Below, in pieces: positions 1 to 64,000 of a stretch of DNA of 64,000 bases. Under the pieces are notes generated by a model. The model had not been told where the DNA came from and did no database searches. It saw only the letters and a list, made by a program, of their open reading frames with translations. Position numbers and translations under genes: made by a program. Origin of the DNA: a virus (taxonomy: Duplodnaviria > Caudoviricetes); the IMG/VR virus record IMGVR_UViG_3300021387_000075. One strand, given 5' to 3'. How positions within the stretch are numbered: the first letter of the stretch is position 1; every line of letters begins with the position of its first letter.

Positions 1-192
1 ATACGGATCACCGGCCATGCAAATATCGCACATTTTATGCTTGCGCCACTATTCAAATGTTTGTTGCTACACATGCCCCTACGGGCATTGCATATCAAGT
101 GGCGTTTTTAAATTCTTATAACTATCGCTTATAAGTTTCCATCCTTCCGCTTCTAAGGCATTTTGGACTGTGTATATATTAATTGATGCCAT
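1..192 (-). CDS. 5' part of a Zn-ribbon-containing protein (runs off window; 3 in-frame TAG read as Gln)
   Basis: ATG at 192 overlaps the dUTPase TAA (TAATG). Reads MASINIYTVQNALEAEGWKLISDSYKNLKTPLDMQCP*GHV*QQTFE*WRKHKMCDIC; the CPxGH...CxxC motif is intact only if TAG is sense. Confidence 0.7.
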
Positions 193-983
193 TAGGTTCC
201 AGTAGAGCCAAATCCGCCCTCTCCACGATCAGAATCTGTTAGAGAATCGACAACATTCGCCTTAAAGCGGTAAGAAGGCATTACTAGCATCTGAGCGATA
301 CGATCGCCCTTATGAATTTCATATGGATCATCGCTGATATTATCATAAATCGCGCGTACCTCACCACGATAGCCACTATCAATTACACCTACACTATTGC
401 TTAAACGTAGAGGTGTTTTCGCACCCATACTAGAACGTGGTAGGACAAAGGCTACCCATCCTTCTGGTAGCTGAATATGTACGCCCGTCGCTACTGGGGT
501 ACCATGCGTATGAGGTTGAATTGTTATATCTTCAAACGCATACATATCTGCAGCGGCATCACTATCATGAGCATATGTAGGAACTTGTGCGCCGTCCTCT
601 AGCATAATTGGTAGCTCGATTGAATAGAAGTGATATTTATCATAAGCAGTATCAAAGGTTTCATAAATCTTTTCCACTACTTTATCTACTACTTTACGCT
701 TATTGCCTGCAATAATCTGATCGCCATAAACAATTTGATTTACAAATTCTTTTAGAGACTTTACTGATTCTTTGGCTTCTGCGCGGGTCGTACCCTGAGC
801 CTCTAAGTTGGCAATAATCTGACTTACAGACTGATTAATCTGCTCCTTAGAAAAAGATTGATCAATACTCTGTAGAATTGTATCTAACGCTTCGTCAGAA
901 AATAAATTATCATCCATATCTTTAAGATTTTTTACTGCGTCTATAAACGCCTGTACTTGCTGATTAGCTAATTCTTCGTTCAT
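192..983 (-). CDS. dut: trimeric dUTPase with ~120-aa N-terminal extension
   Basis: Motifs AAADMYA, PRSS, GVIDSGYRGE, GDRIAQ, RGEGGFGSTG. Confidence 0.95.
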   Translation of the reverse strand: MNEELANQQVQAFIDAVKNLKDMDDNLFSDEALDTILQSIDQSFSKEQINQSVSQIIANLEAQGTTRAEAKESVKSLKEFVNQIVYGDQIIAGNKRKVVDKVVEKIYETFDTAYDKYHFYSIELPIMLEDGAQVPTYAHDSDAAADMYAFEDITIQPHTHGTPVATGVHIQLPEGWVAFVLPRSSMGAKTPLRLSNSVGVIDSGYRGEVRAIYDNISDDPYEIHKGDRIAQMLVMPSYRFKANVVDSLTDSDRGEGGFGSTGT

Positions 984-997
984 TCCTTTATCCTCCT

Positions 998-1213
998 TTA
1001 GATTTCATATGAAATCGTAACTTCGACCATCCACCATTCTTCGGTAATTTCTCCGGTCTTACGATCTTTTTTAGTTTTATAATCAACCTTAGTCTTTGTA
1101 ATAGTAAATCCTTCTTTTATTGCGCGATTTTTCCAATCATCTACAACAGAATTCGCTTCTTCTTCTGTATCGCAACGACAAGTTTTTACCCACTTAGTAT
1201 CACAAATCGCCAT
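998..1213 (-). CDS. hypothetical protein
   Basis: ORF track 998..1243; likelier start MAICDTKW at 1213. Confidence 0.6.
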   Translation of the reverse strand: MAICDTKWVKTCRCDTEEEANSVVDDWKNRAIKEGFTITKTKVDYKTKKDRKTGEITEEWWMVEVTISYEI

Positions 1214-1535
1214 TTTCTTCAATCTCCTTTGCTTTTTTCTCATTTAGTTCTCTTAGTTTTTGAATTAAATCTATGTAATTAAGCTTTGCGGCAGTTTCAT
1301 TAATCTCATCAATCTGAGATTTTTGTGCCATCTTAGCTTTCTTACCTTTATTTTGCTTAGCCAATGCGCGCCGTTGAGCGCGATTTAGCTTGACGCCGCC
1401 ATTGATTTTTGTAATAGTGAAATCTGTAATCTTTTTCATGATTTCTTCATCATTATCGGCGCCAACTTGTTTCTCAGCTTCTGCATAATCAATTCCTTGA
1501 ATTTCTGCAAAGCGCTTAATTAGATCATTTTCCAT
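1200..1535 (-). CDS. hypothetical protein (NRAQRR motif)
   Basis: 111-aa ORF abutting neighbours, with GGAGGA RBS upstream. Confidence 0.7.
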   Translation of the reverse strand: MENDLIKRFAEIQGIDYAEAEKQVGADNDEEIMKKITDFTITKINGGVKLNRAQRRALAKQNKGKKAKMAQKSQIDEINETAAKLNYIDLIQKLRELNEKKAKEIEENGDL

Positions 1536-2570
1536 TTATCCTCCTGCATTTCGGTTATATCCGAATGTCTGAGTATCAAAAAATTCAATATAATATTTTT
1601 CAAGCTCGGAAAGCTTATCTTTATCACAATAAGTGATTGCTTCGATTGACCAATTCCAGAATCCTGTTTTTAGTATTTCATGATGTACGGCTTGATCTGC
1701 AATACTCTTAATACCAATTGAGGACTTAAAGTGGTCAGTAATTCTTTTCTTTATATCAGTACTTTTTCCGATATAAGCTTTGCCGCTATCCAAATTCGTT
1801 AGCTTATAAATTCCCGGCTCTGCTTTAATTTCTATACGCTTAAAAGTATCATCCAAATTAGGCTTAACATATTCAGCCCAAACCAATTTTGAAATAATAT
1901 CTGGATGTTGTACTTTCGCCGCGACAGTAGTAAGCAAGAATTCAATATCTTCTCGGTATTCCTCAGGTAACTATATAGTATAGAATAACTTTGCCTACTT
2001 ATCCATTTCGTATTGGAGTAAGGGTTTCCGCAAACTTAGAAAGCGTTCGCGCTATTGCTCTTCGGCAATTTGATATTCTTTAACCTTGGCTAGTGATTCT
2101 TCAATTTTGTCAGCCATCCATTTCTTAGTTTCTTCGGCCTACTTATCACATTCTTTCGTAGTTTTTTCTAACTCAGATTCCAGAAATGCTTTTTTTTCGT
2201 TAAACGTTTCATCTAATGCTGCTTGGCGTTTTTCTCGCTATTCATTCATTAAAGAATCTAATTCAGTCATTTTTTCATTTACTAGATGATTATATTCATC
2301 ACGCGCATCCGCTAGGCTTGTTTTTGCGCTATCTAATGAATTATATATATCAGTTAATTTTTGCTATTCTGTATTAACTTTAATTTGTACATCTAGTAAT
2401 TTACTACGATATTGTTCAAGTGCTTCTTTATCAAAGTTTAACTCTTCTTTAAGTTTAACCGCTTGTTCGTGATATTCGTCTAATAACTATGTATCAACCG
2501 ATTGTTTTTGATAGAGTTTATACCCCAGAAATCCAATAATAATTAAGCATAAGATTAAAACTACAACCAT
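1536..2570 (-). CDS. membrane-anchored coiled-coil protein with C-terminal GIY-YIG nuclease domain (7 in-frame TAG)
   Basis: ATG at 2570 after AGGTGA RBS; N-terminal hydrophobic MVVVLILCLIIIGFLGY; 345 codons with no internal TAA/TGA; C-terminal GIYKLTN...YIGKS...GYN. Confidence 0.85.
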
Positions 2571-2597
2571 ATCATCACCTTTTTCTTTTGATACTTA

Positions 2598-2626
2598 ATT
2601 ATATCAGATTTCTGGGGAAATGTCAA
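2598..2626 (-). promoter_or_regulatory. sigma70/sigmaA-type promoter
   Basis: TTGACA-N17-TATAAT with extended -10 TG. Confidence 0.8.
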
Positions 2627-2637
2627 ATATTTGAATA

Positions 2638-2844
2638 TTACATTTCATCTTTTATATATAAGCCACAATGACAAGTTTCTCCAACTTGTACATTATTAAG
2701 AAAATCATAGCACATACATTTATATTCTGATTTGCCCTTGCTTTGATAAATACATGGACAATAGCCATCATTTTCTTTTAAGCCCTGACGAATCATTTCT
2801 ACAATTTCTTTATCTGGATTAATATGTACTTTCATTTTATCCAC
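2638..2844 (-). CDS. ferredoxin-thioredoxin reductase catalytic-subunit-like protein
   Basis: GYCPC...CMC...CHCGLY cysteine pattern. Confidence 0.85.
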   Translation of the reverse strand: MDKMKVHINPDKEIVEMIRQGLKENDGYCPCIYQSKGKSEYKCMCYDFLNNVQVGETCHCGLYIKDEM

Positions 2845-3311
2845 TCCGCATATTGATTATTTGACGCAAGTTTTACACCAAGAATAGGATCAAACCGTTC
2901 TTCTAAGTTTTGAACATAACGTCCCCATTTAATAATTATATTATGATAATTTCTTATACTTTGTTCAGTAATAAAATCTTCTCCTTGCCCATAACCAGTA
3001 TAAATTATAATAGGATCATTACATTGTTTATCTATACGAATAAATTTGATAAGCTCTATTAAATCCATATAGCTATCAAATGGTTCTAAACCTTGAAAAC
3101 AAAAAGCTTTAGTTAGAGGATTTTGTTTATACATATTCCAAATATACTTGCCACTAACTTCTATATCGGGTTCGGCTGCCAAGCCGCTATTCTGACAGAC
3201 TTGACAGCCATTTAACTTATCACACTTAAAATCACAATATGGGAATTCTATTGTTAAGCAGGGTTCTTTATAATTCGTACAATCATAATCAATTATTCCC
3301 TTTACTTTCAT
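2832..3311 (-). CDS. nrdG: anaerobic RNR activating enzyme (radical SAM, NrdG-like)
   Basis: CDFKC...CQN, GLEPF, IYTGY, LASNNQ; adjacent to nrdD. Confidence 0.85.
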   Translation of the reverse strand: MKVKGIIDYDCTNYKEPCLTIEFPYCDFKCDKLNGCQVCQNSGLAAEPDIEVSGKYIWNMYKQNPLTKAFCFQGLEPFDSYMDLIELIKFIRIDKQCNDPIIIYTGYGQGEDFITEQSIRNYHNIIIKWGRYVQNLEERFDPILGVKLASNNQYAEWIK

Positions 3312-5223
3312 TATTCATATGCTCCCATTGTCTCATTTTAAATTCTGCTTTACGCTCTTTACTCCAACTTTTAATTGGAGTATAGAAACCAACTATACGC
3401 GTATATTCAGTAACTACATCCCCGCCACAAATAGGGCATTGAGTGCCATAGAAGGCATGATTTTTCGCGCAAGCTTGAATTTTAGTATTAAAGGCAAAAT
3501 ATGTTAATCCTTGGTCAGCAATATAATTAACCGCATTCCAAGCTTTTTCAAAGCTATCAAATGGCGCATCTATATTTAAGTGAGCTATACTGCCGCCATT
3601 ACAATAACTATCAAATAGAGAAGCAATACGAATACGTTCTACCATAGTAGTTTTAATCCCAAGCGGAATAAATTGATTTCCATAAAGTGGCAAGTCTTTT
3701 ACTACTGTGTCTGGATAGAAGAATTCATCAGCAAGCTGCATCTTCGCGGCAGCAGATTCACCGGGAATTTGTTCTACATTAATCTTATAATCTTTATCTG
3801 CGGCAAAAGCGTCTTTTGTTTCATGTAGAACCTGGAAAATGCGCTTACCAAAAGCATCTGCCTTATCGGTATAGAAAACATTTCCCAGTTCGTCTTCGCG
3901 CGTATATCCAAATGTTTTCATTGTCTCATAAATACCTATAATACCTACTGTATTATATAGGTGCTCAAAATCTACGATACCTTTGGAAAAATTAGGAAGC
4001 AGTCCTTTCTCCACATTGCGGCGAATAATATAACGAACGCAATCCAAGGCTTTACAATCTAGTTCTACAATTTCTTTGAGCCTGATTAAATAATCTTCTT
4101 CATTTTCGGCTTCTAATGCTATTCGTGCGAGATTTACCGTAGACACTTTTACGGAACCGACTTTTAGTGCAGTGCCGCCAATACTATTAAAATATCCTAA
4201 ATCTTCAATATTGCTTTTTAGACGGCAGCAATTGCTTAGAGAGTTTACACTATCATCAATAAATAAATTAGAGTCGCTCCAAATACGATTATGTTCGACG
4301 CCCCAGCGCGCGAACTCTTCATCTTGAAATTTACCATCCTTCCGCAACAAAGAAATCGTAAGTACAGGGAAGGTAAACATATTATGTTGGCGTATCTCAG
4401 CGATAGTTTCCATAAAGATTTTTTGGAAATCTTGAATTTCTTTTAAATCATCAATCATATAGGAACCATCAGGAAATTGAGCGCCACCAAATAAAGCTTC
4501 TAGATAAGCCATATCGAATACTGAACAATTAGTAAAAGCAGATTGCATACCATCTCGGACATATGGCTGATTTACAGCATATACAAAACGTTGAATCTGC
4601 TGACGAGCATAATAATCTGAGTCTTTAGTTGCATAACCTGTAGCACAGTCTTTCTTCCAAAAATAATACATATAAGGAATAATATTGGGTAAACCAACAG
4701 CGCCGGAACTACGATTGGCGGCAAAGCTAATAAATTCTTTTACGAAGTCTACAAAAGTACTAAGATGTTGCGGCGGCTCAGCATTGAAATTATTTAAAAA
4801 GAATAGCCCTTTTTCTGCAACATCTTTTAAATCATATGCAAAACAATAATGTACATAAGTACTTGTATCAGCATCATGCATATATAATGCCTTAGTCCAT
4901 TCTTTTTCTAGCCAAAGATTAGCGTCTTTAAAGCCATATCGTTTATTCATTTCATAATATATTTTATTAAACGCTAATAGTTTTCTATGCGGCTTAGGCA
5001 TCTCATTCATTAGAGTACGCATGTCTTTATTCCCTACGTTAGAGTTGCCATCAACAGACGCATCCGCGACTGTATCTTTATCAATAAAGTTATCAATAAA
5101 GTCAGTATAAGAAAGCTGTTTATCACCAAAACCATTTAAATATGCCATTTCTTCGCCATACTTTTCGCTCAAGCGATTGTAAGCAGTTTGAAAATTTTTA
5201 CTTAATCGAACCTTAATATCCAT
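3289..5223 (-). CDS. nrdD: class III (anaerobic) ribonucleotide reductase
   Basis: FTFPVLT, SNCCRL, EQIPGES, C-terminal CxxxH...CPIC and glycyl-radical loop YTRIVGFY; no ATP cone evident. Confidence 0.95.
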   Translation of the reverse strand: MDIKVRLSKNFQTAYNRLSEKYGEEMAYLNGFGDKQLSYTDFIDNFIDKDTVADASVDGNSNVGNKDMRTLMNEMPKPHRKLLAFNKIYYEMNKRYGFKDANLWLEKEWTKALYMHDADTSTYVHYCFAYDLKDVAEKGLFFLNNFNAEPPQHLSTFVDFVKEFISFAANRSSGAVGLPNIIPYMYYFWKKDCATGYATKDSDYYARQQIQRFVYAVNQPYVRDGMQSAFTNCSVFDMAYLEALFGGAQFPDGSYMIDDLKEIQDFQKIFMETIAEIRQHNMFTFPVLTISLLRKDGKFQDEEFARWGVEHNRIWSDSNLFIDDSVNSLSNCCRLKSNIEDLGYFNSIGGTALKVGSVKVSTVNLARIALEAENEEDYLIRLKEIVELDCKALDCVRYIIRRNVEKGLLPNFSKGIVDFEHLYNTVGIIGIYETMKTFGYTREDELGNVFYTDKADAFGKRIFQVLHETKDAFAADKDYKINVEQIPGESAAAKMQLADEFFYPDTVVKDLPLYGNQFIPLGIKTTMVERIRIASLFDSYCNGGSIAHLNIDAPFDSFEKAWNAVNYIADQGLTYFAFNTKIQACAKNHAFYGTQCPICGGDVVTEYTRIVGFYTPIKSWSKERKAEFKMRQWEHMNNESKGNN

Positions 5224-5224
5224 A

Positions 5225-5431
5225 TTATGCCTCCTTAATCCAATTATTAATTTCTACAGGAGACATTAAGTATTGTTCTCCAGTAAATACTACTGGCGCG
5301 CGGTCAGTATCTAGTTCACAGTTTTCAAATGGAATTTCTTGATATGTAATATTTTTATCAGTCATTTTCTTTTTTACCATTTCACAAATAGGACATGCTG
5401 GTAAAGTATAAATATAAATCATCAATTTCAC
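5225..5431 (-). CDS. NrdH/glutaredoxin-like redoxin
   Basis: IYTLPACPICEMVKKKM...APVV thioredoxin-fold signature. Confidence 0.8.
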   Translation of the reverse strand: MKLMIYIYTLPACPICEMVKKKMTDKNITYQEIPFENCELDTDRAPVVFTGEQYLMSPVEINNWIKEA

Positions 5432-5634
5432 TTCCTAAGTTTCTTTCCACAATATGGACATCTTTCTTGGTCTGAGAAATCATAAGACTCAGTACCGTGC
5501 GGGCATAGCGCCTGCAATTGTTTAATTTCATCACGAATAGTATATACCTTATCAGTACGTTCCATTCGTGATAGAGCATCACGCAAATCATTGCTTAATT
5601 GCTCATACCGGGTTTTAATTTCTGATTGATTCAT
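5428..5634 (-). CDS. small Zn-finger hypothetical protein
   Basis: CPH...CPYCG; overlaps neighbours by 4 bp. Confidence 0.7.
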   Translation of the reverse strand: MNQSEIKTRYEQLSNDLRDALSRMERTDKVYTIRDEIKQLQALCPHGTESYDFSDQERCPYCGKKLRK

Positions 5635-6713
5635 TTAATCCACCTTCCTGCTTTTGATAGTGATGCAGTTGTCTGCATAAATAATATATTTTGACGTGGA
5701 AATTTTTCCACCAAAATCCTAGCTTGTTCTTTCGCGGCTAAAACGTTTTCTTGCTTTGATTTATTTGGTATGTACTCGTATATTGTATGAGTTTTCCGCA
5801 AATGACTTGCTGACCAAGTTGCAATTAATCGAGATAAGTCAGCTAGTGGATCAAAGCAACCTAATGTTGGTTCTTCATACTTCAATCTAATTGGAATCCT
5901 GTTAGACCAAAGTGTATAAAGAAGATTCATTTTATATACGAAATTTTTATAATATTCTGTTTGATAATGATAAGACCCGCCCAATGAAAGGAAAATCTGC
6001 GAGCGAGGCATTATCAATTCTAAAAGTTTGTTTTTATAAGTTCTCAACATATATTTTGTATCTTGTAGAGGAATATTGATATCTAGAAATACATCATTAC
6101 TTTTGCTAATTATTTCATTTTCGCGCACCTTAAAAAAGTCAGATAGTTTATAAAAATGTACTGGATGGATAAAATTTACAGAGGAAGGTTTATGCTCTGC
6201 TATATCGTCAATAATGCGCTCCCATCCAGGCGTGAAAAAATCACGGTCATAAATATAAACTCGTTTTCTGCGCGCAACCGGAGGAATTGGTAATTCTTTT
6301 TCGCCAGCAAAGCGCCGATAATATGTATCATCCAATATGTGTTCAATGCGCTTTTCCGTTTCTCCTGCGTGATATTTCTCTTTTAAAAAATTACCGTAAA
6401 TAGCGGGCCGGGGAAACGTATAATCAATTAGCTCGTTTTCAAAAGGAATATATTTCTTATTAGTAAAGGCCGAGCCGCCATAAATAACATTTGGCTCACG
6501 ACGCAATGCTTCGGGAATATCAATACAATTATCATTCTCGCTGAATATATAAATTTTATCATAACCAGCAAACTCAGTTTCATCTAAGTTAATTAAGCGA
6601 CAATATTTATTTTCTTCGTGCTTATAATACTCTGCCAGCTTCATAATTTCTAAATTAGGAGGCGGAAGAGTTTTCTGCGCCTTCTGTAAATTTAAATCTA
6701 CTAAGCCGATCAT
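5631..6713 (-). CDS. hypothetical protein resembling a degenerate phage radical-SAM-type protein
   Basis: N-terminal IGLVD...PNLEIMKLAEYYK and YGGSAF resemble that family; no CxxxCxxC present. Confidence 0.5.
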   Translation of the reverse strand: MIGLVDLNLQKAQKTLPPPNLEIMKLAEYYKHEENKYCRLINLDETEFAGYDKIYIFSENDNCIDIPEALRREPNVIYGGSAFTNKKYIPFENELIDYTFPRPAIYGNFLKEKYHAGETEKRIEHILDDTYYRRFAGEKELPIPPVARRKRVYIYDRDFFTPGWERIIDDIAEHKPSSVNFIHPVHFYKLSDFFKVRENEIISKSNDVFLDINIPLQDTKYMLRTYKNKLLELIMPRSQIFLSLGGSYHYQTEYYKNFVYKMNLLYTLWSNRIPIRLKYEEPTLGCFDPLADLSRLIATWSASHLRKTHTIYEYIPNKSKQENVLAAKEQARILVEKFPRQNILFMQTTASLSKAGRWIK

Positions 6714-9700
6714 TCTTCCACCTCCATTCTTTTAGTTTGAAACTCTAAAATACCATCTTCATTTATACTTACAATCTTTGAAATTACTGGATAAAACGAG
6801 TCTTTCCGTTTCTTAGGTACGAAGTCTTGTCCTCTACGAATACCCTGTATCATCAGTAACGAGCCGCGCGAGAACCAACTCTTTTCGATGACGTGCTTTA
6901 TATCGTCATCTCCTCTTTGAGAAAGTTGCTTATCATATATAGCGTATTGATTCTTATATACCTTTACATTTACAACCCCAGTTGGCGTTAATAATGTAAC
7001 CGTATTCTTTAACTTATTCTTATCAATTACTGTGCCAATAATTCTATGAAGTTTAAATACTCTTACTTCATTACCATCTCTTCCAGTAAAAGTATATTCA
7101 ATTTCTGGCTCTTCTGGTAAAGTAAAGAAGTCATCATAATTATGCGCTGCCGCCGCGAGCTCATGTTCATGACTATAAAATGATACAGATTCCATTTCCC
7201 AATGCGAGATATTTCCAGTTGCATATTTATCATATACTTCTTTATAAAGAGAATCATTCAATGCCTTTAATACTGTATCCTTATTCTCTTTTAAATAAAT
7301 CCGCATTGGATCCATTGCCTTTTTATATATATTATCCCAACGTGTCTGCGGAATCTGCACTCCATTATCAATTAAATCTGCGCTAAAATTATTTCCAATG
7401 AAATTTACTGCGGCTTCATTTAAATCATAATTATCTCCATTTTTACAAGTCTTTAAAAACTTATTGAACAAGAACAATCTCTGATAAAACTTCATATCTT
7501 CTGGTATCAGATTTTTATTAATCAACATCTGCATATTCTGTAATGTTAATCTTTGTTTGCTATCTGCTACCATATCAATATACTTTTCCATAATCTTTTC
7601 GCGCGGAATCTTCATCAATTCATCAAATGCTCCGCACTTAATTAGATTAGTCATTTGAACCTTATTTACTTTAACTTTTTCAAGGAAGTCCTCCAACGAA
7701 CTAAACGGACGCATTTCCATAATTGCTCGAATGACTGAGGTCGACAAACGGGTAATTCCTCGCAATCCATACAAGATTTCATTTCTTTCAACGACTGGGG
7801 TAAAAGTATAAGAGGAATCATTGATGTTTGGCGGCGCAACTTTAATCCCGTAATTATTAAATCTTCCAATTGCTGTTGCGACTTTTCCGTAATCAACTGT
7901 TTTTGTTTTTTCTTTTTTCTTATCTTCTTTTTCTCCATCAATTACCTCATTCTCTTCTTCCCATTCTTCAAGCTCTTCATCATCCGCATCTTCGTCTGGC
8001 GCGGCTTCAACCACGATTGAAGCTTCACCTTCTTCATCATATTCAACATTCTGCGAACCACCGCTATCCACGATTAAGTTTGCGGTATTCCAGAATATGA
8101 TAGGATAAAACCGCGCAAGATTCATTTCCTGTAATGCGACTACTGAATATGCGTAAGTATGAGATGCATTAAATCCATATCCACGGCTTAATGCAACTTC
8201 TACATTCCATACATACGAACAGAAGTTTTCATCTAATTGTTTTTCCTTTACTCGCGCGAAAAACTCCGATGTTAATTGTTCGTACTCTTTCGGATTCTTC
8301 TTTGCGATACTTTTTCTCAAACGGTCGGCCCACTGCAAATCCCAACCGCCGCATTCTGGCAATTGAACTAGCTGCATGAATTGCTCTTGTGTAATTGACA
8401 TTCCATCTGAGATATCCAATTCTCTATGAAGAATCGCACGCTCTTCATCATTTAATCCATATTGAATCATTTCTTGTTCCCAATCATTGGGATGGAAACG
8501 GAATCTTGCGTACTTATCCAATGGACTTTCCGCGCCTTTTTCTGTTGCCATTAGACGAATTACAGAGTTTAATACTGCTAATTCATCAACGTTTCTTGGA
8601 TGAGTTAATGCGATTCCTCGTGTTCCAGATTGCTGTTCCATCTGAAACAAACTAACAATTTCGTGATGTTGAATCATATCCCACATCTTTTTATCATCAC
8701 GATTTATTTTATATACATTTAAAACCGATTCATAGGTTTCGCGCAATGTTGCTTTTTTCTCAACATATCCTTGCTCTACCAACAAATCAAGACAAGTATG
8801 AATCTTATCCGCGGCTTCAACACTCAGTAAGTCCATCTTGATTTCAGAAACATCTTCCAAATCATGTAGCTCAAACTGAGTAATAATCGTACCATCGGGC
8901 GCCCGCATCAATGCACTTGATTCTGTAAAATCTTCGTCCTTAAATACAACACCGCCCGCGTGAATACCAACGCCGCAAATCAATCCTTCGATGCGACTTG
9001 CGACTTCCCATAACTGAGGATATTTGCTAATTTCATTTATAAAAGTCTGATTTGGCTCAATCCCTGCTTCTTCATCGCCATAATACATTTGTTTCAATGT
9101 ATATGATTGGCCACGTTCCGCACTAATCAGATTAGCAATATATGATGCTTCATCAACATCAATCCCTAATCCTCTGGCCGCAGTTAAAATTGCCGAACGA
9201 GATTTTTCGGTTCTAAAAGTTGCTACATTTGATACTCGATTTTCACCATATACTTTTCTAAGATATTCCAAAACCTGTCCACGCCGAAGCCCTTCAATAT
9301 CAACGTCAATATCGAGAACAGAGACACGAGATGGATTAAGGAAACGCCAAGGATACATCTTCGTCTTTTCGCGCAAACAATTTATCTGAATAATATCCAG
9401 CGCGTACAGAAGAACGAATCCGCCACCGGAACCTCGGGCCGGAAGAACAATACTACCAGCGTTCCAACACTCATCTATAATCTTTTGAAGATTTAAGAAA
9501 TATGCTGACCATTGCGCCTTATTCACCTGAGAAGATTCCCAGGTCATTTCAAGACACTCATTTAATGCGGCATAAGCTTCTTCATTTTGAAGGTCCTCAT
9601 GCTTTTTAATACCAGTGATAACCGCATCCACCAATATCCTATCTGCTTTATATGGTGAAGAAGAGAATTTTTCTAATTCCGGTATTACTGAAAAATAATA

Positions 9701-10675
9701 TTCATAATCTTCTTCTTCAAACATATCAAACTCGCGCCACGGAAGACTCGGGATTTTCAATGGCTTTAAAACACTAAAATCTTCACATCTATCTTTAATC
9801 TCGTTAATTGATGAATATGCGGCTTGAAGTTCATCTTCATTTAAATATGGGAAGAAACTTCTAATTTCTTCATCCAACATCATATAAGTTGTCGCATAAA
9901 ATGAACGAACTTCCCGCTCACCATCCTGAGAATTAAGAAATGCTTCATGAACCGCCGCATCTTCTGGCCTTCCATAATGGCTATCAGTTGTGATTATATA
10001 TTTAATTCCAAGCTCTTTACTAATTTTCAAGAGCTGTTTATTTACAAATATCTGTTCTTTTCCATTTGAAGGTTGCATCTCCAAATAGAAATTTCCTTTA
10101 CCAAAAATATCCTCAATATATAGACACCAACGTTTTGCCGTTTCATAAAATTCTTCATCACCAGTATCCATATATTGAAGAAGAAATTTATCTAACTGAG
10201 AACCCAAACAAGCACTTGATGCAATCAAATGCCCTTGATTCGGTTTTACGATTTCCTTTAAGTCGGAATAATACGTTGGACGCCGCCGCAACTTACGACT
10301 CATATAAGAGCGATTCCACGCGCGAGTTGATAATTCGCAAATCTGATGATATCCTTCCAAATCCTTACACAAAAGAATAAAGTGGAAATATCTATCTCGC
10401 GCTCTATCAAAGTTCTTTGCGGTTAAACCATTACGAGTCAGATAAATCTCATTTCCTCTAATAAGTTTAAAATCTGGATGCTCTTTCTTTATTTTCTTAT
10501 AATACTTTTCTGCTTTAATATAACTTGATATAGTTTCGTGATCGGTTATTGCTACACACTCATGCCCGAGCCCAATTGCCAGATTAAACAAATCTTCAAC
10601 CCGATTTGTACTATCGCGCAAAGTCTCATTACTATACATAGTGTGATTATGCAAACTTCCCGGATATTTCAGCAT
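6710..10675 (-). CDS. dnaE: DNA polymerase III alpha subunit (C-family)
   Basis: PHP domain (HNHTMYS, AITDH, TTDSHY), ARGSGGG, catalytic LDIDVD, HAGG, KMDLL, YGFNASH. Confidence 0.97.
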   Translation of the reverse strand: MLKYPGSLHNHTMYSNETLRDSTNRVEDLFNLAIGLGHECVAITDHETISSYIKAEKYYKKIKKEHPDFKLIRGNEIYLTRNGLTAKNFDRARDRYFHFILLCKDLEGYHQICELSTRAWNRSYMSRKLRRRPTYYSDLKEIVKPNQGHLIASSACLGSQLDKFLLQYMDTGDEEFYETAKRWCLYIEDIFGKGNFYLEMQPSNGKEQIFVNKQLLKISKELGIKYIITTDSHYGRPEDAAVHEAFLNSQDGEREVRSFYATTYMMLDEEIRSFFPYLNEDELQAAYSSINEIKDRCEDFSVLKPLKIPSLPWREFDMFEEEDYEYYFSVIPELEKFSSSPYKADRILVDAVITGIKKHEDLQNEEAYAALNECLEMTWESSQVNKAQWSAYFLNLQKIIDECWNAGSIVLPARGSGGGFVLLYALDIIQINCLREKTKMYPWRFLNPSRVSVLDIDVDIEGLRRGQVLEYLRKVYGENRVSNVATFRTEKSRSAILTAARGLGIDVDEASYIANLISAERGQSYTLKQMYYGDEEAGIEPNQTFINEISKYPQLWEVASRIEGLICGVGIHAGGVVFKDEDFTESSALMRAPDGTIITQFELHDLEDVSEIKMDLLSVEAADKIHTCLDLLVEQGYVEKKATLRETYESVLNVYKINRDDKKMWDMIQHHEIVSLFQMEQQSGTRGIALTHPRNVDELAVLNSVIRLMATEKGAESPLDKYARFRFHPNDWEQEMIQYGLNDEERAILHRELDISDGMSITQEQFMQLVQLPECGGWDLQWADRLRKSIAKKNPKEYEQLTSEFFARVKEKQLDENFCSYVWNVEVALSRGYGFNASHTYAYSVVALQEMNLARFYPIIFWNTANLIVDSGGSQNVEYDEEGEASIVVEAAPDEDADDEELEEWEEENEVIDGEKEDKKKEKTKTVDYGKVATAIGRFNNYGIKVAPPNINDSSYTFTPVVERNEILYGLRGITRLSTSVIRAIMEMRPFSSLEDFLEKVKVNKVQMTNLIKCGAFDELMKIPREKIMEKYIDMVADSKQRLTLQNMQMLINKNLIPEDMKFYQRLFLFNKFLKTCKNGDNYDLNEAAVNFIGNNFSADLIDNGVQIPQTRWDNIYKKAMDPMRIYLKENKDTVLKALNDSLYKEVYDKYATGNISHWEMESVSFYSHEHELAAAAHNYDDFFTLPEEPEIEYTFTGRDGNEVRVFKLHRIIGTVIDKNKLKNTVTLLTPTGVVNVKVYKNQYAIYDKQLSQRGDDDIKHVIEKSWFSRGSLLMIQGIRRGQDFVPKKRKDSFYPVISKIVSINEDGILEFQTKRMEVEE

Positions 10676-10699
10676 TCACATTCCTCCTTATCTATATCA

Positions 10700-10728
10700 A
10701 TTATATCATAAATTTTATTAAAAGTCAA
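10700..10728 (-). promoter_or_regulatory. sigma70-type promoter for dnaE
   Basis: TTGACT-N17-TATAAT with extended -10. Confidence 0.8.
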
Positions 10729-10882
10729 TTATTGTATCTTATCCAGCCATCCCATCTGCCACATTCGGACTAGGATATTATCTATTACAGCCATTTCCTC
10801 TGGGCTATCCTCGATGTTAGTGCCTTCAATTAGTTTTTCTTTACATATTTTAATTAACTCTTCTCGATTATCATCACACATA

Positions 10883-12655
10883 TTAAAACTCATATTTACT
10901 ATTATCCTCCTTTAGCTCATAGTCGTCAATAAATACTTGAACCGAAGTACGTCCATTGAATGTATTAAGATTTCCGCGCCCGTAGATAGTAAGCAACTTT
11001 GTTCTATCTTCCATTACTTGCTCTACGAAATCTGAGTCTTTAAAGCGCACATAATCAATATCGTTATATGAAATCTTCATACTATCTTTATTCACGCCCA
11101 TAGGTAGAATACTCATTAGTGGAATATCTTCTACTACAATACGTACTTCATCAATATGGTTGCCGAAGTATTCAGGATGAGAGGCTAAGGCCGCAATAAG
11201 TTCATCATTATAATCTGATGCCTTTAAGATATAATCTACAAGATAGCAATTTTCAAAGTCGGCAGAACTTAGATGTTTATTAGCATAATCAATAAGAGAA
11301 TCAACTCTATTTCCATTTAAGCCCCATCCGCAAGCGTTATCATGTCCCGCAGTATAATTAAGTAGTTTGCTATCTTCCAAGAACTTTTTAAAGCTCGGTA
11401 ATCCCGCAAAGTTTCCGTCAGAACGGATACTTCCTTGAATTTCATTATCATTATTTCTGCGGCCAATCATTACCGGCTTATGATATTTAGAAACTACATT
11501 CATAGCAATAAGACCAGTCAATTCAGATGGGATATTATCGGAAGCATCTAGCTCTACCAAAATAATGTTATTATCATCCAAGCAATCTTTTTGGATTTTG
11601 AAATCTACGATACCCAGCGCCTGTTCCTTGATACGGTCTTGCCGCGCCTTTGCGTTCTTACCTACGCGCGCGGTCTGCTCCGCCGCATATTCAATATCAC
11701 CTGGCTTCGCGCCACGCTTTGTGCTTCTCATTTCACGCCTAGGCTCAATAAAGCAATAGAACATTGTTTCTTTTTCTTCCATCGTGCCTACCCGCGTAAT
11801 AGCATTGATTAGCGGTGCAATGTAGAAAGCGATATCAATTGGACTTAGACCGTTATATGGTGGTATTGCCTTTTCTTTTAGAGAAAATGCCTGCGCCTCA
11901 ATTAGAGCCTTAAAGCCTTCGTTGCGAATGTGTTGAAGTCCTTCCATCATAATATAATTAGTTTCAATATCTGTTCTATCCATTACATCCGCGATTTCGC
12001 CCAATGCGGCGAGGTCAATATAATTATGGGCTTGGTCAATTCCTAGGATATTATCCAGTACTTCACAAAACTTATATACTACTCCCGCGCCGCATAGAGA
12101 TTTATTAGGGTAGTCAGGAGATAGCTGATTATTTACAACAATAGTATTCGCGCCATCAGAGACAATTGGCTTTCCATTGGTATCATATTCTTGCTCGTGA
12201 TGGTCTAAACAAATTACATCCATACCTAATTCGCCTAAGCGTCTATGCTCTTCTTTATCATAGCTACTGGAATCGGGGCAAAGTACCAAATCATAGTCTG
12301 GATTATCTTCAAGCCAATCAATTTTATCATCAAGCCCATGTTGCTTATGAGTATGTACCATAAAGTGTAAATCAGCATTGGGAAAAATATGCTTTATATA
12401 AAGCCACAAAATAGCGCTACTTGTAAATCCGTCAGCATCGCAATCGACATTGAAAAGGATAGAACTTCCTTTGCGTAAATGGTATAGTAGTTTGTCTGCG
12501 GCAGCCTCGATATTTTTTAGTAAATAGGGATTAAGCTCACAAACGGGTGATGGATTCATAAAATTCTCAATATCGGTAACGCCGCGGTCTCTTAGGATTT
12601 CTTCCAATGCAGCTTCGGGGTCGGTCGTATAGTTTTTCTTCAACTTATATTTCAT
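10883..12655 (-). CDS. recJ: RecJ-like ssDNA exonuclease (DHH family)
   Basis: DCDADG, DHH, LCGAGVVYKF, IADVM, APLINAITR, GHDNACG. Confidence 0.92.
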   Translation of the reverse strand: MKYKLKKNYTTDPEAALEEILRDRGVTDIENFMNPSPVCELNPYLLKNIEAAADKLLYHLRKGSSILFNVDCDADGFTSSAILWLYIKHIFPNADLHFMVHTHKQHGLDDKIDWLEDNPDYDLVLCPDSSSYDKEEHRRLGELGMDVICLDHHEQEYDTNGKPIVSDGANTIVVNNQLSPDYPNKSLCGAGVVYKFCEVLDNILGIDQAHNYIDLAALGEIADVMDRTDIETNYIMMEGLQHIRNEGFKALIEAQAFSLKEKAIPPYNGLSPIDIAFYIAPLINAITRVGTMEEKETMFYCFIEPRREMRSTKRGAKPGDIEYAAEQTARVGKNAKARQDRIKEQALGIVDFKIQKDCLDDNNIILVELDASDNIPSELTGLIAMNVVSKYHKPVMIGRRNNDNEIQGSIRSDGNFAGLPSFKKFLEDSKLLNYTAGHDNACGWGLNGNRVDSLIDYANKHLSSADFENCYLVDYILKASDYNDELIAALASHPEYFGNHIDEVRIVVEDIPLMSILPMGVNKDSMKISYNDIDYVRFKDSDFVEQVMEDRTKLLTIYGRGNLNTFNGRTSVQVFIDDYELKEDNSKYEF

Positions 12656-12658
12656 TCG

Positions 12659-12943
12659 TTATCTTACCTCTCTTATGTCGGCAACATATAGTGTTGCTAT
12701 AACTTCATCATCATTCTTATCTATCATTACTATATGATTTTCTAATATATTATCTACTAGCTTCTCAGCCAGCTTCCGCTTAATATATGTCATATCTTCG
12801 GGAAAATTATGAAATATTTTATAGCCTACTTTTAATCTGACTAATGGAGCTGTGCTTGTTATTATATTATATGATTGTACTACTTCCGTGGGCGTAGTAT
12901 ATCCGCCTAACCAGTGTATAAGTTTTTCTTTCCACTTTTTCAT
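12659..12943 (-). CDS. hypothetical protein
   Basis: 94-aa ORF coupled to primase (ATGA overlap). Confidence 0.65.
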   Translation of the reverse strand: MKKWKEKLIHWLGGYTTPTEVVQSYNIITSTAPLVRLKVGYKIFHNFPEDMTYIKRKLAEKLVDNILENHIVMIDKNDDEVIATLYVADIREVR

Positions 12944-14061
12944 CGTACTCTTATCCTTCCTCTATAAAGTTCCTCAAATACTTCCTTCCCCTTATCATAT
13001 GGAGAATCTTTTTCTTCAAGCAGATTATCCATATCCCATATATAATAAAAAGTTGCCTGACCTGCATACTTGCGGCAGGCCGCTTCAATTCTTTTTCTAT
13101 ATTCACGCGCCTTTTCAGTACGCCAATCTGTATATTCTTTATCAAAGGCAATTGTTATTTCATTCGCGCCTAAAACATTAGTTAGTAAGTTAATTTGATA
13201 TTTATTTATCTTGGAACCACAACAGGCAACTGCATTTGCCCACTGTCCATAATATCCATCATCAAGAAGCACGGACTTTTCGCCTTCTACAATAATTGCG
13301 CTTTGGCGCTTTCTTATTGCTTCTTGGTGTTCATATATGCCATATAAGTTAAAATGTAAAGGATGCACGTATAAAACGCTACCGAGTTGTAAAGGACGAT
13401 ATTTACCGTATTGGTCTGCCTCATCTTTATCTAACGTTCGCGCGCGAATGCCTACTAAATTTCCATCAATATCTAAATGTGGAATTGTTATTTTATTTTG
13501 CGCCAATGAAAAGCCAATATGAAACTTATCCATAATTTCAGGCTTAATACCATCTTTCAACCATAGGGGATGATGATATGGTGGAAAATATGTTAGCATC
13601 GTCTGTGGATATTTTGTTAAGTGTGGAATAGATGAATCAAACTTGTATTTATCCATATTAAAGTCAGAATGATATTTTTTAATACCGCTTACTACTAAAT
13701 GTTTGATACATTTCTTAACATAATCCACGGCTTCTTCAAAACTTACTTTATGATAATTGATTCTCATAAACTTCTGATATAAAGTAAAAATTGACATTGC
13801 CTCATTACACTCAGTATAACAACGAAAGATTTTATTATTCTGATACCAGTATAACTTCATAGATTCGGCTTCTTCAATCGGATTATGACAGATAGTCGGG
13901 CATACTAAATATCCCTTATCTTCATACATCGCAATTTGCTCAACGCCTAGTCCTTCTAAAAATGCCTGTACATCCTCCAAAGTAATTGAATTGATAATGT
14001 CTTGTATGCTGACATCCATCAATTCAAGCTCTTCATCTGCGCCCTGTAGTGTGGTGAGCAT
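12940..14061 (-). CDS. DNA primase (Zn-binding + TOPRIM)
   Basis: CHN...CYTEC zinc site; IPH..GNLVGIRAR; VEGEKS; IAFDKE. Confidence 0.9.
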   Translation of the reverse strand: MLTTLQGADEELELMDVSIQDIINSITLEDVQAFLEGLGVEQIAMYEDKGYLVCPTICHNPIEEAESMKLYWYQNNKIFRCYTECNEAMSIFTLYQKFMRINYHKVSFEEAVDYVKKCIKHLVVSGIKKYHSDFNMDKYKFDSSIPHLTKYPQTMLTYFPPYHHPLWLKDGIKPEIMDKFHIGFSLAQNKITIPHLDIDGNLVGIRARTLDKDEADQYGKYRPLQLGSVLYVHPLHFNLYGIYEHQEAIRKRQSAIIVEGEKSVLLDDGYYGQWANAVACCGSKINKYQINLLTNVLGANEITIAFDKEYTDWRTEKAREYRKRIEAACRKYAGQATFYYIWDMDNLLEEKDSPYDKGKEVFEELYRGRIRVR

Positions 14062-14064
14062 TTA

Positions 14065-15660
14065 TTACTCCCCTTCCTATATTTGAATTACTCGTTCTCC
14101 ATTACTTGAAAACAAATCAATCGGTTCATTTATCGGCTGATTCTCTGCTGTCGTAATAAATAAATCTTCACGCTCTCCCGTACCTAAATGTAATCTTGTC
14201 CATATACGAACCATTTTATAGCGGCCACGCCGCATCTTATAAATATCTAATACATGAGTTGGTTTATTCTCGAAAATATCTGGTGAAATCATACCAGCAT
14301 TTACAGCAATTCTTAAACCTGGCAGCATCGCATTCCATCCTTTCTCTGAAATACGAGTCATTACATAACCTACGTCTGCTTTATCGGCGATACTTTTCGC
14401 GCCACGAATTGTCTTCTCATCTTTAAATGCCATTTCTTCATCATTCATCGCAAGTGCATTTACCTGAGTTGCAGAAAAGATAAATAAACCATAATCTTTT
14501 GCTACCTGTTTCAATTGATTTGCCATCATCATCAATATAACATCTTCGCGCAAATTATTTCTGGAAAACTGCGCCATCATACTTGCTGTCGAATGAATAT
14601 AATCGAAGAATACATATTTTACATTATCTACTGTCGCATACTTTCTAATTGTCGCTTCTACGTTTTGAAGATTCGGATCACTGATTTCCTCAATTAGAAA
14701 ATATCCGCTATATTCCTCCATAATCTTACCAGCGCATTTTACTCTGGTTAATTCACCTAATTCATACTTACTTGTTAAAATATGATCTTCATCTACTCCG
14801 GACAAATATGCTAACATAATCGTCTGAATCTCTTCTTTATCCATTTCTGTTACGATGAATAATACTTTACGCGGCTCTCTCGGATTGCCTTTCGCATCTA
14901 CTTCTTCAATAAATGCTTTCTCCTTATGTGACCAACGCTTTGGATATGCGAGATGACACGCATCAAAAATACTTGTACGAGACTTACCTGCGCTTGTGCT
15001 GGCACTTTTCAAAAAGAAACATCCTTCTCGTGCTCCGCGGCAGACCGAACTAAATATTTTACCTTCCAAGCTTGGACCGATACTTGGAGATTTTCTTAAA
15101 TCTTCAATCAACTCAAATATTCCTTCCGATGGATCTCCTTTTAATCTGCCGCCATTTAAAAATTCATTTCTTATCTCAGAATAATTCTTCTCTACACTAT
15201 TTAATATATCCTCTAACGATGATTCATTTAAATGCTGTATTACTTGTTGTTCTTTTAACGGATCTACTGTACTTTTCTCATCAACATAAAATTCACTAAT
15301 ATCATAATTCGCACGCTGTAATTTCCTTAATAATGAACACTTTTTTAGTCGATCATAATAAAGTTTAAAGTTGCCTAAATTCGCGGACTCATATGCATTT
15401 TTAATAAAATCTAAGCCGCCCTCGCCTTTATAAATTTGTAATGCCGCGCCGCCATTACGTTCAATCTCTTGGTCTATTTCAAGTACAGATAATTCCGTTG
15501 CGCCCTGCTCATACATTTTTTTAATTGTATTAAAACATACGCGCGCGGGTCTAAAATCAAAATCGACTGGATGAATATCCGAATATTCCAAAAGTAATTG
15601 AGGCTGATACATTAAGCAACCGATAATATTGCGATAAGCCGCACTATCGGATAACGTCAT
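14065..15660 (-). CDS. dnaB: replicative DnaB-like helicase
   Basis: ASTSAGKS Walker A, FFDYIH, ATQVN, IADKAD. The ORF-track TAG at 14077 reads through QEGE to TAA at 14065, 3 bp before the primase ATG. Confidence 0.9.
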
Positions 15661-15671
15661 ATAACTCCCCC

Positions 15672-16160
15672 TTAATCGTCAAATAATCCATCATCTAAAC
15701 TGGTTTCTTTTTTCTTAGATTTGTTTTCCCTAACAGGAACAATATATTCTTTCATCTGCGTATTCACTACGGCCGCGGCTAGACTCGCGCCTTCTGCCTT
15801 TTTCTTTTCTTTCCAAGCACGAGTTTCTTCCATATTACGCGGATTTACCAACCCCAATGTCTCGGAAAGTTTTTTCATCTTCTTTACATTATAAATATAA
15901 TCCAAACAATCTATAATCGCATCGTCAGTATATCCATATTCATTTTGAAGACGTTTGCGCTGAGTCCAAATTACCGGTCCTGGCGCTTTAATTCCAAATA
16001 ACTGGCATACTTTATTCGCAAATCTTTCTCGCGCCTGCTTCTCCTCTAAACACTTCGGACAATACCAATGTGAAGTTTTTCCGGTCGGAGAAAAATACTC
16101 TACCATTTCTGTTTTTCTGAACGTTTCGCCGCATCCAGAACATTTTCGAGATAACTGCAT
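15672..16160 (-). CDS. Zn-ribbon protein upstream of helicase (possible loader)
   Basis: CSGC...CPKC; the loader role is inferred from position only. Confidence 0.6.
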   Translation of the reverse strand: MQLSRKCSGCGETFRKTEMVEYFSPTGKTSHWYCPKCLEEKQARERFANKVCQLFGIKAPGPVIWTQRKRLQNEYGYTDDAIIDCLDYIYNVKKMKKLSETLGLVNPRNMEETRAWKEKKKAEGASLAAAVVNTQMKEYIVPVRENKSKKKETSLDDGLFDD

Positions 16161-16285
16161 CTAATCACTCCCATACTTATTCTTTATATAAGTATAGCAT
16201 AATTTTGAAAAAAAGTCAAATAAAAATAGGAACAACACCGGAGCATTGTTCCCTAAAACTATATAGTTTTGCGCGACTATTATTA

Positions 16286-16393
16286 AATGCGGACGTGGAT
16301 TTACACCACGCATAACAGATTGCGTACCTTTCAGCTGCTCCATCTGTCTCGTGTTCGGCTCTGCCTAGCGTCTACTTATTCCGCCACCGCATT
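16286..16393 (-). ncRNA. tRNA-like RNA with Leu-type D-arm, atypical T-loop and no canonical anticodon arm
   Basis: AATGCGG/CCGCATT acceptor-like stem, TG-GCG-GAATAAGTAGA-CGC D-arm, CGTGG-TGTAAAT-CCACG T-like arm. Confidence 0.6.
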
Positions 16394-16396
16394 ATA

Positions 16397-17392
16397 TTAC
16401 ATCAGTTGCTTTACTTCATCAATAAAGTATTCAACCAAGCTACTCTGAGAAGGCACCGCTTGACTTATCTTAAAGTCCTCAGAGCCAAATACCTTCTTAA
16501 TAATATCCTTCATAATCATCAGATGCTGATCTTTATTCTCTTCGCCGCCAAGTTCAAGATATTTAATCCAAATTTCCTTAGCTTCGGCCATAACCTCATT
16601 GAAGGGCCTATCCTTAACCTGCGCGAATTCAGTATGGTCAGTTACCTGAGCGCCATCTTTTTCTACGGCCATATCAATGGCATCGCCAATGGCATCTACT
16701 AGTTCCTGATAACCAAACTTAATCTTAGGCGCAAGATACTGATAACGACTACCGGCAAATACAGAAGGTGTAGAACGAGTATAGAGGAATCGTTCAGAGG
16801 TTCCATCAGGATTCATCTGCACTTGTAAATATCCAATAATATCTACAATCGAATTGATAATAGTGTATGCCTGATTGGGCAAATCCGGCGCGACGGCAGT
16901 AATTTCATTTCCATCTTCATCGCGCATTTCAGTAGGCTTATCCTTACTGTGAGCAATAAATAGAATACCAAATCCAAGCAAGGTAATTTCACGCCAGAAC
17001 TCAGAGAACTCGGTTCTTAGCATATTCCAGCCCTGTCCCCACGGGACATCACGAATACTATCAACATTCTCTCTTTGACAAATATATTTTTCACACAGCT
17101 GCCACGCGATAGAAGCAGTATCAACTACGATGCTATCATACATTTCCTTAGCCTGAGGCTTGCGTAGCTGTGTGAGAACTTTCTTAGCATCAGTCCAACG
17201 TAGGATTGGAACTGCGCGAATACCAGCCAGAGCGTTAGTGCCCTGTTCAAAGTTCAGGAACAAAGAACGAGGTAGCTGGCTACCAAATGTAGACTTCCCG
17301 GTTTTTGGTTGCCCATAAATCAGCAGGAACTTCCCTTTAAGGTCGCGGCTAATCTTTGAAGGCTCCAAACTAAAAATATCAATATCAGCCAT
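16397..17392 (-). CDS. Sak4-like AAA ATPase (ssDNA-annealing recombinase)
   Basis: LIYGQPKTGKST, SIVVDT, FIAH, AGSRY. Confidence 0.85.
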   Translation of the reverse strand: MADIDIFSLEPSKISRDLKGKFLLIYGQPKTGKSTFGSQLPRSLFLNFEQGTNALAGIRAVPILRWTDAKKVLTQLRKPQAKEMYDSIVVDTASIAWQLCEKYICQRENVDSIRDVPWGQGWNMLRTEFSEFWREITLLGFGILFIAHSKDKPTEMRDEDGNEITAVAPDLPNQAYTIINSIVDIIGYLQVQMNPDGTSERFLYTRSTPSVFAGSRYQYLAPKIKFGYQELVDAIGDAIDMAVEKDGAQVTDHTEFAQVKDRPFNEVMAEAKEIWIKYLELGGEENKDQHLMIMKDIIKKVFGSEDFKISQAVPSQSSLVEYFIDEVKQLM

Positions 17393-17519
17393 TTAATTCA
17401 CTCCTTTTGTACGAGGTTGGGCGCAAGCCAATTCTTGCGCCCGTTCCCTCTATCATATCGTAGGCAGTCAAGTGACCGTTTGTGCTTTAATCACTCCTAC
17501 CACCGGTGTTGGCCTACGA

Positions 17520-18416
17520 TTACTCCCACTCATACTTCTTCGCATCGGTATGATTGCTACTACCGCCCTTAGGGGCCTTCGCGCGAGCATCAATCTGCAT
17601 CTGCTCAATCATAGCCTTACGAACATTAAAGGCTTTCTTAATATCAGTTGGATCATAACTGAACTCCTCATCCTTTGCGGTATCGTCACCACCAGTGATA
17701 ATCAGCTCACGGACAAAAGTTGTGGTGGTTTCTGGGATATCTTCACCCCAACCGCTGGACTCATGAGAAGCTTCTACTTCCTGAGAAGTTACACGAACAC
17801 GTCCAACAATACGCTGAGTTGTATTTGCTTCCCAATTACGAGATACAAACTCTACCTTGTCAGGCGCTTCTACAATAAAATCAAGAACATCAAGACGTCC
17901 GCCATACTGGACAATACCACCACGGACAATTAGACGACCAGTAGGATTGCCTTCACGATCGACTTCATCATCAATGCTCATGATATAGATTTCAGTATTA
18001 AAGGTCGCGGCATCACTTAGCTTCGCGGCATTGATAAAAGAACCACGAATCTGGAAACCATGGATTAGATTACCATTACGAGATACAAAGTTGTTCTCGG
18101 ACAGAACACCACTCGTAATGCGTACCTGATCGGCCGCATCGACGCCAACATTCTGAGCTGTTTTTAGCTCCTTCAAATCAACTAGGGACTTATACGCTGG
18201 ATTGGGCTTACCAGTGCTAGTATAAGGAGAAGCGAAGAAACCAACTGGAATCTCACTTGTCTCTTCCTTACCATCAACTGGCTGAGTTACACGGATGGTA
18301 ACTGTTGCGCGCTTATAATCGCGCCCATCGGATAGCTTACCTTCACCAAATTCAACATTCATTAGCTTACCAACTAGGTTCATTTTGTTCATTGCCTGTA
18401 CATTAATATCTTTCAT
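17520..18416 (-). CDS. putative single-stranded DNA-binding protein
   Basis: Beta-rich sequence, acidic/aromatic tail (KKYEWE), directly upstream of the Sak4-like gene. Confidence 0.6.
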   Translation of the reverse strand: MKDINVQAMNKMNLVGKLMNVEFGEGKLSDGRDYKRATVTIRVTQPVDGKEETSEIPVGFFASPYTSTGKPNPAYKSLVDLKELKTAQNVGVDAADQVRITSGVLSENNFVSRNGNLIHGFQIRGSFINAAKLSDAATFNTEIYIMSIDDEVDREGNPTGRLIVRGGIVQYGGRLDVLDFIVEAPDKVEFVSRNWEANTTQRIVGRVRVTSQEVEASHESSGWGEDIPETTTTFVRELIITGGDDTAKDEEFSYDPTDIKKAFNVRKAMIEQMQIDARAKAPKGGSSNHTDAKKYEWE

Positions 18417-18469
18417 TTTTATTTCTCCTTTTTTCTTTTATTATACATTAAATTTTATTTTTTGTCAAA

Positions 18470-18856
18470 TTAGAAGCCTTCTACTTCAGCTTCGGCTTCC
18501 TTAGCAGCCTTCTTGGCAGCGCGCTCAGCGGCACGAGCAGCCTTCTTGGCTTCGTTCGCGGCTTTCTTAGCTTCTTCTTCAGCAACTGGGTCATAAGCCA
18601 GACCTTCTTCGGTTAGAGTATGATATAGTACCTTATGAGTCTTAGCCTTACGAGTCTCGGTCGCAGGAGCATCTTCAACAATTTCCTCGCGGGTAGTGAT
18701 AGCACGGTTCTTCTTAATTAGAGCATTGATCGCGCCAGTAACGGATGCGAATGGGATATCCAGAGCTTCCGCAATCTGTTTCTTTGTTAGTTCTTCACCA
18801 TAATGTTCCTTCATGTAATTTAGAGTCTTTTCACTGTTAATAGTAGCCATATACAT
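18470..18856 (-). CDS. winged-HTH DNA-binding protein with Ala/Lys-rich tail
   Basis: LTKKQIAEALDIPFASVTGAINALIKK...LTEEG. Confidence 0.7.
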   Translation of the reverse strand: MYMATINSEKTLNYMKEHYGEELTKKQIAEALDIPFASVTGAINALIKKNRAITTREEIVEDAPATETRKAKTHKVLYHTLTEEGLAYDPVAEEEAKKAANEAKKAARAAERAAKKAAKEAEAEVEGF

Positions 18857-18929
18857 TTCTCCTTTTTATCTCGGGGTTATCCCCTTTTATACATATATTA
18901 TAATATAATTTTAAGTAAAAGTCAAATTA

Positions 18930-19319
18930 TTACTCTTCTGAAATTTGGAATTGTTCTTCCGCAGAAGCTCGGGCCGCCTCATCCGTATCAGCTTCAATAA
19001 CCTTAGATAGCTTTGGTACCAGGTCGGACTGATATCCAGCAATAGCTTTTTGAAGCGCCTGTACTCTATCTTGTAGGTTGCCAACTACCACATAACTACC
19101 TACCAATAGACGAGCATAATCGGCTTTGGTAAGTGTAGAACCATCAAAGCCTTCAACCTTCATACGATCATAAAGCTCAGCGAAATCATTGCGTAGGGTT
19201 TCGGCAGTCTCGTAACCTTTCTTATCACCCTTAGTCTCGTTATACTCCATTACCTGCTCGGCCGCAACTTCAGTAGCGTGCGCGAGCTCCTTAAATAGTT
19301 CAATATACTTCTTATGCAT
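18930..19319 (-). CDS. hypothetical protein
   Basis: 129-aa ORF overlapping the topoisomerase A stop. Confidence 0.7.
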   Translation of the reverse strand: MHKKYIELFKELAHATEVAAEQVMEYNETKGDKKGYETAETLRNDFAELYDRMKVEGFDGSTLTKADYARLLVGSYVVVGNLQDRVQALQKAIAGYQSDLVPKLSKVIEADTDEAARASAEEQFQISEE

Positions 19320-21384
19320 TCTTTACTCCTTTTACCGCTCTTCCGGTATTTTTATAATTAGAATCTCCTACCCACTTGGCTTCTTTGACATATCCATCTT
19401 TATCCAACTTAATAGCCTTAACGCCTTTCGTGAGCCGTCCCGTGTAACCTATATCAGACAGAGGATAACAATTGTAATAATCATTATTACTGATAATTAC
19501 TACCTTATCGTCATCATCGCTACTTAGGATGACCGATACTAGTGAATCACCTTCTTCCAACTTAATCGCGGCAGTTCCTTTTTTCGCGCGAGTTAGATAT
19601 TCAGCAATATGACTTTTCTTAATGAAGCCGTGCCGAGTTACACAAGTAACCGATTGGAAGGCATTAAAGGTACGAGCATCAATTAGAAGAAGTGGCTTTT
19701 CAGCGCCAATTGGGAATACATCTGTAAGCTTTATATCCTTATCATACTTAATTTTACTAAGTGATTCGCTATACATTTTCCCGCCAGAAGTAAATAGAAC
19801 CAGAGAGCCAAGATTGGTTGTATATAACGCTTCTCCACGCTTTCCTCTACTTACATCCTTCTTAACCACCTTAATGAAACTTCCATTCTGAAGAACAATT
19901 ACATCTTCTTCTTTAATTTCTTCCGGCTCTTCTTCATCACCAAGGATATTTTCAATTTTAGTTCTACGAGCATCACCAAATTTTTGGGATACTAGATTTA
20001 GTGTCTCAATCAATTTTTCATCCAAAGCGGTAGGTTCAGATAATAAGTAGTTACACGATCCAATGAATTTGGTAATTTCTGCCAGCTCTTCATTTATTTT
20101 CACGCCGTCAAGTCGGCACAGGCGTGATAACTTCATATCCAGAATCGCATCTACCTGCGGTTCATTGAACTGATACTTAGCAATCAATGCTTTCTTGGCA
20201 TCTGCTGGACTATCACTACCTTTAATAATAGCAACTACGTTGTCAATATCTGCGAGTGCAATCAGCAATCCATTCAAGATATTTTCGCGCGCGAGTGCTT
20301 TATCCAAATCAAATTGAATCATATTGCGCTTACACGCTCTAATATGAGCAATATAGGCATCACATGCTTCGCGCCATCCGAATACTTTTGGGAATCTTCC
20401 TTGATCCAGAAGAATCATATTGATTGAATAATGATTTTCCAACGAAGTGTCATGATAAAGTTTTGCAATCATTTTATCAGGATTCTGACCTTTGGAGAGA
20501 TAAATACGTATATCTGCTTCCTTCTTTGTGTGATCTATAACTTTATCAATTCCATATTCTGGATTATCATTTACAAGTGCGGCCAATTGGTCCATTACTG
20601 TATTTGTAAAGACACCATAAGGAAGTTCAGTAGCTTGAAGCATATTTTCCTTAGGAACAAATTTGATATTTGCGCGCAAACGAATAGACTTACCTTTTCC
20701 TACTCTTAGGCTTTCTTTGACTTCTGCGGCATTAGTAATAGTACCACCTGTAGCAAAATCCGGAGCACAATAAATATCATCGTATGATACTTGAGGATTT
20801 TGGATAATCTTTATAAGCGCATTATTTACCTCTTTAAGGTTGAACTGTGGTACGGAGGTAGCCATCGCAACCGCAATACCTTGACAGCCATTTACAATGT
20901 TCCAATATCCAATTGAAGGAAATACAGATGGAATTTGTTCGGTGCTATCATAATTATCATACCATTCTGTAATTGCGTTTTTCTTGAGGCCGTCAAACAT
21001 AAAGTCCGCAACTTCGCCTGCCTTCATTTCAACATAACGAGCAGCCGCATGGCTGTCGGGAGATGAAGGATTGCCATAGCTTCCTTGAACATCTTCGAGT
21101 GGATAGCGACTTGACCAAGGCCGGGCCGCACGTATTAGTGCATCATACATTGCTACATCGCCATGTACATATGATTGAGACATTGCGGCGGCAACACTCT
21201 TCTGAGCTTTTTGGAACTTGTCTTTATGAGTGAGCTTATTGGTGAATTGTGCATATAGACCTTGCCGCAGACCAATTTTAAGCATATCCCTAACATCTGG
21301 CAATGACCGCTCTTGAGCTATAGAAGCTCCGTACTTTAGAAATGCATCCTCAATGGTGTGCTGAAAATCTACTTGCTTAATCAT
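19312..21384 (-). CDS. type IIA topoisomerase subunit A (GyrA/ParC-like)
   Basis: RSLPDVRD, YVHGD, AAARY catalytic Tyr, GIAVAMAT, PDFATGG, beta-pinwheel repeats. Confidence 0.95.
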   Translation of the reverse strand: MIKQVDFQHTIEDAFLKYGASIAQERSLPDVRDMLKIGLRQGLYAQFTNKLTHKDKFQKAQKSVAAAMSQSYVHGDVAMYDALIRAARPWSSRYPLEDVQGSYGNPSSPDSHAAARYVEMKAGEVADFMFDGLKKNAITEWYDNYDSTEQIPSVFPSIGYWNIVNGCQGIAVAMATSVPQFNLKEVNNALIKIIQNPQVSYDDIYCAPDFATGGTITNAAEVKESLRVGKGKSIRLRANIKFVPKENMLQATELPYGVFTNTVMDQLAALVNDNPEYGIDKVIDHTKKEADIRIYLSKGQNPDKMIAKLYHDTSLENHYSINMILLDQGRFPKVFGWREACDAYIAHIRACKRNMIQFDLDKALARENILNGLLIALADIDNVVAIIKGSDSPADAKKALIAKYQFNEPQVDAILDMKLSRLCRLDGVKINEELAEITKFIGSCNYLLSEPTALDEKLIETLNLVSQKFGDARRTKIENILGDEEEPEEIKEEDVIVLQNGSFIKVVKKDVSRGKRGEALYTTNLGSLVLFTSGGKMYSESLSKIKYDKDIKLTDVFPIGAEKPLLLIDARTFNAFQSVTCVTRHGFIKKSHIAEYLTRAKKGTAAIKLEEGDSLVSVILSSDDDDKVVIISNNDYYNCYPLSDIGYTGRLTKGVKAIKLDKDGYVKEAKWVGDSNYKNTGRAVKGVKNA

Positions 21385-21433
21385 CTTCTCACTCCTTTTT
21401 ATTTATTATAACATAAATTTTAGAAATTGTCAA

Positions 21434-22597
21434 TTATTTCTCTGGATGTTTATGTTTTATTACTACTCGTGCATATTTTTTCTTGCCATTAACATAAGGA
21501 TAACCTAGATTATATTCAGATTTTTTTGTTGTTGCCATTAATCCAATAAGTTCAAACTGATCTGGATTAAAATAATTAAGAAAAGAAATCGGCACAGCCA
21601 TAAGATCTTCATAATCTTTAGGAATATTAATAGTTTTATCTATATTAATAATGGGTTGATCATCTAAAAAATTATAATCTTCACGTTTATAAAGCGTGTT
21701 GTAATAACTGGCTGTTAATTGTAATGGAGTAGTATGGCGTTCGTTAGGCATATTGGTATACCAACAAATGTTTCCAAAATTAGCTTGAGTTATACCTTCT
21801 TTAGTAGTAGTATTATTTGAAGTATATCCATCTGGCACATAAAAATGATGTACTCCATGAAGTCCGCGCCACATTTTCCCCTCTTTCATTAATGCAAATC
21901 CATATTGATAAGAAGCTACATTTTCATTTCCAATTACTAAGAAATTTTTCTTATATTCGATAATAGGTTCAATAAATTCTTTAAATAAACTAAAGGGCGG
22001 ATTAGTAAATACTATATCGCATTTTTTTAAAATATTGAGACTTTCTTCGGACATAAAACTGCCATCCCCCTCTAAAGGAGTAACTATCACGTCCTGTTCT
22101 CTTACTGGATGTCCATCTTCTGCAGCATGTAATGTGTAGAGCATTGGACATTCGCCATACGACATGGCATACATTGTTTTAATTTTGAAATTATTAAATT
22201 TACGAACAATGAATTGATAAAAATTACTTTCTGGACCGTCATTACAATTTAAGAATACAATTTTATCTTTAAAATATGGTTTATATGGAATTGTTTCAAC
22301 TTCAATATCTTCAAAGCGTGTATAAAATTCATCATTTTTAACTTTTTTTGCTACTAGAAGATTATCATTAGTTGCGCCCTGAGCTTCTAATGTTTCAATA
22401 TTTGGATTAAATGTATATGTTATTGGTTTAGTTTCATGCTTAAATAAATATCCGTTATTAGCTAGTGCAGATAAAGTATTAGCCGCGATTTTAGTTTGCA
22501 TTTTTTCACTCAAACTAGCAGCAGAAAAATCACCTTCTGGAAAAAATTTCTTTATTCCTTCATAAGCTATCATACCTTTTTGTGAAATTTTACTCAT
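21434..22597 (-). CDS. adenine-specific DNA methyltransferase (EcoRI-methylase-like) with N-terminal wHTH
   Basis: KNDEFYT, VFLNCND, GDGSF, DIVFTNPPFSLF, MAVPISFL, YARVVI. Confidence 0.88.
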   Translation of the reverse strand: MSKISQKGMIAYEGIKKFFPEGDFSAASLSEKMQTKIAANTLSALANNGYLFKHETKPITYTFNPNIETLEAQGATNDNLLVAKKVKNDEFYTRFEDIEVETIPYKPYFKDKIVFLNCNDGPESNFYQFIVRKFNNFKIKTMYAMSYGECPMLYTLHAAEDGHPVREQDVIVTPLEGDGSFMSEESLNILKKCDIVFTNPPFSLFKEFIEPIIEYKKNFLVIGNENVASYQYGFALMKEGKMWRGLHGVHHFYVPDGYTSNNTTTKEGITQANFGNICWYTNMPNERHTTPLQLTASYYNTLYKREDYNFLDDQPIINIDKTINIPKDYEDLMAVPISFLNYFNPDQFELIGLMATTKKSEYNLGYPYVNGKKKYARVVIKHKHPEK

Positions 22598-23813
22598 TTA
22601 AATATTCCTCCCAAATTTTATTAGATTTATGCTGATTACATTTTTTACATAGAATTTGACAATTCTCTTCAACGGTACGTCCACCTTCGCTCCAAGGAAT
22701 TTTATGGTCTGCCTGTGCATTTGCCCATGACATATCAATTCCACATAAAGCACATTTATGATTTTGACGTTCATACGCTCTACGTTTTACTGCGTCAGAA
22801 AATGTTCTAAAGTTTAATTCTCTAGGATTATGAGTAAATACATAAGTATAAATACCTTTACATTTTTCTACTTCTTCATGATCTTCGTCGCCACGAAGCA
22901 ATGCAACTAATTCTTTTTCAATTTCATCTGGATCAACGATTACATTATGAAAATTATTATATAACCAGCCCCAATCAACGGCTTTCATTAATGAAAGTCG
23001 ATCTTCAGCTTGATTAATAAATGTAGAATTAATCCAGTCAATAATTTTATAAAATTCATCACATACTTTTTGTGCTTCGTCTATATTATTATGACATTTA
23101 TTCATAAGAGTTAGAATATCATCATTACTCACCCATTTAAGAGCAGTTTCTAACAAACCTTGGCGATTCCATTTAGATGCACTACTAGTAATATTACGAG
23201 ATAAAGTATAACCTGCACAGTTTAATACAGAAAAATAATGTTTAAGCAATTCGGTGCCTTCGCCCATAAAAATCGCATTTCTACGTTCTTGGTCTGTCAA
23301 TACTACTGAATTAGCATTAATTTTTTCAAACCATTTTAATTGCGTATCTAATGAACCAAGACATTTATACATATTAATTTGATAATTGTTGATAATATTC
23401 CAAACTTCCGGTAATTCATAATACAAATCTTCATAGAAAAGATTTTTACCATTATAGGTGATAGAGAATTGTCCATCAATGAATCTACAAAGCGCAATCA
23501 GTCTCTGTTGACCATCAATTACGACCGTCAAATCTGCTAAAGAACCATCTGGATAAACTTCTTGACCTAGATAAATTGTACCGATAGGAGCATTATTTGC
23601 AATAGTAGTAATTAGTTTTTTATTTTGGTCTTCATTCCATACCGCATTACGCTGAAATGAAGGACGAAGACAAATATGCTTATTAAGGCACCATGCACCG
23701 CCGCTTTCACCATTATCTACAAATCCTTCAGCTAATTCTGTAATTTTATAAGAAATTGGCTGCATTGTAAAATCCGTACCCCAGAGTTCAAGAGAATCTT
23801 TCATCAAATTCAT
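22590..23813 (-). CDS. DUF262 (GmrS/ParB-like) domain + C-terminal HNH endonuclease
   Basis: PSFQRNAVW, VIDGQQRL, FEKINAN; CALC...ADHKIPWSEGGRT..NCQILCKKCN. Confidence 0.9.
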   Translation of the reverse strand: MNLMKDSLELWGTDFTMQPISYKITELAEGFVDNGESGGAWCLNKHICLRPSFQRNAVWNEDQNKKLITTIANNAPIGTIYLGQEVYPDGSLADLTVVIDGQQRLIALCRFIDGQFSITYNGKNLFYEDLYYELPEVWNIINNYQINMYKCLGSLDTQLKWFEKINANSVVLTDQERRNAIFMGEGTELLKHYFSVLNCAGYTLSRNITSSASKWNRQGLLETALKWVSNDDILTLMNKCHNNIDEAQKVCDEFYKIIDWINSTFINQAEDRLSLMKAVDWGWLYNNFHNVIVDPDEIEKELVALLRGDEDHEEVEKCKGIYTYVFTHNPRELNFRTFSDAVKRRAYERQNHKCALCGIDMSWANAQADHKIPWSEGGRTVEENCQILCKKCNQHKSNKIWEEYLNE

Positions 23814-23836
23814 CCTTTCATATTTTTTATATACAT

Positions 23837-23865
23837 ATTATACCATGAAAATTTCTGAATGTCAA
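23837..23865 (-). promoter_or_regulatory. sigma70-type promoter for the DUF262-HNH/MTase cassette
   Basis: TTGACA-N17-TATAAT with TG; -35 overlaps the topoisomerase B stop. Confidence 0.75.
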
Positions 23866-25727
23866 GTATTTAAAATATTAAAATCCACGTTCTCAAACAA
23901 GAAGTCTCTGCGTCCCTCAACTTCTGTACCCATTAGCATTTGTAGTGACTCAGCTGCGGCTTCTGCATCGTTTATAGTAAGAATATCCAAGCGCCGATTT
24001 GTCGGATGTAACATTGATTCTTCCATATCATCTGCCACCATTTCGCCCAAGCCTTTGTAGCGTGACTGTTCCCATCCAGACCGAGTTTTTCTCAGCTCAG
24101 TAAGCTCATCTTCATCATAAGCATAAACATGCTGATTTCCCTTACTCAATCTATAAAGGGGTGCGCGCAGCCATCCGAGCCGTCCTTCTTCAATAAACTT
24201 CGGCATTAGGACATAAAAGAGCGTAGTAATAAGGCACATGATATTATAGCCATCTACGTCTGCGTCAACTGCAATCGCAACTTTCCCATAGTTAAGCTTC
24301 TTACCATTGTAACGGTCTTGAATACCACATCCAAGTGCCATGATGATATCAGATACTTCCTGATTCTCCAAACACTCATCAAGCGGATGCTTCATTAGAT
24401 TCTTAACTTTACCACGCACCGCATACAATGCTTCTGTCTTTACATCGCGCGCGGGCATTAGGCCGCCCAATGCGGAATTACCTTCGCATATAATAAGCAT
24501 TGAGTCCTGACCGTGCTTTTCACAATCCTTAAACTTATCGGAAGAAGTAACCTTACGCTTACGCTGTTCGGTTTCTTTTTTCTCCATATTCATAATTGCT
24601 TCTCGCGCGCGAGTCGCAGCAGCTTCGGCCTTCTCAATCTTAGTAAGCATCTCGACAATCGCGCTAAACTCATTTGAGTGCTGAGCTGCCATATCTTTAA
24701 GCGCGTTGGAGAATGCGGTTGAAGCCAAGGTTCTGAGTGAAGCATTATTGATTTTAGATTTAGTCTGATTCGCAAAAGAAGGATTTTCTACTTTACAGTT
24801 AATTACATAGAAGAGGTTCTTACGAATATATTCTCCATCAAAGGAGGCATTAGCAAGCGTATTAAATGTCTTCGTTATTGCGCTTCTCGCGCCCGTAATT
24901 GGACTGCCGCCTTCTGGGCACCTAAGGCCATTTACAAATACATATGCGGTTTCGCGCTTAGTGCCCCATTGAAAAGCAATTTCCAGACTGTCTGTTCCAT
25001 CGGTTGCTGAACCGGTAATAATACTTTTTTGAAGCGGTTTCTTTACATTTACCGATACAAAATCAATGATGCCATTTTTCGCGCAATAAGTCTTTACATC
25101 TGTACCATCTGTAACAATAAACTCAATTCCAGGATAAAGATATGAAATATCTTGAATATCTTGGCAAATGCGCGAAAACTCATATCCGATGGGGCCATTT
25201 GAGAATACCTCTGGATCAGGTACAAAGTAAATATAAGTACCTGCTTTTATAGTAGTACATTTACGTTCTTCATAGTTAGTAAGAATACCTTTCTCAAATG
25301 TGGCTGTTGCTTTCTTCCCATCACGGATACTTGTAACTTCGAATTGAGCAGAAGAAAGGCAAACGCATGAGCCGCCAATACCATTCAAGCCAGATGCGTT
25401 TTTATAAGCATCATGTGAGAACTTGCCACCAGTATGACTTTTTGTGAAGATAGATACAAGCACATTTTCTCCATCTTCACGAATCCCAAATGGAACTCCG
25501 CGCCCATAATCACGAACGCTAACGCCATTGGTATCTATATCTAATTTAATTTCGATACGTTTCCCATATCCCGCAAGCGCTTCATCGGTACTATTGTTGA
25601 TAATCTCTTTAAGCGCCTGATATGTTCCTTCAATATCATCGCTTCCAAGATACATCTGAATCCGCGTGCGAACTCCTTCTCGGAAGGATAGGCTTTGTAT
25701 CGAATTTACATCATAGGTTTCTGCCAT
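23862..25727 (-). CDS. type IIA topoisomerase subunit B (GyrB/ParE-like)
   Basis: GHKL motifs EIINNSTDE, DYGRGVP, HTGGKF, SGLNGIG; TOPRIM EGNSA, DADVDG, YKGLGEM. Confidence 0.95.
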   Translation of the reverse strand: MAETYDVNSIQSLSFREGVRTRIQMYLGSDDIEGTYQALKEIINNSTDEALAGYGKRIEIKLDIDTNGVSVRDYGRGVPFGIREDGENVLVSIFTKSHTGGKFSHDAYKNASGLNGIGGSCVCLSSAQFEVTSIRDGKKATATFEKGILTNYEERKCTTIKAGTYIYFVPDPEVFSNGPIGYEFSRICQDIQDISYLYPGIEFIVTDGTDVKTYCAKNGIIDFVSVNVKKPLQKSIITGSATDGTDSLEIAFQWGTKRETAYVFVNGLRCPEGGSPITGARSAITKTFNTLANASFDGEYIRKNLFYVINCKVENPSFANQTKSKINNASLRTLASTAFSNALKDMAAQHSNEFSAIVEMLTKIEKAEAAATRAREAIMNMEKKETEQRKRKVTSSDKFKDCEKHGQDSMLIICEGNSALGGLMPARDVKTEALYAVRGKVKNLMKHPLDECLENQEVSDIIMALGCGIQDRYNGKKLNYGKVAIAVDADVDGYNIMCLITTLFYVLMPKFIEEGRLGWLRAPLYRLSKGNQHVYAYDEDELTELRKTRSGWEQSRYKGLGEMVADDMEESMLHPTNRRLDILTINDAEAAAESLQMLMGTEVEGRRDFLFENVDFNILNT

Positions 25728-26129
25728 TCTCTCACCTCTCTCTTTCTTACAATATATTATAGCATAAATTTAAAAAAGAGTCAATTATTTAATCGACTCC
25801 TGATATTCGATAACTTCTTTAAACCATCTATAAACCGGGCATCCGTCATCGGGTAATCCCCAGCATCCGGCGGTACGACAAGGACACTTATGATTATAAA
25901 GCCAACATCGTTTGTCCTTTTCAAGCTCCAAATTAAATTCCATATTATTACTCCAAATTTACAAAATCAAAATCATCCTTATCATAAGGCCAATTACTAT
26001 GTACCCAAGTTGCCCTAGAAACCTTAATCCAATGTGGGTCATCGCGCGTAGCCCAGTCTATATCAGACATAGTGGCTACCGGCATATCTTGCGGCCATTT
26101 CTGTAATTCTTCAATTAGTTGTTTTACTG

Positions 26130-26579
26130 TCATGTTAGCACCGTCCTACACTTTCCATGGTTGGTTTCGCGCGGATTATCCAGAATCCATCTAAGTTCGC
26201 TTTTTATACCACCATAGTTCTTATCTGAGTTAATAAAGCTAGCGCTGCCCCAGTATGTCATGAGGGATGTAGGCTCATTGGTTACCTGGATTACATGAAC
26301 TGGAATCCCCTTTGCATAAGCATAGCCTTGTTCCCAATTTGTACCTGCAGTAGAGTTCCTACCAATACTAATAAGAATTACTGATTCACAGGAATCAATT
26401 GCGGCGACATCAGCTTCAAAGACTTTCTTAGCCCAATCTTCCTGTGAATAATCCCACGCGTTCTCAATTTTTAGTTCCCACGGGCAATAGATTTCTGCGC
26501 CCTTTTCGCGCAAATACTTAGCAACCTGAACCATAAAAGTACGATTAGTAGAATCACACGGACCAGCAATGTAAAACAT
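26130..26579 (-). CDS. nucleoside 2-deoxyribosyltransferase-family protein
   Basis: FYIAGP, VFEADVAAID, TAGTNWEQGYAYAKGIPV. Confidence 0.85.
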   Translation of the reverse strand: MFYIAGPCDSTNRTFMVQVAKYLREKGAEIYCPWELKIENAWDYSQEDWAKKVFEADVAAIDSCESVILISIGRNSTAGTNWEQGYAYAKGIPVHVIQVTNEPTSLMTYWGSASFINSDKNYGGIKSELRWILDNPRETNHGKCRTVLT

Positions 26580-26580
26580 A

Positions 26581-29500
26581 TTATTCCTCCCAATTAATAT
26601 CAACAGAGCATTTATAACCATCTGGTAAGCAATTTTCCGCGCGAGTATCGAGCCTATTGATGCGTTCTTGATACGCGCCAGTTAGGATATAATGTTCTTT
26701 AACATTAGAAACATACTCACCTTCATATTCGCGCGGATCGACTTCCTCGTTCCAACTATAAGTGACCGATACTTTAAGTTTCAGTTTTGAAGTATCCAAG
26801 TTTATTCACCGCCATTTCTACACATTCATAAAGGATATGGGTTCTAATAAGACAATCAATATAGCGCGCGGGCGCACGATGAAACTCTTCTTTCATAGAT
26901 TTTGTAAAATCATAGCCCCACTCTTCAATGACTTCAACTAATTCGGGCAGCCCATAACCGACATAGCTGGCACATTCTTCTTCCGTCCCATAGTAGAAGC
27001 CGCCGTTGCCCGTAATCATATCTACGCCCCAAAGCTCATCTTCCAGAGCTTCCACATATTCATCTCGGGTCATTTCGGGCGCCGGTTCCATATAATTATC
27101 TACTACATAATTCATAATATCTTTAACCATTGCTTCTCTATAATTATACATTACCAAACCTCCGTATCTGTAATGTCTTCAGATTCGCCGCAAATGGGGC
27201 ATACAACTTTTAGAATAATACCAACTCCAGTTCCAGTAGGAATAAGATAGGGCCTGCGGCCACCGTCTGCCTTCGACTCTGCCCGCATATGCATATGTCT
27301 TTTCTCAAATTGAAGATACCTATCCTTCTCCTTTTGAGAACTAAAAGAACCATATGATAGACGAAGCTGTTCGCGCAAGCTATTCATTTCATTTTGAAAT
27401 TGCTTATAAACAAATTCATAAGCATCATCTTTAAGCTTTCTATTTTCTTCTGCTATGCGCTGGTATTGTTCTCTATAGTAACGAATAGTATCAGTTACCG
27501 CAGTCGCAAGTTCATTTGCTTCATATACTACGGAAGATTGCTTTGTCTCTGTATCATATGTGTAAACCATATTATTCCTCCATTCTGACACTGAAGCCCT
27601 GTAAATCAAGATTAAAATCTTGCTTAAAATACTCCTGCATTACATCATCAAGTTTATGGACAAACAGGGGTTTGGTATCATCAAATTCGCCATATAGTAA
27701 ATCATTGAGGTCAATAATATAAAGAGAATCGAAGCCATACGCCTCTGCTTTAACTTGAAGTGCGCGCTTATTAGTAGTAAGAATAATACCATCGGCTTCA
27801 AGCGCCATTTCCATTAGTTCTTTTGTCTTTCCAGTCCCAATAGGACGAGCAATTACTTTCATTTCTTAGTCTCCTTTTAATCCATATACTCCTTACGCAT
27901 AATGCCGCAGTTCGGGCAGTACCTATCGTTGTCATATACAATGCTAATGACGCGACATTCTGGACACCTGTACGCCATTACTTCATCAGTAGTAACAGTT
28001 GGCGCAGTATCAATAACTGCTTGCGCTTTATCCATAACTGCTTTGGCGAAATTAAACATTTCTTCTGTATCGGGCATATGCATTTCATAAATCAAATCCC
28101 AAAGCATCTCATCGCGCCCGAGGGATGGCGCATTAAGGTCACAATCATCACGATAAATTAGTTCTCGCATTTTATTTCACCGCCTTTGGTTGATATTCTG
28201 ATAATGCTTCTCTGATTTCGTCAAAATTTAATTCCCAGGTTTCACCGAGCCTGTATCTTTTTGACCTTTGTCCTTTTTCCAGTAAGACAAGCTCTACTTC
28301 GCGGCGAGTTATAAGATCATTATCTTTCATTCTTTTACCACCTTCTTCCGTCCGCACAGAAAAATGTTTGTTCCCGCGGCAATCCACAATTATCACATAT
28401 GGAAATTCGTTCATCATACCATCTGCAATCCTTGCATTGGACAATTTCACTAATTTGTCCGCTCTTAAATAGTTCTCCAATTATTCCAGCAGCATCAACT
28501 AACAGATGCCAATCAAATCCATAATCGCCGCTGAAATTTCCTGTTTTAATTCTCATTAAGGCTTCTTTTTCGGTCATTATGTTTCACCACTTTTCCCATC
28601 CGCACAAAACCATTCTCCACGATTGTCGAGCATAAAAAGTGGAAAACCTTTTTCCGCGGCAATTGCCGCAAGCACACACTTTTCAACTTTCCCCTTATGA
28701 ATACAATCCTTGCACCGGACAATTTCTTCCTGCGCGGTGGGTTGCATAGCTACCATCTTCATAAAGTGGTCGTGCTCAAAATCGTGATTTGCTATGGCTC
28801 GAGGGTCTTTATGCGGATTCTGCATTTTGCTTTTTTGGATTGCATCTTGTAAGGCATATGCATCAATCAAACGCGCCATTATTCATTCTCCTTTGCGTGA
28901 TTTCATCAATAAGCTGCTGTTGTTCTTTTATTACGGCAAGGGCATCGGCGGCAAGATGTGGCATACCATAAGGCAAATCAGTGTCTATGCATTCGTGTCC
29001 ATATGGGCATTTTCGACATTCATCGCCACTCATCGCGGCGCAACATTTCAATCCTTTGATAACTTTCTCCCTATTAGTCAAGCCCATTCCATCTTACCGC
29101 CTTCCCGCATTTCGAGCAATAGTTATCGCGCGCGTAGGTCGCATTGACTAGATGCTTGCCGCAGTACCCACATTTATACTGCTTAATGAGCCCATTCATA
29201 AATACTTTGGGCGTGACCGCATCTTGCCATTCAAGTAAATTAAGCATATCTGTTATTAAGTCTTCCATACAATGCGTTCCGCTTTTCGAGCATTCAGCGC
29301 AATTATCGCAGATACATTGCATTGCATCGGATAGTATCTGATCTCGATTAATCATTTTATCTCCTTTATGTAACGGGTTGAAGGACTTCTTGGAATACAG
29401 CCTGATTGGCGTATTTAAATACCTGATTATTTAATTTCGCTCCACACCAGGGACAGTATTTGATTGGTATATTTACTTCAATACTATCCTTACCTTCAAG

Positions 29501-29620
29501 ATGAATAACTAAACTATTGAAGAAGTCGATGAAAGCGTCACCTTCATAACCAAGAGTTACATCATAGCCTTCTTTAAGAGAGCACGCACTCTCAGTAAAT
29601 TTGCGACAGTATTCACACAT
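26581..29620 (-). other. array of ~11 small tightly packed hypothetical ORFs, several with CxxC motifs
   Basis: ORFs such as 26774..27157, 27572..27862, 27877..28170, 28577..28879, 29074..29355 and 29366..29620 with AGGAG RBS and overlapping stop/start. Confidence 0.75.
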
Positions 29621-29785
29621 TTTTTATCTCCCCTTTCGTAAGTATATTATACTATAATTTTGATATTATGTCAATTTTTTGACTTATGTTAATTTGATTA
29701 TCAGCGCCTTGGCGCGATAGCGCCAACTCGGCGCATTTCTTATATTTTTATTATATTAATTTTATTATGTTTTATTATATTATGT

Positions 29786-29935
29786 ATGTTCTCACGACAC
29801 AGATGAAGAGTGTTCTCACAACACACATTCCGGATTTGAGGACACACATCAGGTGTGTTTTCACGACACACCTGTGTCTTCAAAACATACATTGATGAAG
29901 TGTGTCGTGAAGACACAGGTGTGTTCTCAAAACAT
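29786..29935. repeat. array of seven ~15-bp GTGTYYTCAMRACAY repeats (iteron-like; candidate origin)
   Basis: Direct copies at 29786, 29810, 29855, 29874, 29921; inverted at 29902 and partial at 29831; AT-rich tract 29740-29785 adjacent. Confidence 0.8.
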
Positions 29936-29938
29936 ACA

Positions 29939-30274
29939 TTATTCCATAATTTTTTTATATATAATTTTAAGATATTTATAAGGTTCATATTCTAAAAAAC
30001 CTCGTTCAATAAGCGCATCGCGCGCTGTATTATATCGTTTATGGTCAAAATTACACGCTTTTAAAATAGTTGCTTCTGCTGGATGGAAGTCACCATTTTG
30101 CCGCTGAAAGATTAAATAAAGTAATAATGTTTTTTGTGCGCCACTTTTATTATCAATCTTTTGGTTAATCTTTTCAAACATTTCGGGCGCGATTTGATAA
30201 AATAAGTTCTTTTCATTATAAGTAGATTTATCTACATCGCTCAATAATGCGAGTGCTTTCTTTTCATTTGCCAT
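29939..30274 (-). CDS. winged-HTH protein next to repeat array (candidate initiator)
   Basis: TLLLYL...PAEATILKACNFDHKRYNTARDALIERGFL. Confidence 0.6.
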   Translation of the reverse strand: MANEKKALALLSDVDKSTYNEKNLFYQIAPEMFEKINQKIDNKSGAQKTLLLYLIFQRQNGDFHPAEATILKACNFDHKRYNTARDALIERGFLEYEPYKYLKIIYKKIME

Positions 30275-30286
30275 TTAGGTTCCTCC

Positions 30287-30475
30287 TTATCGCTTAGATT
30301 GCGATATGCGGCGGAAAGCTTCTTGAAATTCTGGTGAATTTTCAAATATCCATACTTTAAATTCTGGATTATATTCATTTATATCAGTACTTATAATTTT
30401 AAAGCCTTCGCGCCGAAGTTGTAAGGCTATCCAACGAGTATATACTCGGTAGCCTTTATTTTGTAATTTTGTCAT
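30287..30475 (-). CDS. small hypothetical protein
   Basis: 62-aa ORF coupled to the HTH gene. Confidence 0.65.
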   Translation of the reverse strand: MTKLQNKGYRVYTRWIALQLRREGFKIISTDINEYNPEFKVWIFENSPEFQEAFRRISQSKR

Positions 30476-30653
30476 TTTCTTCCTCCATAACTGCTTCCAT
30501 TTTATCTAGCAATTTTACCGATGGATTTTTAGTTCCTTTAAAAATACGACTTAAATGTTCTTGGCTGCATCCAATATGGTTGGCCGCTTCGGTTTGCGTC
30601 CATCCTTTATTATATGCAAATAATTCATATCGCTTTATAACATCTCTTGTCAA
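30456..30653 (-). CDS. XRE-family HTH regulator
   Basis: WTQTEAANHIGCSQEHLSRIFKGTKNPS. Confidence 0.9.
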   Translation of the reverse strand: MTRDVIKRYELFAYNKGWTQTEAANHIGCSQEHLSRIFKGTKNPSVKLLDKMEAVMEEENDKITK

Positions 30654-30741
30654 ATTATCACCTCCTGCCTTAAAGACATAATCTTAAATAAAAGAAATAT
30701 GACCTATCCTCCATAGAATAAGTCATAACATAATCTTTAAA

Positions 30742-31770
30742 TTATAGCAAATCTTTCCGTTCCTTAACAAATTTTTTTAATGCTTCGGCACTTGTAAAAG
30801 TAAAGCCATTCAAATAACTATAGGCATCAAACAAATAGGCAACCTGTTCGCGCCGCCATTTCTTTTCTTTAATTTCATCCAATGGCCAACCCATTGCCAT
30901 TGCGAGTTCATCATCTGGAGTAGTAACTTGGTCTTCAAACTTAGGATTCCACGGATCAATCTTTTGCCACCCAAAATCTTCGGAACCAGTAGCTGGGAAA
31001 AATTCTTCTGGGTCATCGGTTTCGTTAATATAGCCATTTACGCGCCAAAAGCCAAATATCCACACAGTGAATTTTTTAGTATCAGGATCAAATGTTACAA
31101 ATGAATAACAAGAATTATCCTCCCAGAAAGGGTCATCGCGCCAAGTCTCAATATCATCGACATTTTTTCCTGCTGGAACACTGAATGATTGGTCTGTGCT
31201 ATATGAGCCAACCAGAGTATCATACATAGGAAAGTATTCAGTACAATCTTTAAATGTCATATTGTCCCTCCAATAGTTCAAGTGCGGCTTCAATTACTGG
31301 ACGATCGAAACTAAGAAGAGTGTTTGGGTACTCCTTATCCTCAGTTTTAATCTTTGCGCCGTCTTCATAATGCGTGGTTCGAATTACATACGTCTTACTT
31401 AGCTCAGTTTTGAGCGCATCAATTACTTCAATTCTTGTCATCAATAATCAAACTCCATATAATAATGATAGCCATTTTCTTCATCTTTTTCAAAATGTCG
31501 AAGAATTTCGCACAGCTTCGGGACAGTTTCAAATCCATCAAAATAATCCGCATTATGGGTCGCAATGTTAATAAGTTCCTCTACGTTTTCGCGCGAAAGC
31601 TCTATGAACTCACCGCAATCATCCTTTATATTAAGAAATGATGCCTGCTCAATAAGAGCCCAAAATTTACGGGCATAATAGACTTCGGTTACGGCTTTAG
31701 AGTCATACCATTTTTCAGTCTTAAAAACCTGATGATTTCTCGCACGATATATATTTACATCCAATCCCAT
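30742..31770 (-). other. three hypothetical ORFs (30742..~31260, 31250..31444, 31441..31770)
   Basis: Overlapping ORFs downstream of a promoter at 31802-31830. Confidence 0.7.
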
Positions 31771-31832
31771 TTTACTTTCTCCTTTCTTTTTTTCTATATA
31801 AATTATACCCTAATTTTAAGAAAAAGTCAAAT

Positions 31833-31859
31833 AAGAGGAGTCCAAAATTGAACTCCTCT
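31833..31859 (-). terminator. intrinsic terminator followed directly by a promoter -35 box
   Basis: AGAGGAGTTC...GGACTCCTCT stem then TATTTGAC. Confidence 0.65.
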
Positions 31860-31863
31860 AATC

Positions 31864-33207
31864 TTATTTAGTTAATTTAGTAATCATTTCTGGCGGGATA
31901 TCACAGTAATCATCAATATAATTAGTTTTCGCGCGAAGTCCTCGTATTGGCGGAGTTTGATCTTTCAAAATTAGATTCAAGACAATTCCCACAATCATTG
32001 CTAATGCGGTAGTTCCAATGCTTACAACTCCGAAATTACATACAACTCCACTTACACCTAATGTAAGTACAGACGCAATGATGGTTACATTTTTATTATT
32101 ATTTAAATCGATATTACTATCCTTAATAGTGCGGATACCACTTAGGGTAATATACCCATAGAGCACCGCGGCACAGCCACCAAAAATAGCACTGGGAATA
32201 CTCACTAAGAAAGCTTGTAGCGGCCCGAAGAACGCAGCAATACCCATAATAACTGCGGCTAGGGTAATTACATATTTAGAGCAAATCTTACTGAAACCAG
32301 TTGTGCCTACGCTCTCGCCATAAGAAGTGTTCATAAGACCGCAAGTAAAGCCGCCAACCATAGAGGCTACGCCATCTCCAATTAGAGTGTTGCCAACACC
32401 CGGCTTTTGCGTTAAATCAGTACCAATAACGGCGCTTAGAGCCTTATGGTCGGAAATATGTTCGGCAATACATACAAAGGATAGGGGTACAAATAGTAGG
32501 ACAATTTGCGCCAGCTCACTACCGTGAATGTTATTAAAATCCATATGTAGGAAAGCGAAGTCTGGTACCTGGAATAGTTTCATATTCTGGAATACACTAA
32601 AATCAATAATAGGAATACCGCATACAGTCATAATTGCCGCAATTACATATACAATTAGAATGGCAAATAGGAAAGGCAGATTACGAATAAAGCCTTTTCC
32701 ATAGTGAGAAATTAGCGCAGTAATGACTAATGTAAGCATACCCAATCCTAAACCAATTAGACTATACTGGCCATTTACTTGGAAGTAAGTAGGAATAAAT
32801 GTGGCTAGATTAAGTCCAATAACTGCTACAATTGGGCCAATTACAACAGGTGGCAATAGTTTATTTATCCAGCCTGTACCGGCTTTGTTAATCGCTAGAC
32901 CAACCGCGCAATAAATAAAGCATACAAGGACGCCGCCGATTGCGACTGCTGGATACGAGCCAATGGCCATTGCACCAAGAATGGCTGCTACAAATGCGCC
33001 AGAAGAGCTAATAAACATAGGGCTCTGGCCGCGAGTAAATAGCTGATAGATTAACGTGCCGAGGCAGGCGCCAATCATAGCTGGCGCGATAGGCAATCCA
33101 CAAATCTGGGGAATTAGAATTGTTGCTACGAAGCAAGCAACAACCTGTTGAAGTGCGGCAACAATTAGTCGCTTTATGGGAAGTTTGTCGTTAATGTTGT
33201 ATAGCAT
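31864..33207 (-). CDS. NCS2-family uracil/xanthine permease (UraA/PyrP-like)
   Basis: Many hydrophobic segments; ISSSGAF, LPPVVIGP, EHISDH, NTSYGES, VLYGYI. Confidence 0.92.
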   Translation of the reverse strand: MLYNINDKLPIKRLIVAALQQVVACFVATILIPQICGLPIAPAMIGACLGTLIYQLFTRGQSPMFISSSGAFVAAILGAMAIGSYPAVAIGGVLVCFIYCAVGLAINKAGTGWINKLLPPVVIGPIVAVIGLNLATFIPTYFQVNGQYSLIGLGLGMLTLVITALISHYGKGFIRNLPFLFAILIVYVIAAIMTVCGIPIIDFSVFQNMKLFQVPDFAFLHMDFNNIHGSELAQIVLLFVPLSFVCIAEHISDHKALSAVIGTDLTQKPGVGNTLIGDGVASMVGGFTCGLMNTSYGESVGTTGFSKICSKYVITLAAVIMGIAAFFGPLQAFLVSIPSAIFGGCAAVLYGYITLSGIRTIKDSNIDLNNNKNVTIIASVLTLGVSGVVCNFGVVSIGTTALAMIVGIVLNLILKDQTPPIRGLRAKTNYIDDYCDIPPEMITKLTK

Positions 33208-33209
33208 AA

Positions 33210-33674
33210 TTATTTCTCCTTGTATTTAAGTTTTCCATCGTGAATTGTATTTGTAGCATATGTAGTTGTGTTTGTATATGAATTTGAGAGTGGATCCCAA
33301 TAATCACTTCCGCCAACAGCAGGACTACCGGTTGCGGCATAAACTGTGGCGTCTGGATGAATTTTAAATGTCTCTGAGTCTATTTGTGCCTGTGCAGATG
33401 TTCCGTTACAAGTAACTTTATAATCAGACCACCACGGCTTTGTATAATAATCTTTGGTCCAAGTAATATCCCATTTATCCAATTTATCATTTCTAGAACA
33501 ATCACATTGCCTTACCCAAGGCGCATTAATGCGGCCACAACGTGGGCATTCCCAGCCTTTTTCAGCGCTATAAGAAGGATTACTGTAAGTATAAGTTGTA
33601 CTTGTACTAGTACTAGTACTAGTACTAGTTCCTTTAACTGTATCTCCAGTCTAAACTTTATTTATTGTTTGCAT
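33210..33674 (-). CDS. hypothetical protein with TS repeats and GWECPRCG..NAP..CDC motif (1 TAG at codon 8)
   Basis: ATG at 33674 after GGAGG RBS; in frame with track ORF 33210..33482 once TAG is read. Confidence 0.7.
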
Positions 33675-33679
33675 ATATA

Positions 33680-34330
33680 TTACCTCCGATCAGAACCATA
33701 TTGTTCTTTTAGTAGTGGTAGAATTTCATCAAATGAATTATGAAGCGTATGATCTTCCGTAGCATACAAAATCATGCCATATAGCATCTGGTTAATGCTG
33801 AAACTTCTGCGCCAATCTTTCTCATTAAGGTGGTTGGTGCGAATATCGAAGTAATGGGCATAATTTTTCTTTTGCCATTGTCTATTCATACTTTCATAGA
33901 AACAATCATACATATATGCCTTTTGTTCTTGTGTCATATCAGAATAATCAATTGCAAAATGCCCATCATCAGGATACTTTTGATGAAATTTTTCTTTAGC
34001 TTCTTCGCTAATTCGTTCAATCATATATTTCCATCCATAAAGCACGCCCATTTCGCACATAGTACCAATGGCGCTCTGTTCTGGGCACAGAACAGTATAA
34101 TCACTATTCCACAGACGCTCAATATCCGCTTCACAGATTTTTTCCGCTAGATGATTATTCTCTTCTTCTGTCATATTAGACTTATCATTGATTGACTTAT
34201 TCTGTACGGGACTATATACTTCGCCGGGGATGCCCGCAGCTTTAAACTTATCATATTCTTCTTGGCGCGCGAGATTAGAGCCGTATGTCATGATATCGCC
34301 GCCCAAATAACCGAGAGGTTTATTAGCCAT
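33680..34330 (-). CDS. nucleoside deoxyribosyltransferase-like protein
   Basis: YLGGD, YSPVQNKSINDK, ADIERLWNSD, GTMCEMG. Confidence 0.7.
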   Translation of the reverse strand: MANKPLGYLGGDIMTYGSNLARQEEYDKFKAAGIPGEVYSPVQNKSINDKSNMTEEENNHLAEKICEADIERLWNSDYTVLCPEQSAIGTMCEMGVLYGWKYMIERISEEAKEKFHQKYPDDGHFAIDYSDMTQEQKAYMYDCFYESMNRQWQKKNYAHYFDIRTNHLNEKDWRRSFSINQMLYGMILYATEDHTLHNSFDEILPLLKEQYGSDRR

Positions 34331-34499
34331 TCGAATCCTCCTTATGCGTCAAATCCCACATAATATCATACATTTCTTGCTTAAATCCTTCTGGCTGATC
34401 TTTTAGCGGCAGCATCCACCAAGCAAGTCCTGCATCTGGATGACGTTTAAAGTATTCATCAATTAGCTGATCGTAAAAATTTTTCATACTTATTCCTCC

Positions 34500-34823
34500 T
34501 TAATCTAATGTCCGGATAAAATAACTTATATCTTCCTTATTACCTTTTTTATCCAAATGATTCAATGCCTTTTCATAGTATTTATAATATAAGTCACTAT
34601 AATGATTTGATAGCGCCTCAGCCCCGTCATGATAATACATCCAACATTTGTGGTTTAGTATCATTACGAGTTCAGTCAGATATTTTACATCATTCTTCCA
34701 CTCTTTATAGGCTCGTGCGGCTGTGTCATCAATAGCTTCATAACCAAATCGTTCTGCAATACTAAAATCAGACCAAAAGGTAGTAAAGGTGGCATAATCT
34801 TCGTAATTCATTTTATCCTCCAT
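34500..34823 (-). CDS. hypothetical phage protein
   Basis: TTFWSDFSIAERFG...LTELVMILNHK; own promoter at ~34833-34861. Confidence 0.7.
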   Translation of the reverse strand: MEDKMNYEDYATFTTFWSDFSIAERFGYEAIDDTAARAYKEWKNDVKYLTELVMILNHKCWMYYHDGAEALSNHYSDLYYKYYEKALNHLDKKGNKEDISYFIRTLD

Positions 34824-34867
34824 TTTTCTTTTATTATATCATGAATTTGAAAAAAAGTCAAATAAAA

Positions 34868-34892
34868 AAGGTGGGCGCTTTCGCGCCCATCT
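34868..34892 (-). terminator. intrinsic terminator
   Basis: GATGGGCGC-GAAA-GCGCCCACC then T-run. Confidence 0.8.
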
Positions 34893-36112
34893 TATATTAT
34901 AGAAGCTAATTCCGCAACTTCGGAACGTTCTGTTTTTAATAGTTTTACACTACCAAATAGTTTATTACCTGCAAGTGAATTTACCAATCTTTCAAGACCA
35001 TTATTACTTTCAAACTTCTTACCATCAGTTTGATAGGTATCACCATTGATCCATAGTTCAGAATTTTTTCCGCAGCGGCTTACCAATAGTTTATAGCCGC
35101 CACCCGTAATGTTCTGACCTTCTGAAACGTAAAGAATTGCGTCATCCCAACTACAACCACGAATAAAGCCTAAATTAACCGCTTCAATTTGTCCTGCCTG
35201 TTGGGCCATATACAATCCTTCTTCTCCCAAAATACTTTCAATTGGTCCGAGACCCCAAGCAATTTTTTCTTGGAGAGAGCCCTGTAAAAATCCAATTTCT
35301 GGCGCGTCCTTAAATGGAACAAGGTTACGGATAAAGATAATTTTTTCTTTCTTTCCGCGCTGTACTAAGTCCCACGCGTGAAGGAACATTAAGAAATCCT
35401 TACCGCCGCCCGGTACGCCCGATAGTAATTTTACAGGGATATTCGGATTTTGAAGTAAGTCAAACGCCATCTTCTGCTCTAAGTTCAATGGAGTAATAGT
35501 TTTATTTAAATAATTGGATTTTAAATCTTTGTACTTTAATGGCCTATATTCATTTCCAGTCCAGAATAAAACATCTTTTAGTTCTGAGCCTTCATAAATC
35601 TTACAGAACTCATTCGTCTTACACTTTAAAACATTCATAGTTGGATCGGTATAAAGTAAAGACATTTCTTCTGTATTTGGATAATACTTGCCCCAGCCGC
35701 ACCACAATGATTTTTCTTGCATCTGAGAAGGCGCATATACACCCATCAAATGCGGCAATTGTAATGAAAAAGTATATTGTGCTGCATCGCTAGTCAGAAA
35801 CACAATATCCTTACCCTATTCTATGGCGGCAAGCTCCGCGGCCAATAGAATACGATGATCGTTAATATCACTTAAAAATGTATATTTCTTTAATAGCTTA
35901 TCAATCTTTTTATTGTCTGTTATAATTACTGAAAATTGATCTGTACTTATAATTTTTCTTACTGCTTCCCGTGCCTTATATTTAATATCTGGATCTTTCT
36001 CATTAGTCTTAATATGTTCTAGTTCAGATAAAGTTAAAGGGCTGATAGCAACTTGTGCTTCGCCCAAATTCTGATGTAAGATAGCAGATGTATCCGCCCA
36101 ATGTGTAATCAT
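34892..36112 (-). CDS. phoH: PIN-PhoH fusion (PhoH2-like); one in-frame TAG at 35816
   Basis: PIN motifs DTSAIL, ELEHIK, NDHRIL continue as LAAIE*GKDIVFLTSD; PhoH motifs GVPGGGKD, EIGFLQG, FIRG, EGQN, GDTYQTD, ERS. Confidence 0.9.
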
Positions 36113-36714
36113 TTGTCCTCAACTCCGTAAATATGATCTAGCAGCCCCAGTTCAACACATTCGGGCGCCTTTAAGAACCACTGCTTGCGCGCATGGGCAT
36201 CATAATTTTCCGGAGTTATTTTTGTATTAGCAATAATAAAGTCACGAATATCTGCATCTACACCTTTATTAAATTCCATAATGTCATCAGCAGTACGAGC
36301 TTCACTAGAATCAAGCGCTACATATCCATCATGGAGTAGAACATAGGAAGCAGGGAAACCATATCGAATTACATTTTCATTTTTTCCGCCACCAGCAAGG
36401 ATAATACCAGCCATACTTGCGGCCATACCAGGAACAATAATATTTAAAGGTTTGGAATACATAGAAATGTATTGAGCGAGGTAGAAGCCATTCGTTACGC
36501 TACCTCCCGCAGAATTCAGAATCAATGTTACCGGCTCGGTAGAACTATCATGTTCAAACTCGCGCATCGGTAAAAAGACCTTTTCAATTGTTTCATCACA
36601 TACATAATCATTTAGAATAATAGTACGTTTATTAAACAGCTGATGAAAATATTGGTAAGTAATAGGATCAAACCCGTATTTTTCTACTTCGCTAAATAGT
36701 TCTTCTAAATCCAT
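36109..36714 (-). CDS. clpP: ClpP-like serine protease
   Basis: LNSAGGSV, GMAASMA, LLHD, ELGLLD. Confidence 0.85.
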   Translation of the reverse strand: MDLEELFSEVEKYGFDPITYQYFHQLFNKRTIILNDYVCDETIEKVFLPMREFEHDSSTEPVTLILNSAGGSVTNGFYLAQYISMYSKPLNIIVPGMAASMAGIILAGGGKNENVIRYGFPASYVLLHDGYVALDSSEARTADDIMEFNKGVDADIRDFIIANTKITPENYDAHARKQWFLKAPECVELGLLDHIYGVEDK

Positions 36715-36743
36715 AAGTCCTCCTCAGCTACGCTTGCGCGTGC

Positions 36744-37871
36744 TTATCCTATAATTTTTGCTAGCGTACAATCTTTGGGATCCAGATCACCCTTTCTTAT
36801 AGAACGTAAGATAGGATGGCGGATTGATATTCCTTCACCTTCAGCATTAGCACGCCGCTCGGAAACCATCATTCCGGTAATTGTGACTGGCACGTTAATC
36901 CACTCGCTTAGATTATCGCGCAAAGCAGTTTTAAATTCTTCTGTAAGACCGCTAACCTTACAGAGTGGAATAATAGTTCCCTCTTTATTATAAATGCCTA
37001 CTTGAATTGCGGCAGGCCATCCATGATAATAATTCTTGGTAACTGGTAATAGCGCACCACCAGTTTGGTATTCTCCAAAGTATTCTCCATAAAGAAGTTC
37101 TCCGGTACGGCTATTTTCCCAATAGGGCCAATTACCAATATCATCACCGTGATAAATTTTTTCGCCCTGAGCAACACCAGTAATAATGGCATCTACATCA
37201 GTTGTAATTTCTTGTTTTACTTTAATAGTAGTCCATGCTGAACTGCGTTTGCCAGGAGTATAAAGTACCCCTTTCTTATAGCAAACTGCGCCTTCACCGC
37301 CGTGGCCAATAATGTCCGCCACGCTGTCGAAGAATGTTTCGTCCATTTCATAGAATTTCACAGCTTTCACCAATGGACTATTGATACGTTTTACAACTTC
37401 ATCAATATACTTTACTCTTTCTTCAATAGGCTTATCCAAGAACTCGATTCCATCTAGCGCCAGTACATCAAAAATGCGCCATTCTACTGGCTGATCTTTT
37501 TGCCGTGCAAGCGCTTTTGGCGCGAGACATCTTAGTACGGAACCGACGGTAGCATCTACACCGCCAGGAATATAACCTTCACCCAATAGCACAGTTGTGC
37601 CTTTCTGAAAGGCATTACATACATCATTCCAAAACAATACTTTATCCTGTACTTCCCCGTAAGTCTTAGTTACTGTACTAATACCACGAGTTTGTAGCGC
37701 TGTACGTTCTGGTGTAATGACACCGCGCAAGAAGTTACCATCGTATTTCTGACTCCAAATATATTGCCCGCTCGCGGCGGCTTGCTCCAATTTCATTTGG
37801 CGCATTTCCTTAGACGTGGAGGCGGTTGGAGCCCAATATTTTTGAATACCAAGTTCAAAAAAATTAGTCAT
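36744..37871 (-). CDS. ATP-dependent DNA ligase
   Basis: QKYDG, LLGE, FDVL, GEGAV, KVK, RHP. Confidence 0.9.
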   Translation of the reverse strand: MTNFFELGIQKYWAPTASTSKEMRQMKLEQAAASGQYIWSQKYDGNFLRGVITPERTALQTRGISTVTKTYGEVQDKVLFWNDVCNAFQKGTTVLLGEGYIPGGVDATVGSVLRCLAPKALARQKDQPVEWRIFDVLALDGIEFLDKPIEERVKYIDEVVKRINSPLVKAVKFYEMDETFFDSVADIIGHGGEGAVCYKKGVLYTPGKRSSAWTTIKVKQEITTDVDAIITGVAQGEKIYHGDDIGNWPYWENSRTGELLYGEYFGEYQTGGALLPVTKNYYHGWPAAIQVGIYNKEGTIIPLCKVSGLTEEFKTALRDNLSEWINVPVTITGMMVSERRANAEGEGISIRHPILRSIRKGDLDPKDCTLAKIIG

Positions 37872-38439
37872 TATTTTCTCCTTCTTTAATAAGTCCTAGG
37901 TCTGTTAGCAAAGTAATTGCACTTTCTTTCAATACATCTAGCCCTTCATCGTTATGAATAATATAGTCAAAACCATAATTATCCAAAGAAGTTTCACTGG
38001 GATGCTTCAATTGCGCTTCTGTAAAAGCAGGATTAAGCCACAAAGATCCGTCTGGATTTTTGCGCTCAATGCGCGCGCAAATAGTATTTGGTACCATATC
38101 CATTACAATTTCTACTTCGTTAGGAAAACGCGCATCTGGAATTAGTACCACATCAAATTCATTTTCAAATGAAGAAACAAGTCCTGCTACGATTGTAGTC
38201 CAGAAATTTGGATACTTTGCACGCACTACATCTGTTCCAATATGTTGGAGAAGTGTGCGGCCTTTTTCATCCTTTTGGCCGTCCCAATTAAAAAAGTCCT
38301 TAAGTACCCATTTTACTGCGTCTCCATAATGAATTGTTAGAACGCGTAGTCCTTCTTCTTCAAGGCGTTCGCGCATAAAATGAGCTAGCATGTCTTTACC
38401 ATGACCGGATTTACCAGAAATAATAATACACTTATTCAT
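37864..38439 (-). CDS. deoxynucleoside monophosphate kinase
   Basis: ISGKSGHGKD, RTLLQHIGTD, IPDARFPNE, HPSETSLD. Confidence 0.9.
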   Translation of the reverse strand: MNKCIIISGKSGHGKDMLAHFMRERLEEEGLRVLTIHYGDAVKWVLKDFFNWDGQKDEKGRTLLQHIGTDVVRAKYPNFWTTIVAGLVSSFENEFDVVLIPDARFPNEVEIVMDMVPNTICARIERKNPDGSLWLNPAFTEAQLKHPSETSLDNYGFDYIIHNDEGLDVLKESAITLLTDLGLIKEGENND

Positions 38440-38632
38440 CCTTTAATAACTCCATTTGTAAATTAAAATAAAATTGTAAAAATTCGCGCTCCTCATCAGT
38501 GGGAGCGGCAGCGGTATAGTCTGATAGAAACTTTACCGTACTTATTGGATTATGAAAAGTTTGAGCCAAGCGCCAAGCAATTTCCGCATTGGATCGTACC
38601 TTTTCTGAAATATCAGGAAACAGTTCCGTCAT
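38432..38632 (-). CDS. hypothetical protein
   Basis: 66-aa ORF coupled to neighbours. Confidence 0.6.
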   Translation of the reverse strand: MTELFPDISEKVRSNAEIAWRLAQTFHNPISTVKFLSDYTAAAPTDEEREFLQFYFNLQMELLKDE

Positions 38633-38945
38633 TTTCTTTCTTCTATAATTTATTTAAAATATCAAAGAAGGCTTGGACTTCTTCCTTAGTTTCTAACTTA
38701 TACTAGCGTATTCTTTTTGGTGCCTGACGTTCATCATCATCGGGCAGCTCAAAGATATAATACTCTTCCTCCGAATCATCATGAATAATACGCTCAGTAA
38801 TTAGTTTTCCAGTTTTCTTGCTTCTCAGGCGGATATAAGTATCATTTTTCTAATAATCTTTTTCCATATCAAAGCAATCCACTTTCATCTCACCAATTAA
38901 GCCAGCGTATTCATCACGCTCTACTTTAAATATATTTTTATCCAT
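38613..38945 (-). CDS. hypothetical protein (3 in-frame TAG; absent from ORF track)
   Basis: MDKNIFKVERDEYAGLIGEMKVDCFDMEKDY*KNDT...; 111 codons ending TGA; exactly fills the gap between neighbours. Confidence 0.8.
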
Positions 38946-39450
38946 CTTGTAACCCTCTAAAACTGTCTTTAAGTTGTTGCGCTTCAGCCTGGGCTAGCCT
39001 GTCGCATTCATTATTCCAATAATTATTGGCGTGACCCTTAACTTTTCCAAAGTAGTACCAAAAATTATCAAAGTACGGAATAATTTCACCCCATAAGTCA
39101 TCATTTGCGACAGGCTCCCCAGAAGAATTTTTCCATCCGTTCTGAAGCCACTTATCATACCATTGTTGTTGATAGCAATTGATAGCATATGCCGAATCGC
39201 TATAAATATAAACTTTTTCACTTGGGTGCCGATTCTGGTTGGCGTATATTAGCGCATTACGAATTGCGGTGAGTTCCATGCGCTGATTCGTAGTTTGTTG
39301 TTCGCCGCCAGATGCTCGATATAAGAATTCCCCACCACGTAGTACTATAAAACTCCATCCACCAAATCGAATGTTAGCTACACTTTTGCATGACCCATCT
39401 GTATAAATTTCTAGTGAAGGTATTAGCATATTACTACGTTTTTGTTCCAT
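38938..39450 (-). CDS. rnhA: ribonuclease HI
   Basis: YTDGS, TTNQRMEL, SDSAY, VKGH, NNECDRLA. Confidence 0.95.
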   Translation of the reverse strand: MEQKRSNMLIPSLEIYTDGSCKSVANIRFGGWSFIVLRGGEFLYRASGGEQQTTNQRMELTAIRNALIYANQNRHPSEKVYIYSDSAYAINCYQQQWYDKWLQNGWKNSSGEPVANDDLWGEIIPYFDNFWYYFGKVKGHANNYWNNECDRLAQAEAQQLKDSFRGLQDG

Positions 39451-39501
39451 TTTCTCATCCTCCTTTTAATTTATTATATAATAAATTAAAAGAAATGTCA
39501 A

Positions 39502-39945
39502 TTATTTGAGAAAATCGTTTTTACTTAGTCTTTCTTTATAGATAGACTAAATCCATTCGTATTCGGTATCGAATACTCCATTTTGATCGCCGGTTTTCTT
39601 TAATAGCGCTTTGTACTTATCATGTAGGTCTGAGATATGTCTAAATTCATCCTAAGAATGTTTATCTCCATGCCTACATGAGTTCGCAAAGTCTAAGATT
39701 TCCCAACGAATTCGGTCCTTTTCATTTGCATCCACATTATCCTATAAATCTGAAACCTAATCAGCTATGTCATCTATCTTATTATTGATATCGTGTGTTA
39801 AATTTTTTCCGATCCATTTAATAAGCGATGAGATTGGGTTCCATTTAATAGGAGTAATTTGGATGAAAATGGAGAATATTAGAAAGACTTGGACGAAGTT
39901 ATGCACAAGCCAATCTAATATGCGTTCAAGCTAAGCTTGATCCAT
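39502..39945 (-). CDS. membrane-associated phage protein, possibly holin-like (5 in-frame TAG)
   Basis: GGAGGTG RBS; MDQA*LERILDWLVHNFVQVFLIFSIFIQITPIKWNPISSLIKWIG...RIRWEILDFANSC; 148 codons to TAA. Confidence 0.7.
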
Positions 39946-40020
39946 TGGTGTCACCTCCAGTTGGAAGTTTTATATATAAACTCTATCGTGGGATAGAGAT
40001 TTATAACACGATAAATTTAT

Positions 40021-42447
40021 TTATAAATGACCATTTAAGATATCAATTATATCAATCATACCAGCAAGAAATGTAATCTAAATCTAGACTGATTTAGAAT
40101 TAGCTGCGAACGTTTCCGCCCACTAAGATTGTTTAGTGGTTACAACATCGTTTGATGTTCTAGTACCGATTTCATTTTTTTCAGAAACATTATTAATGAT
40201 ATTTGCGCGCGAGCCATTACTTTTTTTATTAAAAGCTTCTGTTCCTTTTAAATATTCACTATCTAATTGTGAATATGCATCTAATAATCCATTATATGTT
40301 AATTGTAATATAAAGGATGAAGGATAGTAATTTCCATTTAAATAATATAAATGTAGAAATTTTGAACCATTATAGCTAGACAAACGATAGCGTTCATCTA
40401 ACTATTTTCGTAGATATACAGCTTGCTATCCCGCATCATCAAACATCAACATAACTGCTACCGTAGATAAAATATTTTCTATTGGCTCTTTATAATCAGA
40501 GCCAATTAAACCGGCTCCTGCATTATAAATTGCAAAAGTTAGCCATTCAACGTCTGGAAATGAAATACCGCCATACTAAAACATTTTCTAGATATTTTCT
40601 AATTGATGCTCTACAGTTCCACCAATTGATCCACCGTGAAATCCATGTTTATTGTCATATTTATTATAGCTTTTTACAGTTGAGCCGATAGAAACGGAAT
40701 TTTTTAAATTAGAAAGTACCGATTGAATTTCATCTACCTTTACTCCTTTTCTTTTTAACTATGCGGTAATCTATTCAATTTCTTTTTCTTTTATTGCTAA
40801 TCTTCTCATGGTTTCTGCTTCAATTGAAAATTCCTATGATCCAAATTTTTTATCTTGTCGAAAAGTTTTTTCATTAAATTTTATATTTTTACTATTAATA
40901 TCAACATCGGTAATTTCTAGAGAATCCATATAATTTTTTGTAATTTGCTAAGCAATATAAGCCCAGTCAACATTCTGTGGAATTAAGGCCACCTTTCCGA
41001 TTTCTATACCCGCAACGTCGGCTTTTTGTGTCCCAAAGGTTAAAAATATTGCACGTAACTGTCCAATAAGCGTTGGAGCTTTATTTAATGTCCAACTTGA
41101 AAAGCCTTCTGAAATTATATTGTCTTTCGCTGCTATTTGTACCTTAACCAATTTTTGATTTTTAATTAATTCATTAGCAATTCCAACAATTTCTTGTGCA
41201 TTCCATTTTTTAGCTTTTATTTTTATTGGTTTGTTACGATAAGTTTCAGAAAGAGCCTGAAAAAGATTGTCTTTGGTCCAAACTTTTTTATTACTAACGG
41301 AAGTTTTTTTCTTGTTTTTTGCTAGTATTGACTATATTAAATTAATAATATCTTGTGAGAGATTATTGATTGAATGTCCATCATCACCGACGGATAGCGA
41401 TATATCATTTTTAACTTCTTTTATAATTCTATCTGTAGATAACGTAAGCTGCTACTCTGCTTTTAATAAAGTTTCTGCTTCTCCTTTTAACGAAGTTAAT
41501 AAATGGCGTTCTAAGGCCATACTGGTAGTTTCTCCAGGCTAAATATCTAATTTATCTAAAAATGTTCGTACAAAATTATCTACTTCTGTCTAATTTAATG
41601 TTACTTTATATTCTTTTTCATCAAAATAGCTAGTTAACATACCCTAACTTTCCGTTAATATTTCCTAAATTAAATATGCAGTTACCTATTGTTCATACCC
41701 TTTTAAACCAGTATTTAAAACCGCATTTTCGATCTATGTGCGAAAATCAGTATTATTCCAAATTTTATTATAAATGGAATTAAATTGATTTTGAATAGTA
41801 TTTGCCATAGTTTTAGTATTAAATCCAAATTGCTAATCCGCCCTAGAGATCCACTTTTTATCATCTCTAGCTCCTTCAATTAAAAATTGGCGAAAGGCAA
41901 CATAAAAACTAGAATCTTTATATTCTAAGAGATTCGTTTCTTTATTTTTAATCTAAATTGTATAAGTTCCATCTGGATTTTGAGTATAATGTTTATGAAA
42001 TTCATCATATAATTCCTATAATTTGGTTAAACGTTTTGATTCATATTCTAAATTTTTTTTATAATTATCTAATCCAGTATAATATTCATTAATCATATTT
42101 ATAAAAGCAACATAATCAATAGTTCCTTCAGTAGAAAGAATATCAGAGCAACGTTTTCTAATCCCGGGTGTTAACTTATCATTATTTGCGATATTAGTTA
42201 TAAAATATTCACGTTCATTCTTCTATTCATTTTCAATCATGGCTTTCAAAAAATCCATAGCTCCTTTAATAATTTCTAGCCCTTCATCATTATCTGGCGT
42301 TATTGAATTAAGATTAGAAGCGAGAACGCTTTTAACAGCATTGCCTAGTTCCGTACCTTCTAAAGATTTAAAGAAAAAATATCGACTACCAGTTGTAACA
42401 CTACTCTCTGGGAAATATACATCAAAATATTGTTTATTTTCAGGCAT
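40021..42447 (-). CDS. large hypothetical protein, 808 aa (23 in-frame TAG)
   Basis: GGAGGGAG RBS and ATG at 42447; no TAA/TGA in frame until 40021; joins track fragments 42223..42501, 40948..41151 and 40123..40383. Confidence 0.9.
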
Positions 42448-42516
42448 ACTCTCCCTCCCATTAAAAAAATAAAGCCATTCTTTCGAATAGCTTCTCCTCA
42501 AAGATAAGTCCTAATA

Positions 42517-43386
42517 TTATAATTGAATTACTTCAAATTGTTCAATATCATGATTTTTTATTTCTTTATTTTCAAATTCTGTGTCCCTAAATCCAATTAC
42601 TTGCATAGTTAAACAATTTAAAACATACAGTCTTCCATTATTATAAGTCCCAACATCCATATCTAATTTCTTCCCAGTCCATTTATCGTCTAAAAATCCA
42701 GTATAAAGACATGGATGAGCATTTGCCTTACTTTTATCTTTCCCGTAATATTTCGTGGGTAAATAATAAGTTGGAGTATGCCCATAAATACATACACGAT
42801 TCGGCGTCCAGCTCATCCCTAAATAGTTTCGATCCCAAAGAAGTAACTCTGCATCTTCCTTATCTGGTATTTCACCTTCATATTCATCATTAGCAACGCT
42901 TTGAAAAATCTTATAATTCGCGCCCGCATGACAGAAGTCAAAAGGCTGGGAATCCAAGCTAAAAGTTAAGGGCAATTTCGCAATCTCCGATACGAAATTA
43001 TTGGGCATCCCATCCATCATCCAATCAATGAGAGTTGGCATACCGCCATTATAAATGGCTAGTTGTACTTGGGATGCAGCATTATCTTTGGTGAATAAAG
43101 AATATAAATATGCCTTAACAGTTTCTAGTTCAAGCGGCCCCTTATAATCATTTAAAATAAAGCGTGCGGCCGCGACAAACATATCTTCATGATTGCCTTT
43201 AAGATATACTACTTGTGGATTATCAAGTAGTTCGCGCATAATCTTATATCCATCGGACCCGCGGTCGCAGGCATCGCCGCCATAAATAATCATACTCTCT
43301 GGATCTTGCTTTAAGCAATAATCTATTGCGGCTTTATATAACTGATAATATCCATGCACGTCTGTAAAATAAAATATATCATGCAT
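42517..43386 (-). CDS. metallophosphoesterase (Ser/Thr phosphatase-like)
   Basis: DVHG, GDACDRG, KGNHE, CHAG, GHTP. Confidence 0.9.
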   Translation of the reverse strand: MHDIFYFTDVHGYYQLYKAAIDYCLKQDPESMIIYGGDACDRGSDGYKIMRELLDNPQVVYLKGNHEDMFVAAARFILNDYKGPLELETVKAYLYSLFTKDNAASQVQLAIYNGGMPTLIDWMMDGMPNNFVSEIAKLPLTFSLDSQPFDFCHAGANYKIFQSVANDEYEGEIPDKEDAELLLWDRNYLGMSWTPNRVCIYGHTPTYYLPTKYYGKDKSKANAHPCLYTGFLDDKWTGKKLDMDVGTYNNGRLYVLNCLTMQVIGFRDTEFENKEIKNHDIEQFEVIQL

Positions 43387-44323
43387 TACTTTTCTTCTCC
43401 TTCCATTTCTGTATTTCTTCCCATTGTGTTTCATCATCCAGAGAAGAACGTGGTACAACAGCCATTAGGCTAAATGTAAAAATCAATACCAAAATCGCGC
43501 CCGCAATAATGACCCAAATCATAATCTGCCTCCCAATAAATCTTCTCTTATAAAATAGGGTGTATTAAGCCCAATGAAAATACACGCTTAATACACCCAG
43601 CATAATTAGTATTACATTTGTAGTAATTACATTACGGTCTGGTTCTTTTGACCATAAGTCAATTAGAATCCATAGTAGTAAAGTAAAGATACAAATAAAC
43701 ATTATCATACTCATGTATTTTCTAACTTCCGAATCTTACGTTCTAGTTTATGTACGATACCACGATTTCCCTCGGGATCGCGCGAGTTCAGTAGATTGAT
43801 ACGGGCCTGATATTTCATAATTAGTGCTTCTTTATTCATTTAAACCTCCCACGGCAATGTACAGCCGTTTACTGCTTCCATTTTATTAAAAGGCATTTCT
43901 ATAATAGTAATGCCACCGCTAAATGTAATAGTACAAGTTTGTTTCAATTTATCGTAGCGTTCAATCTTAGCCATTGCTACGCCGCCGGGGATATGCGCCC
44001 AAGCATACCATATTACATTCATTGATTCTCCAAAAGCGCAATAGCGCTATTATATGCGTCTAATAGGGTTTCTTGTTCTTGAACTAAGTCGCATTCGCCG
44101 CAATTGCGGTCGCAATCACGGCTAATGCACTCACGTTCAATTTTAAGAATGCGAATTACTTCGTTTTTCGTCATCTATATTCTCCTTTAAAGGACAATCT
44201 TCCGGTTCTATGTTATTCCAATATTCCCAATCTATAAAGCGCGATGTTTTTATACACATAACAAAATTACCAAATTGATCTTTAAAGTATGAGCATTTAT
44301 CACATTTATTCATCATTTATTCC

Positions 44324-45553
44324 TTATCCATGATATTTCAGCAAGAAGTTGTTGCTTACTGCCTTGAAGGATCGAGTACCATCGAGAGAACGGAATACAA
44401 TTCCTTCACGCGGCTTTCCATCTTTTACTGAGTTGCCATCTGCATAAGCAAGAATGGCATCAACATCTGCAAACTGGTTAATTTTCATAGACTCTTCGAT
44501 TACCGGCACGCAGGGAATACCTTTGGGTTCGAGGTATGCTTTCATTTCCATAGTGCCATAACGACCGTGACTAGAAGTAATAAGGTTAAATGCGGCAAAG
44601 TCATGACCTTCAAGAGAGTAATCACGCTTCTGGATACTGGCGCCATAAGTTTCACCCTGAATAGTTACCCATTCATCTTTCGGGAAAGTATAGGTCAGCA
44701 AGTAATCAAGAATTTTATACATGTCATACTTCTTAGCCATTTCCCAATATACATTGGTATCATAATAGCAAGGCTTAGTTTCTTCACCAAAGCATACATT
44801 GCGCGAGCATACGTAGAAGTTCTTCTTGCCGAACTTACCGCGCTTCATAGTGAAAGTAGTGCTCGTACCATCAATCTTCTCGGTCGCAATCCAATCATCG
44901 GGATCGTTCAGAATCCAAGGCATATTCTGAATACGCTCTTCATCAGTCTTGGAAACCCAGCTCGGCCATCCGTTCTTTTTATCTTTTTTCTTTCCGAAGA
45001 AGAAGAACATAACCTTACGACCCCATTCACGACGCATCATCCAACGCGCCCAAGGCTTTTTAAACAGAGAAGCATGACGCTGGGTCATTTTCTTATACTT
45101 ATCTACCGGTGCGGCCTTACGAGCATTATCCTCATCATCGGCATAAGTTACTCCCAGTTTCTTAGTCAGAAAGCGGGATTCATCAGTTACATAATGAGGT
45201 TTGCCTTCGTCATCAACAATTACTGAATGATCATCCATAGCACTATTTTCAGTAGTCCAACCAAAATCAGACGGATGCATAAGCAAACCCTGAGAAATAG
45301 TTTTGCACATCTTTAAAGTCTTAACTTTGTAGTTGCGCTTTTCAAGGAAGGCAAAACACTCCTTGTCAGAAGGCACGCGCGAATCAATTTCAAAATAAAT
45401 AGCGGGATCGCCGACCTTAAACTGATCTTTCTGTACAATTACGCGCCAACCACCAACGATAGCGTGTTCTACACGGTCATAGCCAGGAATTGGTTCAATT
45501 CCATCAATCAGAACCACATAGGCAAGTTCGCGCTCGGAATTTTTATTCAGCAT
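44324..45553 (-). CDS. ATP-dependent RNA ligase (Rnl2/DRB0094-like, N-terminal OB-like domain)
   Basis: YFEIDS, SQGLL, KTDEERIQN, EKIDGTS, CSRN, QGETYG, REGIVFR, FKAVS. Confidence 0.88.
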   Translation of the reverse strand: MLNKNSERELAYVVLIDGIEPIPGYDRVEHAIVGGWRVIVQKDQFKVGDPAIYFEIDSRVPSDKECFAFLEKRNYKVKTLKMCKTISQGLLMHPSDFGWTTENSAMDDHSVIVDDEGKPHYVTDESRFLTKKLGVTYADDEDNARKAAPVDKYKKMTQRHASLFKKPWARWMMRREWGRKVMFFFFGKKKDKKNGWPSWVSKTDEERIQNMPWILNDPDDWIATEKIDGTSTTFTMKRGKFGKKNFYVCSRNVCFGEETKPCYYDTNVYWEMAKKYDMYKILDYLLTYTFPKDEWVTIQGETYGASIQKRDYSLEGHDFAAFNLITSSHGRYGTMEMKAYLEPKGIPCVPVIEESMKINQFADVDAILAYADGNSVKDGKPREGIVFRSLDGTRSFKAVSNNFLLKYHG

Positions 45554-45608
45554 TTAAATCATCCTTTCTCTTTCTTATATATTTATTATACCATAATTTT
45601 AGAAAATG

Positions 45609-46089
45609 TCAAGAATTATATTCTTCTAATTTCCAACCTTCGTCATCATCAAACCAAATAATTAGTATGACTTTATGCCCATCCTTCCATCCATGCACGT
45701 AATTACGCGCGCTATAAGCAGCGGAACAGATTTCTTCAATTTTATCCATACGGTTGGAATCAAGAACAACTTCGGATATTTTATCGTATAAATAATCTTT
45801 CATTTCATTACTCATTAAATATTTTCTCCTCATCTACAAAACCATGCTCATCTTCTGGATAGGGTAAATCAAAATAGAAAAATTCAGTATGACTGCCTAC
45901 ATCAAATACAGACTGCCCATCCTCATTCCAAATACGAGTATAGTATCTCTTAAATGGCCTTTTATTCGGCCATTTGTCATTCGCAGAAGTAATAAACCTA
46001 TCAATTTCAGTCATTACTTCTGCAAAAGTATTGCACTCTGCAATTTCTCGTCTCTTACCAAATGAATTACTGAACCACAGTTTCGCCAC
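45609..46089 (-). other. two small hypothetical ORFs (45609..45833, 45808..46089)
   Basis: Overlapping ORFs in the track. Confidence 0.6.
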
Positions 46090-46273
46090 TTCTATTCTCC
46101 TCTCTTACAATTCCATCATAGTCTAGCTATATTTTAGTTAAAATTTCAAATCTACATAGAGGACATGTGACATAAGAATTTCTATGTACATCCTCTGGCC
46201 TGTATCCAAGCAATGCGCCACAGTTATTACAGTGGCAAATCAATCCATTATAATAATTACTTAAAATCGTCAT
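46067..46273 (-). CDS. small Zn-ribbon protein (1 TAG)
   Basis: MTILSNYYNGLICHCNNCGALLGY...CPLCRFEILTKI*LDYDG; ATGA overlap with upstream gene. Confidence 0.65.
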
Positions 46274-47004
46274 ATAACTTTACAGTACCAAACAACGGTA
46301 CATTTCTCTCCGTTAATTTCTTTATGCGCCTTAACTTTCATCTTTAGCTTAATAGCCATACCAACCTCAAAATTTTTGGCGCCTGTTTCCCATATATAAG
46401 TATTGCCTTCGGCATCGCGCATAAAATGTGTATGCTTTTCACCAAAGTGGTCTTCGCGCGTGAAATTTTCTTTGACCGTGACTTCTTTTTCGAGCCACGT
46501 ATTTTCTTGCCCTTGGTAGGTACTATTACTTGTGAGAGGCTGTATGCTAATAAGGCTATTGATAAGCTTGGCAACTTCTTCATGCGGCTTCATCCTATCA
46601 TCGTGATCCATTACTTGTTCCCATTTTAATTGAATAGGTTCAATGCCAGTTAAAACTTCGGGCGTGGGAAATTTACTAGGAGTATAATAACCAAAAGTAA
46701 GATTACGCCAAATATTAGTACGGTCATTCTCCGCCCACCTCTCTACCAAATTTTTGTCACCTTTATAAATGGTGATATAGCCCTTTTCGTCAAAGCCGAA
46801 AGCGTGGCGCGCATTGAAGTCCATTACATCATTTTTCTTAGGCTCAATTCCCGCTTTGCGGTCCTGCGCTGCGCGTTCCGCTTCTGTATACCAGCGTACT
46901 TTTTTATTGCCGTTCGGCATCATAACATAAACATACATACGACCATTTTCTTTAAAAGGTTCTCCATCTAGACTATATTTATCATAAGAACGTGCGGTTG
47001 GCAT
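46270..47004 (-). CDS. hypothetical protein with C-terminal OB-like domain
   Basis: 244-aa ORF with own promoter at ~47029-47056. Confidence 0.75.
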   Translation of the reverse strand: MPTARSYDKYSLDGEPFKENGRMYVYVMMPNGNKKVRWYTEAERAAQDRKAGIEPKKNDVMDFNARHAFGFDEKGYITIYKGDKNLVERWAENDRTNIWRNLTFGYYTPSKFPTPEVLTGIEPIQLKWEQVMDHDDRMKPHEEVAKLINSLISIQPLTSNSTYQGQENTWLEKEVTVKENFTREDHFGEKHTHFMRDAEGNTYIWETGAKNFEVGMAIKLKMKVKAHKEINGEKCTVVWYCKVI

Positions 47005-47274
47005 TTTTCTCTCCCCTTTCTATAAAAATTATATCATAAATTTAAAAAAAGTCAAATGGTTATGAAGCCATTTGACAGAGGTAAAATTTAGATATGTTTT
47101 CGGGCGCGTTGTCAAGAAAATCAAGGAACGGAATCATATAAACAATCTTTGGGTCTTCTAAAATATATACGCATCTTATCTGTTCAACGAGCGGATTTCC
47201 ATCTTTCGCAAGCTACATTCCTTGTTTGATAATGGCAGGAATATCTTCTAAGTTCATAGATCTTTTAGTCCATG

Positions 47275-47877
47275 TCATTTATTAGCCCTCCAAACCTCTT
47301 GAATATAGCCAGTTTTAATTAGGGTTTCTGGGGTCATGGTTAATAGTCCAGTAGGACAACCGCTCAGCATATGATTATCCGCGAACTCCAAATCGGAAAA
47401 AATAATATCAAGCATTTTCTTATTTTTCTCATTCATTGCGCTAGAACCATGGTCACGTTCATGAAGCCACCATGCGCGTTCATTGCTATATGAAAACATA
47501 TCTCCACTATAGGCCCGACCAGCCGCAAGAAAGTCACAAACTAATTCTACAAAATCGTTACAGGGCATGGGATAGACTATAAAGCCTTCGCTAAAATTAT
47601 CTGCCCAATAAGCCCAATGATGAGAGTTGCGGCCGCGATGATGAAGCCATGCGCGAGAATAACCCTGTTGTTTCTTAGCTTCATTTATTGGAGAACTAGT
47701 TCCAGTCCAATAACGAGCGGATTCAAAAAATTCAGTAGGCGAGTATTTTGATAAATCATGCTTCAATCCGCGCCAGCGGATACCCGCAAGATTACAATAG
47801 TACCTAACCCATTTTCTATGAGTACGAATTGTTTTCCAATGGCCTAGAATATTATGCAATGTTAATTTCGGTCTCAT
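47275..47877 (-). CDS. DUF5662-like HD-type protein
   Basis: HDLSKYSPTEF, AWLHHRGRNSHHW, ELVCD. Confidence 0.75.
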   Translation of the reverse strand: MRPKLTLHNILGHWKTIRTHRKWVRYYCNLAGIRWRGLKHDLSKYSPTEFFESARYWTGTSSPINEAKKQQGYSRAWLHHRGRNSHHWAYWADNFSEGFIVYPMPCNDFVELVCDFLAAGRAYSGDMFSYSNERAWWLHERDHGSSAMNEKNKKMLDIIFSDLEFADNHMLSGCPTGLLTMTPETLIKTGYIQEVWRANK

Positions 47878-47880
47878 ATC

Positions 47881-48819
47881 TTACTCCGTTTTTATGTTAA
47901 TATAATTTAATACTTCTTTCATTCCTAATCCGCCTTCATCCCAAGGCTTCATACAATATTCCCATAGTTTGGGATGAGTCTTTTTAAGCAGCTGAAAGCG
48001 ATTAGGTTCTTTTTCCATATGACATCCAAAGGCGCAGAAGATACATCCAGTTCTGTCTTCTCCCGTAGTTTCTAATTTACCTTTACGGTTTCTCTTAATA
48101 TCGCCATAAACTGGCGCGTAAGGGATATTCTTTTCTTGGATATACTTTAAAATATCCTGCTCTGTCCAAAAAGATAAGGGCCGACTGATAGGTTCATCGG
48201 TATTGAAGGCATTACATCCTTGCTGTAACCATACATTGCGCCGACTAATTGATTCTTCCGCAAGAGTGCCAATGATTGGATAGCGGCCAGTCTCTCTATG
48301 GTATTTATGCGCTGGCTGTTTCTTCATTACATCGCAGCAATAATCACTAATTTTAAATGGCGCATCTACCAAATAAGCCCATTTGCCATCTCCAAAACCA
48401 AAAGTTTTAGTTGGTATTTCTCCTCGTAAGGTTTTCGCGCGAACAGAATTAGGATCGCGCTTAGCGGTATAAACATATCCGGCAATTTTTTTACTCACAA
48501 TAGGATACCCAAATTCTTCAATTACTTGTCTAAAAGTGCGATTCGGACGTATAATTTCTACATTATCAAATGTTTTAACAAATTCTTTTACTTCTGGATA
48601 TTCAAGGCCAGTATCAAAAAATACTGCGGGAATGTCTGGATAAAGACTGCGTGCGATTGTTAATAATACAGTACTATCTTTCCCGCCTGAAAAAGATACA
48701 TATACATCGCCGCCAAAATGATCATAAAACTCTCTAATGCGTAGTTCTGTTTTTAAGATTTTAGCTTCCAGTGGTAATGACTAAAATTGTTTTAAATCAG
48801 TAGCAGTAAATAATGCCAT
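47881..48819 (-). CDS. PAPS-reductase-family (PP-loop) protein; TAG at codon 13
   Basis: MALFTATDLKQF*SLPLEAKI...YVSFSGGKDSTVLL...DTGLEYPE...CCDVMKK...RTGCIFC; the track captured only the C-terminal part. Confidence 0.9.
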
Positions 48820-49223
48820 TATTCTTCCCTCACTATATAATCAAAAGGTTGTTTGCGAAGCCATTGTTCGCTATACTTATTTACGTTATAGTAATAATAA
48901 TCTCCATCTGATACATATGCGTGCTCGATATTTTTATCAAACTCATCGCTTTGAATGAATTTAATATATTCCTCTTTTGGCATTAGATAGCCATACTGCG
49001 ACATCCAGTCTTCTACTGGTATTGCTTCAAGGAACAAATCATTGATTTCCGCATCGTGTAAATATGGTACTTCTTCGGCGTCCATATAATCCTTGGGAAT
49101 AACAAATACAAACAGCCCTTTTTCTGTAAGCTCTGGCGGCATTTGATTTGTCAGTTTTCCAACGTTCCATTGTCCTTCGTGCTTATATAGGACACGTTGT
49201 CCTGCATGAATTTTAATTTCCAT
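48819..49223 (-). CDS. hypothetical protein
   Basis: 134-aa ORF; TAATG coupling to the downstream gene. Confidence 0.7.
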   Translation of the reverse strand: MEIKIHAGQRVLYKHEGQWNVGKLTNQMPPELTEKGLFVFVIPKDYMDAEEVPYLHDAEINDLFLEAIPVEDWMSQYGYLMPKEEYIKFIQSDEFDKNIEHAYVSDGDYYYYNVNKYSEQWLRKQPFDYIVREE

Positions 49224-49974
49224 TAGATACCTCGTATTTTAAATATTCTTTAACTAATTGAACTTGAAATTGTTCAATTAGATTGAGTGCATATTTTTCT
49301 TCTTCCAATTGCGCCTTGGTGGGCACGAATGATGCTTTAATTTCATCTAGATAATTTGAAATAAGCTCACATCCACTATTATAATAATCTTCTTTCGCCG
49401 GGTCTTGATTGTTTTTTGCGGCTAGGGCTTCGATATGTTCGTCCAAGGGTAAATAAAACATTAAATGAGTTCGATGCTCTATATAATTATTTACCAAGTT
49501 TTTTAATCTTAAACTATGAGAATAGCGTTTGCCCGCGGACATATTACGTTTAGTGAGTTGATGAGCCATTCCGGCGCAAGCTCCAACCATATGAGTATAG
49601 TTAGCATAAAATATAGAATCATTTTTTAAAAAATCATATAACCCATATACCTAGCTAGGAAAGATTCTATATCTTGTATAAAAACATTCAACGCTATTTG
49701 GCGATGTCTTTTTTAATAGATTAAGCGCGAGACGGATATCTTTATACATACACTTGCCATTCTCTACTTCGTATTCTCCACTTTTGGGCGCGTCGCCACG
49801 CGCCAGTTCTTCAATAGTAGGAAGAATAAAAGTAAAAGTATCAATGTCACTATTCGGAGTTTCCAAGTTATAATTCTGCGAGCCAATCAGCAATGTCATA
49901 ATAGGTTTAAATCCTTTTTGCTTTATATAATCTTCGTGCTCGATCAATTGTTGTGTATATGTCTTTATATGCAT
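49213..49974 (-). CDS. Pol-beta-superfamily nucleotidyltransferase (RlaP/Nuc-transf-like); one TAG at 49651
   Basis: GSQNYNLETPNSDIDT, DIR, SPNSVE; track ORFs 49651..49974 and 49213..49590 are in frame across a single TAG. Confidence 0.8.
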
Positions 49975-50061
49975 CTTTATCCTCCTTTTAAATAATTATA
50001 TCATAAAAAAAAAGAAAAGTCAAGCATTTGAATGCTTGACTTTAAAGAGGAGATGATTTTT

Positions 50062-51549
50062 TTATAGGATGCTATGAATTACTTCATATCTATCACTATT
50101 TAACTTCTCAAGGCACAAATCCCAACCATCCTTGCCGCTAAGGATACATTCAATCATGTTGGGCGAGAAGCCACTAACATAAGAGAATCCGGGGCCAATA
50201 GCGGGAATGTTGTTATTGCGCGCATTAAGATTCCAAAAGATTACACGAGGTAATACATAACCATGATTGCGCCACTTACGAGCCTGCGCTTCGATTACCG
50301 TCTCAACGTCACGCCGCGAATGGAGGCTAGGACCAGTCCATCTATCGACAGTAGTAGATCCGGTAGTAAATGCCTGATCAAACTCCATATCACTGAAGAT
50401 ATAAAGAGTACGCGGCATATCCTGTCCGCTAACATGGTTCTTAATTGCGGTACGCAGCATCAAATCGAAAGCGGCTTCGATATTAGTCGTGCCGCCCCAA
50501 TCAGCTTCACGAGCGCGATTAAACTTATCGTACAGATCAATACCTCCAAACTCAACCAACGCAGGGCTGTTGCTAAAGGTAATGAAATGATTATGGAAGG
50601 GCCCTTTACCACGCTCGGCGACATAGGCTCCCAGAGAAACTGCGGCCTCCATAGGAGTTCCATTCATACTACCGCTGACATCAACAATGGCAATTCCGGG
50701 TTCTTCTTTGCCATGGTAGTAATCAGGCAGATTTTCCCAATACTTATCCCAAACCTGGCGCTCAGCCTTACTTGGCCTCCAATTGTTAAAAATCTGATGC
50801 GCGATATCAACAGGGTTAAGCGTGGCCGCATTAACCTTAGTCTGCTTGCTAGCCATAAACTGAGCATAACGATCGCGGGTTTCCTCACGACGGATAAAGG
50901 CGCCCTTATACATTAGGCCAGCCTTAGATGGCAGATGCTCAAAGGCAATCTGGTCCCATTCATTCTGGCTCATAAGAGTTTCAACCAGATGGCAATCCTT
51001 TCGTCCCTCTGAGAGCATCTTACGATACGCGCGAGGAGACATATGGAAAGCTTCACGAGTCTTGCGCGCGAAACGCTTAGACTCAGCGGAAGAACAGTTT
51101 TCACTCTTCAACCACTTATATACCAGATGATCCTGGCTGTACTGAATTATCTTATACAGATAATCAAACATATCCTGTTCGCAAGGAGTATTCTCCAAGA
51201 CAAACAGGTCATCATAGCGCCCATACATAGCAACGAAAGGAATCAGATGAGTCGCTTCCAAGCTATATTCCTGCGCCAACCACTTATAGCATACGCGGAA
51301 AAAGCGACGCTCACCCTGTCCGCCACGGCAATCGCGCAGATAAAATAGGCACTTCAGGGCGAGAGTAGCATCTTCCTGATATGCCTTCTTGAACATAAGG
51401 ATAACATCTTCGTCAGAGCGATTACGCATAGAACCGCCCATAGCAAACATATCCAGTACCGCATTAAGGGTAGAGTTATGCTTAACACCGCCCTTTTCGG
51501 TATAGCCATAATTAGTATCGTTCTTCATTGCCTTTAAAAATTCGTTCAT
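50062..51549 (-). CDS. DUF2828 TROVE/Ro60-like protein with C-terminal vWA domain
   Basis: LFYLRDCRGGQGERRFF, YGRYDDL, KWLKSE, vWA MIDAS DVSGSM, GTTNIEA, FSDMEFD, IFWNL, VSGFSP. Confidence 0.85.
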   Translation of the reverse strand: MNEFLKAMKNDTNYGYTEKGGVKHNSTLNAVLDMFAMGGSMRNRSDEDVILMFKKAYQEDATLALKCLFYLRDCRGGQGERRFFRVCYKWLAQEYSLEATHLIPFVAMYGRYDDLFVLENTPCEQDMFDYLYKIIQYSQDHLVYKWLKSENCSSAESKRFARKTREAFHMSPRAYRKMLSEGRKDCHLVETLMSQNEWDQIAFEHLPSKAGLMYKGAFIRREETRDRYAQFMASKQTKVNAATLNPVDIAHQIFNNWRPSKAERQVWDKYWENLPDYYHGKEEPGIAIVDVSGSMNGTPMEAAVSLGAYVAERGKGPFHNHFITFSNSPALVEFGGIDLYDKFNRAREADWGGTTNIEAAFDLMLRTAIKNHVSGQDMPRTLYIFSDMEFDQAFTTGSTTVDRWTGPSLHSRRDVETVIEAQARKWRNHGYVLPRVIFWNLNARNNNIPAIGPGFSYVSGFSPNMIECILSGKDGWDLCLEKLNSDRYEVIHSIL

Positions 51550-51668
51550 TTTCTTTCTCCTTTTCATCTTGACCGTTGTCACGGTTGTAGGTTTTACGGT
51601 AGCCGCATGTTTCTATACACTTAGAACAAGGACTACCAATTAAACATTTCTTATCTTCTAACATAATT

Positions 51669-51697
51669 ATTATAACTCAATTTTGGAAAGAAGTCAA
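51669..51697 (-). promoter_or_regulatory. sigma70-type promoter for DUF2828 gene (about 110-nt leader)
   Basis: TTGACT-N17-TATAAT. Confidence 0.7.
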
Positions 51698-52243
51698 GTA
51701 TTTTTCCAAAAACTCATATTTGATTTGCTCTAAATTTACAGGATAGCAATCATGTGCGTCCATTTCTACATGATAGCATTTCTTATCCCAATCAGCCCAC
51801 CGGTCTTGTGTATGTGAGTGCCCGCATAGATTCGCTACTTTGCGCCAAGCTTCGTTATTAGTTGTAAGCGTGGGATAATGTGAAAGATAAAAACTCCACT
51901 TACCACTTTTAATTATAGTAGCATAAGAATTACGAGGCGAACCAAGCAGCTGGATATTAGGGCACTGAGGTAAGATTTTCTCAATCTTTCCTAGGGTATC
52001 GTGATTTCCAAGTATCCATATCTGATTGCCTTTAAGGCGCTGAAGATAAGGAATTGCCGCATCAACATCGCTAAGAGAAATATCTCCTAAATTATATACC
52101 CAGTCTTCATCCTTTACAACTGAATTCCACCGTTCTACAATAGTCTCACACATTTCTTCGGTAGAAGTAAAACCGCGCGGCTCAAAGAGAAAGGGCTTAT
52201 TGTGCATCAGGTGTAAATCACTAGTAAGCCAAATTTCACTCAT
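51677..52243 (-). CDS. calcineurin-like metallophosphoesterase
   Basis: SDLH, LGD, GNHD, SHYP, GHSH. Confidence 0.9.
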   Translation of the reverse strand: MSEIWLTSDLHLMHNKPFLFEPRGFTSTEEMCETIVERWNSVVKDEDWVYNLGDISLSDVDAAIPYLQRLKGNQIWILGNHDTLGKIEKILPQCPNIQLLGSPRNSYATIIKSGKWSFYLSHYPTLTTNNEAWRKVANLCGHSHTQDRWADWDKKCYHVEMDAHDCYPVNLEQIKYEFLEKYLTSFQN

Positions 52244-52772
52244 TAGTACCTCCATATTGATACGGCCAATTTAAGTAAGAATAATTGTTAGGGTCGCCCT
52301 CCCCTACATCAATGATTTGAATCGCGCGAGGATCTTCATCTAATGTAGGAATAACGTAACTACGGAACATACCAGAAATAACATCAATACCGACTTGCGC
52401 TAAACCCTCACGTCCCATATCATTTAATACGCACTGGTCAAAAGTAGTATGAAATACCACATAGATAATTTCGTAATCTTTGTAATAAGTATCAATGGCC
52501 TGAGTCAAACGCTTGCGCGAAGCCTTGGTTAGATGTGTAGCATCAGCAATTACATCAAATCCATCAACGAGGGTTGCGCGCAAAGTGCCGGTAAATTGCC
52601 GATATACTTCGGTTTCATGCGCGAAATAATCATCATCTTCTTCTAACATAGAGAAACGAATTTCGTCCCGAGATACATAACGAATGTCATCTTCGGTATT
52701 ATTTAAAAAATTATGCGCCCAAGTGCTTTTTCCGCATCCGCTCGGGCCACAAAGAATATAAAGTTTAGGCAT
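52236..52772 (-). CDS. polynucleotide-kinase-like P-loop kinase (AAA_33)
   Basis: CGPSGCGKSTWA, VSRDEIR, ADATHL...R. Confidence 0.85.
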   Translation of the reverse strand: MPKLYILCGPSGCGKSTWAHNFLNNTEDDIRYVSRDEIRFSMLEEDDDYFAHETEVYRQFTGTLRATLVDGFDVIADATHLTKASRKRLTQAIDTYYKDYEIIYVVFHTTFDQCVLNDMGREGLAQVGIDVISGMFRSYVIPTLDEDPRAIQIIDVGEGDPNNYSYLNWPYQYGGTNE

Positions 52773-53190
52773 TTTTCTCCTCCCATAATAAGCAAGTGTG
52801 GTTATCGGGCAGTGGCCCGCCATATTCACACTCATGATATGTATTATATTTATCTGACATATCGAGACAACGCTTACATGCGAAACAGTCTCGATTTTCT
52901 TTCCACTCTTTTTGTTGATGTTTTAGTATATCATCATAATTTTTATTAAAAAGATCACGAAGTAAATTCAATTCTTTATCTCCTTCGGAAGTTCTCCAGT
53001 AGTCATAAAGATATAAGAATTAAGAATGTTAATACTGTCTGTATGTACCGGAATATTTATTGGAAAGCCAGTATGCTCGTCATACCCATGAATAAAAGCG
53101 TCATACTTATCATACTCAACATTATTTTCCATTCTTACATCCCCTTCCTTTCATAAAAATTATACTATAATTTTTAAAAAAAGTCAAATA

Positions 53191-53218
53191 AAAAATGGCG
53201 GTAATTTTACTTACCGCC
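53191..53218 (-). terminator. intrinsic terminator followed by a promoter
   Basis: GGCGGTAA-GTAAAA-TTACCGCC then ATTTTTTATTTGAC. Confidence 0.8.
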
Positions 53219-53224
53219 GATTAT

Positions 53225-53610
53225 GATTGCCAGTCTTAAGGGGCGACTTTTGCCTTTAACGCATTATCCCACTGGCGCCGCACGGTGGCGATTTTAGGTG
53301 CCGCCGCCATCACACCTATGATACACGGTCGTTATTATACAGAGTGACCGGTACCTCTGAGGCCGATTTAACGAGCTGGCCGCGTACTCGAATACCTAGC
53401 GTTTCAGACTCTTTTAGCGCGGTTGTGCCTCGAACAGGGCTGCAAAGAAAAATAGTTCGATATTTTGACAGTATCGCTTACACGCATAGTCCTCTACAGA
53501 GTCATGGGGCTTTAGGACTCATCTCGTATAGCTGGATTCACATTTCATATCCCCTACTTACGAGAGATGGTTACATATTTTTATTGCGCCGGTTCCCATC
53601 AAGCGCATAT
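53225..53610 (-). ncRNA. candidate ~390-nt structured RNA with three tandem H-type pseudoknots
   Basis: No credible ORF, GC-richer than flanks; pseudoknot pairings at 53361-53390, 53326-53359 and 53286-53318; ends at a terminator. Confidence 0.55.
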
Positions 53611-53612
53611 GA

Positions 53613-55329
53613 TCAATCATGCTCAAAAGCATGATCAATTTCTTCTTTTTCAATACAATGGCTTTCATCACTATTAAGAAGCATTTCTTTTACATGAATA
53701 TCAAAAGCACCATCATAGTCATTAGATACATAACGAGCAGCATCACTTATAGTAGAAGCGAATACAATTCCCTCAGACGTTATTTCTTTATCTTCAAATT
53801 TACTATACCAATCAACCTGATACTTATAAAACATTACTTTCGCTCCTTTCGATAATCAATGCGGGCGCTATAAGGATTGGGGATTTCTTCCCAAACTTTA
53901 CAATCTTCGATTATAAAATCATTAAAATCATGCCAGAATCTCCAATCCATATCGAGACCATCGTACCATTTAGTACGAGTAATACCAGTCTTTCGATCGT
54001 GCATGGTAAGATAAGCGTGCATCAGACCGCCACTTCCATCCTCAAACCATTCCATGTCAGTTGCAGTTTGAGAGACATAAAAACGCCCACGCCATAGTTC
54101 ATCATCTTCAATACACTTATTTACATAGCGGCAATACTGATTAAACCAACGCTGATGATTCTTACGCTTATGAGATTTCATACTGTATTTTCTCATGAAT
54201 TACTCACCCTTTCATTCCATTCTTTGAATAGCGTATAATCATCTTCAGAACCCAGATGGATAAACCAACTATCATACCAATGAGGAAAAGAAGTAGAAAT
54301 AACTTGACAGGCATTTGGACAGCAAACCATTCTGCGCCTAATTTCATTTTTCCTAGTAATACAATCATAAATCTTAGGCATGCGTCCGCAACGAGGACAA
54401 GGCTTAATTCTCAACTTATTTTCTCCCCTTTCTGTATGATTATTATACCAGAAATTTGATTTAAAGTCAAATATTAGGATGCCATTCTTCAATTTCTACT
54501 CCATGCGCGCGAATCCAATCCTGTACAGGCCAACGCTCACTACATGGATTATCATATTTTTCAAAGAACACAAATGCGAAGTTGATGTCATTAAAGTGTT
54601 CATTTTTGCATATTGCATCATGGAGGTTATGCAAATTTTGCATAAAGTGTTTAAAATCAAGTGCATCTAATTGCTTACGATACTCGCGCAAGAAAGCGCA
54701 GTCATCTGGATGCTTTGGATTACATTTACCATTACAAAGGCCATCGCAAGAATGACCTGGCCGCAATGGCTCACAATGGAGACTAATGATTCCACGCTTA
54801 TCCATTCCACCTACATTATACCATTTCGGCGGCCAAATGGTTGTATTTAAAACTACTAAATTAGTTGGAAAGTGACGAACTTGCGCCCAATAGGATGTAT
54901 ATAATTTCATTTAAAACTCCTTATCTTATTCCAATTAAACTCATACCCGCATTTTGGGCATTTAGAAATTTTTTGATAAATACGTTCCATACAGCCAGGG
55001 CACCATGTCAGCAGTCTATCATTGTCATCTTTATAAGCCTTAGATTTTTTTAATCGTTTGGCATCTTCTCGTGCTTGCTGGATATCAGCGTTTACATCAA
55101 AACTCATATTTCCTCACCATACAACTGCTCGTGTAGTTTCAATTCTTGGTTCTTGTACGCCCCAATCATAGAATGTTCCGCATCGGTCACAAGCATTATA
55201 GGACTTATATCGCTGTCCAATATATTCTCCACATGTTGGGCAGAAATACTCTATGGCATACCAAGAGTGCCAGCCATCTTCATCATATTTTTTAACAATT
55301 TTTGCACTAGGTCTAATTTTAGAAATCAT
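53613..55329 (-). other. cluster of small hypothetical ORFs including a DUF488-like protein (54467..54910) and CxxC proteins
   Basis: ORF track; LYTSY...EKYDNPCSER resembles DUF488-type proteins. Confidence 0.6.
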
Positions 55330-55678
55330 TTTTACTCCCTCATTTAAATTTTTGCTTTAAAGCAAAGTTCATAGTACCGTATTTATTATATTTTAAATAA
55401 TAATAAACCAAAGCAATAACTCCGAATAGCAGATTTTTCTATGGATAATATCTAGGATTTCCTTGACAAGTTACAACTACTGTCCAATTATAATTCTTAT
55501 TCATAATTTACCCTCAATAAAATTAGATGTGCTATTACGCCAAATTTCTTTTCTATTACCCACCGCACTTCATACTTATAGGGCATATAATTGTAAGCCT
55601 ATAATACATTTCGCACGAATGGAGAAAAGAAAACTCTTTAGCTGATGGCTGCTTCTAAGCCCACAGTTCTAAATTAAG

Positions 55679-55765
55679 CGACACTAGCACGACTCGAACG
55701 TGCATACCCTTTTACAGATACCCTCGTCTTAGCAGGACGGGGCGTTACCATTCCGCCATAGTGTC
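55679..55765 (-). tRNA. tRNA-Ser(GCT)
   Basis: GACACTA/TAGTGTC acceptor, CT-GCT-AA loop, long variable arm, GTTCGAGTC. Confidence 0.9.
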
Positions 55766-56064
55766 ATTCTTCTTTATGATACTTGTATTCCTCTGGAAGA
55801 ATTACTTGAAGGAATTGTCTAAAATATTTTGCCATATCTTCAGTAGATTTGAAACCAACAATTGTTTGTGGTTCATATGCACATTTATATAACACCATAT
55901 CCATTATTCTTAAACAATTATAAACTTCTTTTAACTTATCTTCCATAATACCTCCAATAAATAAAACGCCGCGGAAGAGTTGCAGATACTACTCTGCCTC
56001 TTACAACAGGAACAATCCAACGCGGCAAATCTATTAGCGCCGAAGCGCGAATATTTAATTAAAC

Positions 56065-56160
56065 TAGGCCATTGTGATTTGAAGGACTTGAACCTTCTCA
56101 AAAATTTTATGAAAGCAAATTTTCTTTAACCTATTTTTGAAATTATGCTGTAATGGCCTA
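56065..56160 (-). ncRNA. Y-RNA-like element A: terminal stem + ACAGC, enclosing degenerate tRNA arms
   Basis: TAGGCCATT/AATGGCCTA stem followed by ACAGCA; perfect T-arm GAAGG-TTCAAGT-CCTTC. Confidence 0.6.
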
Positions 56161-56165
56161 TAAAC

Positions 56166-56279
56166 TAGACAGTATTAGTACGCCGCTCTACCAATTGAGC
56201 TATCTTCCTAAAGGAAAAAATGGACTCGAACCATTAACACGCGGATCCTCAGTCAAGAAAATAAGGCTGTAACTGTCTA
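56166..56279 (-). ncRNA. YrlA-like circularly permuted tRNA mimic (T-arm, closed acceptor stem, D-arm)
   Basis: TAGACAGT/ACTGTCTA terminal stem + TACAGC; AATGG-TTCGAGT-CCATT, TTTTCC-TTTA-GGAAGA, TA-GCTC-AATTGGTA-GAGC in that order. Confidence 0.8.
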
Positions 56280-56283
56280 TAAG

Positions 56284-56357
56284 TCCGAGTAGCGAGATTT
56301 GAACTCACGACTTCCTGCTCCCGAAGCAGGCGCTCTACCAAGCTGAGCTACACCCGG
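56284..56357 (-). tRNA. tRNA-Pro(CGG)
   Basis: CCTGC-TTCGGGA-GCAGG anticodon arm; TAGCTCAGCTTGGTAGAGC; GTTCAAATC. Confidence 0.93.
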
Positions 56358-56465
56358 AAATGCGGCTTTCGCCGCGAACGAAAGGAGATGATTCACAAAT
56401 GTTTTGCAAGCTCAATTCTGTTGCCTCTTATATCTACTCTTATCTCTCTTTCTGTAATTATTATA

Positions 56466-57458
56466 TCATAAATTTTCTTCATTGTCAAGCATTTGATCTT
56501 TCATTTCTTCAAGTTTGCGCCTATCGGAAATTGTATTTTCACCATGTTTAGATAGTCCTCGGCACAAAGGGCATGAGCAATAGATAGCGTTTTTTGAATA
56601 TTGATGAAGGTTATCATACCATCCTTCAGGCCAACGATAAACTTCTTCTACAATTTTACGCTTACGAATAGCTTTCTTCCAATCATTATGACGTTTCTCT
56701 GCGGTATTACGCATAGGCATCACTCCCATGGATATTTATTTATTTTTACTGGTATATCATTATACCACTTTTTACGCGCTCCGCAATTGGGACAATAGCG
56801 ATATAAAAGATTGATTTCTTGCTTCAGATTAAAGCCTTGTTTATTGCGCGAACAAGCATAATCAAAGCCACATGAGCAATGAGCGTACCATGCTATATCA
56901 CCTAAGTATTTTCTTATTTCCCAATGATGATCAATACTCCGGCCCTTCCTCATGGCGCCTCCATAAATATAACTGGCTTTCCGTGCTTATACGCGTAAGC
57001 AATTTCACTTTTAGTGCTTTCACCAATATATCCATTCTTATTGATTATAAAAATTTCATCAGCCATATCAATTTTACGCTTGTGGATATCATCGAGCATT
57101 ATTTTTTGTTCTTCGGTAAAAACATCCCCACTATGGCCAAAGCACCCTACGCTAAGTACAATATTACCAGCAAGAGTAAGTTCTTTATTAACACGTTCAA
57201 AATCCTCCTTGAAACGAGTACTTCCGCATAGCGTTATTACATGATAGTTACCAATCATTCACCCACCGCCTTAGAAATAAAATCATGAAGATACATAAGA
57301 AAATCTTCATCTTCCACATAAAAAGGATCATTACCATGCTCGTTTTTATATGCTAAACAAGCATTCACCATTAGCTGGCTCAGGCGCCAATCAGGAACCA
57401 TTCCCCAAATTGTAGCAAGCGCATCGCAATAAGGTTTAATTCGATTTGGATTTCTCAT
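56466..57458 (-). other. four small ORFs, including 56950..57258 (deoxyribosyltransferase/TIR-like fold)
   Basis: ITLCGSTRF...KIDMADEIFIIN..GYIGESTKSEIAYA. Confidence 0.65.
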
Positions 57459-57561
57459 GTATATCCTCCAATTATCAAAATAATGCGGTTTCCCGGGTAT
57501 CCTTGTAAGAGCACATTACCGCAAAGAGCTATCTTACCTTTCTTATCCCTATGCTTAAAAG

Positions 57562-57632
57562 CAGGGGAACTAGGATTCGAACCTAGACCACAAATTTTGG
57601 AGATTCGGATGCTGCCGTTACACCATTCCCCT
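57562..57632 (-). tRNA. tRNA-Trp(CCA)
   Basis: CGAAT-CTCCAAA-ATTTG; GGTTCGAATCC. Confidence 0.92.
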
Positions 57633-57733
57633 ACGTGCACCATTTTCTCATAACGTTATAAACGGTGCCAAACTTGTCCGGATAGGAATGACGGTCATGA
57701 CTCCGTCTTACTGGCCCCTATCAGCCAGCATCG

Positions 57734-57806
57734 TGCGCCATCGGAGACTCGAACTCCGCACGCCAGCATTAAAAGTGCTGTGCTCTACCAGATGAGCTAA
57801 TGGCGC
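57734..57806 (-). tRNA. tRNA-Lys(TTT)
   Basis: CAGCA-CTTTTAA-TGCTG; GTTCGAGTC. Confidence 0.95.
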
Positions 57807-57810
57807 ATAT

Positions 57811-57885
57811 TGGTGCCTAGGGGTGGAATCGGACCACCGCATGGGAGATTTTCAGTCTCCAGCCTTTCCATTTGGCTACCCAGGC
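57811..57885 (-). tRNA. tRNA-Phe(GAA), CCA encoded
   Basis: GGAGA-CTGAAAA-TCTCC; variant T-loop TCCGATT. Confidence 0.9.
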
Positions 57886-58108
57886 ACGAAGAGCGGACGC
57901 ATCCGCTCAACGAAGGCTTAGGCCGAAGCCAACCGCCGCAATTCATTTTTGTATAATTCTATAAGTATATGTTGGCATATGATAGTCTTTCGACCATTTA
58001 CCTTTACCGAAGTAGAATCGAAAATAATCATTATGTTCTTCTACTCCTTCAATTTCATATTGGCTACTCATCTCAACCCAATGATTTGTTAATTCAACTA
58101 TCATTAAA

Positions 58109-58648
58109 TTACGGCCATTCTCCCAATGGGAAACCAAGTCCTGCGCGCTCTACATTCGTGTTGAAAAATACACCTGCTGTTGCGGGGCCAGTTAAAAGCT
58201 CGCTGGCAATAGTTTCATAAAGGGTGCTAATAATGCCGTGGCAATCGTTTAGATTATCCGCAGCAAACTGTACTACACAGTTATTAAATACAACATAAGT
58301 AGTACCAATCCATTGGTAGCCTTCTTCGGCTGGGCACTTGGAATATGCGTAAGCCGGATTCTTCGAGAAAGCCGTATCAAATAGCTCAACCTTACTTGTG
58401 AAAGCACGGTTACTGGGCTTACCATCAACAATTACCTTTAGTGTCACATTGCCAAACTTAATTTCTTCAGGTAGAATTTGTAGAAGAGCAGCAACCTTAT
58501 CCCCGTTGTTACAAGCTAGAACAACGCAAGGATGGGAGCCAGAAAAGTCAGTATTAAAAGCAATCTGTGGATCACCATCAAATAGAGCTTCTAGCTTTCT
58601 GATTACAATTGTCCAGGGTGGTAGAATCTTTAGTCTCGGTTCATTCAT
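58109..58648 (-). CDS. hypothetical protein within tRNA cluster
   Basis: GGAGG RBS before MNEPRLKILPPW; VVQFAADNLND..G..STLYE. Confidence 0.75.
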   Translation of the reverse strand: MNEPRLKILPPWTIVIRKLEALFDGDPQIAFNTDFSGSHPCVVLACNNGDKVAALLQILPEEIKFGNVTLKVIVDGKPSNRAFTSKVELFDTAFSKNPAYAYSKCPAEEGYQWIGTTYVVFNNCVVQFAADNLNDCHGIISTLYETIASELLTGPATAGVFFNTNVERAGLGFPLGEWP

Positions 58649-58694
58649 ATTATAGGTACCTCCAAAATGAATTATATGCGCTTTTCGCGCAAAG

Positions 58695-58766
58695 TCTCCA
58701 GCCGACGATTTGAACGCCGATTTCATGGTCCGTAGCCATGTGTTCTCTCCCTTAGACTAGCCGGAG
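58695..58766 (-). tRNA. tRNA-Arg(ACG)
   Basis: CATGG-CTACGGA-CCATG; GTTCAAATC. Confidence 0.88.
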
Positions 58767-58885
58767 ATAGTGTGCTACCTTTATGGGCCGTGGTCCGCAT
58801 GCAAAGCCTAAGCGTGTGCCCTCTCGCAGTAGTAGCACGGGATGCGTCAAATCCATCCACTGGGTTGTCAGCTGAACAACAATCG

Positions 58886-58959
58886 TACCTCCCATGAGAT
58901 TTGAACTCATACTGTATACGTTCTTAGCGTATTATCTCTGCCAGTTGGATTAGAGAGGC
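58886..58959 (-). tRNA. tRNA-Leu(AAG) lacking a long variable arm
   Basis: ATACG-CTAAGAA-CGTAT; 74 nt; discriminator A. Confidence 0.85.
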
Positions 58960-59131
58960 ATAGATACTTTGTTAGGCTCTGCAGCGCCTATCTAACAGGC
59001 TTCAAAGTATAATTGCCTGGCCCTTTCATCATCGGTGCAAATGCTCACGCTTGTTTATTATAGTCCCTGCATTGTGAGGCCCCAAGACTTTCCATTTTGC
59101 CGATTGAATACGGTAAGCGCATGGATACGCT

Positions 59132-59217
59132 TGGTGCGCCGGGGTGGAGTCGAACCACCGATGTTTCTTCGTCGTGGATTTACAGTCCACTGTCTTCGCC
59201 ACTGGACATACCGACGC
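59132..59217 (-). tRNA. tRNA-Tyr(GTA), CCA encoded
   Basis: GTGGA-CTGTAAA-TCCAC; long variable arm; GGTTCGACTCC. Confidence 0.93.
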
Positions 59218-59480
59218 ATAATACGCGGTCTAAGGTGCCGCAAACCCTATCCTTGAACCGCAGGAACTCAGGATAGATTAGTTCCATATAATATCAAGCA
59301 GAGCAGACATAATCTGTTTCATATATTGCTATTGTTCCTACAGCTCAATGGTTACTTGATTTTTACCAACCACTCGCATCCCACCGCCCTGTTCTACTCG
59401 GTTAGAGGTCACTGTCACGTTATTCACGAACTTCCTCATCGCCTAAGTAGTCATGCGCCAAAGCCTTGTCCGTTGGTATA

Positions 59481-59702
59481 TTAAAATGTTTTAATTTCAA
59501 GTTCTTCTGCTTTAACATAAGGCCGTTCATCCGGGCCCTTACTGTAATCCATCCACCAATAACTATGAGATTCAATCTGTGATTTCTTCAATTCAACATA
59601 TGCTGCAATGTTATTTGTGTTTACATATTCTCTTTCTATACGCCAATTTCTACATTCACAATCAGTATACCGTTCAATAAAAACCACATAAATCTTTTTC
59701 AT
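59481..59702 (-). CDS. hypothetical protein
   Basis: 73-aa ORF with AAAGGA RBS. Confidence 0.6.
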   Translation of the reverse strand: MKKIYVVFIERYTDCECRNWRIEREYVNTNNIAAYVELKKSQIESHSYWWMDYSKGPDERPYVKAEELEIKTF

Positions 59703-59727
59703 AATTTTTTCCTTTCAGAATTTTTAA

Positions 59728-59802
59728 TGGAGCCTCCAGACGGATTCGAACCGCCATAAGCGCCTTACGAAGACGCCGTACTTGCCGTTGTACGATGGAG
59801 GC
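59728..59802 (-). tRNA. tRNA-Thr(CGT), CCA encoded
   Basis: GCGTC-TTCGTAA-GGCGC; GGTTCGAATCC. Confidence 0.92.
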
Positions 59803-59916
59803 ATAGTTGAGAGGGAAAGGCGCGATGGTGTTCCGCGCTAGCCGTTTATTGTCATTTCTAAGTCCTCGTCAGGACTTAAGTCCTCGTCAGGATTTTCCTT
59901 CCCTCTTAACATAATT

Positions 59917-59945
59917 ATTATAACAAAATTTTTATTAAAAGTCAA
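59917..59945 (-). promoter_or_regulatory. sigma70-type promoter driving the tRNA/ncRNA cluster
   Basis: TTGACT-N17-TATAAT with extended -10 TG. Confidence 0.8.
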
Positions 59946-60017
59946 ATATTAATTTAATAAGCATTTGAAAATGGATATACTATAAGCATAAAGAATATCA
60001 GTAATCCAATTATAAAT

Positions 60018-60416
60018 TTAAATTTCATGTTTTACCTCTTCTCTAAAAAAGTAAAGTAAGTAAGTATCTGGTTCTAAGCCAGTAAAGTCTACAACAATGC
60101 CTAAATCTTCAGTAATTTCAGCGTCATATAAATATAAGTCATTGTTAATTAGTGCAGACTTGATATGATCATCTGGATGAATTTCAACTGGAATATACCA
60201 AGTAACTTTTTCATAAGGCTTATCTACAATTACCTATACAGCTTCAATTAGTTCGTAACATTCTAAGTCGAAGTCAAATAGTGCTGGATCACATTCTTCA
60301 AACTACATTTCAGGGTCGCATGTAATTAAAGACTTGGTAGATACAGACGGCGCGGCCGCGGCGAATAAGGGAAACGTAAGTAATAAACATAATATAAGTA
60401 AAATAAGTTTTTTCAT
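60018..60416 (-). CDS. putative secreted acidic protein with signal peptide (2 TAG)
   Basis: MKKLILLILCLLLTFPLFAAAAP...; 133 codons to TAA; AGGAGA RBS. Confidence 0.75.
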
Positions 60417-60417
60417 T

Positions 60418-60834
60418 TTAACTCTCCTATGATAAATAAAATGTCACCTAAGACATTAATTTTTTACTAAAGTAAACAATTTCTAAAACATCTGTATTTG
60501 TTGTGAATATTTTAGGTAAAAACTAATAGTGCATATTTACCTATGTATAGTATTCTACATAATTTAATCCAATTTTACAGAAAAAATAAAATCTAATCCA
60601 TGCTTGTTCTGTAATATTGTATGAAGTAATACTCCATAATTTAGCGCATACTTTATCAATAAATTGAATTGCTCTTGGCATATCCTTCCTAGAATAATTA
60701 CTGTCATAAAGTAAATTACCAATTAGTATTATAGAATTAGTGGATTCTGTATTTAAGTATAACGATAAATCTTCAGTAGAAAAATTAGAGCACCTTTTAA
60801 ACGCGAATAATAAATGTAAATAAGCAGTATTCAT
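60418..60834 (-). CDS. hypothetical protein in rSAM cluster (4 TAG)
   Basis: Extends track ORF 60541..60834 to TAA at 60418, 1 bp before the next ATG. Confidence 0.7.
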
Positions 60835-61340
60835 GCGCGCTACGTTAAGGAATTAAGATCTGGTATAATTTCTATATTATCAAGTTGATCTAATAACTAC
60901 TGAATTTCATTTACACGTTCTGAATGATATAAAATTAAAGTTTGCGTATAATAATACTTTAATATTTTCTATAATTCTATTACTTCTATTTTTTGAACTT
61001 CAGCGCTAATAATAGAATTGAGTAAGTTAAGAGTTGTAGTATCCGATTCATTAACTGGTTGTAAGCGCTATACGATATATGCACTAATTATGTTTTGCTC
61101 TGCTTCTGTATAGTAAGAATTATATAGTGCCTAAATAATATTAGATACATATGAATAATTATCACTAAATGAAGCTGTATAGGCTGAAGAAGCACATCTT
61201 TCTATAGCCGCTAGCACGATTCCAATTGGATATTCAAATCTGCTTAAAGCAGTATCAAAAGATGTAAAATCATTAATATTAAATGGTTCCCTATTTTGAA
61301 ATAGTTTTAAAAGTTTTAATTCTATAGTTAAACTAGACAT
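60831..61340 (-). CDS. hypothetical protein in rSAM cluster (5 TAG)
   Basis: AAGGAGG RBS; read-through ends at TGA overlapping the next ATG (ATGA). Confidence 0.75.
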
Positions 61341-61351
61341 GTTTTTCCTCC

Positions 61352-61891
61352 TTATTTATGTCCTGGTACTGAAGAAGCTTCATTACTACAGCTACCATGA
61401 GCAGTTGTACAAACATCTGCACAAGTTTTAGAACATGCTGCTCCACATGTCCCAGCACAGCCGCCCGAACAACTACTACAACTGCCTTTACATTTACCCG
61501 TACATGAGCTTTCGCAGCCACCTTTACATCCGCTTTTACACCCGCCACTACATGAATTATAGCATAAACCACGGCAGCTACTACCTGTACAGTCAGTACT
61601 AGCAGAGGTTGCCGGCGTGTCCTCATAATTTGCTAAAGCAATATTGGCAGCGGAAATATCTTTAATAGCATTTGACTAAATACCAGTAGCCTTAATTAAA
61701 TTAATAAAACCTACTGTTTCATTAAAATGAGTTAATCTGGCAAGTTCGTTTCTATTAGCTGAATTTGTAAAATTAGTAGCATAAGATGCGAGGCTATCTT
61801 TGAATTTTCTTCTTGACATTTCAGCTTTTACTCGATTTTTAAAAGCAATAATATCATTAGATAATATTGCAGATCCCTATTGTAAGCCCAT
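61352..61891 (-). CDS. CxxxC-repeat Cys-rich protein, candidate rSAM substrate/RiPP precursor (179 aa, 17 Cys, 2 TAG)
   Basis: ~100-aa leader then DCTGSSCRGLCYNSCSGGCKSGCKGGCESSCTGKCKGSCSSCSGGCAGTCGAACSKTCADVC; not in ORF track. Confidence 0.88.
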
Positions 61892-61902
61892 TAAAATCAC
61901 CC

Positions 61903-63165
61903 TTATTTTGCTAATTGCATTAATAATTTTAATTCATTTTCAGGAATAATCTGTAATGCAATTTCTTTATTTAATAATACGGGAATACGTTTATTAATAT
62001 TATTTTGTATATACATTTTATTCCAATAATAACTACTAATTAATACACCTGCTCGGTAAATCCAGCAGATATTAGTATTTCGTATATTGACGGCTCCTTC
62101 TGATTTATAATTCCATCCAGCGCACATGGGGCACATACCGTGAATATTACAGTTTGAACATTGATTATTTTGCATTGTTAAATTTATGTTATATTTTTTT
62201 AACCATTCAGAAGTTGGTGAGATACCATTAATATTACCTATTGAAATAGGATTATTTAATGAACTATTCATAAAACGCAAGCAAGGATACGCAATTCCAC
62301 TGGGATCAAAAGAAATGGTCTAACCAAAAGCGCCACAAGTAATATTATCTTGATGATAATCATAAATTTGATCTAAGTTTTCATAAAATAAACTAGTATA
62401 GATACTTGGATTTTTAAGTAAAGAATCAGCAATTGATTTTAATTCAAAATAATACTATGTTGCTTCCTACTATGTCCATTTATGTTCAAATATTGGTCCG
62501 CCAATTATTACCTTACAGCCTATATCGGTAAAGAATTTATAGATTTCATGTAAATATAATAAATTATCTGGAGTAACAGTAATTTTAGTATTTGGATACC
62601 CTTTAGTTTTACTCCAATAATCTTTAAACGCCGCAATTGCCATATCAAAACTACCATATCCTTTTTTATCTTTTCTACAGGCATCATGCATTATTTTTGG
62701 CCCATCAATAGTAATACTTAATTTTACAAAATCTTCAAACTCTTTAAGATATTTCTATACTTGTTTAGTAAAATATAATGTACCATTAGTAGATAAAGAA
62801 AAGCTAAAATTAGTTAGCCAGGGATGCTATTGTTTTATACACTAATCAATAAAATACCAACTTCCATAATAAATAGTGTCAATATTCATTAAGGTTTCGC
62901 CGCCGATGAACTCCAATGTAACTCCTTTGGTGTGCTAATTAATAATAGTATTTTTCTAGTTTTCTTTATACTAATTAAATAATAAATCAATACACGATTG
63001 CATTATACTTTTTGTCATAGATTCATTGCCTTTATTTGTCTAATAACAATATGAACAATTTAAATTGCATTTATTAGTGACCTAAAAAGTAATACGACGA
63101 TAATTTGCATCTGGATCATCATCTAAATACGGTAACAATGAAATATAATCTATTGGAGAATCCAT
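61903..63165 (-). CDS. radical SAM/SPASM peptide maturase, CXXX-repeat-target type (12 TAG)
   Basis: ITF*VTNKCNLNCSYCY*TNKG, EFIGGETL, STNG, SITIDG, CGAFG...AYPC, CSNCNIHGMCPMC. Confidence 0.92.
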
Positions 63166-63431
63166 TATTCACACTCCACAGTTTGATTAAAAAAATTTAC
63201 TTTACATTTACGCCATTCTGTTTCTGGACAATATTTCTAATTCAAAAGCCTTTTAGCAGTATCTAGTTCAATTTTGTACATAATTGCATTACTAAAATTT
63301 TCTTGTATAAATTCATCATCTTTATTTATTCCATGTTTTAATAAATATTTAAGAATATGTAAATGAGCTTCATATATTTTTAGCAATGCTTCAATTTCAT
63401 CCGATTCATCGCGTGTAATATTAATAGTCAT
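63165..63431 (-). CDS. small accessory protein of the CXXX-repeat modification cluster (1 TAG)
   Basis: Read-through of TAG 63237 ends at TAA overlapping the rSAM ATG (TAATG); 88 aa. Confidence 0.75.
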
Positions 63432-63527
63432 ATTATTCTCCTATTAAAAATAGCCCCATACGGGGCAAATTCAGCAGTAGGTTGCTAGCCCCACATACGT
63501 TTATACACTTATTTGGTATCGTGTAAG

Positions 63528-63611
63528 TGCCCGAGGCCGGACTTGAACCGGCACGCTCAAAAGAGCAACAGATTTTAAGTCTGTGGTGTCTGCCTATTCC
63601 ACCACTCGGGC
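63528..63611 (-). tRNA. tRNA-Leu(TAA)
   Basis: ACAGA-CTTAAAA-TCTGT; long variable arm; GGTTCAAGTCC. Confidence 0.95.
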
Positions 63612-64000
63612 ATAAAATACAGGATTTGTTTGTCATGCGTCCATGAGCCAGCTTAGTATTAAGCGAAATAACTGTTCATCGCTCCTGTATTGTTAATGAC
63701 GTAAAACCCCAAACTAGTCATTATCGCGTCTAGCTAGACCGCATGTTTTCTGTCTTGAACGAGCAAGCGCGTGACAAGGATTACAATCTTATTTAGGGAA
63801 CTTCCCAGAGTCAAGAGAAACTCATCTACAGCGCGAGAGGCGTACTAAGATCTTGTCTTAGTGGGTTGCGCTTCGGTGTAGGGGGTGGACCAAAGGGCAT
63901 TTCACCCAGCCCAAACGGCAGTTTTCAGTCATGCTGGACATTCTATAATAGCAGATGCAACTAGTATTCAGCACCATTTCTCGATGCTGGCATCTCCTAA

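Follow-up and report, generated by a model that had tools for sequence, protein, structure and literature searches.

A TAG-recoded phage gene cassette, likely a CXXX-repeat radical-SAM system

On the minus strand between positions 60018 and 63431 of the window (the whole stretch of phage DNA analysed here, 64,000 nt long), translation with table 11 gives no open reading frame (ORF) longer than 125 aa. When TAG is read as glutamine, six abutting, co-directional genes (g1 to g6, running from 63431 to 60018) appear in the same segment, and the features of the locus are the following:

63527-63611: tRNA-Leu(UAA), upstream of g1 and beyond the terminator-like hairpin
63453-63466, minus strand: GC hairpin followed by a T-run, terminator-like, between tRNA-Leu(UAA) and g1
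63165-63431, minus strand: g1, 88 aa with 1 TAG, ORF called with TAG as Gln
61903-63165, minus strand: g2, 420 aa with 12 TAG, radical-SAM/SPASM enzyme
61352-61891, minus strand: g3, 179 aa from its ATG with 2 TAG, Cys-repeat protein and presumed substrate (an alternative GTG start at 61900 gives 182 aa)
60831-61340, minus strand: g4, 169 aa with 5 TAG, unknown function
60418-60834, minus strand: g5, 138 aa with 4 TAG, unknown function
60018-60416, minus strand: g6, 132 aa with 2 TAG, signal-peptide-like N-terminus

The genes are tightly packed, with g1 and g2 sharing a TAATG, g4 and g5 overlapping by 4 nt and the remaining gaps being only 1-11 nt long. An AGGAG ribosome-binding site lies 8 nt 5' of the g1 ATG and, judging from the sequence alone, g1 would be translationally coupled to g2 through the TAATG overlap, and the terminator-like hairpin would mark the upstream edge of the cassette. 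A promoter scan at the cassette gave a signal no better than that of shuffled sequence. The surroundings in the window consist of a tRNA array beside replication genes, with no adjacent tail genes; the DNA polymerase is of the Pol III alpha/YorL-like type and shares about 35% identity with the YorL protein of SPbeta-like phages. When the cassette DNA was compared with the phage collection, the sole match ran through the flanking tRNA-Leu.

ORFs with a minimum length of 100 aa cover a fraction of 0.26 of the 60-64 kb bin under the standard code and 0.88 with TAG as a sense codon, the corresponding controls being 0.26 (TGA sense) and 0.54 (TAA sense). The open frames exceed chance. Additionally, the dN/dS values of g1-g6 against contig L001 (which is collinear with the window and 94.6-99% identical to it) lie between 0.11 and 0.23, and the six genes are therefore under selection. 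An earlier note, made from the sequence alone, had claimed that the six genes are open only with TAG as sense and are joined by TAATG and ATGA junctions and short gaps; both claims held, the former on the basis of the ORF calls, the coverage change and the dN/dS values.

The identity of the amino acid inserted at TAG was obtained by comparing 18 recoded sequences with 108 standard-code homologues. Gln is enriched 13.7-fold at the TAG columns, and the conserved TAG columns correspond to Gln in 45 of 51 cases; since the standard-code homologues carry Gln at these positions, TAG is read as Gln in the cassette, which thus meets the criterion for code 15. TAG accounts for 26 of the 48 Gln codons of the cassette, and 24 out of 26 TAG codons are common to the window cassette and L001. 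Throughout the window, TAG usage is bimodal, 47 of the 67 genes having no TAG at all. No tRNA-CUA was found within the 64,000 nt of the window. A suppressor tRNA-CUA is present in L001 (1113-1201), about 2.8 kb past the window end by collinear mapping, and it is through this contig only that the suppressor of the window lineage was examined. In the recoded loci L004 and L007 the tRNA-CUA lies directly upstream of the cassette, and in L089 it is also beside it. The dependence on TAG would confine expression of the cassette to the late phase, after the phage tRNA-CUA has been made. The claims that TAG encodes Gln and that a late code switch gates these genes are, in this way, supported by the Gln columns, the tRNA-CUA and the bimodality of TAG usage.

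The best model for g2 is TIGR04115 (CXXX-repeat maturase), matched over positions 3-359 of 359 with 241.3 bits (E 2.1e-71), a score that falls short of the curated 350-bit cutoff and lies 86 bits above the next family. Lower scores were obtained with the PapB family NF047865 (155.1 bits, under its 340-bit cutoff) and with TIGR04463, the CrpC family (58.7 bits only). Relatives that use the standard code exceed the TIGR04115 cutoff (385 bits for L025 and 521 bits for L101), and g2 sits on a long branch within the tree of TIGR04115 relatives (FastTree). The radical-SAM motif C33-x3-C37-x2-C40 is invariant in 26 sequences, as are the SPASM cysteines (C277-x12-G-x4-C295, C336-x2-C339-x5-C345-x2-C348 and C367), so that g2 meets the motif criterion of TIGR04115, namely a CxxxCxxC radical-SAM motif plus a seven-Cys SPASM domain. 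Residues 28 and 42, on either side of C33/C37/C40, are encoded by TAG, and the earlier claim of 12 TAG codons in g2, two of them around this motif, also held. The nearest solved structure is CteB (5WGG, E 4e-29), and because the alignment begins only at CteB residue 87, g2 is taken to be without a fused RRE. In the phage collection, close homologues were limited to two uncultured faecal contigs, with no cultured phage among them, and the enzymes of jumbo Salmonella and Erwinia phages are about 21% identical.

In 127 of 141 loci the radical-SAM gene is immediately preceded by a homologue of g1 (88-143 aa), in most cases with an overlap of 1-20 nt between the two, and g1 itself matches the L025 partner with E 2e-5. 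Its AF2 model (pLDDT 94) predicts a strand, a long helical hairpin and then a beta-hairpin. Searches with this protein (Foldseek and VIA-wide) returned no RRE-like match and only generic helical hairpins (Z up to 8.2), and for this reason it remains undecided whether g1 is an RRE.

The g3 protein consists of a conserved ~100-aa N-domain and, after it, a Cys tract, with 17 Cys in total, 13 of which are in CxxxC spacing, as had been claimed for a 179-aa protein with 17 Cys mostly at every fourth residue. A run of cysteines at every fourth residue with small spacers is the layout of the TIGR04114/TIGR04117 targets, and g3 shows it. When the table-15 proteins were searched against HMMs, as the earlier note had proposed, g2 matched TIGR04115 over its full length though below the cutoff, and g3 gave a weak match to TIGR04117 (26.8 bits, under the cutoff of 50). 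No TIGR04114 match was reported for g3, and its L025 homologue scored 14.8 bits on this model, under the cutoff of 20. A profile search with the N-domain retrieved 607 representative clusters; of its 113 full-length hits, 105 have 8 or more Cys repeats. In 118 relatives, the gaps between cysteines are of 3 residues in 72% of the cases and of 2 residues in 25%, and the intervening residues are chiefly Ser, Thr and Gly. Asp and Glu, which are the acceptors for PapB and QhpD, are rare there (about 4%), so that the crosslink acceptor residue cannot be assigned. The substrate homologues are between 157 and 920 aa long and can contain as many as 145 Cys. In some of them, additional folded domains precede, interrupt or follow the repeats (a CBM_4_9-like insert among them). 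For the C-terminal domain of P0140, no PDB sequence match was found. There is no GG-type cleavage motif at the N-domain end. The AF2 model of the g3 N-domain is weak (pLDDT 66), without any PDB match in Foldseek, and no structural or sequence tie to known tail proteins was found. The Pfam family PF27846 is precomputed on some N-domain proteins, and the sole PHROG match is phrog_6085, of unknown function.

For g4, g5 and g6 no Pfam, NCBIfam or PHROG family match was obtained. The first of these (dN/dS 0.11) is conserved in position in L007 and L009, and in L004 and L009 the g4 homologue is followed by a weak homologue of g5 (dN/dS 0.23). In the case of g6 (dN/dS 0.14), relatives are confined to the near-identical contigs L001-L003, and its N-terminus (MKK, a hydrophobic run and then AAA) supports the claimed signal peptide by eye only, no predictor having been used. 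Its place in the cassette is doubtful, and membership of g4-g6 in the system has not been demonstrated. TIGR04116 was absent from the matches of all partner and accessory proteins, although it is uncertain whether this model was present in the library.

The trio of enzyme, small partner and Cys-repeat substrate was found in 238 viral contigs and in about 60 genomes, nearly all of gut Clostridia, and the three genes occur together in hundreds of gut Bacillota phages and prophages. A same-strand Cys-repeat ORF lies within about 3 kb of the enzyme in most loci, whether from viruses or metagenomes (78 of 88) or from genomes (49 of 53); maturases lacking an adjacent Cys-rich gene, which would have refuted the proposal of the earlier note, are therefore not the rule. 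There is one clade of 10 recoded loci with enzyme and partner and without a Cys-repeat gene in the flanks fetched. The usual site of the trio is between the tail/tail-fibre genes and the holin/endolysin genes. In L025 and in the L101 prophage the order is Dit, minor tail, tail fibre, Cys-rich gene, partner, radical-SAM gene, holin and endolysin, and in L152 it is TMP, Dit, Sipho_Gp37, a protein of 650 aa, a Cys-repeat protein of 522 aa, partner, radical-SAM gene and holin; the 522-aa protein has a non-Cys domain of 189 aa at its C-terminus. Across 29 diverse loci, the named families among the 25 commonest upstream neighbour families are all tail or tail-fibre, and on the downstream side there are tail-fibre, endolysin and holin genes. 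The trio is also in a tail/lysis context in the recoded L004 and L007. A location at the tail-fibre/lysis junction is shown for these relatives, whereas the window cassette is flanked by tRNA genes instead. The interval between tail fibre and lysis genes often houses morons. No peptidase or transporter was found in g1-g6 (Pfam, NCBIfam and PHROG searches), in agreement with the earlier note, nor among the called neighbours of L001-L008 and L152.

We consider it likely that the cassette is a phage-borne, TAG(Gln)-recoded CXXX-repeat radical-SAM system in which g2, together with g1, modifies g3, for which there is no biochemical, proteomic or RNA evidence. In this proposal, g2, which has no fused recognition domain of the CteB type, would probably work with g1 as a dedicated helical-hairpin partner; its target would be the C-terminal Cys tract of g3, recognised via the conserved N-domain, where it would most likely install many short-range intramolecular thioether crosslinks. 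This chemistry is deduced only from homology with CteB, PapB, QhpD and CrpC. The product would then stay an intact protein and would not be an exported bacteriocin; it would either form a stapled stalk or fibre element in the tail of the virion or be set free when the cell lyses. The virion-linked reading is strengthened because the trio of the relatives sits in a tail/lysis context, and we infer that association of the Cys-repeat product with the virion is as plausible as its absence. A bolder version, in which gut Firmicutes phages staple a tail-fibre or receptor-binding shaft with tens of radical-SAM thioether bridges, using a code-locked cassette linked to the suppressor tRNA, is one against which we would lean slightly. 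The non-bacteriocin role claimed at the outset has gained support from the tail/lysis context of the relatives without being proven, and the crosslinked product that had been claimed, its fate and the membership of g4-g6 have not been shown.

Several observations stand against the main reading: the sub-cutoff score and long branch of g2, a window context that is not that of tail genes, the weak N-domain model, the clade with enzyme and partner and no Cys-repeat gene, the scarcity of Asp and Glu, and the frequency of morons between tail fibre and lysis genes.

Other explanations can be considered for the same data. In a classical RiPP or bacteriocin system, the N-domain would be a long cleaved leader (as in Nif11 and NHLP), the core being freed at lysis to act as an antibacterial or a signal. 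This reading is favoured by the membership of g2 in the RiPP-maturase superfamily, by the conserved leader-plus-core layout and by the resemblance of the window polymerase to the SPbeta-like YorL (SPbeta encodes the modified peptide sublancin), and lysis could stand in for an exporter. Nevertheless, we find it unlikely, given that neither a peptidase nor a transporter occurs in the window or in the loci inspected, that the substrates are proteins of 157-920 aa with up to 145 Cys, that some variants carry extra folded domains (including the 189-aa C-terminal domain and the CBM_4_9-like insert), and that the N-domain end lacks a GG-type motif.

It could also be that g3 binds a metal or iron-sulfur clusters, or serves as a redox buffer, and that the enzyme performs another reaction or acts on another substrate. 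Dense CxxC/CxxxC arrays do bind metals in many proteins, metal binding by CrpA was suggested by the authors of PMC13692751, and one clade keeps enzyme and partner with no Cys-repeat gene nearby. Against this stands the tight and widespread coupling between N-domain, repeats and enzyme, as well as the fact that the characterised close relatives of the enzyme (CteB, PapB and QhpD) all make Cys thioethers, and we regard this possibility as very improbable. The remaining alternative is that nothing is made from the TAG-interrupted frames, which would be pseudogenes in decay or ORFs that arose by chance, as might be suspected from every gene being broken under the standard code and from the lack of RNA data. 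It is practically ruled out by the dN/dS of 0.11-0.23 with conserved TAG codons, by the alignment of TAG with invariant Gln of standard-code homologues, by the tRNA-CUA nearby in the same phage lineage and by the catalytic cysteines, all of which are intact.

Returning to the reading as a CXXX-repeat system, the recoded cassette is an accessory pathway wholly dependent on the TAG-to-Gln switch, of a kind missed by standard gene callers and by BGC miners. The TIGR04115 family, defined computationally, gains a concrete setting in the phage and prophage tail modules of Clostridia, and the cassette survey points to cultivable lysogens in which the stapling idea could be tested. Prophages with bona fide TIGR04115 cassettes occur in the cultured strains Anaerolentibacter hominis CSJ-1 (L101), Neglectibacter timonensis SN17 (L122) and Eubacterium pyruvativorans i6 (L124). 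If the product were indeed part of the virion, radical-SAM chemistry of the RiPP type would build viruses and not only antibiotics, amounting to a novel type of maturation for virion proteins and to an undescribed way to harden a part of the virus. A ladder of thioether rings could, in that case, give a thin fibre resistant to gut proteases and to reduction, with relevance to phage host-range biology and to protein engineering.

The known system closest to the cassette is the one defined computationally in NCBIfam by the TIGR04115 enzyme and the TIGR04114 and TIGR04117 targets. Both have a radical-SAM core with a seven-Cys SPASM domain and no N-terminal RRE, and a protein with Cys at every fourth residue beside the enzyme (g3 begins 2-11 nt past g2). 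In contrast, g2 is sub-cutoff and on a long branch, all genes are TAG-recoded and the cassette is phage-borne; furthermore, the libraries searched contain no model for the small partner or for the target N-domain. In the literature searched there was no experimental paper on a TIGR04115/CXXX-repeat system (a single annotation mention only), and nothing relevant on phage SPASM enzymes with Cys-rich proteins or on radical SAM with prophage tail fibres.

Among characterised enzymes, CteB is the closest solved structure to g2 and PapB the closest characterised enzyme. The CteB/SCIFF and PapB/PapA (freyrasin) maturases reportedly have the same three-cluster architecture as g2 and form Cys thioethers, whereas they act on short leader-core peptides that contain few Cys, unlike g3, and the RRE that is fused in CteB is absent from g2. 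PapB uses CX3D motifs, and Asp is rare in the relatives of g3, so that what is expected of a PapB-type system is not met. A precedent for a large Cys-rich protein as substrate, instead of a short peptide, is found in Methanococcus voltae, where the SPASM radical-SAM enzyme CrpC puts ranthionine thioethers on CrpA, a large Cys-rich repeat protein whose N-terminal domain contributes to recognition and whose product function is unknown (Dieter et al. 2026, PMC13692751). The differences are that CrpC belongs to another family (TIGR04463) and carries a fused RRE, which is missing from g2, where a separate partner is present; that CrpA has 17-residue repeats with C-x-x-Q/D, as opposed to CxxxC with Ser, Thr or Gly; and that the CrpC/CrpA system is archaeal and cellular, whereas the window cassette belongs to a phage.

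With respect to the genetic code, the comparison is with code-15 gut phages that carry suppressor tRNAs, such as the crAss-like phages (PMC9523058), and with the phAss-1 group of large Pol III-encoding phages with presumed Eubacteriales hosts (PMC10607447). The word "radical" is absent from the phAss-1 paper, and the likeness is drawn without relatedness data. What these phages have in common with the window lineage is in-frame TAG read as Gln mainly in late/virion genes, a phage-encoded tRNA-CUA, many other tRNAs and a Pol III alpha/YorL-like polymerase.

Read with the bacterial code, positions 60018-63431 contain no minus-strand ORF longer than 125 aa. When TAG is taken as a sense codon, six abutting minus-strand genes appear in this region, and this claim of the earlier note therefore held:

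63165-63431, minus strand: g1, small partner protein (88 aa, TAG as sense)
61903-63165, minus strand: g2, radical-SAM/SPASM enzyme (420 aa, 12 TAG)
61352-61891, minus strand: g3, Cys-repeat protein and presumed substrate (179 aa, 2 TAG)
60831-61340, minus strand: g4 (169 aa)
60418-60834, minus strand: g5 (138 aa)
60018-60416, minus strand: g6 (132 aa)

The genes g1 and g2 overlap in a common TAATG, an AGGAG motif lies 5' of g1, and the interval between g1 and a tRNA-Leu gene holds a terminator-like hairpin. With TAG as sense, ORF coverage in the last 4 kb of the window rises from 0.26 to 0.88, with no rise for TGA and a value of 0.54 for TAA, the gain being specific to TAG. Comparison with the collinear contig L001 (94.6-99% identical) gives a dN/dS of 0.11-0.23 for all six genes, and 24 of the 26 cassette TAG codons are kept there. 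The six are real genes.

More than 1,000 relatives of the radical-SAM protein are present in databases, and many viral and bacterial loci encode the enzyme without any in-frame TAG. In an alignment of 18 recoded and 108 standard-code enzyme sequences, Gln is enriched 13.7-fold at the TAG columns and occupies 45 of the 51 strongly conserved ones; at g2 residues 28, 42 and 137, all encoded by TAG, it is found in 91-99 of the 108 standard-code sequences. None of the ten tRNA genes in the window is a tRNA-CUA; L001 carries one (1113-1201, with a long variable arm), which maps ~2.8 kb beyond the window end. Among distant recoded relatives, a tRNA-CUA lies directly upstream of the cassette in two loci and downstream in a third:

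L004:5577-5667, tRNA-CUA, upstream
L007:5153-5240, tRNA-CUA, upstream
L089:6537-6626, tRNA-CUA, downstream

These four amber suppressors are 88-91 nt long and share the long variable arm; the suppressor gene directly adjoins the cassette in several TAG-recoded relatives and, in L004 and L007, has lysis or tail genes on one side and the gene for the partner on the other. The window's own array surrounds the cassette (55678-63611, all minus strand: Ser, Pro, Trp, Lys, Phe, Arg, Leu, Tyr, Thr, Leu) and goes on in L001 with Glu, Asn, Met, Ile, Gly and the suppressor.

TAG is absent from 47 of the window's 67 minus-strand genes, including the replication genes (Pol III-like polymerase, topoisomerase II, NrdD, RecJ, helicase), and in a minority TAG makes up 33-100% of the gene's own Gln codons (26 of 48 in the cassette). 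This distribution matches the late-gene recoding published for code-15 phages (PMC10607447; PMC9523058). Other recoded minus-strand ORFs were observed. Within the window, TAG recoding is heaviest in a gene for 826 aa lying amid replication-type genes (40021-42501; 23 in-frame TAG, 49% of its Gln codons), which matches no PHROG and lacks homologues in the fetched loci. A 344-aa ORF next to the NrdD gene (1536-2570, 7 in-frame TAG) matches GIY-YIG homing-endonuclease PHROGs in its C-terminal part (E 1e-12 to 4e-15) and, from sequence alone, is probably a recoded homing endonuclease. Because the window polymerase is ~35% identical to YorL of SPbeta-like phages and the genomic relatives of the cassette come almost entirely from gut Clostridia, the host is likely to be a Bacillota bacterium.

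The best model for g2 is TIGR04115 (radical SAM peptide maturase, CXXX-repeat target family), covered over its full length (241 bits, E 2e-71) at a score below the curated cutoff of 350 bits; the PapB family (155 bits), QhpD (97) and the SCIFF maturase (78) follow. Standard-code relatives are formal family members (385 bits in L025, 521 in L101), and we infer that g2 is a divergent relative working in the same way. Its CxxxCxxC motif and seven SPASM cysteines are invariant. The closest solved structure is CteB (5WGG, E 4e-29), and since the alignment begins at CteB residue 87, g2 lacks the fused recognition domain of that protein. In a FastTree tree, g2 occupies a long branch within a well-supported clade (16 of 19 rows recoded) that groups as sister to phage and prophage clades using the standard code. 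A second partner/radical-SAM pair is present in some relatives (94-aa and 430-aa genes in L004:9041-10607; in L009:3523-5075, a partner homologue and a radical-SAM fragment, both located upstream), so the cassette appears able to duplicate.

In 127 of 141 loci the enzyme gene is directly preceded by one for a g1 homologue of 88-143 aa, in most cases with an overlap of 1-20 nt. The confident AF2 model of g1 (pLDDT 94) combines a strand with a long helical hairpin and a beta-hairpin, giving only generic hairpin matches and no recognisable PqqD-like RRE. The database protein P0127 (334 aa) joins an N-domain, Cys repeats and a C-terminal part resembling the partner; a natural fusion and a read-through could both explain it, and it possibly hints that partner and substrate touch physically. 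Genes g4 and g5 recur 3' of the Cys-repeat gene in the closest relatives only, g6 is confined to near-identical contigs, and none of the three has a family match.

In g3, a Cys-free N-domain of ~100 aa precedes a tract with 17 Cys, of which 13 are in CxxxC spacing. Of 88 viral or metagenome loci, 78 have a Cys-repeat ORF (157-920 aa, up to 145 Cys) no further than ~3 kb from the enzyme gene and in the same orientation, as do 49 of 53 genome loci. The ORF either follows the enzyme gene closely, as in the window, or lies 1-2 kb upstream. A profile of the N-domain only, whose conserved features include an LK-x-[KR]-[VI]-K-x-E-M-x-R-R helix, retrieved 607 representative clusters among 1.84 billion proteins; in the top 150 matches, 105 of 113 full-length proteins have at least eight CxxC/CxxxC units, the remainder appearing truncated or frame-shifted. 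In 118 relatives the inter-Cys gaps are of three residues in 72% and two in 25%, filled by Ser, Thr and Gly, with Asp at ~4%, and the tract regularly starts with a C-x3-C-[ST]-G-L-C-x3-C motif. Some variants carry extra N-terminal domains or a CBM_4_9-like insert (E 4.6e-4, below cutoff). The recent Pfam family PF27846 is precomputed on some of the N-domain/Cys-repeat proteins (P0271, P0272, P0286, P0287). In one TAG-recoded clade (L011-L018, L021, L022), partner and enzyme are retained, the fetched flanks lack a Cys-repeat gene, and the place after the enzyme gene is taken by a conserved 112-aa protein rich in Lys and Glu.

As the window cassette is flanked by tRNA genes, a structural (tail) link is inferred from relatives. 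L025 reads virion protein, collagen-like tail fibre, Cys-repeat gene, 170-aa gene, partner, radical-SAM gene, 85-aa gene, holin and endolysin; Dit, minor tail and tail-fibre-like genes enclose the cassette in the L101 prophage (Anaerolentibacter hominis). L152 runs from tape-measure protein, Dit, Sipho_Gp37 and a 650-aa gene to a 522-aa Cys-repeat protein, partner, radical-SAM gene and holin; this Cys-repeat protein ends in a 189-aa non-Cys domain, a layout we read as N-domain, repeat shaft and head. The cassettes of the recoded L004 and L007 are closely preceded by genes for a tail protein, a fibre-like protein with a CBM, a holin and an amidase. Among 29 diverse standard-code loci, each of the 25 commonest upstream PHROG families that has a name is a tail or tail-fibre one (PHROGs being fine-grained, the count for each family is small), and tail fibre, endolysin and holin lie downstream. 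A 150-aa TAG-rich protein (39502-39954, minus strand; phrog_37604, a family without assigned function) was also observed 20 kb from the cassette, with homologues 0.4-4 kb downstream of it in eight other loci, for example:

L118:9685-10017, phrog_37604-protein homologue
L053:9609-9905, phrog_37604-protein homologue

The reading best supported, and in our judgement probable, has three steps: the code switch would allow translation of g1-g3; g2, helped by g1, would bind g3 through its N-domain; and g2 would then form a ladder-like series of small thioether rings along the Cys tract (by analogy; acceptor residue and linked carbon undetermined). The product would be an intact, stiff protein resisting proteases and reduction, its final location undetermined. 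That the TAG-interrupted frames are pseudogenes is all but excluded, given the dN/dS values and the retained TAG codons. A bacteriocin with a long leader would share the Cys-rich tract and the maturase, and seems unlikely; the loci inspected revealed neither a peptidase nor a transporter. A metal-binding role for g3, for which the regular cysteines might speak, is very improbable beside the recurrent pairing with the enzyme.

The TIGR04115 enzyme-target pairing itself is an already-known computational family, and no paper in the literature searched characterises it or places it in phages. New here are the fully TAG-recoded form of the cassette and its suppressor-tRNA linkage, definitions of the conserved N-domain and the partner, the latter with no recognisable RRE, and a list of cultivable lysogens as material for testing cassette function. 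The closest experimental precedent is CrpC/CrpA: CrpC, a SPASM enzyme, forms ranthionine links in the Cys-rich repeat protein CrpA, whose N-terminal domain helps recognition (PMC13692751), a role we propose for the g3 N-domain as well; QhpD/QhpC is another case with a protein as substrate.
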